Below are positions 1 through 64,000 of a stretch of DNA of 64,000 nucleotides, piece after piece (the first letter of the stretch is position 1; every line of letters begins with the position of its first letter). This DNA is from Eukaryota sp. TZLM1-RC (lineage: Eukaryota; Protista; Metamonada: BaSk clade), in contig JAUPSS010000004.1 in assembly GCA_040285825.1 (NCBI GenBank), forward strand, positions 5,981,784-6,045,783, written 5' to 3'. The position numbers and the translations under genes are program-made. Below the pieces are notes generated by a model that worked only from the letters and a program-made list of their open reading frames with translations, did no database searches and was not told the DNA's origin.

Positions 1-822
1 AAAAGCAATCACGATGGCAAGGCGGTCAACCAACAGTTAGAGTTGGTTAATTTACAATCGCAAGTTTCTGATCACCAATCAACAATGTCTAAACTGGAAA
101 CTGAAATTTCAAAGTTAAGATTCCGAAATTCCCAGTTAATGTCTGAAATTAATGAAAAGGATTTGGAATTAACTAATCAAGTGGCTGAAAATAATATTTT
201 AGAAACTGAATTTCAACAAATTCAAAAGGAAGCGCAAAATTACAAAAGTCAGTTGAATTCAGCAGAAACACGCGTCACTGAGCTGTTCTCTGAGCTGACA
301 AGTGTCAAGTCTCAGCTGACAAATATTTGTAGTTCAAAGGACGCGGAATGGATTGAAAAACTTGAAAATTATAAAGATGAGTGGAAGAAGAGCTCAGAAA
401 AGGATCAGTTATTACTGAAGAGACAATTAGAATCACGTTTCAAAAGGGAAACTGATGAATTGAGGGGTAGAAATGAATATTTAGCGGAATTACTTAATGA
501 TACTGAAGCAAAGTGCAAAAAGTTAGAAGTTTCACAGAAGGAACATCTACAGTCGATAGCGACTTTACAGTCTGATAAACGTGACATGCAAAAAACAGTG
601 GATTCTTTGAAGATGGAAAATTTGGAATTAAGATCAGCAAGTCAGCCCAGTAATTCAGTCAATTTTGAATTAGAAATTGAACAATTAGAGAAGACTTTGG
701 AGCGTTTATTAGTAACAATTCGGAAAAAAGATGATGAAATAAGTCAACTAAGAAGAACAATAAAGGCTGAGTGTTCAGAACGAATGGCTTTAAAACAGAA
801 GTTGGCTTCAATCAAAAAATGA
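1..822 (+). CDS. Coiled-coil protein, 5'-partial (C-terminus resembles LEKR1-type coiled coils)
   Basis: Frame is open from base 1 (KSNHDGKAVNQQ...) to TGA at 820-822. Heptad-rich E/K/L/Q composition. The ending EISQLRRTIKAECSERMAL recalls the LEKR1 motif (from memory). The N-terminus is visible in the inverted duplicate at 11962-12520. Confidence 0.75.
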   Translation, partial: KSNHDGKAVNQQLELVNLQSQVSDHQSTMSKLETEISKLRFRNSQLMSEINEKDLELTNQVAENNILETEFQQIQKEAQNYKSQLNSAETRVTELFSELTSVKSQLTNICSSKDAEWIEKLENYKDEWKKSSEKDQLLLKRQLESRFKRETDELRGRNEYLAELLNDTEAKCKKLEVSQKEHLQSIATLQSDKRDMQKTVDSLKMENLELRSASQPSNSVNFELEIEQLEKTLERLLVTIRKKDDEISQLRRTIKAECSERMALKQKLASIKK

Positions 823-900
823 TTGTTTAATCAAATAGTCGTTTTTTCTGATTTATTTATTTAAGCCATGGAGATTGGTTTTGTGAGCTATTTTATATGA

Positions 901-960
901 ATTTATTTTCTTTTTATTATTATTTATTTTATTTATTTATTTATTTTATTTTTTTTATTT
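901..960. repeat. (TTTA/TTTTA)n low-complexity tract
   Basis: atttattttctttttattattatttattttatttatttatttattttatt, seen directly. Confidence 0.7.
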
Positions 961-1722
961 TCTGTCTGCATATTTAGCGAGCATTCTTCCACTCAGACCT
1001 TGGTCAAGTGTGTGGTGCCATCAAAAGTAAAACTAATTTTGTGCACAACCTCCTCATTATAAAAGCTACACTCTTTGCTGTAATGACATAAACCACATTT
1101 ACTATGTTTTATTGCATTCATGGTAAAGTGCAATCAAATAAGAAATAACTATAGTGGTATAAGCATCATAATTAATTTCATAATAAATTCCTACAATTAA
1201 TAATGACACAAGTCTGCAAATTGTATGGAATTTCCAAGAAATGTACCAGACCATTACAAGAATTCAAGTTAATTCCCCCTAATCACCCCTTCAAGAGTGA
1301 AATCTAAATCTATTTATTATTCTTAAGTGGACGAATATTGTTTCTGTTTTACAACTGAGTTCTTGAAATATTAAATGTAATAACCACTTTTCCGATGCCA
1401 AATAAGGAACAAAACATGACCACTTGTTTGTTGGTTCCGTTTTGAACATAATTGAGGGTCAATACATAACATAGATTGAAAAAATTGTTAAACCGAAGTT
1501 CTGGTCCATATGCAGGGCTTGGAAATAAGCTGTGATTGAGACAATCTGTGAACGAAAAGCCGATTGTTCATGTGGATCCATTGGTGAAGATTGCGTTTCG
1601 GCATCATGACAATTTTTACTCCAGACTCTGATGTCTAAGATGTCGATCATGTCTCTTGACATGTTTGATGCATTAAGGGTTTCTGTTATTCTTGGTGTGA
1701 GTTTCCATCACATCTGTTACTC

Positions 1723-3733
1723 ATGAACGACAACCTTCTTTACCTTAAAAGACCACATACATCCTGTCCATTTGAACCAGACCCTCACTCCTTGAACAAT
1801 GTTTATCCTGGGGACCCCGAGTCAAAACTTCCTGAATCAAGAGATACTCTTTTCAAAAACTTTCTCGAAAGTGTCCAGCGTTATCCAAACCGAGAAGCCT
1901 TTGGTAGAAGGGTTGAAAACGATGGAAATGTTTCCTTCGACTATTTATCGTACACTCAAGCTCTGAAACAAGTAGAAAGTATCAGTGGCGGTTTCGCTTC
2001 ACTCAATGTCATACCCGGTGAGAGGGTTGCCATTCTTGGTCCAAGCAGAGTAGAGTGGATGTTGACAGATCTTGCAATTCAGAGAAGCGGTCTCATCACA
2101 GTTGGAATTTATGCTGATATTCGAGAAGCAGACCAACTCCATATTCTCCGGGATTCAGGATCATCCATTCTCTTGTTCAGTCTATGTTGCCAGTCTTCTG
2201 CCGAGTATCTCCTAAAACATGCATCTTCTCAACTTAAAGCAGTGGTCTGTATGGATGATTGCGAACCATTACCAACACAATTGCCTTTCTTTACTTTTTC
2301 CAAGTTTTGTTCTCTCAATAACTCTCCTCCAGCCCCTTGTAACTGTTCCTCCAACGATGTTGCCACTCTTGTCTATAGCTCTGGTACTTCTGGTCCAAGG
2401 TATGGTATTGGTCACTCCATGCTCATTACAGCAAAGGTGCCATGCTTACTCACCGCAATGTCCTTTCCGGTGCTCTCTCCTACAACGAGGTAATGCCACC
2501 TTCTCCTGATCCCAACCATCAAGAAGTTATATTATCATACCTACCTTTAAGTCATATCTTTGAACGTACCTTTTCTACAGCAGCGTTAATCCATGCTTGT
2601 AAAATAGGTTATTTTTCCGGCAAGACCAGTACATTGGTAGGGGACATTCAAGCTGTGAAACCGACTGTTTTCATTGCGGTTCCAAGGGTTTTATCAAAGA
2701 TTTATAATGGAGTTATTACAAAAGTTAATAATTCGTTCTTTTTAAAAAGATTTTTGTTTAATAAGTTTTATGAATGTAAAAGAACTTCTGATTTGCGTGG
2801 TCGAAATTCTCGTTTTTTGACTAAATTTTTCAAGAATTCGGTGGCTCAAAAATTTGGTGGTCGTCTACGTGTCATTTATTTTGGTTCAGCCAAATGTGAT
2901 CCTGAAATTGTAGAATTCCTTCAAACAGTCCTTTCTATCCCAGTTAACCAAGGGTGGGGGATGTCTGAAACCTCAGCAGCAGGTACCGTTGTTGATTTAA
3001 ATGATAAGGACTACTATACGGCTGGTACTATTAAGGGAAGGGACACTCAAATAAGACTGCGGTCAATTCCTGAACTAGGTTATTCTGTAACTGATGATCC
3101 ACCACGTGGAGAAATAGAAATAAGAGGTTCTGTTGTGTGTAAAGGATATTGGGGTTGAATAATGAGTCAAAGTTCACATCTGATGGGTTTCTTAAAACTG
3201 GCGATGTTGGTTGTTTCCTCGAATCAAACCATAACCCCAACCCTAATTCCAACCCCAACCCCAACTCTAAGGTTTGGACAAAGCTTGTGGTGTTGGAACG
3301 ATTGTCCAGTAATTTCAAGTCTTCTTTTGGGGAAATGGTTTCTGCTGATTTGGTTGAATCCATATATTGCAAGTCCGATTACGTTCATGATGTGGTCGTT
3401 ACGGCTGGTGGTGCGAGACTGATTGCTGTGGTAGTTTTAGAAGAAGAGTTTCGTAGTTCTAATGACTTTGGAGCCGTTGCTCAGGAAATTCTCAATGACT
3501 TTAGTCGTTTGGCTGATCAACATAATCTTCGACCTTATGAAAGGGTTGGTGCCGTACATTTGGATGTGAACGAATGGACAATTGACAATAATTTACTCAG
3601 TGCATCAATGAAAAAAAAGAGATTGATGATTTTGCAGCATTATAGCGAGTCTATTGAGCGATTGAGTAATCAGATGAAGTCAAAATTAAATAGAATTGAA
3701 GGTTGTTTCAGTGGTTGTCAGAATGTGGAATAG
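1723..3733 (+). CDS. ACSL: Long-chain fatty acyl-CoA synthetase (AMP-binding), with one 32-nt intron and one apparent frameshift
   Basis: Splicing out 2400-2431 restores the AMP-binding motif YSSGTSGPSKGAMLTHRN. Also SYLPLSHIFE, GWGMSET, PRGEIEIRG, DGFLKTGDVG. One G is missing in the G4 run at 3151-3154 (GYWG* should read GYWGLNNE). Confidence 0.9.
2400..2431 (+). other. Spliceosomal mini-intron, 32 nt (GTATGG...GCTCATTACAG)
   Basis: GT-AG. Removal joins two ORFs and restores the P-loop-like GPSKG motif. Confidence 0.9.
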
Positions 3734-4349
3734 TTTTGTATATGATTTTTTTGGGTTGTTTTTCCTGAATAAATTGGATTATTCCATATTTATTATTCTC
3801 TTTTCCACGTAATTACAAAACAGGACAAAACAAATTAAAACACATAAGAAACAAAATTCTCCACACCAACTCTTGAAGAATCCTTGTGAAGCTTGGACAT
3901 CATTAAACTCAAGTACTTGGGAACACTTCTGTACAAAGCAAAAATGATACGATTCTTCCATAAATTCCCTGCAAAATTCTACATACAGTGAAAATTTGAA
4001 AATAGGGAAATTTATTTGCAACTGAATATTCAATCAAGAAATGAAATAAATAAATCTTTAAAAATTTATATTTTTTTGGAAGGAGAAACTTTAATTATAC
4101 TTTTTATCCTTCACGAATAAGTAATGATAAAATATTATTAGAAAACACAAAAAGGAATACCTGAATCACGATTTTTCAATAATATCTGAAATGTTTTATA
4201 GAAATGGCTACATGTTATAAACCTTGAAGACATCATTTACTCTACAAACAGCTGCTGCAAATTGAAATTGCAAATTCAAATTAAATAAATTTAGAAAATA
4301 AATCGACAAAAAATTCCCAAAAACCAAAAAATCAAAACTAATTACCCAG

Positions 4350-5594
4350 TCATCTACCACGTTTCCTTTTAACCTCAGGTCCACTAGCCCTTCGTTTCCT
4401 TTTACCCTCAACTTCATCCCTGCCCAATTCTTCTTTCAAAACAGAGGTGACCAATCGTGTAAACTCTTCACTGTAGCCTTCCGATGGTTCTTTTTCTTCC
4501 TGCACCATTTCAAGTACTTCTTCCAAAGAACGACGGCCTTCATAAACGTCAACAGCAAGATCTGATTGGATTAAAGGTCCCTTGTCAAGATCAACTGTGG
4601 CGGTGGAAGGAACCCTCTCGAAAACTGAAGCAAGATAGTTTAAAGCAGCTTTGGAGGCTACATTTAGTGAAAAAGTTTGTAGTAAAGAAGCAAATTGAGC
4701 CAAACAGTGTTGTTCAGGGTAAATATTCACTGCTTCTTTTATTGTAAGTCTGAAATTGACGGAAAAAGGAAATTTCCCGTCACTAATTGAATCATTAGCA
4801 ACTTCTGAACTATAAACTCTTGCTTTTGAAAGTTTGGCAAGGGCAAAAAGCTTTTTAGTTTCTTCAGCAGATTTGTAAAAGTCACTCCAATAGGGATGAG
4901 TTGTGTCAAAATCAGAGGAGATGATTAGGTGATGGTCAATGGACTTCTTGAGACAAAAAAAGTCGAGTTTTCTTGGGTTTATTCCACTAAAATTTTGATT
5001 GCAATCAGTTACGTCATCAATCTTTTTGATTGTTAGTTGATTAATTGATCCTGTTGTTGACCATAAAGTTTCACGAATACCTAATTCTAGATTCACAGCA
5101 CCTATATTGAGTGCGATTGGTAGATCAACACGAGAAAAGGAGAGATGAATTTGGCCTGAAAATGGACAAATAGATCTGACTACGGCTGTGATGTTCTTCC
5201 CATACAGTGATTTTGGAAGCTTAGAGTGATATGATGTGAATTGGAAATGGTAAGGGGTAAGAATGCCAATAAGAGAGAGGGAAGAAACATCATAAATGTT
5301 ATGTGAGGAGGTGAAAAACCCGTGGTCTGGCTGAACTTGATCAATGGTACTGGAGAGAATGACATCAGCTACGTTGGGTGGAGGTGCAGTGTAATGAGAG
5401 GATAAGCATATTCTGGAGAGTTTTACAGATAAAAATGAAGAATGGATGTGGCTAATGGATCCTTGTATAAGAGAACCAGGAATAAGTTCAGAAATTAAAT
5501 GGGACGAAGTTGTACGATGATGCTGAAGGAAACGCTTTGCTTCGGAACACAGACCAGCGTTTTTGAACCGCTGAAAACTGTGGGCAAAGGTCAT
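4350..5594 (-). CDS. S1/OB-fold-containing protein, TTC14-like
   Basis: ELIPGSLIQGSISHIHSSFLSVKL ... GKNITAVVRSICPFSGQIHLSFSRVDLP...LELG resembles the TTC14 S1 region. Basic C-terminal NLS-like tail. The ATG at 5594 is preferred because the longer ORF start runs into the hAT terminus. Confidence 0.55.
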   Translation of the reverse strand: MTFAHSFQRFKNAGLCSEAKRFLQHHRTTSSHLISELIPGSLIQGSISHIHSSFLSVKLSRICLSSHYTAPPPNVADVILSSTIDQVQPDHGFFTSSHNIYDVSSLSLIGILTPYHFQFTSYHSKLPKSLYGKNITAVVRSICPFSGQIHLSFSRVDLPIALNIGAVNLELGIRETLWSTTGSINQLTIKKIDDVTDCNQNFSGINPRKLDFFCLKKSIDHHLIISSDFDTTHPYWSDFYKSAEETKKLFALAKLSKARVYSSEVANDSISDGKFPFSVNFRLTIKEAVNIYPEQHCLAQFASLLQTFSLNVASKAALNYLASVFERVPSTATVDLDKGPLIQSDLAVDVYEGRRSLEEVLEMVQEEKEPSEGYSEEFTRLVTSVLKEELGRDEVEGKRKRRASGPEVKRKRGR

Positions 5595-5855
5595 TGTAAA
5601 TGATGAAATTAGAATACTAAATATGAGCAAGAGTAGACTTGGCAAAGTGGATTCCATTCCATTTCCATTTCCACTTTTGTGTTCCATTTTTATTCCCACA
5701 TTCTCATAAGATGATTCCAAAAAGCCGATTTACGTTTATTCAGACCCAGAGTGAAGATAACCATTACTGACCTCGACAGTGTTGTAATAATTGGTCGGGA
5801 AAAAATTATAATTGGACAATTAATTATATACAAAACTAATTCGACTACCTATTGT

Positions 5856-6502
5856 TTACTTCAGTGTTGCAAGTATTTTGTTTTGATCGTTGTTCAACCA
5901 TACCTTCAACTCAGATAAGTTTTCTAATAAAAGTGATGACATCCTGGTACGTTTGGATGTTTGAATGGAGCCACCGACTGAAAAGAAGGATTCACAAAAA
6001 ACTGTTGTTGCTGGGCCTGCTAGAAAACTCAAAGCCAGAGGAAATAATTTTGAAAAAGCACATTTGTTGTTTTTCCACCATTTAATAGGATCTGTACTCA
6101 AATGAAATGTTCTTTCAAATAAATAATTGTCAAGTTCATCAACATGCACTAATTCCCTGTTGTCCTTCTGTGGTTGAAAACTTTTTCAAAATGGGACATG
6201 TTTCTACTTTTCCAGGATACCTGTTCGTTAACCTGTAATGCGACATCTGCAAAAAGGTCAATGTCTCTGGAAGATGAAATTAGTGTACGAATTCCGTTGA
6301 TGTGTTTTTTTAATTGTACATTTGATACAGGTACAACAGTGGTCTTAATTCTTGGATCATGAATAGACGCCGAACAAGCATAAAAGTCGTAAACAAAGTC
6401 TGAGTACTTTTCCCGACAAATTTCACCCATTTTCTCCGCAGCTTCATTGATTACAAAAGGAATTTGATTAACAATGGGAACTTCAACAATGACTTTATAC
6501 AA
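5856..6502 (-). pseudogene. hAT transposase C-terminal remnant (hATC dimerisation domain)
   Basis: DELDNYL...DPIKWWK...FSKLFPLALSFLAGPATTVFCESFFSVGG...RTRMS is the hATC signature. Frameshift at about 6149. Confidence 0.85.
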
Positions 6503-6772
6503 GTCATGAAGACAAACAAGTGGCTACTCTTTGTTGATGGGACCCAGTGTAGTATTTCCAAACAGACGATGTTTTTTTCTTTGGCGAAGTTAGTGTTGCC
6601 GAAGACGTTTGAAGGCATTCTTCATTATCTCATACATTAGCAGTAATGTGAATAGATTCCTTATCAGTCATTTATGCAGGTTCAGTTATAATTGAGTATG
6701 GGCAATATGTTTCCATTTCCATATCCACTTTTGAAAAAAATTCCGTCCATTATCAATTACATTTCCACTTTT

Positions 6773-7002
6773 TTCAAAAAATGGTGAAAGAAAAAACAAT
6801 GAAAAGATTTGATATTTTTTTATGGCGTTCACGGATTCAATTTGCCATTATTAATAGATTACCGCGGTTTTTCAATCGAATTAGAGAAGCTTTAGCTAGA
6901 CAGCAAGCAAATCAAGATTTTGTAGAGGAAATCTTGGTTTAATGATAGTCGTCCCATTAGTTATGATTTAATTTAATCAAGTGTGCAAATTCAATAAATA
7001 TA
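6773..7002 (+). mobile_element. 3' fragment of CRE-like retrotransposon family A, inserted in the hAT element
   Basis: Near-identical to the 3' end of 27385-29620 (…WRSRIQFAI…DFVEEILV* plus 3' UTR). Flanked by the direct repeat ATTTCCACTTTT (6761-6772 / 7003-7014). Confidence 0.85.
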
Positions 7003-7779
7003 ATTTCCACTTTTGAAAAAAAAATCCGTCCATTTCAATTTTGAAATGAAAAAGAAAATTGAAAATGTGGAAATTCATTCTACTTCACCAACTCTAATGA
7101 GAAGCAATGGGAAGAAAACAAGCACATCAAGAATCTGTAGAAGAATTGTTGGTTCATTCAATTTAGTCCCATTAGTTGTTACTTGATTTTGTTAAGTGTT
7201 ATTGTTCAATAAAAAATTGTTACCACAAAGAAATTAGAGTTCAAGGGATTGGGTTTCAGGAAGATTTGATATTGATATCATATATATCATTTCCTTCTCC
7301 TTCATCAACATCAACCTTGAATTGTCTATAGATATACTGGTCATGGTATTAAAAAATCATGGTTTTAAAATTTTATTGATGCGGGAGAAACTTTATTTTC
7401 TGTGGAATTTAATTGTAAGTACAATGGACCAGAAATGTAAATCTAATGGTATTGAAAACTTTAAATTTGATTCTCACGAACCATCAAATTTTGAATACAA
7501 TTTTGATGTAGAGCGAAGTAGTTAACTAAAATCACCATTAATCAAAAGCGAACTCACAAATGTTATAGGTTTTTCTTGCAGACAATTCTCCATTAATATC
7601 CCTACATCTTTTCAAACAAAGGGCAATTAGCTTCACTAACAATGGCTACAAAGCAAATTGTTGGGCTCAGCAAATATTAACTGGATTCAATAGTTAGTGC
7701 AGTATTTGGAACAACGAATATTTCCAAAACCAAAGTAGGTTGTACATTCCTGCAGTCTATTTAAAAGCGCTTCATGAAG

Positions 7780-9900
7780 CATTGATCTCTTTTTAATTTT
7801 TAGTTTTGCTGTAAAAAGCTTCAACAAAAATTGTCAAAGATTTTTGAAAGCTTGGATTTTGATGTTAGACTTGGCTTAGTCAAGAAAAAGCATCCCGCTT
7901 TTGCAAATCTTTTACAAGATATGTGTGATAGTACTTCTTCGGCCTTAGTAACAACAATTCCACAAGTTTATGGTACTCTCTTATCCGATTCTGCTTGGAC
8001 TCTGAATATGAGACTTTGCTCCTTTATTTGGATTGATAATTTGTCTCATAATTCAAATTGTAATTGTTCTCGAAAAATTACAGAAATACAATCTTTGAGT
8101 TTTCCGAAAGATTTGTAGATTGGGAAGATTTATTGATACCAACGCAAAGTTCCACTGTTTTTGCATTAAATGAAGAAATTTCAAAAATTGATGTAGAAAA
8201 ATGGGGTTGATGTTTTCCCCAATCATTCAATGGCAATATTCCAGAAACAATGTTTTAAATTTGAAGTACACTCTTCGAACATTACAGAAACGATTTACTG
8301 GAATGTATGAAAAAGATCTTTATAATAATATATGCAGCTCGGCTGTTTTAAATCAAGATCTTCACTCATTGTTATTGGAAAAGGGTGTTTGTGAAAACAA
8401 GTCGTCAGATTCTTCACTTTTTGTAACCATTGTACCACGAAGATTTAAATTGTGTGCCACTAATGAAGCATTTGTAACAAAAATGAGATTATATTTGAAC
8501 ATCCCCATTAATCAATTTTTATCAAAAGAAAAATGTATTTGTTCGAATTCCCCTCAACTCACTTTGCGCCATGCTCTAAATTGCTCTAAATTGATAACTT
8601 ATCGTTCTTCATTACATGATGCTGTTAGAGACACTGTTTTCAATATGGCACAAACTGCAAGGATATCGTGTATCAAATTGCCCCTGCTGAAGGAAGCACT
8701 TTCTCTGAATAATTTTGGTTCTGATGATAGAGGTGATGTATACTGTGATTGGATTGATAATTCTGAAGCTATTGTTGACTTTGTCTCATGTAATGTTGCA
8801 AATGATACTTTGGTTCACAGAAGAAAACTTAATCCTGTGGCTGCTCTGGATTTTAAAGCAAAAGAGAAACATAGAAAATATGATAAAGATATTGAAGAGG
8901 CTAATGTCGATAGAAATACACAGCTGGCTTTTATTGCTTTCCCATTTTCGATAAATGGAGGATTATCAGTTGAAGCAGAAACTTTTTTGGATGACTTCCA
9001 AAAAATGGTGCAAGAAAAAACAATGAAAAGATTTGATATTTTTTTATGGCGTTCACGGATTCAATTTGCCATTCTTAATAGATTACCTCGGTTTTTCAAT
9101 CGAATTAGAGAAGCTTTAGCTAGACAGTAAGCAGATCAAGATTTTGTAGAGGAAATCTTGGTTCAATGATGGTCGTGTCATTAGTTATGAGTTAATTTAA
9201 TTAAGTTAGCAAATTCAATAAATACCTTAAGGGTCAAAACAAATTACAATTACTCATTTGTTGAATTTTAAACATTGATTTACTTTTATAACCAAGGTTC
9301 ATGATGCTGTAAGAGACCAATTGTATTGTATGTGTAAATCTCATAGAATTGATTCTTTTTTGGAACCTCTGTTGTCAAATCTGTTTGATACTGATTTTTA
9401 TAAGAATAATTGAGGCGACGTCATATTACCTGGATTACATAGAACTTTCATTTTGGAGGAAGTAATGTCTGTTGATCCTTGTAATGTAATGTCTCAAATG
9501 AAAGGCTTGCTGATTCTGACCACTTTCAAGTGCTGAAAATTTCAAAATCAAACAAATATAATGAACCTCTGTCCAAATTGTCCAACCAACGGCATGCAAA
9601 ATACAATTTGTATCCATTTGTATTTTCTCTAATAGGTTCACTTGCTCCCACGGACATATGGTTTTTGGCAGAATTTGAAATGATTGTAAAGAGATAAACT
9701 TACAGAAATTTCAACAGATTGTTTTGGCAAAATAGAATTGTGTTTTCTATTTTTAAGGGGATGTTGAAGATGGTCTTTGATGTTTCGCTTTCTCCAGAAT
9801 CTCACTATGAGAAAGTTGCATCTAGTTGTTTTGTTTTGGGAGAGATGGTTTATTTAGATGTTGATTTATAAGTTTCCTAAGTATATATTTTTAAAGAATA
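7780..9900 (+). mobile_element. CRE-like family B fragment interrupted by a family A copy (8083-9223)
   Basis: 7780-8082 and 9241-9900 are collinear with the family B copy at 21627-22838. 8083-9223 matches family A, with the zinc finger CICSN…HALNC and the RLE motifs HDAVRD, RGD, K..KY, FPFSING. AAATTACA is duplicated at 8075-8082 / 9241-9248. Confidence 0.85.
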
Positions 9901-10199
9901 GTTGTTCAACAGCGCTATTTTCACAATGGACTTTCTTATATAATCTTTCAATATTTACAAATGTTTATTCATTGGCAGAGAGACTGCTGAATTTGCAAGT
10001 GATGATCTAAATCTACCTTTCATTATGCTAGAAATCAGATTTGTACCATATGCAAAAACCATTGCATTTATTAGAACTTTTCGGTATTTGATTAACAAAA
10101 GAAACAAAATTTGTAAAGCTACTTATGCGAAATTGGACTGGAAATGAATTTTTGACTTATATGATTGGAACCTTCTACAATGTACACAAAGTTCACTAG

Positions 10200-10310
10200 T
10201 GATTTTCCATCATTGATTACTAATGATGTTTGTGAAAAAATAAGCAGTTGATTTTGCTAAAAAAGAGAAGAAACACCCTGGTGTTTTGCTGAGAAGAGCA
10301 AAATGAAAAA
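10200..10310 (+). mobile_element. Short degenerate RLE fragment, family E
   Basis: Similar to the VDFAKKDETPLCFAEKSK coding sequence in 44212-45020. Confidence 0.5.
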
Positions 10311-10762
10311 CAAAACAAGGAACATTGGAACCTTTTGTTTTTCATCTAGAACGTGTGGAGCACATAAAAAACCAGCTGGTCCCATTTGCAATTTCTTGTG
10401 TTTTCAATTAAAAAGATGGTTTGGATAAATTTGTGAACCACATTTGGAAAGCAATTATAGAACAGGCCAAATGAAACATCACTGACGCATTTCACAAGAA
10501 AATGTATCATCTGAAAATAGACCATATTTTTTGGGGATTGAGTAATTGAACCGACAGAGCAACTGTTTTGAGCAGCTAATGAAAATTTTGCAGAGGCGGG
10601 ATTATCATTTTTGGCTGAGCCAAGACGAACATTGAAAATCCCAACCATCATTGATCATCTAAAACTTAAGGCTCCAATGTCTATCCACAAGGCAATGAAA
10701 CTGATCAGAACTGTGCTTCATATACGTCTTGTTGTGTTAGTTCTTTGATTTATCAAACAAGG

Positions 10763-11404
10763 AATAAAAAATCATGAAATACACAACTAGAGCTCCACAT
10801 TCTCAAAAACTGCTTCCCCTACATCAAAACAATTAATTACTGAAGATTCAGAAAATTTCCCAACAGAAGATAGTGAATCAAAAATGAATTTCACTATTCT
10901 TTTAAAAATAGAAAATACATTCCTGTTTTGCCAGTAAACACGATTCAAAATTCTTTCAGTTCGTTCCTTTACAACTACATCAAAGTCCTCGACGAAAGCC
11001 ATAACAGCCTTACTGTGACCTAAAAATCCAAGCAAGAAAAAAGGAAAAATCAAAAGGACATAAATTATATTGGGCATGAGAATTTTCACTGACAAAGGAA
11101 ATAAGTTTCGAGTATTTAGCAATTTTGTATTTTTCACCAGCAAGAAGAGGAGTGTTCACATCTAAATTTTTGAAATGTTCGCTAGAAGAGTTACAAGGGT
11201 CTATGGACCAGGCACCTAATATAATAAAACTATCATTTAAGCCAGGAACAACCAAATCACCTCTTGTCAGACCCATAGAGGCTCTGTTGTAGCGCGTACT
11301 ATCAATATTGGGGTCATTGAGAATTAATTTTGATAGCAAAGGCTCTAAAAAGGAATCTACTCGATATGACCTACACATTGCATAATTTTGGTCCCTGACA
11401 TTAA
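10763..11404 (-). mobile_element. CRE-like family C, 3' fragment
   Basis: SFLEPLL…TRGDLVVPG…SIDPCN…KIAKY…FENVEL*. Homologous to 56585-57945. Frameshifted. Confidence 0.85.
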
Positions 11405-11611
11405 AATGTAATTATTAGGTCCTTAACCTTAATCATTGCGTAATAAAATGTTTACAGTTTAAAAGATGAGTAAACATATGCGGTTTACCACATTTACATG
11501 TTGAATGATTAGGTAAATTGTTTGGCCATAGAAAACAAAAAAAAGAGTCTTCTGAATGGAGTTGAATTGGTCAGTCTTCATTCTCACACTGTTTTTTTAC
11601 AGAAGCTTTAA

Positions 11612-11961
11612 GTGCCAAAACCAAGCCCCCCACAAGCTAAAATAAAACGATTTAAAGAACGAATAAAACCCATAGAAGAGTTTAATCGTCAACAATGGTC
11701 AAGACAACGTGAGCGTGCTAGAAGAAGATTGGAAGAAGAAAGAAGGGTGAAAACAGAGAGAAAAGCGGTAGAAGAGCTTAAACAAGAGAAAGCAAAGTTG
11801 GCCACGTATCATATCAAATCTCAGGTAGAAAGAGACCGGCAACTGATTGCTATTGATGACGTTTCGGATCACGTGATGAGTCCAGAGGAATTAGCTCAAA
11901 ATAGAGCACGTCGGCAGTTATTAAGAGACATTAAGGATGAAACTTCAAAGCTGAGGGCAGT
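11612..11961 (+). pseudogene. Fragment of a charged coiled-coil gene, truncated at an inversion junction
   Basis: Coding-like R/E/K-rich frame with an in-frame TAA just upstream (11609-11611). It runs into the antisense of the duplicated coiled-coil gene at 11962. Confidence 0.5.
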
Positions 11962-12520
11962 TCTTAACTTTGAAATTTCAGTTTCCAGTTTAGACATTGT
12001 TGATTGGTGATCAGAAACTTGCGATTGTAAATTAACCAACTCTAACTGCTGGTTGACCGCCTTGCCATCGTGATTGCTTTTCAGCTCAGTTATTAACCTT
12101 TCCTTTTCAATCAAATCATTTTCAAGTTCGGAAAGCTGCAGACTCTGAGATTGAGTAGCTTCATTTAATTTAGATACTTCACACTCAAGTTGCTGGTTTA
12201 GTGATTGAACACTGCTCATTTCTTGGTTAAGTTGTGATATGTGCGCATCATGAGAGTGTAGAGACGACAGAGCAAGGGAAAGAGAGGACTGTAGTTGAGA
12301 TTCAATTGAGGTAAGTTCTGCATTGATATCATGGCGAAGGTCATTGAGATCAGAACGAAGGGAGAACGCATTTGAAACCTTCTGGAGTGTGTCTGGAGCG
12401 AAAAATACATCACTTACTTGTGGAAGAGGAAGATTATGTGATTTGCAGTAATTTTTGATAAGTAGTGATTGTGTGTTTAAGCTGAATCACCTTGGTTTGT
12501 AAAGAATTGAGTTTAGACAT
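11962..12520 (-). pseudogene. Inverted partial duplicate (5' part) of the coiled-coil gene at 1-822
   Basis: 11962-12081 is the reverse complement of window 1-120 at 119/120 identity (one synonymous CAA/CAG change). ATG at 12520 (MSKLNSLQTK), one +1 A at about 12441, truncated after EISKLR. Confidence 0.85.
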
Positions 12521-12775
12521 CGCCTAATAACACAAAACGTCAAACAGTGGTAACCTGTTGAGATTGATGGAGGACGTGGATAAAATGAACTGAGATGCTG
12601 AACTACTCAGTTGGAGAATTCTTACAAAGTAAATGGAAAGTGTGGGAAAGTGTGGGAATAGTGAAAACCTCCCAAAACCAAGTTGAGGGTTAAAAACCTC
12701 CCAGAATAGGCAACCAGAAGTCGAAAATGGGTGACAAGTGTAAAATTTGATAGATGAGCTCTTTATTCTCACTAC

Positions 12776-14737
12776 ATGTCAGACACCCCCTCTGTATCAC
12801 GTGTATTCACTCGGTCTTGTGCACTTAACTCGCTGCTGACCCCTGCAGCGGTGCAACAAATTCGGACTGACCTTCCTGTGGTCACCGAGATTTGTCATGA
12901 AGCTTCTTTATTACTTCAATCTTTTCTTCTAAATTTTCCGTTGGCATCAAGAGCTTTAGTGGAACAGGATGTATGGTATCTGTTTATGACCGTCATCACC
13001 ACTGGTTCTTTTCCAAAGCCTTCCACATCTAAAGGCCAACGCCAATTACTCCATATCTTTTTACAATGGATTTCTTCCTGAATGCCCACAAGACAGGTCT
13101 CTTGTTTCTGTGTGGGAAAATTCTTTAGTGCCTTACAGAAATTCATTCAATCTTTTCCTCAATGATTGGCTGCAGTCCCAGAACTGTAATTTTATCAATA
13201 GAAAAGGGCTTTCTTCTTATCTTGCCTGTCGTGCTCGTCAATTGGCCTCCAACGTTAAGACATGTTTACCCAAAATTTGTCAATCCTGGACAAAAAACTT
13301 TATTCGTGCTCATTGTAGAGCCCTGAATAAAACAAATGTCTTTGCAAATAATATTCTTTCACTTTTGCCAGATGAACTACTAGCCCAACCCGAGGAAGTA
13401 GTAGTTGATTCTGTTCTTGAATACCTCATCAATTTCAATTTGAATAATTCAAGAGAAAGATTTTTTTTATTGAATGCATGTAGGTTTATCTTGAATCTCT
13501 TTCAAAGATTTCCTACCACTGCCTCCCTACTGTCCTCACATGATAAAATCACTTTTTCATCAAAGGAAATTAGTGAGCTTTTTCTCTTCAATCTTAAAAT
13601 TTCACAATACTTACTCACTTTCTTTTCTCATATGCATTGCTGGAAGAAATTTAGAATAATACCTTTAGCTTCTCATAAAGGTTCTAAATTTATTGAGGTA
13701 CCTTCACAAATTTTCCACTCTGTGAAAAAAATTTCCAATTATTGAAGGATCATCTTCCAAAACAAAGTTTATCAAAAATACATGTCTGAAACGAGTATTC
13801 AAACAATGTCCTTACCAAAAATTCAATATCAACAGAAAAAGTTTGAAAAATAGATTTAACAAAATTTTATTGAAAACTAATGGTAATGAACTGCTTTTGA
13901 CCTTTGAAGGTAAAAATAATGACTCAGAAAAACACAGATGAGCTGGATGAACCACCGAAAAAGAAAAGAAGATCAAAAAGTGAAATGAAAAGTGACCCTA
14001 ATGCCAACAAAACCAGAGAAACACAGTTGAAGGGTACTAAAAAAATGCCCCGTCGAAGACGTAGACATCCAGTCGAAATTTTTACCTGAAAGGCCCCTTA
14101 TCGGCGTTGATCTTGGCCAATCAAGATTATGTGGTTACTTCTTAAATGATAATCAATGTGGAGTTATCCCTTGTCCAACTGGCAGAAGATACATGACAAA
14201 AAAATTCACCCAGTAAACACTCTCCCAACCAATATTCCGTTCAAAATTTCAACCAATATTTGAACCATTGGAATTTGGTCAGGAGGAAAGTGTATTTGGA
14301 AAGTAATCGCCAGAAATGGAAAATAATTAAATTTGATAACCGCAGACGAAAAGAGAGACGGTTCAGAGAGAGTCTCAACAAATTTCAAAGTCTGGCTGGA
14401 CATCCTGAAAAACTCTATCTTGCTGTGGGTTCTGCTAATTTCCCTTCTCATTGCCGAAAAGTCAATCGATATGGATCAGCAAGGGCTTTCAGAAAATGGT
14501 TGTGTTATCAAAAGGACGTGAAGCACTTGTCAACCAGTGAATTTAATACAAGCAAAATGTCAAGTTGTTGCATGGCCGAGAATATTCAAGCAGGCTCATG
14601 GCAGATGCGTATTTGTACTGAGTGTCAAATAGTATATGACAGAGATATTTCCGCTGCAAAAAAATATTCAAATTAAGAAGAAAGCGGAATTGTGGCCGGA
14701 AAGATACATTTGCCCAGATGCTCTGCTGAGGAGATGA
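12776..14737 (+). CDS. Fanzor (eukaryotic TnpB-family RNA-guided RuvC nuclease), 651 aa after correcting six +1 homopolymer shifts
   Basis: WED-like LKTNGNELLLTF; RuvC-I LIGVDLGQ (D at 14109-14111); LAVGSANF with G at the canonical E position; relocated RuvC-II SEFNTSK (E at 14539-14541); zinc finger SCC…CTEC; RuvC-III YDRDISAAKNI (D at 14644-14646); ends PDALLRR* at 14737. No nonsense substitutions are needed in the reconstruction. Confidence 0.9.
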
Positions 14738-14744
14738 ATAGGGA

Positions 14745-14880
14745 ACGTGAGCATACAGAAACAAAAACTTTTGAGACCGATCTACAAATACCTTAGTAGC
14801 ATTTGATAGATCCACTTAGATACATCAAGTCGCGAGGCTTTGTTCTGTGAATGCAGTAGGTGTATTTAAGTGAGGTAGCC
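14745..14880 (+). ncRNA. Candidate Fanzor omegaRNA scaffold
   Basis: Hairpin 14779-14789/14801-14812. A 14-bp stem 14813-14826/14859-14872 with two G:U pairs, enclosing a GCGA-tetraloop hairpin at 14827-14840. Pseudoknot pairings 14790-14793/14873-14876 and 14751-14760/14843-14854. It lies immediately 3' of the Fanzor stop codon. Confidence 0.7.
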
Positions 14881-14990
14881 CATTGATGAAGATCATGATT
14901 GTCTTTGTCAAATGATGCTACATGTCTCTTACAGCCTGTGAGTAGACATTGAGAAAGTTGAAAACAGGAGTGAATTTCACAGGGGAATGC

Positions 14991-17180
14991 ATGATAAGTG
15001 AAATTCACAGTACAGAAGCTTCCACTAATACCCTTTCTCTGCCTATCCAGGAAACCAGTGAATCTTTCCCTCTTCAACAACCATATAGACGAGAATCATC
15101 CATGCTTCATGATGCTACTTCCCCTCCTCATGCAAGCTTGTCTCCTTCAGCGATGTTACAGACCCCACATTGCTCGTTTTCCGATCTTTCGGATGCAAAT
15201 TATGGAGTCAAAAGCATTTCCAGTAACTCTGGCCACTCACTTCTCCTCACCTATTCTGGTGAGGTTTATAGTTGGGGGTTTAATGATTCAGGTCAAGTTC
15301 TATATGATGGACCCAGGTCAATCAAATCACCAATCAAATTACCCTTGACCAATATCATTTCTGTTTCAACTGGTCATTATCACTCACTTTCCCTCTCTTC
15401 TGAAGGTAAGTTATATGGTTGGGGATGTAATGATGATAACCAGATTGATATATCCAGTATTTCCTCACTACCAGTTACCCATATCGACATTCCTTATAAC
15501 ATCAAGGAAGTTTGTGGTGGTGAAGATGCTTCGTTTGCTTTGACCCAAGAAGGTCAAGTTGTCAAATGGGGAGTTGGTTTATCATTTGAATTAATAGAAG
15601 ATTTGAGTGATATTGATCATGTTTATGCATATGGTGATTCATTTGTAGCTATTGATGGTAATGGTGATTTCTTCTGTAAAATTGGAAACCATTTCATCAT
15701 TAAGATACCAGTTACCCAGTCCATAACTCCAAAACTGCCATTAAAAGGTTCTATTTCACTGATTGTAGATAGTGTTCAAACGTTTTTACCCCACGAAGAT
15801 ATTGATTTTGATGAGATTTTCTCTCTGTTTGTGATTGATATTGATGGTAATTTTTGGATAGTCGGTAACAACGAAGTCACCAAAAATCCAGATTTATCAA
15901 ATATTTTCTCGATTAGTATTTTTGATGGTTTTTGCTCTGCTATTAATACTAATCGTAAAGTTTTGGTGTGGAGTGCTTTAAATAGAATAAGTGATGTTTA
16001 TGCAAATACACTTGAACCAAGATGCATTGAAGCTTTCACTAATATAGAAGGCATTTCAGTTGGCAATAACTATGTTTTTGCCTACAACAAAAACACTGTT
16101 TGGGCTTGGGGAAGGAACGATAGAGGTCAGTTAGGTACAGGTGATTTGATTGATCGACCACAGCCTGTCAAAGTATTTGGATCTGAAATACTTGGCAGTT
16201 TACACTATCCTAAACAGCCTTTGGATAGAATGTTTAGTGGTCTAGCCAAATTAATTTACTTTGAATATTTACAATATTTGAAGAATTTGTTTGGTAACCA
16301 TCCCTATACAAAAGCCAGGTTCCTAACCAAATGTTCAATTAGCAAGAAAGTGGCTAAATTTACCAAAACAGTAATCGATGGTTTTAAATTTTTAAAAGAT
16401 CCTCAAGATTTAGAATCAAATGACAATATTTGTGATTTAAAATTGCGATTATCTACTGATTTTCAAGGTCCCAAAGTAATTAATACTAGAATTAAAAAAC
16501 TTGATGTTTACTTTGATGAAGTTGATTATGATCCACAATTATTGTCGTTTTTCCCAAATGTTGAGGTTCTTAAGCTTCATTCAGTTTTCAGTTCTGGTAG
16601 ACAGATTTCGTTAAACTTGACACATTTGTCAAATCTTAATTGTCTTGAGATTGATGGCAACTTCGATATAGAACAATTACCCACATCACTAGTGAAGTTA
16701 GTACTTAACAACTATAACTTTAGGGTTACTGACTTAAGCTATCTTACGTCTTTAAAAGAGTTTTTGGTGGTTTATTTTTCCCAAAAAATTTCAACTTGTA
16801 TGTTAACAGGACAAATACCTTTACCTCAATCCATTGTTAAATTGGAAGTTTGGTTGGACGAACCTGTTAATATTGAAGTACAATTACCCAACTTGAAGGA
16901 ATTAGTAATTCATTACGATGTCCCTAGCAATATTACTGAACAAAACTTTCCTTCTTTGAAATTCATTCAGTTGATTAAACCTTATGAGAATATTTTGTCA
17001 CATTCCCCCCTATTTCCAACAAAACTTAGTAATCAAGGTTTAATTAAATTTGTCAAACTAATCAAGAATGAATATTTAGTCGAATTATCTTGTTTTCCAT
17101 GGTGGATTCAGTATCGAGCCCAAAGGTTCTTGATTGACATTTTCAGTGATCATGTAGATGAGAAAGTTGTAGATTCTTAG
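14991..17180 (+). CDS. RCC1-repeat protein with C-terminal LRR/FNIP-like repeats
   Basis: RCC1 motifs HSLLLTYSGEVYSWGFNDSGQ, GHYHSLSL…LYGWGCN and VWAWGRNDRGQLGTGD. C-terminal LPTSLVKLVL, LPQSIVKL and LPNLKEL repeats. Start codon uncertain (14991, 15102 or 15153). Confidence 0.8.
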   Translation: MISEIHSTEASTNTLSLPIQETSESFPLQQPYRRESSMLHDATSPPHASLSPSAMLQTPHCSFSDLSDANYGVKSISSNSGHSLLLTYSGEVYSWGFNDSGQVLYDGPRSIKSPIKLPLTNIISVSTGHYHSLSLSSEGKLYGWGCNDDNQIDISSISSLPVTHIDIPYNIKEVCGGEDASFALTQEGQVVKWGVGLSFELIEDLSDIDHVYAYGDSFVAIDGNGDFFCKIGNHFIIKIPVTQSITPKLPLKGSISLIVDSVQTFLPHEDIDFDEIFSLFVIDIDGNFWIVGNNEVTKNPDLSNIFSISIFDGFCSAINTNRKVLVWSALNRISDVYANTLEPRCIEAFTNIEGISVGNNYVFAYNKNTVWAWGRNDRGQLGTGDLIDRPQPVKVFGSEILGSLHYPKQPLDRMFSGLAKLIYFEYLQYLKNLFGNHPYTKARFLTKCSISKKVAKFTKTVIDGFKFLKDPQDLESNDNICDLKLRLSTDFQGPKVINTRIKKLDVYFDEVDYDPQLLSFFPNVEVLKLHSVFSSGRQISLNLTHLSNLNCLEIDGNFDIEQLPTSLVKLVLNNYNFRVTDLSYLTSLKEFLVVYFSQKISTCMLTGQIPLPQSIVKLEVWLDEPVNIEVQLPNLKELVIHYDVPSNITEQNFPSLKFIQLIKPYENILSHSPLFPTKLSNQGLIKFVKLIKNEYLVELSCFPWWIQYRAQRFLIDIFSDHVDEKVVDS

Positions 17181-17304
17181 GTATAATTGATAAATTATTT
17201 TGTTTTTATCTATATTTATTGTATACTTTAGGAGACAAATTAGACTATCTTGGATGATTAAATTGAAATTGTGAAACAGCGCTCAAAATTAGATTGTTTT
17301 CGCC

Positions 17305-17430
17305 ATCTTTAAGATGGTTTCTGATGCAGTGCTTTCACTTGGAGAGATTGTATCTAGTTTTTTTATGTTGGACGAGATGGATTATTTTTATGTTGCCTTA
17401 TAAGTTGTTTAATGAACATTTGTATTTACA
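17305..17430 (+). mobile_element. Degenerate 3' tip of CRE-like family B
   Basis: aagatggtttctgatgc…gagatggattatttttatgttgccttataag matches the family B 3' end. Confidence 0.6.
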
Positions 17431-18426
17431 AGACAGTATTAATTTCAAATGATTAATCATTTAAGCTACCTTTATCTTAATTTTTTAATTTCTTGGTTAC
17501 TTCTGCAAATGAATTCACTATCTTTATCTTAAAATTGAAACTTGACCATCAAATCGAACTTCTGATGCAAAAGAATAAATGTTTATGCGGTAAAATTCTT
17601 CTCAGAATAGAATTGGTTGTTTCGTTACTCGAAATCTGAATCATCATAGATCAGTAGCGACTGAACAATCGAACAACCATTCGTTCAAGTAGGGTTAATC
17701 AACAAACAGTTATGTGAAAAGACAAACCACTTACAAAATAAAAATAGAACTTGGTACAAAATGTTGTGTTTATCACAAGTTACAACACTATCTACAACTT
17801 CACAACAACAGAGGGGGAGCTATTGCAAAAAAAATGACACAAAGTAGAAGATATACCAGTTTTGACAATTGTATTATAGTGATAGTTAGTTCAATATTCA
17901 ACAATGACTTTCTATTAAGAGTAAAAACATTTTCTTTCATAAATAATAAATGATGACAATTATTGAGGAATAAAAAGACCTCATCAGCCAATGTCCAGTG
18001 TTTCGTTATTGAAACTCAAATCTGAAACATAAATAATTAGTGAGTACTGTTAGTTTCAAATTACAAAAATTTTGATTGAAAACGAAATCTTTCAAACATT
18101 CAGCACCATAAATTTCATCATTTACTTTGTTGGAGAACACTGACTAAAAGTTTTTGACAATCAACATCGAAAATGTTGTTTTCAACAGATCAAAAACCGA
18201 TCATATTTTGACTGTTGAGGCTACATTGCTGCATCAACACCAAGATTGAATCAAGCAAAAATAGTTGTTTGTTTGATTATGGATGCAGTATTTTCAGTGA
18301 ATGGATAGAACACACAAAACTCAAAAACTGCATCATCGCTGATTCTACAAGTAAAAGTTCAAGAACACAGAAAAATGAGAGTGATCTTCAATTCCCACAT
18401 CCAAATTCTCTTTTTGATATAACGCA

Positions 18427-18774
18427 ATGAACCAAATAGACCAAGCCATCCATTACTACAAGCAGCAACACAGCAAGGTTCTCAACGACATCCGTATAGA
18501 TGAAGCCGAAGTTGCAAAGATTGATTCTGAAATAGCAGTTCTTCAACAACTTATTGATCAGCAAACTGCGGAACATGATTCCAAAGTGGATGAGAGAAAA
18601 GAGATACAAAAAGCCCTGGAATGTCAAAGATCCTCATATAAGGATGTCGTCTCTGATGTCAGGTCTCTTTTAAGTGATATTAATCGCAAAACTAGCAAAA
18701 ACATGAGAGCAGAAGCTAAACGGAAACCTGCCATTCCCAACAGAAGTGCTCTCACTCGGAAGTATGGCCGGTAG
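18427..18774 (+). CDS. Small coiled-coil protein, SSNA1/NA14/DIP13-like
   Basis: 115 aa. Gap-free heptad correspondence to SSNA1 as recalled, including K…R, the Y of SSY and LLS near the C-terminus. Confidence 0.55.
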   Translation: MNQIDQAIHYYKQQHSKVLNDIRIDEAEVAKIDSEIAVLQQLIDQQTAEHDSKVDERKEIQKALECQRSSYKDVVSDVRSLLSDINRKTSKNMRAEAKRKPAIPNRSALTRKYGR

Positions 18775-19178
18775 TCTGTCATTTCGACCTAGTATCTCTG
18801 TGTATTCTGTTTTTTACATTGTATCATAGCTGTATTTTATTCTTGTTCATGTTTATTTAAAACCAACCGTTGCTGTTTCTGATGTCTTTTTAACATCATT
18901 TTTACATACTTCTGGAATCATAACATCATCATCCATCACAATAAAGTTATTGGAAGTCAGTTCTATTGTTGTTCTAGGATGATATATTTCCTGATATTAC
19001 TATATTAGGAATATATTCTTTTGTTAACAGTATTTTAATTAAAAAAATCATTATTAATTTTACAGGCAGAATTACTTTCAAGTTTTATCTCAAACTGTGG
19101 ACTCAAGAATGGATAGCATTCCAATAATTTGTATCCATTTTCACGGCCCCTACCAGGCAACATCAATTCCTACCACGA

Positions 19179-20120
19179 ATGTATAATGTCCTTATCTATA
19201 TCATTCTATCCATTGTATTTGTACGTCTGTTCTTCTTCATTCTACCCTTTATGGTAGGTTTTATTTCCTACAATAACTTCAAACATAGATATCCCCCAGA
19301 CTCCTACGCCCTAGTCACTGGTGCCAATAGTGGTATTGGTCTTGAGTATTGTCGTTACTTTGCTTCCCAAGGTATTCATCTCATCATGATTGCTAGATCT
19401 CTACCTCGACTCAAGAATGCTGCTTCTGAAATACTGTCAACTTATGATGTCAATGTTGTTATCATCTCAGCCGATCTCAGTGATCCAGCCGCTGCTGCAC
19501 AGCAAATTATCTCCAAGTGTGCCAATTTGCCTGTTTCAATAGTTGTCAATAATGCTGGTTATTTGTTGTATGGTTCTTTTGGAGAAAATGAAATTGAGGA
19601 TGAAATTAAAAGCATTAACACATTAATTGTTTCCCATTTAAAAATATCCTTTTATTTTTATAAAAAACTAATCACTACCAAAAGAACAGGTTTAATTATT
19701 TTCATTAGCAGCATTTTGGCAGATATACCCCTACCCCAAGGCTATTCTTACAGCGCAGCAAAGGCATTCACCAGTTTATTTGGTGAAGGATTGTTTCATG
19801 ACGCTAAAAGATATGGGATTGATGTGGTTACAGTGAAACCAGGACCTGTTAAACAAACCAGGTTTCTGTCGCATGCACCTGGTATTCCTTCAAGTAGACT
19901 TTTCCGTTTGGTATTTGGTCTTCTTGGTTCAAAGGCCAGTACAGTGGTCAATATGTCAATTAGGTCATTGAGGTTTCAATTGGGGAGTGTTTATGTTGGG
20001 TGGGGGTCTTTTGTAGTTCTAGCAATGGAATGTTTATTGGGTAGAAGAGTGTTGGGCTTTGTGGCAGGAACATTGGGAAGGGCGTTTCCTAGAAGGCAGA
20101 ATTCCATGGATAGTTCCTGA
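19179..20120 (+). CDS. Short-chain dehydrogenase/reductase (17beta-HSD12 / 3-ketoacyl-CoA reductase-like)
   Basis: N-terminal TM helix, VTGANSGIG, VNNAG, catalytic S and YSAAK. Confidence 0.9.
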   Translation: MYNVLIYIILSIVFVRLFFFILPFMVGFISYNNFKHRYPPDSYALVTGANSGIGLEYCRYFASQGIHLIMIARSLPRLKNAASEILSTYDVNVVIISADLSDPAAAAQQIISKCANLPVSIVVNNAGYLLYGSFGENEIEDEIKSINTLIVSHLKISFYFYKKLITTKRTGLIIFISSILADIPLPQGYSYSAAKAFTSLFGEGLFHDAKRYGIDVVTVKPGPVKQTRFLSHAPGIPSSRLFRLVFGLLGSKASTVVNMSIRSLRFQLGSVYVGWGSFVVLAMECLLGRRVLGFVAGTLGRAFPRRQNSMDSS

Positions 20121-20363
20121 ATTTCTAATGTTTTTTCCTGATTGTTTGGGCTGTTTGTTGCTTTGGTAGCAATCACTTATTTGAATGAAACAGCTCAAAA
20201 TTGAATTATAAATAGTGAAACTTTTCATTTGAAAATTTTATCAAGGATTTGGTGAACTAAGCCAACCAATGTCATGTATTTCAATAGGTTATAATGGCTG
20301 TTCATTTTTCTGGAAACAAGTCACACTATAATTCATTAAAAATTCATAATATTGTATTATCCT

Positions 20364-21341
20364 TTATCGACTGAGCAGAACATCTTCCCAACCTGAAACT
20401 TTGCCAGTTACGACTAATAAACCAGCCAATCCCAAGCTAGCGTGCATTGGATCAGGTAAACTTTCAGGATTCTTAGCTACTGCAACTGCCCTGGGTGACT
20501 GGGAAACCTGATGTGTACAGGTAGAAATAAAATCAATCAAATTTGACTGCTTAAACAAATGTAAACTATCAGGATCCAAAATTGCTACAGTTGCCCCTAC
20601 CCAATAAGTATAACAACTATCGTCTGCTTTGGCAAGTCTTCCATGAAGCCCTTGTGTCTGTAGTCCATGTAGAAACCGCAATATCCTTCTTTTCACAGAA
20701 GTTATGAGATCAAGTTTGTTCATCAAAAACAATGATGCGATCGCACAAAACGTGGATCCAGCATGTGACTCACCATATGGTGTGGCACCAAAGCCACCAT
20801 CTATGTTGAGACATGTCATGATGTAGGAAGAGAGAAGATTTTGATCGAGGCACTCCCAACAAGATATGACGTCACAGACCACACATGCACAGTAGACAAA
20901 GCGCATATCTGATTCAGACCCCACAGAGCATGATATGCATCCATTGGGGAGTTGTAGAGCTTGTATATGAGATTTGAGTCCTGATCGATCTATTCTAGAA
21001 AGATCGTCACCTAATAACCTTAGTGACGAAATAGCAGAGTATGTCATAGCGATATTGGCAACAGAATGTGGTAAATCTGATGGACAAAGAGGTTTGGAAG
21101 TCCATGATGAAACAAAACCACCAGTAGGTGACTGTAACTGATATATAGCATCAATTGCGGCTTCTCGTTCTAGTGGTATATCCTTGTCTTCTTTTGTGAG
21201 TTTGGTTCCAATTAAACAGAAATGAATGAGTGTTATCCTGTTTGCATCTAAAGATTCAAATTGTCTGGGGAGCTGTTTCAGATATTGCGTGAAATAGTTG
21301 AAGTGTGAAGATAGACATAAGCGCGGTGACAGGTCAGACAT
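20364..21341 (-). CDS. PGGT1B: Geranylgeranyltransferase type I beta subunit
   Basis: SLDANRITLIHF, NIAMTYSA, ESDMRFVYCA, ESHAGSTFCAIASL, GRLAKADDSCYTYWVGA, PDPMH. ATG at 21341. Confidence 0.85.
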   Translation of the reverse strand: MSDLSPRLCLSSHFNYFTQYLKQLPRQFESLDANRITLIHFCLIGTKLTKEDKDIPLEREAAIDAIYQLQSPTGGFVSSWTSKPLCPSDLPHSVANIAMTYSAISSLRLLGDDLSRIDRSGLKSHIQALQLPNGCISCSVGSESDMRFVYCACVVCDVISCWECLDQNLLSSYIMTCLNIDGGFGATPYGESHAGSTFCAIASLFLMNKLDLITSVKRRILRFLHGLQTQGLHGRLAKADDSCYTYWVGATVAILDPDSLHLFKQSNLIDFISTCTHQVSQSPRAVAVAKNPESLPDPMHASLGLAGLLVVTGKVSGWEDVLLSR

Positions 21342-21626
21342 TTGGGAAAATTGTTGAAATTGTTTTGTTTTCAATTGAATTCATTTGACTTCGACATTGA
21401 TTCCGATTGAAAAACCCTGATTCAATGTAGATGACTTTGAGGCATAATAATTCAATTGTTGTAAAAGAAACCACACAGAAAGCCCAGTGAATTGGCTTCT
21501 ATCTGTGCCTTTATTTGAAATCAAATTGGTGTATGTAGTCACGTCATTCTTTTTGAGTGAAGCGGATTTCCTCCGTCGTGAGCATGAGCTAATAACAAAA
21601 TAATATCAAAGTGTGGTTGATGAGAC

Positions 21627-22838
21627 TTTTTTTTTAAAAATTTAATTTTATTCTAAACCTATAAATCAACATCTAAAAAATCCATCTCTCCCAAAACAAA
21701 AACACTAGATGCAACTCTCTCATAGTGAGATCCAAGAGAAAGCAAAGCATCAAAAACCATCTTCAACATCCCCTTAAAAATAGAAAACACAATTCTATTT
21801 TGCCAAAACAATCTGTTGAAATTTCTGCCAGTTCTTCTCTTTACAATCATTTCAAAATCATCCAAAAAACGTAAAGCAGTTGGTGCAAGTGAACCAAAAA
21901 GGGAAAATACAAATGGATACATATTGTATTTTGCATGCTGTAGACTGGCCAATTTGGACAAAGGTTCATTGTATTTTTTGAATTTAAAATTTTCAGCATT
22001 TGAAAGGGGATCATGAATTTCAGAATTAACAAGCCTTTCATTTGAGGCATTACAAGGATCAACAGACATTACATCCAATAAAATGAAGCTTCCATCTAAT
22101 CCAGGTAATATGACATCACCTCTATTATTCTTATGAAAATCATTTTCAGCATGAAACAGATTTGACAACAGAGGTTCCAAGAAGGATTCAATTCTATGAG
22201 ATTTACACATATAATATAACTGGTCTCTTACAGCATCATGAACCTTGCTTCTAAAAGTAATAAAATGTTTACAATTTAACAAATGAGTAGTTGTAATTTC
22301 TCGAGAACATTTACAAATTAAATTATGAGGTAAATTATCAGGCCAGATAAAGGAACGAAATCTCATATTCAGAGTCCAAGCAGAATCGGATAAGAGAGTA
22401 CCATAAACTTGTGGAATTGTTGTTACTAAGGCAGAAGAAGTACTGTCACACATATCTTGTAAAAGATTTGCAAAAGCGGGATTCTTTTTTTTGGCCAAGC
22501 CAAGTCTAACATCAAAATCCAAGCTTTCAAAAATCTTTGACAATTTTTGTTGAAGCTTTTTACAGCAAAACTGTAAATTAAATAGAGATCGGTTTGGAAT
22601 TTCTTGAATTGATTGAGGAAAACATTTGGTCCAAATTTGTGGCGGTAATTTTTCAAGTTCACAAGATAACCCATACAAATAGGGACTACAATTGGGGACT
22701 AACAGATGAGAATCATCAGGAAATCTACGAGAAAATTCATAAATAAAATTTTTGCCACCACCCAAGAATGCCGATTGACACAAAATTGAAGATTTAGTAA
22801 AACCAATACCACCCAAATTTGCTGAAGAAAATAAATTT
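21627..22838 (-). mobile_element. CRE-like non-LTR retrotransposon family B, 5'-truncated, ORF open
   Basis: LGGIGF thumb motif, CKC…HLLNC zinc finger, HDAVRD, EP, RGDV, DVMSVDP, K..KY, PFVFSLFG. Stop at 21659, followed by a short A-rich tail. Confidence 0.9.
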
Positions 22839-23171
22839 GATGAGACAGTAGATAATTGTTCAAAATTTGGAAGAAGTAACAACTAATTAATTTTTTAGAT
22901 GACTTAGGAAAACTTCATTACGCAGTTTAATGATAAGCGACTCTTGATTCAAGTGAATGAAGAAATTCTCCCGTCATTCACTTGATGATATTTTTAATAG
23001 GAAAAAATATTAGGTAATGTTTATTGTGCAGTTTAACAATGTGTCTGTTCCTGGAATAAACTAATCAATACTATTGGGATTTGTCTTGATTGATTAGCTA
23101 CATTGTTCACCAAAAAAGTGAAGTTTAAACAATGCATTGTAATTAGTTCAACTTTTGAGGCAAAAATGTAT

Positions 23172-23244
23172 TGCCCAAACTGAGAATCGAACTCAGGACC
23201 TTTCCCTTACTAAAGGAATGCTCTACCAACTGAGCCATTTGGGC
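23172..23244 (-). tRNA. trnT-AGU: tRNA-Thr(AGT)
   Basis: GCCCAAA/TTTGGGC acceptor stem, D arm TGGCTCAGTTGGTAGAGC, anticodon arm TTCCT-TTAGTAA-GGGAA, T arm CTGAG-TTCGATT-CTCAG. A T5 Pol III terminator follows at 23162-23166. Confidence 0.95.
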
Positions 23245-23459
23245 TGATGGATTGAAATTGTACACGACTGTGTTTCAAAAATCCATGTTGTTTGTTGAGT
23301 TGCATGAACTTTTGTCTTGTCTAGTGACAAGAACGAAATTCCTCATCAATGAGAATAATGGATTAAAAGCCAACCAACTCCTTGCCCTTTTCAAATGAAC
23401 AAAATAATACTTACTTAAAAACAATGAGCCAAAAGGAAATAATAATAATTTACATCAAA

Positions 23460-24650
23460 AATTCCTTATCATGCATTCTTTAGTCCTAAATTTGGTGGAG
23501 TTGGTTTTTCAAAAGCAGAGTATTCATGCAAAAGTGCTTTTATTGGTGGTATGAAAAATTTTCTTTTTGAGTGGAAACTTCGTTTTGATCATATTCCTTT
23601 GAATGAATCACATCCTTTATTAATTTCACTTGAATACATGGTGCAGGAACTACCTGTTGATGTGTGGAATAAGTGTTTTCCTTTTAGTTTGCCTTCTGTA
23701 CCTTCGAGATCTTTGACTAATCTTCATCTTGCTGTTGTGAAATTACAGAAGTCTGTTCTAATTGGTTTTGAAGACCTGGATTTCTCTAAACGACTAAGTG
23801 TGACTAAGATTAATAATTCCGTCTTTGCTGCCTTTTTGTCAGACATCCAGAATTGCACTAGTTTAATATCTCAGCAACCAAGGCCATTTGGTCTTCACTT
23901 AACAAATGAAGCTTGGAAACAAAATGTGTGTTTGAGATTGGGGCTGTATCCAAGTGGTCTTTTGGATAATTCTGTTTGTATTTGTAACGAAAAACCTACT
24001 GCCAATTTCCGTCATATTGTTAGTTGTAAGAAATTCCTTCAATATCGGTCAGTTCTTCATAATGCCGTTCGTGATGTGACATATGAGATGTTTAAGTGTT
24101 AGAATTTTAGTTGCAAAGTAGAACCGTTGTTGAAGCATTATAGCGATAATAATATGTTTAATTCACGTCGAGGTGATTTAATTGCTCCTTTTGTGGATTC
24201 TTCTCAAGTTGTTGTTGATTTTACTACAGTTGATCCTTTTGCTTTAATTTATCCTGATGATGTTTTACTTAGTTCTCATGGTCATTTAAACAAGGCTGAG
24301 GATCGTAAAAGAGACAAATATACTGAGATATTAAATGATTTAAATAAGAATCTTTACTCGAAGTTTTCGTTTGTTCCTTTTACCTTCTCGATTTTTGGCA
24401 ACATTGGACAGTCTGCCTTGAATTTTCTCAATGATTTTGGTAATTTATGTCTTTCAAATGGTAAGAATTTTGCAGGGAATTTATGGAAGAATCGTATCAT
24501 TTTTGCTTTGTACAAAAGTGTTCCCAAGTACTTAAATTTAATGATGTCCTAGCTGTATAAGGATTCATCAAGAGTTGGCGTGGATAATTTTGTTTCTTAT
24601 GTGTTTTAGTTTGTTTTGTTTTGTTTTAATTCTTCGTAGAAAATATAATT
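23460..24650 (+). mobile_element. CRE-like non-LTR retrotransposon family D, 5'-truncated
   Basis: FGGVGF, CICN…HIVSC, HNAVRD, EPLL, RRGDL, DFTTVDP, KRDKY, PFTFSIFG. In-frame TAG at 24100-24102. Confidence 0.85.
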
Positions 24651-24684
24651 AATAATTTACATGATACTAAAGAAAAATTACACT

Positions 24685-27323
24685 CTATACACTACGCAGT
24701 TCAGCAACATCTTTCAGAGCCTGACTGGCTTCTTTCAGCATTGCCACCATTTGCCTCAAATTCTGCCTTTGTTCTCTAACAGAAGGATCCTCATTGAGGA
24801 GCTCATCCAACACTTCTTGATCATAAATTGCGGCCATAAGTTCCTTTTCCATTAGCGTTTTGACAGGATTTACCAATGAGTACATGATAGCCTTGGGTAC
24901 TTGTCGTAATAATAAAGATTGAATATCATCCATATAGGAACAGACAGTAGTTCTGATACACTCAATATCATTCTGCTCGTCTGCTTCTGATGATCTGCAA
25001 GCCTTTCTCAATGCTTCCAACCAAACTTCATACTCGTCACTGCTTTCGGCAACAAGTTCTACTGTGGTTCTTCCGTGCAAAATAACTTTATCTGGATGTC
25101 GATGGCAAATTGAAAGGTAGAATTGACCAAAATCATCAATGAATTTTTCAATAGTTTGGGACACAATTTTCTCATCAGCCTGTTCTTCTTCTGATAATGA
25201 ATTAATGGCACATTCAGTAGCGGTTCTGACTAAGCAACCATCCAAAGAGACCAAGCCATTTGGTGAAATTGATTCAGGATCGTTAAAGTAAAACAAAGTA
25301 TTAGCTTTCAAAACAAACCAACGACGTTCGTATATTGTCTTCTTGCGATTAATCAATTTGGAAAACCTTGCACCAGATTTTTTCAGCAAGAAACCCTCAA
25401 GTAAGGTATAGGAATTAGAATTCAACGCAGCAGTTTTCTCTCTCAAAGCAGCTAAATCGATCCAAGACATTTCACACTCTACTAATTTTTCAACAAACTT
25501 TATTGTAGGATCAACAAAAGATGAAATCATTTCTGAACACGTTTCCAAAAGCTTGACCTTTAAATCAGAAAAATTGCTCAATTCGGTGATTCTTTCAGCA
25601 GTAACCTTGGTCTGGTTAACCAATTCCTTATAAACTTCTTGAACGCATTTAATAGAAGGTGGTACAAGCTGACTAATACACACCTTGATAGGACCACAGA
25701 AAGCTTGTTCAGGTATATGCAAGACAGAATTAGTTCCAGTGGTGTTGAGTAAATATTTTCTAATTTGGTCATCCGATAAACGACCTTCAATAGAAGCATT
25801 TCTAATGTCTTCTTTAAATGTTAATGAGAACAAATTCTTAATTCTTGCTCCACCCAATAATTCTGATTCGAACGAATGAGGTCCAGAAGCAACTGTATCA
25901 AGTTCTTGAGTATTACTGCCCTCTATTGTAGTAGTGAAATTCCGGCAAAATCGTTGAAGCATTCCAAATGCTGTTTGGCGTCTTGCAAAGTCAGAATCAT
26001 CAGCACCAAAACTACCCAACTCTTTTTCTGCTTGATCTAGTTTTTGGGTAACTTTGCGCCTAATGTCAGGCAAGCAGGACTTAATATGGCCGATAAGAGC
26101 GTTATTAAGCTTCTTTGCGAGATATAGGGTACCCATTCGTGACGCCACCGCACTATAAGCAGGATGTGATTCAAAAAAGTGCTGTTCATCGAGCCTGGCC
26201 GCGGCCATGTCTTTTTTCGAATTAATATCCTTTTGAGATCTGTTTACCACACCAATAAACTTCATTGGGTAAACCTTACCTTCCATAATATCCAATGCAT
26301 CTGTTCCTTCGTCCATTAAGTCAAGTTTGGTCAAAACTCCTATGGTGCGTTTTCCTTGAGGATCGACTTCTTTTGCTATTTCTAACGAATCAGAATTGGC
26401 CAGGTCAACATTCGCTGGAGACAAAGCTAGAATAATACAATTGGGCTGCGATTAGCGTGGAAAATATTGAATACTTTTGATATAAAATGTAGAACCATTT
26501 TTCTAATTTCTTGAGCAATATTCTGATCCTGGCCTGCTATGGAAATTTTGGTTAATCCAGGTAAATCAATAAGTGTCAAATCAAGAGCATTTGAGGAAAA
26601 CACCTTTAAGGTAATAGGCCTAGAACTAATGTTTTTAGTATTTTTTCCAACTAACCTATCAGTTTCATCAGCAATTTCCCGTTCAATTAAGCTAAAGTCA
26701 TAAAACTTCTCGTGTGAACAATGACTGAAAACTCCATAATCCTCAATAGCTTCAGGATCTCGAATTAGTTGCAGAATTAAAGGCCTTCTAGTAACAATTC
26801 CACTTCCTCTAGGTAGAAAATCTCTGCCGACGATAGCCTGTGGTTAAAATGGAAAAAAAATGAATGTACAAACCTCAAGAACAGAGCTCTTCCCTGCACT
26901 TTGGGATCCAACCACAGCGATCTGGGGAAGGTCGATGGGTGAGATGTCAACCTTGCTAAAGGCGTCTTGGAGCTTGTTAACGGCTAGAATTAGACGGGAA
27001 AGACCAGGTTCAGAATTATCGGAAGAAACTGTGTGAGCACCAGAAAGAACGGTAGAAGGTACTGTGGAAGCAGGGGAGTGTGTGGATGAGGGAGAGGAGC
27101 GTTGAACAGGCTTGGAGAGATGGGTTGAGGCTTGAGATTTGGTAGATGAAGAATTATTCGTTGTTTCTTTGGCCTGATTTAAAGAAGCAATACGAGATGC
27201 AACGTTGTTGGATACATTCGATTGTGGTGTGTGAGATGATTTAGTGTTAGATGAAGCAGGCGGTGTTAAGGTGGATTGTTGACGCTTTTGTTGGAGAGCC
27301 AGCTTCCAAGCAGGCTGTGTCAT
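24685..27323 (-). CDS. Dynamin with PH domain (GTPase-middle-PH-GED), 2 introns, about 857 aa
   Basis: [19 protein letters not shown]|[29 protein letters not shown] domain (EGFLLKK…RRWFVL…WLEAL) and GED ([11 protein letters not shown]). Introns at 26838-26873 and 26446-26474. Confidence 0.93.
26446..26474 (-). other. Spliceosomal mini-intron, 29 nt (GTATTC...GCTAATCGCAG)
   Basis: Removal restores HFISK|[12 protein letters not shown] of dynamin. Confidence 0.9.
26838..26873 (-). other. Spliceosomal mini-intron, 36 nt (GTTTGT...TTTAACCACAG)
   Basis: Contains an in-frame TAA. Removal restores SSVLE|[11 protein letters not shown]. Confidence 0.9.
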
Positions 27324-27384
27324 TGCTTGATGTCAAGTAGCTTAAATGATAACAGATTATACAATTCGGGTTATTACATTTCTG

Positions 27385-29620
27385 TATTCATTGAATTTGT
27401 ACACTTAATTAAATTAACTCATAACTAATGGGACGACTATCATTAAACCAAGATTTCCTCTACAAAATCTTGATCTGCTTGCTGTCTAGCTAAAGCTTCT
27501 CTTATTCGATTGAAAAATCGAGGTAATCTATTAATAATGGCAAATTGAATCCGTGAACGCCATAAAAAAATATCAAATCTTCTCATTGTTTTTTCTTGCA
27601 CCATTTTTTGGAAGTCATTCAAAAAAGTTTCTGCTTCATCTGAGAATCTTTTATTTATCGAAAATGGAAAAGCAATAAAAACCAGCTGTGTATTTCTATC
27701 AGCATTAGCCTCTTCAATATCTTTTTCATATTTTCTATGTTTCTCTTTTGCTTTAAAATCCAGAGCAGCCACAGGATTAAGTTTTCTTCTGTGAACCAAA
27801 GTATCATTTGCAATATTACATGAGACAAAGTCAACAATAGCTTCAGAATTATCAATCCAATCACAGTATACATCACCTCTATCATTAGAACCAAAATTAT
27901 TCATAGAAAGTGTTTCCTTCAGCAGGGGCTCTTTGATACACGATATCCTTGCAGTTTGTGCCATATTGAAAACAGTGTCTCTAACAGCATCATGTAATGA
28001 AGAACGATAAGTTATCAATTTAGAGCAATTTAGAGCATGGCGCAAAGTGAGTTGAGGGGAATTCGAACAAATACATTTTTCTTTTGATAAAAATTGATTA
28101 ATGGGGATGTTCAAATATAATCTCATTTTTGTTACAAATGCTTCATTAGTGGCACACAATTTAAATCTTCGTGGTACAATGGTTACAAAAAGTGAAGAAT
28201 CTGACGACTTGTTTTCACAAACACCCTTTTCCGATAACAATGAGTGAAGATCTTGATTTAAAACAGACAAGCTGCATATATTATTATAAAGATCTTTTTC
28301 ATACATTCCAGTCAATCGTTTCTGTAATGTTCGAAGAGTGTACTTCAAATTTAAAACATTCTTTTCTGGAATATTGCCATTGAATGATGGGGGAAAACAT
28401 CGACCCCATTATTCTTCATCAATCTTTGAAATTTCTTCATTAAATGCAAAAACAGTGGAAATTTGCGTTGTCATCAATAAATCTTCCCAATCTGCAAATC
28501 TTTCGGAAAACTCAAAGATTGCATTTCTGCATCCACCAACAAATGCACACGAGGTAAGAATAGAAGTCTTCGTCCACCCTAAACCACCATAATGTGGACT
28601 AAGGTAAGCATGATCTGGAATTTGAAACATTTTACATCCCAGTAATTGTGACAGAACTTTTGCACGTAATTCATTAAACTTCTGAGCCAAAGGCCTAGTG
28701 ACAAGAGGATTTGTGGATCGAAATATATGATTGAAGTTGGAACTAAAACACAGTCTTATAATGGTAAATTTGATGTGTTTTTGAATATCTAAATTCATCA
28801 TTCGGTCAATTTTGTCGGAAATTGAGTTCAACTTTTCAAACAATTTTTTGGTAATTTCATCATTATTTCCTAAAAACGAACCCAAATGACGAATAGCATG
28901 AATAGAATATAAATTGGCTTGAATTTCAATACCATCAACTATTGTGGAAACTGGAGAATTCGATAACAAAACACATTTAAGTAAGTCGGAGACCAATTTT
29001 GGTTAATAATTCTTTAAAACTTACAGTTGCTTGTTTCACAATATTTAAATCACCAATAAGAACAACATCATCCATATATGCAATTATTTTTAGCGAAGGA
29101 AACATCTGTTGAATTTGCAATAAAATAGGATGAATGGCCAAACAAAACAAAAGAGGTCCTAACGGATCTCCTTGCTTTACTCCACTTGATGAACTCAAAA
29201 TGCAATTACCAAAATGTATATAAGAATATGTGCAATATGTTGATTGAAAATACGGTATTAATTCCGGCATATATTGCATTAGAGCACCATGGATACTGCG
29301 ACGACTTAGTGAATTAAAATCATTACTAAAATCCAATGACATACAAACATTGGATTCATTTTGGCGAAATAAATCATCAGTAGCAAATATCGCTGAACAG
29401 ACTCCATCTGTGGTATTAATACCATATTGAAAGGGCAATAAAATTTTTTTTGCTTTCTCATTGAACCTGCTTAAGCAACACGCAGAAAAAATATTGTGTA
29501 AGCTCTCAGAGACTGCAATAGGACGAATATCCATTTTTGAATTTTTGACAACTGCAGACAAACGAGAACTTCTTTTTTTTAGCAAAATCCTAAAATTTTT
29601 GATGATTAATTTCCTTCAAT
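27385..29620 (-). mobile_element. CRE-like non-LTR retrotransposon family A, longest copy, with reverse transcriptase
   Basis: RT motifs IRPIAV, QYG, LDFSNDFNS, GVKQGDPLGPLLF, AYMDD, GLRL; thumb YGGLG; zinc finger and RLE. One frameshift (about 28980) and one nonsense change (28409-28411). Confidence 0.92.
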
Positions 29621-30650
29621 ATGGCTACCTCTGTTCCATCGACTTCTTTGTGTGTTGGGGATTTGCATAGCGAAACAACAGAAGCTGAATTAAGAGCAAG
29701 GTTCAACACAGTTGCCTCTGTAACTCATTTGCAAATCCTGAAGTCTGGTGCAGTGTCTTTGGGACTTGCTTATATCACCTTCGATACTATACAGGATGCC
29801 CAAAAGGCTATGAATCGACTGAATTTCACCACTTTTCATGGAAAACCCTGCTATCTCACATTTGCATCCAGTGGCTTTCAGAAGCAACAAATACGAGGAG
29901 GCATATCTGAACTAGATTCGAATCAGCAGAAATCAGATACAATACGGAAACGATCTCAGTATACCAATTCTGTTCATCCAAAGAATAACAATGCAGTGGG
30001 AAAGCTTTTCATCAAGAATATCCACAGTGATATGGATGTTACCAGTGTACGTAATGAATTCTCGCAGTTTGGTCCACTTACATACATTCGCATCCGCCAG
30101 GACGATGAAGGACGCAATTTAGGATATGGTTCATTGAAGTACAACAGTTCTGATGCAGCTCAGAATGCTCTAGAACAAATGAATGGGAAGGAAATCACCT
30201 CAAGAAAAGACCCTGATATCAAATGCACTATCTCAGTTGAACAGTTTGTTCACGCCAACCAGAGACACAAGATGGTACGAGGAAAACGTGTTATCACAAA
30301 CACTTACTACAATAATCTGCCACCAACCATGACCGACGAGGAATTTGAACAGATGGTGACTGTAAATGGCAAACGTCAAGTAACCTCGACCGCTTTAAAA
30401 CTCCACAAAGAGAAGAATTTGAAGTATGGTTTTGCTAACTTTGCTTCGTTGGAAGAAGCTGAAGAAGCTGTTCAGGAATTGTATGGGTGTGAGATTGATG
30501 GGTACACTGTTTATGCAGACTTTCATCAACCCCAAAATGTTCGAAGCAAGTATCTCCAAAAGAAACACAATAGAAGATGCAACTAGTAAAGAGACTTCTA
30601 GTGAACAACAAATACCTCACAAAATTTTTGTTGGATCAGTCATCTTAACT
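29621..30650 (+). pseudogene. Divergent/truncated polyadenylate-binding protein (RRM1-3 plus start of RRM4)
   Basis: SLCVGDLHSETTEA…SLGLAYITF…LNFTTFHGKP (PABP RRM1), VGKLFIKNI (RRM2), TNTYYNNL…YGFANF (RRM3). Stop at 30586, but the +1 frame continues into KIFVG (RRM4 RNP2) and then degenerates. No MLLE domain. Confidence 0.7.
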
Positions 30651-31088
30651 TTCATTTTAAGTAAGTATTCTGTAAATAAAAAGTGGTTATTCTGTCTAAT
30701 TAATTGAAATGAGATATGATTATGTAAAATACTTCACTCATACACACCCCACAACCACTCTTCTTTATATTTGACCTTTTTGGGTAACGTTTCAAAATAC
30801 TCAATTCCACATAAGAGAAATTCCGTCTCCATGAATTTAAACTTTTTCCTCTGAAAATTGATAACAATGATGTATATTGTTTTACACCATTTGAAATACA
30901 CAACCTCACTAATTCAACTTCATCTGGATGAGCAGTTGTTCTTCATAATTATCACCTATTGGACGGCAAAGTATGATTTTCCTTCTATTGGTAAACCTTA
31001 CATGATTATGTCTAAATAAATAAAAGATATTGAAAGTTGAAAAATAAAATGATTTAAATAAATGACTATAAAAACTAAAAACTACATA

Positions 31089-34000
31089 CTAATCACTAGT
31101 AACGGAAAGCCATTGTTGCAAAGAACTAGAAACAACTGCAGGCAAAGCTTCCACATCCCGCAAAACAATGTAATAAGGAAAAGGGAAACTATCAAGATAT
31201 GATTGAACAGAAAGCTTCCCGTTCGGGAAAGTAACAGATTTGAGTGATGTAATAGAATCACGTTCTGTGGGACTATCAATTATTAAAAAGACTGTAATTA
31301 CCCCCTTTGAATGGGCATATCGAACAGTCTTTTCTACATCTTCTTGATTGGAAAACCTTCCATCAGAAATCACAAACAATAATTTTCTTGAATCGTCATT
31401 AGAAGTCTCAATGAATTTGACTGACTTTTTAACCAATAAGCTCATATCTGTCGCATCTTGATCAAATTTGAAAGAATCAATCATTTTTGATCCCAATGAT
31501 GATGTTATTGATGACGTCAGAGGCAAAGCAATCCGCACATCTTTACCAAAAGAAAGAGCCCCAACTTCACCTACTTCAGCATTGACTAAAGCATTGGTCA
31601 TCAGAACAAGAGTAACCAAAGCTGTGTGATCGGCATTGAACGACTTCATTGATTTTGAATCATCAATCGCAAACAAAATCTTGAAATTTCTCTTGGAAGG
31701 ATGGCTTCGTCGAAGCCAAATAGCATCTTTTTTGAAATTACTGGCAATAAAGGGAATAATTCGCTTCATGTTCAAGCGTTTTCCTGTCCTGAAATCCCCT
31801 TTCAATTTTGAAGCAAGCGTCGGTTCCAAAATAATTCTAAATTTTTCAGCAAGTAACAGTGAAGCTGTACATGTCTCCAAAGCAAGTGACGAGAAGAGAT
31901 CAGTATCTTGCGACGTATCAACTGTAGACATTGTACTTTCTACAGTTGAAAGGAGATCATCATCGACATTGACATCTGTCAGCTCCTTGGAATAAGCTTC
32001 TGTTACACCTTGTTGTTCAGTATCGGAATCTAATTGTTCATCCAATTCAGTATTCAGTTTAATGTTTTCATCTTTTGACTCTGAATTATTTAAATACTCC
32101 TTCTCAAGACCTGCTTTTTGCTCAAGATGTTCAGAAAGCTCTTCATTTTGGTCTTCATTTTTCTCCTCTTTGTGACCTTCTGGCTTATCTTCATCAACAT
32201 CTTCTTCATCATCATCCTTTCGAACGCCATCAACCTGGTCTTCATGAGCCGCAGCATTGGATGCCTGGTGAGATTCACTGGTGAATTCATAAAGATCATT
32301 TGATTCCATCTCCTGGGATTCATCATTTTGATTAGACTCCTCTTTATTATTTAAAATTTCCAAATTTTTCATCATTTCAACTGCATTTTCGACAATTTTT
32401 CGTTCAAGATCAATTGTATTTTGCTGGCCTTGTGAACCATCCATCTTGCCTGATTGTGTCGTATTCGAATCCTGACCATTCTCCATTTGTTCAAGCTCGA
32501 CTTCTTTTTCACCACCAATGTTCTCTTCTTCCTTATGGTCATTGCTGGTAGGATCGTGTCCCTTGTGCTGCTCACTGACTTCTGCACCGTCTTGGCCCTG
32601 TTCCATAACGTCACGGGCAGGGTCGTAGTTGATCTCTTCCTTGTCTGACGAGTCAAAATTTTCATCATCATCCTCATTATTTAGAGTGTCTTCCATTTCG
32701 TCTCCACTGACTTGTTCTAAATCAGATTCCTCTGATCCTTCTGCTTGATCATCATCAGCAGAAACATCATCAATCGCATCATCAACCACGTCATCCAGGT
32801 CGGAAGTTACGTCATTAGGGTCAGAAAGATGATTGGCATTATCTTGGGGGTTATGGTCCATTTCTATTTCTTCTTCACTATCCACTTCTTCCATTTCCAT
32901 TTGTCCTTCATCATTATTACCTTCATCACCTTGTTCCTTCTCATTTTCATTTTCGTGTTCGTCCTTCGCTGCAAGCTCTTCTTCCTCGCCTTCAGCTTTA
33001 CCCCCAGTCTCTTCCTTGTTGGTTGAATCATCATCATCTGCTTTACCCTCCATTCTGTCTTCTTCTTCCTCAACGTCACCAAATTCGTCATTCTTATCCT
33101 CCTGGTTCTGTTGTTCCTGTTCCTTTTCATCATTTTCCTCTGTTTGTTCATCTTGCCCTTTAGAAGTTGTTCCATCGAAATCTTCCTCAATATCCATACC
33201 TTTTGAGGATTGATCTTGGTTTTCAGTTTCATTCTGATCTTCGCCTTCCAGACCTAGTAACTGTTCCTTATCCTCTAGTTCATCAGTTACATCCTGAGCT
33301 CCATCTACTGTATCTCCCTCTCCCAAACCAGTTCCTTCCATTTCTTGCTCTTGTTCTTCAGTAGGTTGTTCCTCCTGAGGTTTACAGAATCCCTTGTTTG
33401 AGAGCTCTAAAAATAACCCAGTCAGAATGTAACCACATTTAGATAGAGTTCGATGGTAAATAAACAAATTGTGGAAAACGTCACTTGTTTGAGATAAAAA
33501 GTTGGAATAACAAAGTGAATTCATTGAGAAAGATTGGTTTGATGATAATATTTGCTGTGAAAATGATACTAAAGCATTGACTTTGTTGGAAACATCATCT
33601 AAACTGCTGATTTCCACTTGTTGATTGTAATCAATCTGAGTTGATGGATTTAAAATAAGACTGGTGTTAGTAAAGATTTGTTCAAATGAAGAAAGAGAGT
33701 CAACAAAAGGTTTAAATAAAATTGATCCATCAATCAGCTCAATAAATTCATCAAGACATTGGATGACTTCACCTTTAAATTTTTCAATTCTGTTCACCGT
33801 GAATTCAGTGAATATTCTGAACTGTACCTTTGGTCTCATAAAATCCAAGACCGAATTGGTTAATTTAACAAAAGAATTCAGCTTGGTAGTTAAATCATTT
33901 GAAAGTAAAGCAGTATTATTCTCATAAACAAATGAAAATTGAATTAAAACAGATGAAAGAGATTCAAAATTGACAAAAATATGATTAAAAGCATGATTAC

Positions 34001-37000
34001 AAGAGTAGAAATTACATCCCTCTGCTTCTAATGGTTCAAAATAAGAAATAATGTTTTCTAATTGAGAAACAAATCTTCGGATTAGACATGTGGAATTAAA
34101 TAAATGACCCGATTGTTGCAAATAAGAAGAATGGAAACTAGTGACGTCATCATGGGGTTTAATACCCTGTAAGAGACGTAATCGACGGTAAAAATTCCAA
34201 AAGTAAGTCTCAGTTTTGGAAATGAAGGAATCAGTAATAGTATTTGGTTCTATAAAACTAGAATGAATTTCTACTATATCAACCGACTTTGAATATAAAG
34301 GTAGCTTCTTGATATGGTTAAGTAAAGCAGAAAGAGCCCTTATTTTAACCTGGACATCGTTAGAAGAATCCTCTGACTTCAAGAGACTCAGTTCGTTGGA
34401 TTGTGTGATAACTTCGGTAGTGAAATCATCAATTTCAGCTGATTTTTCAATTAAAAGAGAATCAACATTAAAACGACTTTCTAAAGATTGGTAAACGTTT
34501 GGCTTAAAAGTTAAATGACTTGTATCTAATTGTTCTATTTGTTTAATAATTTGCGTAAAGGGAATGTTCACTACTGAATCAAACTTCCCAATGCTCTTCG
34601 ACAGTTGACGTAACGTCTTGGACATTTGCTGTTTGATTCTTATAGGATCACTTATTGACATTTCATGGACAGACAAAAATTCATTTAATTTTGTGGCAAT
34701 TGGTTCAATATTTCGATTGAGAATGTATTGTAATCGTGTTAAATAAATGGTTCTTGACTGAATAACAGAACCCAAAATATTGGTTACCAAATCAGAATAT
34801 CCAGTCGAAATAGCAAAATTTCGAATCAAAACAAGTAATTGTAAGCGTAATTCATAATCATAAAGGTGGGCTGAATCGATGAATTGATAAATTGTTTCAG
34901 TAAATTCGGCCAATCTACTTTCATTTTTGACGTTGGAGAAAACTTCGATGGTTTTAAGTAAATGGAAAAACAATTTAACTGAAGGTAACTGTTTTTGTCT
35001 CAACCTTCGGGTCAAAATATTCTTGAAATGAGCCAACTCGATTTTCCTCCACCGTTGACACAATTGACTGATCTCAATGACATAATCTGATAATTTGTGA
35101 ATTTTAGGAACCAAAACATCCCATTCCAAGCAGGAATTTATTACTAATTCTGCTGATTTAATTAAATTCACAATGGGTGTATTAATGGGCAATTTAGAAA
35201 CTTTGAGTAAAGTATTGTGCAAGTCAATCAAAACTGCATTATCGGAATATTCCTTGAGTAATTCTTCAGTTCTATTTAATATAGGAGAAATCGCATCGAA
35301 TAACATTTTTAAATCATTTGGTGCCGGGTCCTTCCACAAATCAATCAAATCTGATTGATGATTACGTGCATTATTGAGCCCTTCCCGTAGAAAAGTGGAG
35401 ATAGCAAGAGCAGCTGTTGATGAAAATTGATTATCAAATGATTTAACAAATTCAAGTAAAACTTTCAAATAATAATGAAGAGAAGCAGAACTTTGAACAG
35501 AACAACCAAAACATTTCAAACATAAAGGTACAAGATTACTAGAAATAGTGGATTCAGCACAGTGGCAAGAATTTGAAGTCAATGAAGAACAAAAAACAAC
35601 AAGGGAAACTAAATCGTCATCAGTCAACAATGGTGGAGTAGTTTCCGTTTTAGTGGTCTCTTCTTGACCCTCAAATTCCTCGGAGGTCACATAATCATGG
35701 TCAAAAACAGTATTGACCAGTTGAGAAAGTTGCTGCTTTTCCTCTGAATCATCGTCATCATAAGTCTTGGTCTTGAGAATTCTTGAAAGTTGACGTTCCT
35801 TGGCACGTTCCTGTTCATTTACTTCCCATACTAAAAGAATTACTTTAAGATATTCAGAGAATAATGAAAAATTACGGGAAATAATAGATTTGGACAAATA
35901 AAACCTTGATTTAAGACCTAACTCACGGATAGAATTTGAAGAATCAAGTACTAGCTTAGACACATCTCTGGAAATAGGATAAAATTGAACAACTTTCACG
36001 TCTTTTAACTCATTGATTAAATATTGAATAATTCCATCTAATAAATCAAGCAAAATCACACAGCATTGTTTCAATTGGGATGAAAATTTAGAAGCTGAAC
36101 TCAAAAAGTGATGTATTGCCATAGATACAGTCTCCAAAAAGTTTGAATTTTCTAAATTGGTACTGATTCTGTAGAAATCGAGATTGTTATTTAGAAAAGA
36201 AATAAATTCACGATGAAATTCTACTTGATCATCCGAATTTGAGAGTTTGACATCATGTGAAACCTCAATTTTGGAAGCAATTTCATCAAATTCACAAAGC
36301 CGCCCAGTGTTGATTAATTGATGGATGTTACCAAACTGTAACAAATTACGAAACTCAAAAGAAAACATTAAACTCGAACAGAATTCAGATACAATATTAT
36401 TTTTAAAGCAAGTAGAATTATTAAACCAATTAGCAGAAAATGCAGGTTTTCCTACGTAAATGAGACATCCTAATAAGGAAATAAGTGCTGATCTTGATGG
36501 AGAATGTGAAATTCTTGAAGTTATACCCAAAGAGATACTAGAGCTATTGTTTTCAATTATAGAAATTGGAGAATTTTGGCTAGAAACCTTGCCCAATACA
36601 CTGTTGAAAAAAGTACTCATTTTCCACAACACATCAATAGTAGTGAAACTGTAGAATCGAGACACGTCACTATGTGTGACAATTGATTGCTTGAGCTCTT
36701 CTAACTCAGAAATAGGAGCATTTTTTGCTTTATTGATTAAAAGCTTAGTGACATTCTGAAGAGGGACAAAACCGTAAATAATAGGGTTTGAAATGGAGCT
36801 TAGTCTCAACATAAAGTTGGTTAAACAAAGAGATTTTTGAGTATTTAAATTAGACATGGTAAAGGCTAAAGCAAGAGCTGAAGTAAATCTAATTGTGAAA
36901 TTTGTAGAGATAAAAACAAATTCACGCAATATCGAGAAATTTTCAGTGCTAGATGCCTCCTTCTTGTAAAGAATTGACGATAAATTATTACATAAGATAG

Positions 37001-40000
37001 ATAAAATCAAAAAGTCTAATTCAGAAGAAGGTTTTGGAAGATCGTAATCTTGAATGCACCAATTATAATTAGAATCAGATTTGCTTAATTGTTCCCAAAT
37101 TAAGACTAGATTTTTGCAAAGGGTTTCCAGTGAGTTTAGTGAGAATTTTTCAAGTCCAAGTAATTCAACAATGGAAGTGATAACTTGGTCTTGAAGAGAG
37201 ATTAAATCATTAGTAGAGTTTGATTTGAAGGAAAGTAATTGAACCAAAGCATTTCCAGACAAGTTTTGTAAAAGAGATGGCAATAAAGTAACTAAATTGG
37301 TGGATTGTTGAGGTGAGTTGGTTGAAATATCGTAAAATTCATAAATATTTGCCAGGAAAATAACAACAATAGTTTGGAAATTATAAAACTCCTCAGTGTT
37401 TAATTCCAAACTTGACACTGATTCTGTTAATTCTTTCAAAGGTGAAATTAATAAATAAGGGTAATTAAAACAATTTTCGTCAAGTAAAAGACTGCATAAA
37501 GAAACAAAATTCAACAAAATTTTGGCTGAAATAAGAGGAGGATTAACAATGAACAAATCCAAAAAAGCCTTCAATAACTGAACAATTGATTGGGATGTTT
37601 TGAACAATTTTGGAAAACTATTGGGTGAAATTAAAACTGCAAATAACGTATTTGAATAAGAATTGGGATTAGCCTTGAATAACTCAAAAATAAAAGCAAG
37701 ATAAGACTTGAAGAAATATAAAAAGCTTTGATTGGAAAAATCTCTATCAACATCAACAGGGATTAGTTCCTTTGGAAATAAAGGAGGCTGATCAGAAGAT
37801 AAACAAATATTATAAACGCTGGGAATAAGTAAATGAGGTTTAAACAAAATATCTTCAAAAGAATTAAATTGTAAATGAGATGGCACTTCCAAAAACTGAC
37901 ATATTAATCTTTTTCTATTGGGTGAGAAAATAAGATTACTGCAACAATTTGAAGCAAAATCAGTAATGGTATTGGTGAATTTAAAGGAGAAAAAGTCACT
38001 TGAAAAAACATTATTGCTAATTTTAATATTTAAACTGTTGGAAATTCCAGCTGGTAAATCTGATGCAAAAGAAGTCAAAACAATACTGATAGCCTCATTC
38101 CATGACTTACACTGTTCATAATGATGAACCAAAAGTTTGACGAAAATTTCAAATTTTGAGGGTTGATGACGATAATGAGTACGAATTTTTGAGAATATGG
38201 AAAAGAGATCAACTGGAATGGTTACTTTAGAGTAAACATTAAGCAAAAGTATCGTATTGATCACATCCTTGTTGAGAGAAAAATGTGACAAATTATTTAA
38301 ATTTTCGTCACAAAAACCAAGAGAAACCACCAACACTCTATTGAGCAAAGCAGGTGAAGGGGATCCAAAATTTTTATCCATCGTAATAATAGCTCTGAAA
38401 TATTCACTTGGTGAAATAATTTTAAATTTGTCATTACTGTAGGGTGACAAATCAGATTCACTTAGACCACCATTACGTTCAAACAAAGCATTTAGTTTAT
38501 CTAAAACAGAAGGTGGACAAAGATTTGGATCTGATAAATGAACAACTTCACCAGAAAGGACCATGGATGCTAAATCCCCCAGTTTCCAGTTAAATTTACC
38601 CCCTGAAAGCACTGTTTTACTTAACTTGTCTGCTTGTGATTGAATATCGTCAACACTGGGTATTCCAGGAAAATGTGGTAAAGAAAGGGAGTCCACTTGG
38701 GACAATAATTGGGTGATTAAACCATGTGAGTCGGTAGTAATCACAGATTTGCAATGATCGAACGAACCAATTTTTGAGGAGAGTTCTACTTTGATCTCTT
38801 TATGAAGTGACGAAATATTCGACATGTCACTCATATTACCTTTGGAGACCATGTACTCCTCCACTGTACTGACAAGGGAGTCAATTAAAGTCAACAAACT
38901 TTTGACCTCTTCTTCTGGTGAAACTTGTACATAAGAACCAAGTAGGTCAGCAACATCGGTACCAGGGTGAAGAGAAATTGATTTTAAAAATGATGGAGAA
39001 AAAAACGTATTCGAATTAGAATCATTTAAACTTGTTTTGTAAATAAAAGTAGCCAATTCTATTAAATTTGTCTTTCCAGTACCTATTTGACCCTCAATTA
39101 AGACGGGCCATTGCATAAATAACGACACCAAAATTGAGAATAACGGTCTGTGTTGGTTAAGCAATATTGTTTTAAGCTTTGGAAATTGAATATTTAAAAT
39201 ATTCACTCCAAGTGCAGTATAAAATTCAATTGGGTCTGGAAATTTTGTAGCAAAATATTGGCTGATTAAGGGTACAAGTTGAGCTGCCAAGCTATCAGTC
39301 AAGCAAGATCCAAACGCTACAAAGGCAGAAATACATGCTAATTTGGACAAGGGTAATGAAGAATTACTTGATAAGTAGTTCAAAAAATCACAAAATCTGA
39401 AAGAATCACGAAGATTTGGCCAATCTGGAGGGACAAGGCAGTCAAAATTTAAAGTTAATTTCTTTATCTGTCCCAAAAAATGTGAAAAATCATTTAAAAT
39501 TGGCGAAAAAATAGGAAAAGATTCACTCAAAATGATTTCTATATCATCATCTTTCAAATCCTCCACAGCTACAGATACAAATCTGTTAAGAAAAGATTGA
39601 GGAAGTCCTTTTCTACCACCTCCAGAGAGTAGAGGGTTCTGACATGCAAAAATTTTAAAATTTGGGTGAGCTGTGATGAGGTCATTGATCTCTGGCACAA
39701 ATATTGACCTTCTATGATCTAAAATAGAGTTTAAACCTTCTAAAACCTGTTGCGGGGCTAAATTAATTTCATCTAGAATCACCCAGGACCCTTCTTTAAG
39801 AGCGGTCAACAAGATTCCATCAGACCAAAAGAAATCAGGAGAATTATCATCAGAGTTATTATTGGGGTTTGGCACAAATGAACCAATTATTTCTAATAAA
39901 TCTGAATGTTCAGAGAAATTAATTCTTGCAACAGAATTACCGGTAAAATCAGCTAAAGCTGAAATCAAACTAGTTTTGCCTGCACCTGGAGGTCCTTCAA

Positions 40001-43000
40001 CCAAAATTGGTCTATTCAAAGACAAAGCTCTTGTTACTCTCAAAGCATTTGAGAATGGAGTAGGAGATGATAACACAAAACGTGGCGATTTGGGCTGGTG
40101 GGAACCAAAGGGGATGGAAAATGAACTTAATTTGAGTGAATTACTAGAATGAGTTAAATCTGGGGTTTTTATTTGTGATTTATAGGTTGAGACCAAATTT
40201 GGACAAACTGAAATATAATTTGACATAATATTCGTCAACTTTGAAAGTAATGCATCAGTTAGCTTAGTTGCATGGGTGGTAGAAAGAGCAGCTCTAATTG
40301 GAATAGTATCAATAATGGCAATACAAGCTCCATGTAAGAGACAAAACTCCAAGGGTATTTTATTAGAATTAAAGAGAAGAAACTCTGTCCAGGCCAATAA
40401 GTCACGAATGGAAAAACAAACAGAGGATGGGGTGACGGATACAGTGTACTGGAAAAATTCTGTGAGAATACATCCACAAATAGATGCCAAATTGCCCAAA
40501 TCAACCAGCTTTGCGGTGATTACAAGCCTAATATCATCTAAATCACCTATATCAGGTACCCAAATCTCACAAAATCTGTTTCTCAGCGCAGGAGAAAGTT
40601 CCTTTTTGCCGTAATCTCCAGCAGGGTTCATTGTTGCAATTATTCGGAAAGAATCATGTGATTCAATAAACCTACTGTTCGAGTCATCTTCAGAGCTTGA
40701 ATTCACAGTTAGTGATCGTTCAGCTTCTAAAACAGAGTTTAATCGTTCTAAAACAGCATCATCAGCCAAAGAAATCTCGTCAAGCAAGATATGATTACCA
40801 TTCTGCATTGCTTCTATAAGAGGTCCATCAATAAACTTAAACCTGGTACCAGTAGATGTAGAGATTGGCTTAATTGTGCCTAATAAATCTACCACATCAG
40901 TATGTTGGTGAATAGAAACGTGAATTAATGTATTATTAAGAAAAGTTGCAATAAAGTCAGCACAAGAAGTCTTTCCAGTACCCGTACCTCCGATTAAAAG
41001 AACGGCTTCCTTGTTGGAATACGCATTTAAGACTAATTCTACAACTCGCTTCATTGGCTTGGTCAACACAATTCCTGATTTTTGAGCATGTTCAATCAAA
41101 TGTGACGTCAGCAAATGTGATCTCTTCTCGTCTAAATAAGTATCACTCAACTTAACCCTACAAATTTTTTGAAGAACTTCTACAATATAACGTTTATCTT
41201 CCAAATCCCTGCACTTTTCTGCTAACAAGCAAATCCCGTGATAGCACAGATCATCTCTAGTAATACTTCCTCTACCGGCCCATCTAAATAAATCCCGAAG
41301 GGTAATTAAACCAGTTTTACCAGCAAACACTGCTCCATGGGATCGTTTTCGTTGTAATTCTTCCATGACATTAACCAGAATATCGGCATGTGTAGGAGGT
41401 AAAGGTATCAAAGTCCGAGAAATCAAAATAGTTTTGAGTTCATCTTTTGGTAATAAAGGAAGTGTAAGTTCAACAAATCTAGACCTAAAAGCGCGGGAAA
41501 GTAACTTTCGTCCGCCATAAAGACCAGGGGGATTCTGCGTGGCGAATAACCTAAATGAAGGTAAAGGTTTGATGACTTCATTTGTTTCGGGAACGTATAA
41601 TTCTTTATTATCGTCCAAAAGTCTATTTAAAGCCTCCAAAACATCGCTAGGTGCTAGATTAAGCTCATCTAACAAAATCCAATCACCATTTCTCAAAGCA
41701 CTAACCAAAATTCCATCTTTAAATTGAAATTGGGCTCCTTCATTACTAGAAACATAAGACCCAATATATTCTGATAGATCTGTATGTAAATGGTTATTAA
41801 TTCGATGAACTCGATGCCCAGTGAGTTGCGCTAGGTAGTATATTAAACTTGTTTTACCGACAGAAGTTTCCCCTTGTAGCAAAACATTTTCTCCAATTGC
41901 AATACTGCGAGCAACATTGATCAGGTTATTCCAAACGGTGTCAGTAATGATATAATCAGGTTGCTCAAGTGGAGGGTGACTTCCACGTGGCAGTTTGATA
42001 TCACCAATGATGACGTGAGTGTCCTTTATTGACACTTGTCGAGATTTGGAAGGCTTTGGGGGTTTCAAGGCTTTTGAGAGTAGTGCGAGCAAGGTTTTTC
42101 TGCATTTAGTACTCAACATTCCACCAAAAATGAACAAAAACCCATTAAATACTGAATTATTAACAACATTGCCGATTGATTCTGATTTTGGTGAATTATG
42201 GACCATATAGTCAACGAATTGAAATACTCTTTTTAGGGATCGTAAAGTGAAAAGTGGAATATTGCCATTTTCATCGATTAAAGAGCCAGACTTGGCTAGA
42301 CCAATCAAATTTTGATAGACTGAAATGATAGACTCAATTGACAGATATTTGACAACAGAACCTAAAAACCCTTGAACAATTGGTTTTAAATCATAATTTT
42401 GAATTAATTCTGGAACAGTCAGCGGCAGGAATTTCTCAGAAATAATGGGAGGAAGGGGTTTTTTGCCTGTATCAGTAGCTGGATTGATAGCCGCAAATAA
42501 CCTAAAACCGGGATCAACTATTATGTTGTCAGGTCCACCTAACTCGGAGAGTGAAATTTGATCGGTTCTTCTATTAATAATTAGAGAAATTAACTTGTGC
42601 AAAACATCATTTGAAGCTAAATTAGCCTCATCTAACAACACCCAATTACCAGTCTTACAAGCACAAATTAAAGAACTTTCAATAAACATAAAGGATAATA
42701 AAGCAGAATAATTTGGAGATTTTAGTAGAGAAGAAACCCTTGAAAACTTAGTTTTGAGTGAATTCCACTCTGAAACTAACCCACAATCCACAATATCTGA
42801 ACCATTATTTTTTCTTTTTATTGGGGGAGTTTCAGTAGCTGAAAGTTTGGTAATAGCCTTATCTGAAGCAGCTATGCAAAGACTAATCACTCTGCTTAAA
42901 TCTTCTTTTTGTGACGAATTGATACATTTTAACAACTGCTGGATGAAATTGTTATTCTTTTTTGTAGAAAAAGTTTTCTTAAATAATTCCATAAACTCAT

Positions 43001-44192
43001 TGACAAGCGGAATAATAGAATTTCGTGGGGTCGATGGTCTCAATGACCCAACCAAATCACTAGTTTCAGTTTGATTAGATAAATTCATCACAACCAGTTC
43101 CTTACCAAGTAATTTTGCCAAATGTTGAATCATAAAGGTTTTTCCCGTTCCAGCTTCTCCTACAAGTAATGTAGGAGTATTAGTAAAGACACAGTTTGCC
43201 AGGTATTCCAGACATAGAAGCCCAGTGGGAATAGGTATCCATGAAGTATTTTGAGAATAAATCATAGCAGAAACAGTAGAAGGAAGTGTAATGCGGCCCA
43301 TGACAAGTTTAGGATCTTGGGGGTTAGAAAACTCCAAACGAGGTGGGGAAAGGGCATTGGAGAGAAGGGTAGGGCATGTGAGTGAAAGAGAGTGGAGAGC
43401 AATTGAGAGGGATTCCTTGCGTAGGGTTGGAGTGAGGGTTAAGGTTGGTGAAATTTTAAAGAAAACAGTAGGGATCAAGAAGAGATCAATGGAAGTAGTC
43501 AGCTTAAATATAAGATCATCTGAAAGTTGTGTTGTCGAAGTAATTGTCAAATCTGATAATTTCGAAATCCATAAACAAATTCCATTCGTAATTTCAGAAA
43601 AAGAAATATTATTTCGAGAAGATGTAGATTTTACTAATAAATTAAATACTTCAAAAGCAACATTTGCCAGTTGTTTTGACAAAGGAGAAATGCTGGGAGT
43701 AATAGCAGAAAGAACAAGTGGTAATTCAGTTTGTGGATGCAGAGAAGGTAGGGTAAGTGTGCAGAAGCGATGATGAATTAAGGAGAACTTGGGCTTGATT
43801 CTAGCAGTAGCAATGACAAAAGAGTCAGGGTGGTTTGACGAATCGGAGAGAATGGCATTGGTAGCAGCTAAAGTTTCGGGAGAGGCGGAATCGATTTCAT
43901 CAAGAAGGACCCAATCTCCATGTTGAAGTGAAGTGACTAGAGAAGATGGTTTGTATGAAAAGAATCCTGGAGTTGTGGTAGAGACAAAGGTACCCCCAAC
44001 GTCATTAGCATCAGTTGCAGAGAGACAGACCGTCACTAGACGTTTGTTGAAATGTCCCGCTAGTGCATTAGCCAAAAAAGTTTTTCCAGAACCAGATGGT
44101 CCAATTAGAAGAGTATTAACGTGAAGTGTAGGTAAAGAGCACAGAGTGGTCCATAGAGACTTACGTTGCTCAGTGAACACAACCTCTTGCAT
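31089..44192 (-). CDS. MDN1: Midasin (Rea1/MDN1) AAA+ ribosome-biogenesis ATPase
   Basis: 4367-aa ORF with six tandem AAA modules (GPSGSGKT, GEAGTGKT, GETSVGKT, GGTGTGKT, GPPGAGKT, GQIGTGKT), linker, D/E-rich region, and C-terminal MIDAS (GDFRTGKRLNMKRIIPFIAS, DDSKS, SDG). Confidence 0.97.
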   Translation of the reverse strand: MQEVVFTEQRKSLWTTLCSLPTLHVNTLLIGPSGSGKTFLANALAGHFNKRLVTVCLSATDANDVGGTFVSTTTPGFFSYKPSSLVTSLQHGDWVLLDEIDSASPETLAATNAILSDSSNHPDSFVIATARIKPKFSLIHHRFCTLTLPSLHPQTELPLVLSAITPSISPLSKQLANVAFEVFNLLVKSTSSRNNISFSEITNGICLWISKLSDLTITSTTQLSDDLIFKLTTSIDLFLIPTVFFKISPTLTLTPTLRKESLSIALHSLSLTCPTLLSNALSPPRLEFSNPQDPKLVMGRITLPSTVSAMIYSQNTSWIPIPTGLLCLEYLANCVFTNTPTLLVGEAGTGKTFMIQHLAKLLGKELVVMNLSNQTETSDLVGSLRPSTPRNSIIPLVNEFMELFKKTFSTKKNNNFIQQLLKCINSSQKEDLSRVISLCIAASDKAITKLSATETPPIKRKNNGSDIVDCGLVSEWNSLKTKFSRVSSLLKSPNYSALLSFMFIESSLICACKTGNWVLLDEANLASNDVLHKLISLIINRRTDQISLSELGGPDNIIVDPGFRLFAAINPATDTGKKPLPPIISEKFLPLTVPELIQNYDLKPIVQGFLGSVVKYLSIESIISVYQNLIGLAKSGSLIDENGNIPLFTLRSLKRVFQFVDYMVHNSPKSESIGNVVNNSVFNGFLFIFGGMLSTKCRKTLLALLSKALKPPKPSKSRQVSIKDTHVIIGDIKLPRGSHPPLEQPDYIITDTVWNNLINVARSIAIGENVLLQGETSVGKTSLIYYLAQLTGHRVHRINNHLHTDLSEYIGSYVSSNEGAQFQFKDGILVSALRNGDWILLDELNLAPSDVLEALNRLLDDNKELYVPETNEVIKPLPSFRLFATQNPPGLYGGRKLLSRAFRSRFVELTLPLLPKDELKTILISRTLIPLPPTHADILVNVMEELQRKRSHGAVFAGKTGLITLRDLFRWAGRGSITRDDLCYHGICLLAEKCRDLEDKRYIVEVLQKICRVKLSDTYLDEKRSHLLTSHLIEHAQKSGIVLTKPMKRVVELVLNAYSNKEAVLLIGGTGTGKTSCADFIATFLNNTLIHVSIHQHTDVVDLLGTIKPISTSTGTRFKFIDGPLIEAMQNGNHILLDEISLADDAVLERLNSVLEAERSLTVNSSSEDDSNSRFIESHDSFRIIATMNPAGDYGKKELSPALRNRFCEIWVPDIGDLDDIRLVITAKLVDLGNLASICGCILTEFFQYTVSVTPSSVCFSIRDLLAWTEFLLFNSNKIPLEFCLLHGACIAIIDTIPIRAALSTTHATKLTDALLSKLTNIMSNYISVCPNLVSTYKSQIKTPDLTHSSNSLKLSSFSIPFGSHQPKSPRFVLSSPTPFSNALRVTRALSLNRPILVEGPPGAGKTSLISALADFTGNSVARINFSEHSDLLEIIGSFVPNPNNNSDDNSPDFFWSDGILLTALKEGSWVILDEINLAPQQVLEGLNSILDHRRSIFVPEINDLITAHPNFKIFACQNPLLSGGGRKGLPQSFLNRFVSVAVEDLKDDDIEIILSESFPIFSPILNDFSHFLGQIKKLTLNFDCLVPPDWPNLRDSFRFCDFLNYLSSNSSLPLSKLACISAFVAFGSCLTDSLAAQLVPLISQYFATKFPDPIEFYTALGVNILNIQFPKLKTILLNQHRPLFSILVSLFMQWPVLIEGQIGTGKTNLIELATFIYKTSLNDSNSNTFFSPSFLKSISLHPGTDVADLLGSYVQVSPEEEVKSLLTLIDSLVSTVEEYMVSKGNMSDMSNISSLHKEIKVELSSKIGSFDHCKSVITTDSHGLITQLLSQVDSLSLPHFPGIPSVDDIQSQADKLSKTVLSGGKFNWKLGDLASMVLSGEVVHLSDPNLCPPSVLDKLNALFERNGGLSESDLSPYSNDKFKIISPSEYFRAIITMDKNFGSPSPALLNRVLVVSLGFCDENLNNLSHFSLNKDVINTILLLNVYSKVTIPVDLFSIFSKIRTHYRHQPSKFEIFVKLLVHHYEQCKSWNEAISIVLTSFASDLPAGISNSLNIKISNNVFSSDFFSFKFTNTITDFASNCCSNLIFSPNRKRLICQFLEVPSHLQFNSFEDILFKPHLLIPSVYNICLSSDQPPLFPKELIPVDVDRDFSNQSFLYFFKSYLAFIFELFKANPNSYSNTLFAVLISPNSFPKLFKTSQSIVQLLKAFLDLFIVNPPLISAKILLNFVSLCSLLLDENCFNYPYLLISPLKELTESVSSLELNTEEFYNFQTIVVIFLANIYEFYDISTNSPQQSTNLVTLLPSLLQNLSGNALVQLLSFKSNSTNDLISLQDQVITSIVELLGLEKFSLNSLETLCKNLVLIWEQLSKSDSNYNWCIQDYDLPKPSSELDFLILSILCNNLSSILYKKEASSTENFSILREFVFISTNFTIRFTSALALAFTMSNLNTQKSLCLTNFMLRLSSISNPIIYGFVPLQNVTKLLINKAKNAPISELEELKQSIVTHSDVSRFYSFTTIDVLWKMSTFFNSVLGKVSSQNSPISIIENNSSSISLGITSRISHSPSRSALISLLGCLIYVGKPAFSANWFNNSTCFKNNIVSEFCSSLMFSFEFRNLLQFGNIHQLINTGRLCEFDEIASKIEVSHDVKLSNSDDQVEFHREFISFLNNNLDFYRISTNLENSNFLETVSMAIHHFLSSASKFSSQLKQCCVILLDLLDGIIQYLINELKDVKVVQFYPISRDVSKLVLDSSNSIRELGLKSRFYLSKSIISRNFSLFSEYLKVILLVWEVNEQERAKERQLSRILKTKTYDDDDSEEKQQLSQLVNTVFDHDYVTSEEFEGQEETTKTETTPPLLTDDDLVSLVVFCSSLTSNSCHCAESTISSNLVPLCLKCFGCSVQSSASLHYYLKVLLEFVKSFDNQFSSTAALAISTFLREGLNNARNHQSDLIDLWKDPAPNDLKMLFDAISPILNRTEELLKEYSDNAVLIDLHNTLLKVSKLPINTPIVNLIKSAELVINSCLEWDVLVPKIHKLSDYVIEISQLCQRWRKIELAHFKNILTRRLRQKQLPSVKLFFHLLKTIEVFSNVKNESRLAEFTETIYQFIDSAHLYDYELRLQLLVLIRNFAISTGYSDLVTNILGSVIQSRTIYLTRLQYILNRNIEPIATKLNEFLSVHEMSISDPIRIKQQMSKTLRQLSKSIGKFDSVVNIPFTQIIKQIEQLDTSHLTFKPNVYQSLESRFNVDSLLIEKSAEIDDFTTEVITQSNELSLLKSEDSSNDVQVKIRALSALLNHIKKLPLYSKSVDIVEIHSSFIEPNTITDSFISKTETYFWNFYRRLRLLQGIKPHDDVTSFHSSYLQQSGHLFNSTCLIRRFVSQLENIISYFEPLEAEGCNFYSCNHAFNHIFVNFESLSSVLIQFSFVYENNTALLSNDLTTKLNSFVKLTNSVLDFMRPKVQFRIFTEFTVNRIEKFKGEVIQCLDEFIELIDGSILFKPFVDSLSSFEQIFTNTSLILNPSTQIDYNQQVEISSLDDVSNKVNALVSFSQQILSSNQSFSMNSLCYSNFLSQTSDVFHNLFIYHRTLSKCGYILTGLFLELSNKGFCKPQEEQPTEEQEQEMEGTGLGEGDTVDGAQDVTDELEDKEQLLGLEGEDQNETENQDQSSKGMDIEEDFDGTTSKGQDEQTEENDEKEQEQQNQEDKNDEFGDVEEEEDRMEGKADDDDSTNKEETGGKAEGEEEELAAKDEHENENEKEQGDEGNNDEGQMEMEEVDSEEEIEMDHNPQDNANHLSDPNDVTSDLDDVVDDAIDDVSADDDQAEGSEESDLEQVSGDEMEDTLNNEDDDENFDSSDKEEINYDPARDVMEQGQDGAEVSEQHKGHDPTSNDHKEEENIGGEKEVELEQMENGQDSNTTQSGKMDGSQGQQNTIDLERKIVENAVEMMKNLEILNNKEESNQNDESQEMESNDLYEFTSESHQASNAAAHEDQVDGVRKDDDEEDVDEDKPEGHKEEKNEDQNEELSEHLEQKAGLEKEYLNNSESKDENIKLNTELDEQLDSDTEQQGVTEAYSKELTDVNVDDDLLSTVESTMSTVDTSQDTDLFSSLALETCTASLLLAEKFRIILEPTLASKLKGDFRTGKRLNMKRIIPFIASNFKKDAIWLRRSHPSKRNFKILFAIDDSKSMKSFNADHTALVTLVLMTNALVNAEVGEVGALSFGKDVRIALPLTSSITSSLGSKMIDSFKFDQDATDMSLLVKKSVKFIETSNDDSRKLLFVISDGRFSNQEDVEKTVRYAHSKGVITVFLIIDSPTERDSITSLKSVTFPNGKLSVQSYLDSFPFPYYIVLRDVEALPAVVSSSLQQWLSVTSD

Positions 44193-44211
44193 GGTGATTT
44201 TAAGTGTATCG

Positions 44212-45020
44212 TTTTTTATTTGTTTTTTATTTTGAAACGCAAAACCAAAACATTAGACAAAAAACTAGAACTCCATATCCTCAATACACGCATCAACATA
44301 ATAAAACCTCTTCAATGCGCGATTATCATACTCTATTCCTAATTGTGGCAGTGCTTTGGTCAACGTTTCGGGAAAAACTTTAAGAATACTGAAAACAATT
44401 CTTCTGTGCCAGAAAATGAAGTTCAAATCTTTTCCTGCTGTTTCTTTTATTAAACTTCTGAAAACTTCGAGAAATTGAATTCCAGATATTCCAATGTTAC
44501 CAAAAAAAGAAACAGCAAATGGAACCAGCTGATACTTGACATGCTCAACACGTCCTAACTGAGATAAGGGTTCATTGTACTTTTTGATTTTGCTCTTTTC
44601 AGCAAAGCAGAGCGGAGTTTCATCTTTCTTGGCAAAATCAATTGCTGAATCCTTACAAACATTAACAGTGACAACACCAACAACTTTTATTACACCATCA
44701 GACCCTGGTGTAATTTAATCAGCACGTCGTTTCCCAAGAGTTTTTTCGTCTTCATTTTCAGGTGACAACTTACGCGCAAGAAGTTCAACAAAAGCTTTAC
44801 AGGTGGCTTTTGTACATAGAGTATAGTTGGTCTCTAACAGCATCGTGAACAACTGCGTGATATGTAATAATTAATTTACAATTGAATAAATAATTCAGAT
44901 TGATGAGCTGCCACAACGACAAATCAAATCATTTGGCACACCGCATGGCCACAAAAAACAACTCATCCTAAGGAAAAAGATTCCAAATTCCCTTTAGACT
45001 TTAAATCCTTCCCATCTTTT
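44212..45020 (-). mobile_element. CRE-like family E, degenerate 3' part
   Basis: CRCG…, HDAVRDQLY, RRAD, KIKKY, PFAVSFFG, …VDACIEDMEF* (stop 44265-44267), then an A-rich tail. Confidence 0.8.
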
Positions 45021-45029
45021 TGTCTTATA

Positions 45030-46345
45030 TTTATTTATTAAACAACTTATAAATCAACATCCAAATAATAACATCTCTCCCAACACAAAACAATTAGATG
45101 CAACTCTTTTTTAGTGAGATCCACGGGAACGCAAAGCATCAGAAACCCAATATGTTGAAATTGCTGTAAGTTCTTTCTTTTCAATCATAATAAAATCTGC
45201 CAAAAGGAGTATAGACGAGGGAGCAAGTGAACCAAATAGAGAAAATACAAATGGATACAAATTGTATTTTGCATGCTGTTGGCTGGACAACTTGAACAAA
45301 GGTTCATTGTATTTTTTGATTTGGAGATTTTCAGCTTTTGAAAGAGGATCATGAATTATAGAACTAGCAAGCCTTTCGTTTGAGGCACTACAAGGATCAA
45401 CAGACATTAAATCCAATAAAATGAACGTTCTATCCAATCCGGGTAATATGACATCACCTCTATTGTTCTTATGAAAATCATTTTCAGCATCAAACCGATT
45501 TGACAACAGAGGTTCCAAGAAGGATTCAATTCTATGGTACTTGCACTTACAATACAATTGCGCTCTTACAGCATCGTGAATCTTGCTTCTAGGAGTTATA
45601 AGATGTTTACAATTTAACAAATGAGAAATTGTAATTTTTAGAGAACATTTACAAATTAAATTGTGAGGTAAATGATCAGGTCAGATAAAGGAGCGAAGTC
45701 TCATATTCAAAGTCCAGTCAGAATCAGATAAGAAAGTACCATAACCTTGAGGAATTGTTGTAACTAAAGCAGAAGATGTACTACACATATCTTGTAAAAG
45801 CTTTGCAAAAGCGGGATTCTTTTTCTTGGCCAAGCCCAGTCTAATATCAGAATTTAAGCTTTCAAAAATGTTTGACAATTTTTGTTGAAGCTTTTGACAG
45901 CAAAAATGCAAATAAAAAGAGATCGGTTTGGAATTTCTTGAATTGATTGGGGAAAACCTTTGGTCCAGATTTGTGGTGGCGATCTAACGAGTTCACATGT
46001 TAACTCATTCAAATATGGACTGCAACTGGGAACTAAAAAATGAGAATCTTCAGGAAAATCTACGAGAAAATTCAAAATAAAATTCTTGCCTCCACCCAAA
46101 AATGTTGACTGACACAAAATAGCAGATTTGGTGAATCCAATACCACCCAATTTTGCTGAAGAAAATAAGTGATTTTTCAACATTCCTGGTTCTACATCCA
46201 ATAAATCAGCCAAAAATTCTGTTCTCAATGAATTAAAGGAACGGCAAAAAACTAATGCTATGGAAGGAGCACAAGATCTCAAAATGTGGGTTATTCTCCC
46301 AGTGTAGCAAATTTTAAGCATGAAAAATTCAAATCCTTTTCTTGA
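45030..46345 (-). mobile_element. CRE-like family B, degenerate
   Basis: Collinear with 21627-22838 and extends further 5' (ITHILRS). Several frameshifts. Confidence 0.88.
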
Positions 46346-46980
46346 TTCACTTCTCATAAACTTTTTCATTTGGGAAATATCGTGAAATTCCATGTCATTA
46401 GTCCAGTTGTTGGTGTTGGAATTCAACATTGAAATAGAATTTCAGCATTCCGACTAAAATTCTTGACTTAATGAAAATGCTTGGGGTTTTGTATAAGAGG
46501 TACCGTGTTTTGAAAAACTTTGGGACAAAAGGGTAAAATTTCCAAAAAATTTACAAATACAATATTATTTTGCAATTTAAGAAGTGGAAAATCTGGGTTC
46601 CAAAAGGAGAAAGTTAAAATTTCAATGTATAATTGGGAATTCGAGTAGAATTGTAGTTTTTAGAATACCATTATTCAAGTACAAAAAACCTCAACCAATT
46701 TCAATTATTTCAGGACTTAAATCGGAGTACAATATCAGAATTAATCTTATGAAATAATGGCATCATCGACTTTAAAGTATGCATTAAATAAAATTTCTCA
46801 ATTTTGGAAGAGTGGAACCAGGCCTAACAAGAATTATCTTGTTCTATGGTTCTTTTGGGTCAATTTGTTTTAAGGTGCAAGGTATCCAAACAATAACAAT
46901 AGTTGTGTCAAAGCAAAATTTATGTTTTTAAACTATTTACTGGAGAATTTTGCTGAATAATTCAATGTCACAATTTGAAT

Positions 46981-47190
46981 AGCTTGAATAATGAAGTAAG
47001 ACTGGGCTTGGGCCAAAACTAAGAATCCAATTTTTGGTACTTTTATTAAAGATATTCGTAATGGTTCTGCCGCTGCTTTGCTTACTCAAAATCCCTATTT
47101 TAATAAAATTCTTCTACAGGACAATGAATGGCTTTTGAACTTGCGTTTTCTTAGTTTCTTCTGGCCACACAATTTGCCTAATCAATTCAT
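46981..47190 (+). mobile_element. Degenerate CRE-like family C fragment
   Basis: Similar to 57015-57215 (…DNEWLLNLRF…WPHNLPN). Confidence 0.65.
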
Positions 47191-47708
47191 GTCAGCTACC
47201 ACAAATTTTGTTACGTGCAAATCTCAGCGATTCCATTCTCATTTTTCAGCCATTGATACAGTGTCAATATGCGTTACAATATTGCTGCTTTGGATTTCAC
47301 AATGGGTGATTTGTTTCATCTTAGCTTAAATGAAAGCTTCACTGCAAATGCTATGTCTATTGACCATTGAAATCCTTCTTATGATTATGCCAGAGATTTT
47401 AGTTAACAAATCTTGCTACTATTGAGTTGGCAGTCTTCAAAAAATTTCTAAAATCAGAAAACCAAATTGAAGAACTAATTTTGCTAAATAAATTATTGGT
47501 GATTTTAATTTTTCAAAATTTCTCAAGAACAATCAATTTTCATGAACACTACTAAAGAGTCAATAATTGATGCGATTAATCATTTATGTGCAAAATTGCT
47601 TTTTACAACTGCACCCAATGCACGTTTAAGAGCATCAGTTGCTCTATAACCTCATCAGTCCTTCTCTTTCTCCTCAGTTTCAATCCCATCTCAGTAACAG
47701 CTAAAGCA

Positions 47709-48671
47709 ATGAGTGATCTTCTGCAGTTTTTTACTACCCAGTCATCAAAGTCCATTCTTAATGTTGATGAATGTGAAGCTACACTTTCTGCCTTTTATAG
47801 TCACTACGCAGACTTTCACGAAGAGAAGCCACCGTGGTCGTCTTTGAACTTCACTGTCATAACAGAGTTTATTGCTGACCCTCGCCTTGATGATCATCCA
47901 ACAATAATCCACTTACTCCTTTCTTCCCTTCGCATTATTTCTCGTTACCACATCCACCACTCTGACTTCTCTCATCGATCTCTAGAAACACTTGTATACA
48001 TGCTCAAAGACTCTCTTAACGACCTCAATGACGCCAACATTATCATCTTACTCGGCATTCTCACAAATCTATCACTTACAGCATCCATTACAGAACTTTT
48101 CCTCTCCCTTGACGTCATTTCTCCTCTACAGACCCTTATTTCCAACACCATAAGTGATGATCTTTTGACTTCATCTTGTTCTCTTCTCCAAACCCTTGCC
48201 TATCACGATGCTGGCAAACACGCTCTGCTCAATCTCACATCAAGTCTATGCTCACTTCTCTCTACGTCGTCCGACCTTCTCAAATGTTCAGTATTGGGTG
48301 TACTACACAACATCACAACTCTTCCTGAATCCCTTCCTTTTATTTACGAATCAAAAGTTATTCCCCTCTTGCTCTCACTCCTCGACCCTAACCCTAGTAA
48401 TGAAGTTCGTTCTCAATTGATTTTGTTATCTTCAGGGACTGTTCAGAATATTGTTCGTGACTCTAGTTGTAGACAAGTTGTTGTTGATAATAAGGGGGTT
48501 GAGCTGCTGTGTAATGTCGCTGCTTATGGAGACTGGGAAGCTCAGAGAGGTGCTATAGGAGCCTTGGTTAATATTTTCTCTTGTGAAGGCAATGGAAAGT
48601 CTTTTAAATTAGTTAAAGAATTGATTGGTGATTTGATTGTACTTGGTTTTTTTGCAGATAATTTGGGTTAG
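47709..48671 (+). CDS. Armadillo-repeat protein
   Basis: Repeated LGILTNLS, LGVLHNIT, SGTVQNIV and IGALVNI helix-3 motifs. ATG at 47709 preferred. Confidence 0.8.
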   Translation: MSDLLQFFTTQSSKSILNVDECEATLSAFYSHYADFHEEKPPWSSLNFTVITEFIADPRLDDHPTIIHLLLSSLRIISRYHIHHSDFSHRSLETLVYMLKDSLNDLNDANIIILLGILTNLSLTASITELFLSLDVISPLQTLISNTISDDLLTSSCSLLQTLAYHDAGKHALLNLTSSLCSLLSTSSDLLKCSVLGVLHNITTLPESLPFIYESKVIPLLLSLLDPNPSNEVRSQLILLSSGTVQNIVRDSSCRQVVVDNKGVELLCNVAAYGDWEAQRGAIGALVNIFSCEGNGKSFKLVKELIGDLIVLGFFADNLG

Positions 48672-49589
48672 GATTCGGGTTTGGTTTGTGTTTTTTGGTG
48701 AATGACGTTTTCTTTCTCTTAATCTTGTTTTATTTAATTTATTCGATTAGTGATCTTTTTTGATCAGCGTTTTTGCTTTTTTGTACATAATATTTCTTCA
48801 TTTTGTTTTTTTAGCTGAATAACCATTGCCATTTATTGTAAATGAGTTTCTTACTAAAAATAAACCAAATTATTTTCTCTCATTCTACCAAAGTTCCCCA
48901 TAAAATTTTGTTTTGTTCAGATGTTTCGACTCTATTCTCTACTTGAATTAATCATTTATAAATAAATAACACTTAACTTCTTCCTTTTTCCAGCGTTCTT
49001 CGTCACTAAAATGCATCACGTTCACAATTAATTCTTCTTTTACTTTTATTAAATATTTGATAAATGATTAAATTGCATTGAACTACAACACTTAATACAA
49101 AAGCCTCTGAATTAGTGGAAAGAAATATCATTGTTAACAAAATGGTGATCTGCATGAGTTCTCGCCATTGCTATTGCTGTTCGATGAATGAACAGAGAGA
49201 ATTATAAGAAACGTCGTATTATTAAAGAACAATTTTTCATATCGACAATCAACTTGCAACACTTTTAAGCAACCACCCACGGTGTGAAACTATGATTTTA
49301 CTTCATCAAACAACCATGTCCGAGATTTTATTGCAGAACAAATGTGGTCCGAGCAATTGAGAGCTTGAAATCTTAATTCTGTACATATGGTTTTCATTGT
49401 AGGCTTTGGAATGAGTAAGGTTCAAAATCTCAACTTAATACATTTTTTTCATTGGTTTTCATCAGTTTGAAGCGTGTAATTGAAGATCTATAAAATTCAT
49501 GCAAGTATTTATTGAATCCATTTGCTGCAATAATCTTGTATATCGCAGAGCCCCTGTGGAAAGAAAAAATGGCACAGTTAATGAAGCAG

Positions 49590-50866
49590 CTAATGTTGAT
49601 AGAATTAGACCACTTGTTTTATTGCTTTCCCATTTTAGATAAACTGAAGACCAGAAGTATAATTAGAAAATGTTTTGAATGATTTCCAAACAATGGTTCA
49701 AGAAAAAACAATTTGATATCTTTTTATGGTGCGCTGGATTTCAAATCGCCATAATTGATTGATCGCCTGGGTTTTTCAATCGAATTAGAGAAGCTTTAGA
49801 CAGCGGGTAGATAAAAATTCTGTAGAGGAAATCGTGGTTCAATGAATTTCATCCCATTGGCTATGAGTATATTTTGTTAAGTGTGAAAGTTCAATAATTA
49901 ATGTTAGTTAAAATTAAAAAATTTGCCCGGCTTATTTGTGTTAATTTCCTTATTTACATTAGTTTTTATTTTATTTTTTAATAAATTTATTTATTTTATT
50001 TTACATATCGCTGGATTGTTCATGATGCTGTTAAAACAACTATATGTCATGTTTAAAAGCCACCTGTTAAGCTTTTGTAGAATCGCCTGTGCGTAAGAAG
50101 TCACCTGAAAATAAAGATAATAAAGCTTTTGGGAAATGCTGACCTGATATATTTACATCTGGTTCAGATGGATTAATCAAAGTTGTTGATGTTTTCACTG
50201 TTGATGTTTGTAGGGAATCAACAGTGAATTTTGCTAAAAGAGATGATACGCCCTATGTTTTGCTGAAAAGGGCAATGTAAAACTACTTTTTGTTTTAAGG
50301 AAAAAAATCATCAAATACACAACTAAAGCTCCACATCCTCAAAATCTACCTCCCCTACATTACAACAATTAATTACTAAAGATTCAGAAAATTTACCATA
50401 TGAAGATAGTGAATCAGACAATCATTTCACCATAATTTTGAAAATAGAAAATACAATCCTGTTTTACCAGTAAACACGATTCAAAATTCTTCCAGTTCTT
50501 TCCTTGACAACTACATTAAAATCCTCAAGGAAAGCCATTGCAGCCTTATTTAAAGATCCGAGCAAGGAAAAAACAAAGGGCCATAAATTATGTTGTGCAT
50601 GAAAATTTTCATTGACAGGTTTCATTGATAGGTTTCGAGTATTTAGCAATTTTGTTTTTTCCGCCAGCTAGAAGAGGATTATTGACGTCTGAGTTAATGA
50701 AATGTTCGTTAGAACAATTACAAGGGTCTGTGGACATGGCTCCTCAAATAGTAAAACTACCATTTAAGCCGGAAACAACCAAATCACCGCTTCTCAGACC
50801 CATAGAAGCTCTGTGGAAGCACGTACTATCAATATTGGGATCATCAAGAATTAATTTTGATAACAA
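49590..50866. mobile_element. Cluster of CRE-like fragments: family A 3' end (+, 49590-49897), family E (+, 50005-50280), family C (-, 50300-50866)
   Basis: Nucleotide similarity to the other copies of each family in this window. Confidence 0.75.
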
Positions 50867-51778
50867 ACTAATAGTTTTGGTTATAACTTATTATTAGTTA
50901 AATATTATCACCTCGAAAAAGTTCAAACTACAAGAAATTCAGGAAAATCATTTGAAGAAAGAATTATTGACTCAACTCAACAAAGTCAGGGAAGCCATTA
51001 TCGGTGGAAACCTTGATGAAGCTCCTATCAATGTTCACATTGTTTTTCCCTTTTCCCAGCCAGAGTTGATCCTGAAGTGTTTTGCTTACCTAAAACATTG
51101 CTTAAATCCACCTTTTATTGAAGGTAAAAATCTTTATTGTACTCAATCAGCCAAGCCATTGAGATTTCTCTCCCATGCTATAGATTAACAGGATTAAAAC
51201 AAGAAATTGATTTATTTAATCAAAACAATCCTACTAGAAAAAGAGATTTTCAACAAGAATGGGATGAACAAAAGAAAAAGCAAAATCAACAACGTGGGGT
51301 TTAGCGAAGTGTCAGACGTGCAGCATGTATTGGAATAGAGACTTCAACTCTGCCATAAATAAATATTTCATTATAACATCTGCAATCAACGGTGAAGGTA
51401 CACTATCCATTTTCGAGAGACCAAAAACTCAATCAAAAAATTTCGAAAATGGATCAACTACTTCACAGAGAGATCAGAAAAAGATGGCTGCTGAGAAGGA
51501 CAAAAAACCGAGAATAGCGGTTAATGTCGCAGGCCACAACAGAAGAAACTGTCCATCGCAAATTCCTGAAACAAGAACATCGTCATCGTCATTGAGTGCT
51601 AAGTGAAAACAGGGAGGAACTAAAAGAGAGTAGTCAAGAAGACCTCTGTAGAAGAAAATATCAGTCCATCTTAAATGATGTGGAAGCTCAATAGTGGGAG
51701 TTGTAATGAAGAATGGATTTCCAATGTAGGTTTGGTAAATGCATTTGGATTTGGACTCACAGTACACATCCTTAACTT

Positions 51779-54700
51779 ATGTTTGCTTCTCTATGCAAGA
51801 AGATTTCTCTTCCTGCTGGTGTTTCTATTTCTTGCATAGCATGGAACAACAGTGACAAGCTCTTTGCTGTTGGTGGAGATAATGGCTTCCTCAAGATACT
51901 TAAACTTGACTCCACTGCTAAAACTGGCCTCTCTTTCAATCACTCTCTTACTGGACACACTCAAAAGATCTCTCATGTCTGCTGGAACGAATCTCACTCC
52001 CGACTCACTACAGCTGATACGAGTGGTAGCATCATTGTCTGGAGATTTGTTGAAACTGAATCCACTGAGAACCCTCAAGACATTACCCTTCATTTCATTG
52101 AAGAAATGGTTAATCATCGTCCTAAGCACACCATCATTGATATCCAATGGACTCTTGATGGAGAACGCGTCGTTGTAGGTTATAGCGACGGCCATGCTCT
52201 CGTTGGCACAGTTGATGGAAACCGTGTGTGGGGTGATCAAATCCTTGCCGATGGATCAAAACTTACGTCACTCAAATGGTACGGAGATGATAAACTTATA
52301 GCCTTGTCCTCCTCCAATAATGAACCTGATATCAAGGTTTTCGATTCAGACGGCACTTTCTGTTCTTCACTTCTTCATCTTTTTCCTTCAACCAAAGCCT
52401 CTCTTCTTGCTGACCCCAACGTTTTACCTTCTTCTGCTCAATGCTACTCCAATCTAGCTGGTGTAACCGGCTCTTTGGCTTTCCTGTCGACATCTCACTT
52501 GTTCATACTTCCTTTAAATAAAAATGGTTACGACTACCATTTTAACTCCATCGTTAAACCATCTTCTGATTTATCTTCGGTTATCTCATTAAATACTAGT
52601 AGCTCTTTGCTATCATTCACATCTTCTCCATTGTGCCAATGGAGCCCTGATGGTATGGTCTTAGCTGTCATTTCTGAAAATTTCATCAATTTTTACTCAA
52701 TCAGCGGGGATTTTCTTTATAGTATTCCCATCCCTAAACCTAAATCTCAATCATCCCCTTGTTGTTTGACATGGTGCTACGGTGGTTCTATGATGGCAAT
52801 AGCACAAGGCAATCAGGTAGTTTTTCTCAATACAAGGTTTACAAATACTATACATTCTTTCTCAGAAAACTGCTTATCCTTAATTCGGCCTTTTGGAACA
52901 GTTCTTGCCTTAGATTGTGGAAGTACGGATACTGGTAATGAGTCTTGTGCGGTTTTTCTAAATTTGACCACAATGGATTCTAAAATATTATCACTGTCTG
53001 GATATTTGAATTCTTGTAGCTCTTCCAAGTATTTCGTTGCTGTTTTAGGTGATATGGATTCAAACAATGATTCAAACCATTTACCTGGCTTAGATGAACA
53101 GCTAATGGAAGTTCAATCAAAAGTCAAGAAGGGTCAAGATCGGTCTTTGAGTTTCTTCTTGACTTTATTTGACTCTGTTGGAGCACAGTTAGCTCAAACT
53201 TCTACTATCTTAAAACCTTTATTACTTTGCTGTAATGATAGTATGGCAATTGTTTCTGATTCCAGAAATTTGTGTATCTGGAGATTTCCTTTATCAAACA
53301 ATCCAAATGATGATCAAAAAGGATTGGAAGTCTCCTATATTCTCATGGATGATCCATCCTATAGTTTAATAGAGCAAACCAAATTTTCAAGCTTGTCAAA
53401 TTCCAAATCAACGGATTCTGTCAATTTTATTTTTTGTAATAATTTTTATTTATTTGTGATTTTTAAATCAGGAAGATTATTGTTGTTTTCTCTGCCAGAT
53501 ATTTCTTTCGTTCAATCAATAACTCTATCAAAAATGATTGATTTAAGTGAGTCAACTGTGGTCAAGATTGTTATTAATTCCGATAGTTCGAAACTCATCA
53601 TGATTACTTCTCAAGCTGTCCTACATGCGTTTTCTATAACTTCTACTAATTCAAAACAATTAAATCTAGAATTAATTCCCCAATTAACAAGAAGAGACTG
53701 CTGGAGAGCTCTCTTCGCACAAGATGATCCTTCTCTGATGGTGTTTGCTGAAAAGGGTAAGCTTTTCACTGTAAGATCTGACAAACTCGAAGAACCGCTC
53801 TCAACTGCCCAACCGTGCTTTCCTACCGTTTATAAGGATTTGAATATCACATGTTTGTCCTTAGATTATCTACTCGACACACTTGTACCGTCACATTCAG
53901 GCGTCAAGTTTCAACTAACCTCGAAGGCTCTACGAGATCTTGAGTTAATGGCAGAATCTGTTCCATTGAAAGATTCATTCATGTATGTTAAGGAAAATCC
54001 ACATCCAAGACTCTGGCTAAAGGTTGCTCAAGTTGCACTTAATAATTCTGATTTTGATATTGCGTTTAAATGTTTTGTTGAGACTTCTGATTATTCAGGA
54101 ATTCAGCTAATCAAAAAACTTCGAACTATAAGAGATCCAAAACTAAGAGCAGCTGAAGTTGCTTTGTTTTTTGGTAATGGCGAGGAGGCAGAGAAAATTT
54201 ACCTCTCTTTAGGGAGAAAGGACTTGGCATCAACTCTTTGTAGGCAGTTAGGAGATTTACATCGAGCATTGGAGCTGTCTGGAGATGACACAATGCTGCG
54301 TAAGGATGCACTGTCGACACTGGGTTACAAATATTTCGATAGGGGGGAGTTGGGCTCAGCTGCTGAAATTTTTGATGAACTCAACGATTTTGAAGCTCTT
54401 TCTCTATGTCATTTTGAATCTGAAAATTTCGTCGGACTACTTGAAATCGCACATCGCCTCCCCGACAAACACCCACTCCTCCCTACAATCTGTGACTATC
54501 TCACTGCTGGAGGGTTCGCCGTGGGTGCTGCTGAGACTGCAGTCAAAGCTGGAATGTTGGAAAGAGCGGTGGATATTTGCTTCGAGTACAATGAATGGGA
54601 AAAAGTTGTTCAACTCGCCAATGAGCATAATATTCCAAATATTGTGGAAAAATTAGATAAGATTACCCATTTAACTATAGAATCTGGGGACGTAATTGGC

Positions 54701-55594
54701 GGTATATCTTTGTTTTTGAAAGGTCAGCGTTTCGCTAAAGCTGCCAGAATTCTAGTAGATTTAGGGAAGAAATTGATTCATGAACGATTAAAGGTGAATA
54801 CTACAAACACCAAGTCTGTTTCAACACTATTTGATAATTTAAAGTTGAATTCAGCTACGTTTTTGTTAATCAAGAAGTTGTTTTGTTTTGCAGCTATCCA
54901 ACTAAACCAGGAGCGTTCACTTAAACTTAATAGCCAAAATGCAGGAAAAGGTACGTTAAACAATTTTTTGAACTTTGAATCAAACCTCTCAAAAGATTTG
55001 ATTGATTGTTGGCGTAATCCGATGGCTGTCCATTTACTTCTATTAGTCGAACGTCACTTATACTCTGGGGAATACAACTTGGCGCTGGTGACTGCAACTA
55101 TTTTATTTTCCTATCAAGATGTTATTCCTAAAGTACACTGTGTTTCGCTACTCATTCTGGCAGCATTATATGCCGAGAAGTTGGACTGTGTTTCAAATGC
55201 ACTCACTTGTATTGAATCAGATGAATCTATTCCAATGTCTATAAGAAAGAGCTTTATTAATTTTGGGTTTATTTTATTTAAAGATAGAGAACCTTCACCC
55301 TCAGAACCTCCTTTTCCTCCCACTCAGTGTTTACACTGTCGTGAAGATGTTTCCTGTTTGGAACCTTATTGTCACTGTGGTTACGCACTTCCTTTTTGTA
55401 TTGCTTCAGGACAGCGCCTATCTATGAACGACGTTATGTGGCGTTGTTCTCGGTGTAGTCAACGTGCTTTGAAAGCTTGTATGGAGGGTGCTGCTGTCTG
55501 TCCATTATGTCATGAAGAAATAGTGGAAGAAGAGGATTTTAATTTGGAAATAGAAGAGGATAGTTTTGATGACGAGCTAGAAGAGTTTTTGTAG
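51779..55594 (+). CDS. WDR35: WD repeat protein 35 / IFT121 (IFT-A complex)
   Basis: N-terminus LCKKISLP…CIAWN…VGGDNGFLKILKL, EEMVNHR, VGTVDGNRVWG, ENPHPRLW, DYSGIQLIKKL, C-terminal zinc-binding region CIASG…CPLCH. Confidence 0.95.
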   Translation: MFASLCKKISLPAGVSISCIAWNNSDKLFAVGGDNGFLKILKLDSTAKTGLSFNHSLTGHTQKISHVCWNESHSRLTTADTSGSIIVWRFVETESTENPQDITLHFIEEMVNHRPKHTIIDIQWTLDGERVVVGYSDGHALVGTVDGNRVWGDQILADGSKLTSLKWYGDDKLIALSSSNNEPDIKVFDSDGTFCSSLLHLFPSTKASLLADPNVLPSSAQCYSNLAGVTGSLAFLSTSHLFILPLNKNGYDYHFNSIVKPSSDLSSVISLNTSSSLLSFTSSPLCQWSPDGMVLAVISENFINFYSISGDFLYSIPIPKPKSQSSPCCLTWCYGGSMMAIAQGNQVVFLNTRFTNTIHSFSENCLSLIRPFGTVLALDCGSTDTGNESCAVFLNLTTMDSKILSLSGYLNSCSSSKYFVAVLGDMDSNNDSNHLPGLDEQLMEVQSKVKKGQDRSLSFFLTLFDSVGAQLAQTSTILKPLLLCCNDSMAIVSDSRNLCIWRFPLSNNPNDDQKGLEVSYILMDDPSYSLIEQTKFSSLSNSKSTDSVNFIFCNNFYLFVIFKSGRLLLFSLPDISFVQSITLSKMIDLSESTVVKIVINSDSSKLIMITSQAVLHAFSITSTNSKQLNLELIPQLTRRDCWRALFAQDDPSLMVFAEKGKLFTVRSDKLEEPLSTAQPCFPTVYKDLNITCLSLDYLLDTLVPSHSGVKFQLTSKALRDLELMAESVPLKDSFMYVKENPHPRLWLKVAQVALNNSDFDIAFKCFVETSDYSGIQLIKKLRTIRDPKLRAAEVALFFGNGEEAEKIYLSLGRKDLASTLCRQLGDLHRALELSGDDTMLRKDALSTLGYKYFDRGELGSAAEIFDELNDFEALSLCHFESENFVGLLEIAHRLPDKHPLLPTICDYLTAGGFAVGAAETAVKAGMLERAVDICFEYNEWEKVVQLANEHNIPNIVEKLDKITHLTIESGDVIGGISLFLKGQRFAKAARILVDLGKKLIHERLKVNTTNTKSVSTLFDNLKLNSATFLLIKKLFCFAAIQLNQERSLKLNSQNAGKGTLNNFLNFESNLSKDLIDCWRNPMAVHLLLLVERHLYSGEYNLALVTATILFSYQDVIPKVHCVSLLILAALYAEKLDCVSNALTCIESDESIPMSIRKSFINFGFILFKDREPSPSEPPFPPTQCLHCREDVSCLEPYCHCGYALPFCIASGQRLSMNDVMWRCSRCSQRALKACMEGAAVCPLCHEEIVEEEDFNLEIEEDSFDDELEEFL

Positions 55595-56267
55595 TTGTTT
55601 TATTCAGATTTTTTGGTTTTTTGAGTTTTCACCGTTGTTATTTGTAAAAATAAATTGTAATTTAATCATCTTTGAATGTTTCTTCTTTTTCTTGGTATAC
55701 TGATGATAATTTAACTTCTCAAAGTCCCCACTTCTGGTATTGTTGAATTGCCACAGTTGATTAACAATAACATTAAACTATCGGTTACTGTGATCTTGAA
55801 TGTTACTACCTTCAGTTTACCCAATTTATTCTTGCTTCAGACTTCAAAATAATCTCTTCACATATCAGGATGAACCCCTTCACAAAGATTGGGAAACCGT
55901 CGAGTGGTAAGAGGTTTTCTTAATCGATTTAATTATTTTCTCAAAAGCTCAATAGTATTGATAATTATGTGCTGATTTCTGGTATTCAGGGATGTCTGGT
56001 GTCCATCAACTGTTAGAACGTTGGTTTTCCTCTTCATAATTATTAGTAATCTAAATTTTCTTATTTTCAACTTTATATTTTGAGGTGATCAGTTGGCCCA
56101 TTGATAAGTTGCCCAAACGAATCAACTCGATGAGTCAAATCATTTGAATGTTTAGGGAAAAGTTATGACTGGGGTAAATAGAAGGTTTATTATGTTTAAT
56201 AAAAGAAAGAACAGGAAATGAATTGAGTTTTAATTTCTGTTACAATAGAATTGTTTTTTGTATTTTT

Positions 56268-57945
56268 AAAGCCATTCCAGAAATGATTAATTCTTGATGA
56301 CCCCAATATTCATAGTACGCGCTGCAACAGAGCTTCTTTGGGTCTGACAAGAGGTGATTTGGTTGTTCCCGGCTTAAGTAATAGTTTTACTATTTTAGAT
56401 ACAATGTCCATAGACCCTTGTTATTCTTCTAACAAACATTTACTAAATACAAATGTCAATATTCGTTTTTTTGCTGGCCAAAAATGCAAAATTGCCAAAT
56501 GTGCAAAACGTATTTCTTGTTAATGCCAATTTTTTTTAACATCAAATTTTTTTATTTTAAAAATTTGTCATTCTGGAAAATTCACTCATATTTTAAGGTC
56601 AACTCCCCTTCGGTATCTCTCAATTTTTGCAGATCTTTTAACAAACTTCGAGTCAAATTTTTTTCTTTTTTATTAGAAGTAAATGAATCTTTAATTCGAA
56701 GTCATGTATTTTGTTCAGCAGATTTGGGTGGCATTGGATTCACCAAATCTTCGATTCTGTGTAAAGCAGCATTTTTGGGAGGTGGTAAAAATTTTGTTTT
56801 TGAATTTTTCCAAAGGTTCCCTTTTGATGTTCATCTGATCAATGGTGAATCAAATTTTTATTTGAATCAACTTCAAATCGAATTAGATAATTTGCCTAGT
56901 GATATCTGGATTCAGTGTTTTCCTCAAAATGTTCAAGAAATTCCCACCCGATCATTTCCAAAATTACGTTTTTGCTTGAAAAAGCTTCAGCACCATCTGG
57001 TTAAATTATATGAAGGCTTGGATTATGAAGTAAGACTTGGCTTGGCCAAAACTAAAAATCCCGCTTTCGGTAATTTTTTAAAGGATATTCGTGATAGTTC
57101 AGCTGCTGCTTTAGTAACTCAAGTTCCCTCTGTTTATGGACTTTTGTTAAAAGACAATGAATGGCTTCTAAACATGCGTTTTCGTTGTTTTCTGTGGCCA
57201 AACAATTTGCCCAATCATTTAACTTGTAAATGTGGTAAACCTCTTTTGTTTACTCATCTTTTGAACTGTAAACATTTCATTACGTTTAGAAGCAAAGTGC
57301 ATAACAACGTCAGGGACCAAATTTATGTAATGTGCAAATCATATCGAGTAGATTCCTTTTTAGAACCGCTGTTATCAAAATTAATTCTTGATGATCCCAA
57401 TATTGATAGTACGCGTTACAACAGAGCTTCTATGGGTCTGACTAGAGGTGATCTAGTTGTTCCTGGTTTAAATGGTAGTTTTACTATTTTGGACGCCATG
57501 TCTATTGACCCTTGTAATTCCTCTAACGAACATTTCATTAACTCGGATGTAAATAATCCTCTTCTTGCAGGCGAAAAATATAAAATTGCTAAATATGCGA
57601 AACCCATTTCCTCGGTTAATGAAAATTCTCATGCCCAATAGAATTTATGTCCCTTTGTTTTTCCTTGCTGGGATCTTTAGGTAAGGCTGCTATGACTTTC
57701 CTCGAAAATTTTAATGTAGTTGTAAGGGAAAGAACTGGAAGAATTTTAAATCGTCTTTACTGGCATAAAAGGATTGTATTTTCTATTTTTAAGAAAATGG
57801 TGAAATTAATTTCTGATTCACTCTCTTCTTTTGGGAAACTTTCTGAATCTTTAGTCATTAATTGTTTCGATGTAGGGGAGGCAGATTTCGAGGATGTGGA
57901 GTTTTAATTGTGTATTTCATATTTGTTGTTGGATAAAAATAAATA
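56268..57945 (+). mobile_element. CRE-like family C: short fragment (56268-56525) followed by a longer 5'-truncated copy (56585-57945)
   Basis: LGGIGF, CKCG…HLLNC, RGDLVVPG, SIDPCN, KIAKY, …FEDVEF*. Nonsense TAG at 57639-57641. Confidence 0.88.
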
Positions 57946-57946
57946 T

Positions 57947-58710
57947 CTAAAATTGATTAATGGGGATGTTCAAATATAATCTCATTTTTGTTACAAATGC
58001 TTCATCAGTGGCACACAATCCAAATCTTCGTGGTACAATAGTTACAAAAAGTGAAGAATCTGACGACTTAATATCACAAACACCCTTTTCCAATAACAAT
58101 GAGTGAAGATCTTGATTTAAAACAGCCAAGCTGCATATATTATTATAAAGATCATTTTCATACATTCCAGTCAATCGTTTCTGTAATGTTCGAAGAGTGT
58201 ACTTCAAATTTTAAACATTTTTTCTGGAATATTGCCATTGAATGATTGGGGAAAACTTCGACCCCATTTTTCTCCATCAATTCTTGAAATTTCTTCATTT
58301 AATGCAAAAACAGTGGAACTTTGCGTTGTCATCAATAAATCTTCCCAATCTGCAAATCCTTCGGAAAACTCAAAGATTGCATTTCTGCATCCACCAACAA
58401 AAAGCACACGAGGTAAGAATAGAAGCCTTCGTCCACACTAAACCGCCATAATGTGGACTAAGGTAAGCATGATCTGGAATTTGAAACATTTTACATCCCA
58501 GTAATTGAGACAGAACTTTTGCATGTAACTCATTAAACTTCTGAGCCAAAGATCTAGTGACGAGAGGACTTGTAGATCGAAATATATGATTAAAATTGGA
58601 ACTTAAACACAGTCTTATAATGGTTAATTTGATGTATTTTTTTATATCTAAATTCATCATTCGGTCAATTTTGTCGGAAATTGAGTTCAACTTTTCAAAC
58701 AATTTTTTTG
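57947..58710 (-). mobile_element. CRE-like family A internal fragment
   Basis: Near-identical to 28090-28850. Cut off where the family C 3' end abuts. Confidence 0.88.
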
Positions 58711-58771
58711 TTCAAAAGAAATTGTTAAAAACTAAAAATCAATCTCCTCAATCCACGTCTACCATTGAAAA

Positions 58772-59243
58772 TTAACCTACAGCATTTTCTTTATAAAATC
58801 GTCCTAGTGATAACAACGAGCTAGAAACTAGGCTGTGCAAACACCAAAGCACTGTTACAAGCACGGATAAAGTATGAAAATCGCACACTCAACAGAGTTG
58901 ATGATGTTGATGCGTGTATTGAGGATATTAAGTTCTAGTTTTATGTAAATTGTTTTGTTTGAATTTGAAAAACAAATAATAGTAGGAAATATTCCAAAAA
59001 ATTTCTGTTAACCTACAGCATTTTCTTTATAAAATCTGCCTAGTGATAACAACGAGCTAGAAACTAGGCTGTGCAAACACCAAAGCACTGTTACAAGCAC
59101 GGATAAAGTATGAAAATCGCACACTCAACAGAGTTGATGATGTTGATGCGTGTATTGAGGATATTAAGTTCTAGTTTTATGCAAATTGTTTTGTTTGAAT
59201 TTGAAAAACAAATAATAAAAGGAAATAATCCAAAAAAATTCTG
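58772..59243 (+). repeat. Tandem duplication (2 x 236 bp) of a family E 3' end plus flank
   Basis: 58772-59007 is nearly identical to 59008-59243. TTAA at all three boundaries. Encodes …VDDVDACIEDIKF*. Confidence 0.9.
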
Positions 59244-59304
59244 TTAAAGACGATTGAATATTATCATTTCAAACTTTGAAGTTCAAAGAGATACACCTTA
59301 CCTC

Positions 59305-60675
59305 ATGTTGGAACCTCTTCAGCATGATGAGAATGCTGAGTCCTGTTACCTTCACATTCTCAAAACTCTTGAAGATTTGTGTAACACTTCTTCCACTATT
59401 CTAAACAGTGTTTCTAAACGTGTATCTGAGGAACGTGGCCAACTTGATTCCTTGGTCACACGTATTTCCACTTGTCAGAATAAGATCAATTCTCTCAAGG
59501 GACAATCTCAGTCTGTTACCATCAAATCAAGCCCACAATTCCCCGTTAAGGAACTGCATCAACATAAGGTTATCACTTCTGAAACATTAGATGAACCTTC
59601 ACCATTTCTCAAGGAAGAAACAAATCCTACGATTCCTCTACCTTTTGTACCCATGAATTCAGCCTATCCACCGTCTGTTAGGTCAGTGTCATCACTGTTT
59701 CTGTTTAATTCTGATACCAACCCTTATAGAGAATATGATCCTTCACTAGATAATCTTGCAACGATTCGTCAACGTCGTGATCATGCTTTGAAGGAGGAAC
59801 TATTCCAAGCTCCAGATTCAGTTGTTAAGGGCGACAATCTACCAGAATTTGGATCCCACACTTACGAGTTTAGACCCACAGCTGTTCCCATTCCTGCATT
59901 CAATCTTCCCTCTCAGTTACCAGAGCTTCGCGCTGTTGCTACAGATCTTGCTTATCAGGATAGCACCGCCCAGTTTTCCGAGATGGTTCCATCCTACGCC
60001 AAGGCAGAGGAAAAAGATCTCCCAACTGCTCCAATGATTAACAACGCCGCTCCACCTCCTCCTCAAGCCCCTGCACCTTCATCAAGTTCTGCAGCACCCC
60101 CCGCTCCACCTCCTTCAGGGAATGCTCCACCACCACCACCTCTACCAACTGGTGGACCACCACCACCACCTCCTTTACCTTCTTCAGGGAATGCTCCACC
60201 ACCACCACCTCTACCAACTGGTGGACCACCACCACCACCTCTACCAACTGGCGGGCCCCCTCCACCTCCTTCTGGTGGACCTCCCCCTCCCCCTCCCCCT
60301 CCTATCGATTCTTCTAAAATTCCTGATACCGCTCCTCCTCCGCAAGCTGGACGTGGTAATCTTTTGGCTGATATTCGAAAAGGCCTCAAACTCAAGCCCG
60401 CTTCCGAACGTAAGATTGAAGATAAACCCAAGCCCGAGCCTAAATCCAGTGGAGGCGGAGGTGGAGGTGACCTCATGTCTGATCTCGTTAATCGTCTAGC
60501 CATGTTGAGGCAGGGAATGGGAAAGAAAGAAGAAGAAAAACCCAAACCAAAGGAAGAACCAAAGGAAGAACCCAAGCCTGAAGCAAAAGAAGAGTCTGAG
60601 CCAAAGCCACCTCCTGAATCAGAAAGTGATAGTGACTCTGATTCTTGGGGAACTGCATCTGATAGCGATTTTTAA
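59305..60675 (+). CDS. WASHC1: WASH complex subunit 1 (WAHD + proline-rich + WH2/VCA)
   Basis: SVSSLFLFNSDTNPYREY…LDNL WAHD signature, polyproline region, GRGNLLADIRKGLKLK (WH2), GGDLMSDL (C), acidic tail with W. Confidence 0.92.
   Translation: MLEPLQHDENAESCYLHILKTLEDLCNTSSTILNSVSKRVSEERGQLDSLVTRISTCQNKINSLKGQSQSVTIKSSPQFPVKELHQHKVITSETLDEPSPFLKEETNPTIPLPFVPMNSAYPPSVRSVSSLFLFNSDTNPYREYDPSLDNLATIRQRRDHALKEELFQAPDSVVKGDNLPEFGSHTYEFRPTAVPIPAFNLPSQLPELRAVATDLAYQDSTAQFSEMVPSYAKAEEKDLPTAPMINNAAPPPPQAPAPSSSSAAPPAPPPSGNAPPPPPLPTGGPPPPPPLPSSGNAPPPPPLPTGGPPPPPLPTGGPPPPPSGGPPPPPPPPIDSSKIPDTAPPPQAGRGNLLADIRKGLKLKPASERKIEDKPKPEPKSSGGGGGGDLMSDLVNRLAMLRQGMGKKEEEKPKPKEEPKEEPKPEAKEESEPKPPPESESDSDSDSWGTASDSDF
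60113..60250 (+). repeat. 69-nt coding tandem repeat (SGNAPPPPPLPTGGPPPPP)
   Basis: Copies start at 60113 and 60182. Confidence 0.8.
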
Positions 60676-61150
60676 ATGTTTCAATGGTTGATCTGTAGTT
60701 TTAAATTATTCTGATTATTTTGTATAAATTTGATTTGTTTAGTGTATATTTTATCTCGTTTTTTGTTTGTATTTTCATTTTGAATGTGTACTTTGCATTT
60801 TTCAATTGAGAAACGTCAGACTTTTCTATTACAATTGAAAGAGGTGATGTCATTTATCCCTACATTTAATATGAGTGCGATTCAAACAATTTGCTCTTTT
60901 TTCTGAGAAGGGTAATCAGAACTTATGGGACTGAATTCAATGAAGCAAATGTTTCCCCTTCAAAATCCTGATCTGCTTTGTTTCTCGCCATTGCTTATCT
61001 TATTCTATACAAAAAGCTAGGTAAACTGCTAATTATAACACATTGAATTCGCGATCGCAACAAAAAGACATCATACAAAGGTGGTGGTGTTATAGAAATA
61101 AATTTTGAATTCAATTAGGAAGCTTACCCTCATCCCTACATCATAAACAT

Positions 61151-61834
61151 ATGTCTGAAACAGAGGTACTTCATACCCACGTCAAAGTGGACAGCGATAG
61201 ATCTTCTATTCCTGAAGAGGATGGACTTATCAAAGTCACTAGTCGATCTGCTCCTTACCATGTTGTCAATCATGCAATGCGTCTTCTTACCAATCCAGAT
61301 CGTACACAAATCAAATTTTCTGCTGTAGCCGGAGCAATCCCTACCCTCATCGCTGCTGTTCATATGGTCAAAGTGCAGTGTGAATCGACGCTATACCAAC
61401 AGAATCACCTCGGCAGCATAGACACTGGACTGGATTATGTACCCATAGTCCAAGGACACGATAAGGTCCATCAGAAGAAAGCACTTGCGTTTATGTCTGT
61501 TGTACTCTCCCGAACACCCTTAGATGAAACTGATGTTGGTTATCAACCCAGTGGAACCGTCCCTGTTGAGCCTACAGTTTACCGATCTGCCGATTTCTTC
61601 TTAGATCGTGCCAGAGGAGCTTTCCGTGGAAGAAGGGGCTTCCGTGGCCGTGCAATCCGTGGTGGATTTAGGGGACGGCGTGGATTCTCTCGAGGAGGCC
61701 GTGGTGGCTTCCGTGGAGGCTTCCGTGGTCGTTACCCTAGTGCAAGGGGTCGTGGTAGTTCTAGAGGATTTCGTGGTGGATATCAACGAGGAAATCGTGG
61801 ACGTGGAAGCCCAGCAACCCCAACACAACAGTAA
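61151..61834 (+). CDS. Alba-domain nucleic-acid-binding protein (Rpp25-like) with RGG tail
   Basis: IKFSAVAGAIP…VHMVK…LYQ…LSRTPLDETDVGYQP, followed by RGG/FRGG repeats. Confidence 0.85.
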   Translation: MSETEVLHTHVKVDSDRSSIPEEDGLIKVTSRSAPYHVVNHAMRLLTNPDRTQIKFSAVAGAIPTLIAAVHMVKVQCESTLYQQNHLGSIDTGLDYVPIVQGHDKVHQKKALAFMSVVLSRTPLDETDVGYQPSGTVPVEPTVYRSADFFLDRARGAFRGRRGFRGRAIRGGFRGRRGFSRGGRGGFRGGFRGRYPSARGRGSSRGFRGGYQRGNRGRGSPATPTQQ

Positions 61835-62532
61835 CGTTCTAGTTTATATAAGGGAATCCAATAAATATCTGTATTAGTTTTATTTAAAATCGGAATCGAG
61901 TCAAATGTATGTGCAATCACTGGACCTGACGAAGCCCTACCCATTCACGTGAGATCAAATTATATAGGTAAGGGAGTACTCATTTGTCAGCAAAAAAGTC
62001 CAATAAAAATAATCATTTACAAAATTAAATCATGGCTTTAGCTCGATTAGATTAGATTTGTAAATCGAGTATTACAGTATTAGCAAAAGACCACTTTGTT
62101 AACGAAAATTACTGTACCAGAAAATACTGTGACCATCAAACGTCAGGAATAAAGGTTGTCCTGTATCAGGTTTCATATAAGAAGTTCATAACTGATTAAC
62201 AATGATGAAATTGGATTCGAGAACGCCATAGGAAGATAATCAATTTCTTGTTGTTATCAGTTGAAAGATTACTTAGAAGTCGTTCAAGCAATTGCCTGAC
62301 TCAAAAAATAGTGTTAATAAATACAAGTTGTGTGATTCTGTCAGGATTAGATATTTCAATATCATATTCTAAAGATCTATAGTGTTCTTAGATTTGAAGT
62401 TAAATGTACCTACATGATTAAATTTCCTTCTTGGAGTTTATATACAATATAAATGAAACTCAGAATGTTACATTAATCTCATAAAATAAAGATCATTAGA
62501 GATTCTGCATAAGCATGCAACAAGTGGATGCT

Positions 62533-63250
62533 TTAATGACACGCCCAACCAAAACTAAACTCAGTGACACAATTGGGACACTGTTGCAATTGACCACTGC
62601 CACTATCACCAAACATGAAGTCTACATTACATTCACTTTCGATGTTAAATATGTGCCGTTTTTGAGTGCCACATATCTTACACTTTGAATACTCTGGACC
62701 CTGAACAAAAGCTGGAGCACTACAGTCAGTTGAAATAAAATCCATACCCCAAAAGTTTATCCATTACCTGAGGGTAAGCTAAATCTTCTTCTGATTCAAC
62801 AATAGTTTCGAGTTCATCGGGATATAGGATGTCCCAGAATTCTGCGTCTTCCCATGCACGATAGTCTGCGAAAGGTTTCCAATCAATTATGAACTTCTCC
62901 TTATAGCCTTCTGAAATAACGACATCATGACTAACATGTTCAGATCTTGGGACAAAATATCTACAGAGTTGACCTTCACCATCGTGCTCATACGAACCCA
63001 GGTCACGATCATAGAATAGCTGAATGTAACCAGTGTCCAAATTGAGTACTTTTTTGGCTTCGTCTGGTAAAGTATCAACGTGTAGCTGAAGCATAAGAGG
63101 ATATTTTGGAGGAGGATGGTCTTCATCTGCAAAGGCCTTTCCACCAAACTTGCTCTGAGATGGACTTTTTCCAATAACTGGTTCATAGCCCGTAACTCGA
63201 AGTTCAGGGTAATCGTAGCCAGCTTCTTTCAGATTGTCTTTTATTGTCAT
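62533..63250 (-). CDS. YwqG/DUF1963-family protein, one 28-nt intron
   Basis: SKFGGK, LMLQL…LP, IQLFY, spliced DKLLG|APAFVQ, FMFGDSG, C-terminal W-x-C. Confidence 0.8.
62720..62747 (-). other. Spliceosomal mini-intron, 28 nt (GTATGG...ACTGACTGTAG)
   Basis: Removal fuses the two ORFs in frame as KLLGAPAFVQG. Confidence 0.88.
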
Positions 63251-63503
63251 AAAATATACAGATAGTGAAAATGGTGTTCTCCATAATTTTCATCTCAGTT
63301 TCGTTTTCATCACGTTATTTCAAAATTACAATCACAGTAAAAACTCTCCAATGGAAATCGGTGAACCACATTCTGTTTCAACTGAGAAGAGGTTCAATAG
63401 CCGAGATTTTATTGATATTTGCATTATCCAGACAATCTGGAACATTTTCAAATCATTGATTTCTCGTTAAAATTTTTTTATCAAATTTTATTACCAAACA
63501 TGT

Positions 63504-63607
63504 TATATTTATTGAATTTGCACACTTAATTAAATTAACTCATAACTAATGGGACGACTATCATTGAACCAAGATTTCCTCTACAAAATCTTGATCTGCT
63601 TGCTGCT
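63504..63607 (-). mobile_element. About 100-bp 3' tip of CRE-like family A
   Basis: QQADQDFVEEILVQ* plus a 3' UTR ending TTCAATAAATATAA. Confidence 0.85.
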
Positions 63608-63860
63608 TACATGATATACTAGTTCAAAATTTAAAAGTGTATTCAGATATTTGAACCCGTTCTAAATCAACTATTTCAGACCCTTCTGTAAAAGCATGAA
63701 ATATTCTGCAAGTGTTTTTCTTACGAGCGCTTGTCCACATTTTCTTTTTCTCGAGTTCTTTTGTACATTAAAAGTCAATTTCCATGAGAAGAGAGTGCAA
63801 TGTTCTTTGGTACCAATACCCTCCAGTGTTGGCACTTATTCATTTTGTTCAGATCATTGA

Positions 63861-64000
63861 AAAGATTACAAATATAATTCAGATATTCAATTGTATACCA
63901 ACAATGGTGGGAAGATTGTTATCCCAGATAGTTTAAAAAAGCAGACTTTAACTATCATTCATGGACTTGCAAATGTTGGTCATCCTAGGGTGACGACTAG
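63861..64000 (+). mobile_element. Retroviral-type integrase zinc-binding domain fragment (LTR retrotransposon or Ginger-like), runs off the window
   Basis: KIVIPDSLKKQTLTIIHGLANVGHP matches the integrase H-H zinc-binding pattern. Confidence 0.55.

Follow-up and report, generated by a model that had tools for sequence, protein, structure and literature searches.

Results

A gene in seven reading segments

Positions 12776-14737 of the window, by which we mean the whole 64,000-nucleotide stretch analysed here, hold a plus-strand gene laid out as seven stop-free segments that are chained by six +1 steps, with a run of A or T in every overlap window. The span is 1962 nt, and removal of six bases leaves 651 codons and a stop, with no intron in the read-through. 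The minimum number of +1 steps needed to cross it is six, compared with 27-62 in 300 shuffles of the same DNA, which confirms the claim of an earlier note, made from the letters alone, that the segments join into a 651-aa protein with no internal stop. The motifs quoted in that note (GVDLG, AVGSA, SEFNTSK, CC...CxxC and DRDISAAKNI) are all present (Table 1; motif numbering follows the read-through with the six surplus bases removed), and annotation did miss the gene, as the note anticipated: in the deposited record the locus has no call other than P9112_008633, a hypothetical protein of 301 aa. The zinc-finger cysteines are C596/C597 and, in the CxxC at 612-615, C612/C615, the first pair standing in S-S-C-C and not in CxxC. 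To judge by their sequence, the basic stretches PPKKKRR and PRRRRR may have an NLS-like role.

Skoliomonas litria is a soda-lake flagellate. The assembly deposited as Eukaryota sp. TZLM1-RC (GCA_040285825.1) is that of S. litria (PMC11603281), and window positions 9276-17245 are identical to its 6.9-Mb contig JAUPSS010000004.1. Neighbouring genes, judged from their translations, are midasin-, dynamin- and WDR35-like, as befits a eukaryotic genome. This identity and these neighbours support the protist host proposed earlier, and bacterial contamination was rejected.

Table 1. Features of the locus, in window positions.
Feature	Position	Strand	Basis
Additional DNA within the inserted unit; no source found	11609-11961		comparison
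5' copy of 11-bp target duplication, directly after a T run	11598-11608	+	sequence
Captured 5' part of coiled-coil host gene, co-duplicated with the element; extra base in T5 12452-12456	11962-12637	-	copy comparison
Left-end region common to all copies; no terminal inverted repeat with right end	12638-12775	+	copy comparison
Fanzor1-type gene, 651 codons in seven reading segments	12776-14737	+	frame chaining, shuffles, profile matches to SpuFz1 and GtFz1
Step 1: T5 (most paralogs T4; L005 T3)	13058-13062	+	paralog alignment
Step 2: A7 (A6 in six paralogs; A7 in L005 and L010)	13725-13731	+	paralog alignment
TNG aligned to Fanzor1 WED TDG motif	13876-13884	+	alignment to SpuFz1 TDG; motif from PMC10711439
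Step 3: A5 (most paralogs A4; L005 A5)	13928-13932	+	paralog alignment
Two basic NLS-like stretches (PPKKKRR, PRRRRR) before RuvC-I	13952-14065	+	sequence
Step 4: T5 (T4 in 8/8 other copies)	14079-14083	+	paralog alignment; paralog proteins P0001 and P0037 read through
RuvC-I GVDLG, residues 442-446 (D444); DLG where Fanzors usually have DPG	14103-14117	+	sequence
Step 5: A7; paralogs have a short A run, then CC	14198-14204	+	paralog alignment
Canonical RuvC-II position a glycine (G550), AVGSA 548-552	14422-14436	+	alignment; PMC10530073
Alternative glutamate E587 (SEFNTSK 586-592, E codon 14539) and zinc finger SSCC...CxxC	14536-14625	+	sequence
RuvC-III DRDISAA 620-626 (D622, codon 14644)	14638-14658	+	sequence
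Step 6: A7 (six-base equivalent in paralogs; L005 A7)	14658-14664	+	paralog alignment
Conserved structured 3' noncoding region, candidate omegaRNA scaffold	14738-15010	+	fold z = -3.67; columns about 90% identical across five copies
Right-end hairpin, 11-bp arms 14970-14980 and 14998-15008; sharp right end 15010	14970-15010	+	copy comparison
Right flank: 3' copy of target duplication (15011-15021) and candidate guide	15011-15031	+	guide role predicted from TnpB/Fanzor biology

Comparisons place the product in the Fanzor1 family

On the sequence comparisons made here, the product is a Fanzor1-type TnpB-like protein. The segments were searched separately, the read-through with X at each break being used only for alignment. 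Pfam model PF07282, the TnpB/Cas12f tail, is matched by the sixth segment at the cut-off (E 8e-6); the second segment alone has no Pfam or Atlas match. When profiles of relatives were compared with SpuFz1 and TnpB, as the earlier note had proposed for the protein itself, the top solved structures were SpuFz1 (PDB 8GKH, E 5.8e-12) and GtFz1 (9CER, E 1.1e-9), ahead of all TnpB/Cas12; the Fanzor1 matches span 220-300 positions, whereas those to TnpB/Cas12 are confined to the tail. In the profile alignment TNG falls on the Fanzor1 TDG. G550 coincides with the canonical RuvC-II position and E587 with the alternative glutamate, and both residues also align with relatives in the sister strain Skoliomonas sp. 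TZLM3-RCL. This is the rearranged RuvC-II as defined, along with the Fanzor1 motifs, in published work, in which Gly/Pro occupies the canonical site and the glutamate immediately precedes the zinc finger (PMC10711439, PMC10530073); together with the PF07282 tail it supports the TnpB-Fanzor identity claimed from the motifs, and the SpuFz1 match supports the narrower suggestion of Fanzor1.

The Fanzor C-terminal pattern D-x(125-275)-[TS][TS]-x-x-C4 zinc finger-x(5-50)-RD is found as D444, T590-S591, C596/C597, C612/C615 and R621-D622, with Ser at the first Cys position and an adjoining extra Cys. The RuvC-I DPG, which is near exclusive to Fanzors though not absolute, is replaced by DLG in the S. 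litria family; since the closest relatives, in TZLM3-RCL, keep DPG/DPN, DLG is a derived change. The length of 651 codons lies in the Fanzor1 class, whose proteins have about 600-800 aa, REC/WED insertions and a WED TDG motif, the last being aligned here with TNG. Fanzor2 and IS607 were considered and rejected, as proteins there have about 500 aa and no serine recombinase ORF occurs between the element ends or among the called neighbours.

SpuFz1 of Spizellomyces punctatus and GtFz1 of Guillardia theta are of similar size and have the WED 'IPL' and TDG-like motifs, the glycine at canonical RuvC-II, the alternative glutamate, the zinc finger and RD. They differ from the window copy in having DPG/DPN for its DLG and TDG for its TNG, and its zinc finger reads SSCC; moreover SPu-1 has terminal inverted repeats, which the Skoliomonas element lacks. 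The N-terminal half, described in the earlier note as very divergent, does barely score against the solved Fanzor1s (best i-Evalue 3.7), but it aligns over its full length with paralogs and TZLM3-RCL relatives. The IS200/IS605 TnpB of ISDra2 and Cas12f/Cas12m share the zinc-finger/RuvC-III tail (PF07282 at the cut-off), and for them too a guide is expected from the right flank. However, the match to these proteins covers only about 50-60 C-terminal residues, and the window copy lacks the canonical glutamate, is 240 residues longer and lies in a eukaryotic context.

AlphaFold2 models of relatives had mean pLDDT values of 48 and 40 with shallow alignments, and Foldseek returned nothing below E 0.086; the structure prediction is poor because alignment depth is lacking. 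The Atlas clusters nearest to an RCL protein hold proteins of 620-710 aa, mostly from giant viruses and some with PF07282, which we treat as a lead only. An alignment-based protein search matched three RCL proteins and nothing else, no relatives were found in metagenome contigs and viral contigs, and in the literature we found no paper on metamonad Fanzors or naming both Fanzor and Metamonada.

Copies in the same genome and in TZLM3-RCL

Two of the segments, used as queries, matched dozens of S. litria fragments (65-99% identity) and also unbroken relatives in TZLM3-RCL. The hunt for other copies in the genome that the earlier note had recommended thus produced paralogs by the dozen, and the 'new lineage' that it envisaged stands as a divergent Skoliomonas subfamily but not as an isolated gene, given these paralogs and the unbroken relatives. 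In one natural paralog, L010, a single frame spans everything between the WED strand and the stop and includes all three acidic residues. The twin of the window copy, L005, is 99% identical to it over 3058 bp, with 20 substitutions and 11 gaps, all of the gaps at homopolymer runs; two of the 11 form a compensating pair that also occurs in L010 and is probably real. None of the eight other retrieved copies is unbroken in the assembly: several have stops, larger indels, inserted retrotransposons or a substitution of the RuvC-III aspartate. Among the matches found there is no full-length S. litria protein of the family.

Several of these copies have further features of their own. L009:1912-4466 has about 215 bp duplicated in tandem within the copy, and its RuvC-III D is changed to G; L007 has D-to-Y at the same residue. 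Pieces of non-LTR retrotransposons, each with a short target duplication, are inserted in two copies, at L004:3398-4761 and L008:4365-7081. The left flank common to the L007-L010 subfamily includes an ORF with an MJ1316 domain (L008:2814-3083 and L010:2810-3076). Window positions 1-435, where a coiled-coil gene stands at the window start, are 99.8% identical to L005:2372-2806 in the left flank of L005; it is therefore probable that the minus strand immediately ahead of the window start holds a third near-identical Fanzor copy.

The TZLM3-RCL proteins (RCL1_008468, RCL1_001093 and the 592-aa RCL1_004020 family) share 31% identity with the window copy over the whole length and 44-47% in the N-terminal strand and RuvC half; RCL1_008468 aligns with residues 11-650 of the X-filled read-through at 31%. 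The SxCC zinc finger is common to both sides. Unlike the window element, the nearest TZLM3-RCL family has an N-terminal XPG/FEN1-type nuclease domain: RCL1_008468 is a 1323-aa fusion, present in several copies, of an XPG_N/XPG_I nuclease domain followed by a full Fanzor1, with a 2A-like motif, DVEPNPG, at about residues 92-98 in which the next residue is M rather than P. At L003:1923-5980 the fusion is divided into two ORFs. RCL1_004020 and six more, 95-99% identical, are Fanzor1-type copies of 592 aa that are unbroken and keep D, E and D; these seven would be better assay material than the window copy.

The nature of the six steps

The positions of the steps were fixed by alignment to eight other copies, and six diverged copies are without the extra bases. 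The fourth overlap also contains an A7 run at 14039, but this run is the normal state in paralogs and was rejected as step 4; the step is the T5 at 14079. At 14198 the paralogs read AAAACC (or ANAWCC), from which the window copy differs by two C-to-A changes plus the extra base, so that its A7 is not the product of one slippage event. Three of the six surpluses and the CC-to-AA change are common to the window copy and L005.

Each of the six surpluses is one base in a run of A or T. The window copy carries six indels per 23 substitutions, compared with nine per 384 in five diverged copies (Poisson p = 2e-5, Fisher p = 2e-4). The read-through has no stop codon and its dN/dS against five paralogs is about 0.3. 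The co-duplicated fragment of a host gene is broken by an extra base of its own, at 12452-12456, whereas neighbouring single-copy genes (20.8 kb) run unbroken across more than 100 runs of five or more. The genome was assembled from R9.4 MinION reads with Albacore, ABruijn and Nanopolish, followed by short-read correction, and TZLM3-RCL was sequenced with a different kit and flow cell (10.1101/2023.05.03.539051); homopolymer indels are a documented residue in hybrid Nanopore assemblies (10.1101/381640). Because the window copy has near-identical twins, short reads would probably have been unable to correct such surpluses. L005 shows no substitution against it from 13149 to 14336, apart from a variant at 13964-13980, nor from 14336 to 14806, so that five of the six sites lie where short reads could scarcely separate the two copies. 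Most or all of the six extra bases are therefore probably consensus errors of the Nanopore assembly, in a copy of a recently inserted Fanzor1 element. Counting against this, deletions are commoner than insertions among Nanopore errors, and all eight other copies are broken as well. As the breaks look mostly like long-read assembly errors, the window copy may be intact, although that it is fully so, with every one of the six bases an error, we judge to be slightly short of an even prospect.

A less probable but substantial alternative is that the copy is truly dead, at least one surplus (first of all that at 13725) being real and either inherited or arising by polymerase or reverse-transcriptase slippage during copying. 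No working gene would be needed in that case, because the element would still be moved in trans. The A7 at 13725 is found in three related copies, namely the window copy and, as its closest relatives there, L005 and L010; this and the three surpluses shared with L005 make inheritance possible, although L008 is nearly as close around 13725 and has no indel. Other copies are clearly decayed, and the variable-length target duplications and captured 5' pieces described below fit retrotransposon-driven copying, a possible source of slippage. Against real decay, the indel-to-substitution ratio of the window copy is about 11 times that of the other copies; the copy has no stop, and every indel in it falls in a run. 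After diverging from L005 it would have gained three run expansions for about one substitution in the gene, and diverged pairs of retrotransposons in the window carry 1-2 indels per 40-46 substitutions. Errors of assembly remain the preferred reading.

A reading in which the genome does carry the surplus bases, and the cell bypasses them through programmed +1 frameshifting or slippage during transcription, is very unlikely. The six steps do all have the same sign and fall on slippery runs, but the paralogs are in frame without the extra bases, the twin L005 carries a different set of expansions, and four single-copy genes cross 41 A5, 11 A6, 51 T5 and 12 T6 runs with no shift. Frameshift sites of the Euplotes type have a stop codon directly after the run, and no such stop follows the runs here. 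Short introns are more improbable still. The deposited gene model takes the first step in this way: it gives P9112_008633 301 aa across 970 nt, and so implies an intron of 64 nt. However, the paralogs differ by exactly one base per site and encode continuous homologous sequence, and some overlap windows are only 17 nt long.

The ends of the element

The two copies of the 11-bp duplication (Table 1) bracket an inserted unit of 3.4 kb. Its right end at 15010 is sharp in all copies whose right side was compared. The left side is ragged: of the coiled-coil gene, the window copy includes 676 bp and L005 about 990 bp, and in L007-L010 the captured flank, common to all four, is a different one. Target duplications were sought post hoc across seven loci; L010 has one of 15 bp with one mismatch, which does not follow a T run and ends where the captured flank begins, and none was found in the five other copies. 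Between the end regions there is no inverted match of 8 bp exact or of 10 bp with one mismatch, and no transposase was found within the element.

The 273 nt from the stop to the right end lie where an omegaRNA is expected by analogy with known systems, with its guide drawn from the flank. No two-sided covariation was seen in this region among five copies, and it has no Rfam match. In the window and the retrieved loci no second site matches the candidate guide with two or fewer mismatches, other than a two-mismatch 15-mer in the midasin gene that we take as chance.

The downstream gene, which encodes RCC1 repeats (window 14991-17180), has its first in-frame ATG in the loop of the right-end hairpin and its next ATG 90 nt past the element end. 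In other copies an ATG lies 0, 3, 17 or 35 nt after the end.

Discussion

The locus is one young copy of a many-copy mobile Fanzor1 gene, a member of a known enzyme family and not a new kind of system. The window copy is best explained as a recently inserted copy of a transposase-less Fanzor1 element. By analogy with known Fanzor1 biology, the product of an intact copy would be a 651-aa nuclease, located in the nucleus and bound to an RNA whose transcription crosses the right end, with the scaffold extending up to 15010 and the guide taken from the right flank. The nuclease would then cut DNA matching the empty insertion site beside a short motif, and such cutting could help the element to persist while movement is supplied in trans. 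Less firmly, we infer that the element is moved by a one-ended process that would start at the right-end hairpin and stop at variable points on the left.

The closest parallel is provided by the Fanzor1 elements CRe-1/2/3 of Chlamydomonas reinhardtii, which have been described as one-ended, non-autonomous Helitron2 elements (PMC3627910). They too have no transposase, a fixed hairpin-bearing 3' end and a variable 5' end with captured extra DNA, and their target duplication is 7-19 bp after a T run, compared with 11 bp after a T run for the window copy. In contrast to them, the Skoliomonas element has no asymmetric terminal inverted repeats and its gene is intron-free. Of the features of Helitron2, the fixed 3' end with a subterminal hairpin, the variable 5' end and a variable-length duplication after a T-rich tetranucleotide are found, but the asymmetric terminal inverted repeats of 8-15 bp are absent, and since these repeats are defining we do not file the element under Helitron2. 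A rolling-circle, Helitron2-like mechanism nonetheless has about an even chance of underlying the one-ended movement. The abundant non-LTR retrotransposons offer a fair rival explanation, copying by their reverse transcriptase being a somewhat less probable mechanism of the movement, and capture during break repair seems unlikely.

This work extends Fanzor1 to Metamonada, with a candidate nuclease that is divergent and intron-free and for which a candidate scaffold end and guide have been mapped. After CRe-1/2/3, it is the second case in which Fanzor1 elements are one-ended, have target duplications of variable length and carry captured DNA on the 5' side. In the S. litria assembly, uncorrected homopolymers may be all that makes the youngest repeat copies look dead. 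It is unlikely that every part of the fullest reading holds: an intact and active copy of a metamonad Fanzor1 element without terminal repeats, which would move from its hairpin right end, take along as much as 1 kb of the host DNA to its left and land just upstream of host genes, taking the start of a host gene as its guide, and whose own hairpin loop would give the RCC1-repeat gene its first in-frame ATG.

Two further observations concern the rest of the window. An acyl-CoA-synthetase-like gene at 1723-3733 is found in three overlapping ORFs. Fragments of non-LTR retrotransposons from two families, 82-96% identical in pairs, lie at 8075-9250, 21600-22900, 27380-29600, 45100-46430 and 56260-58700.
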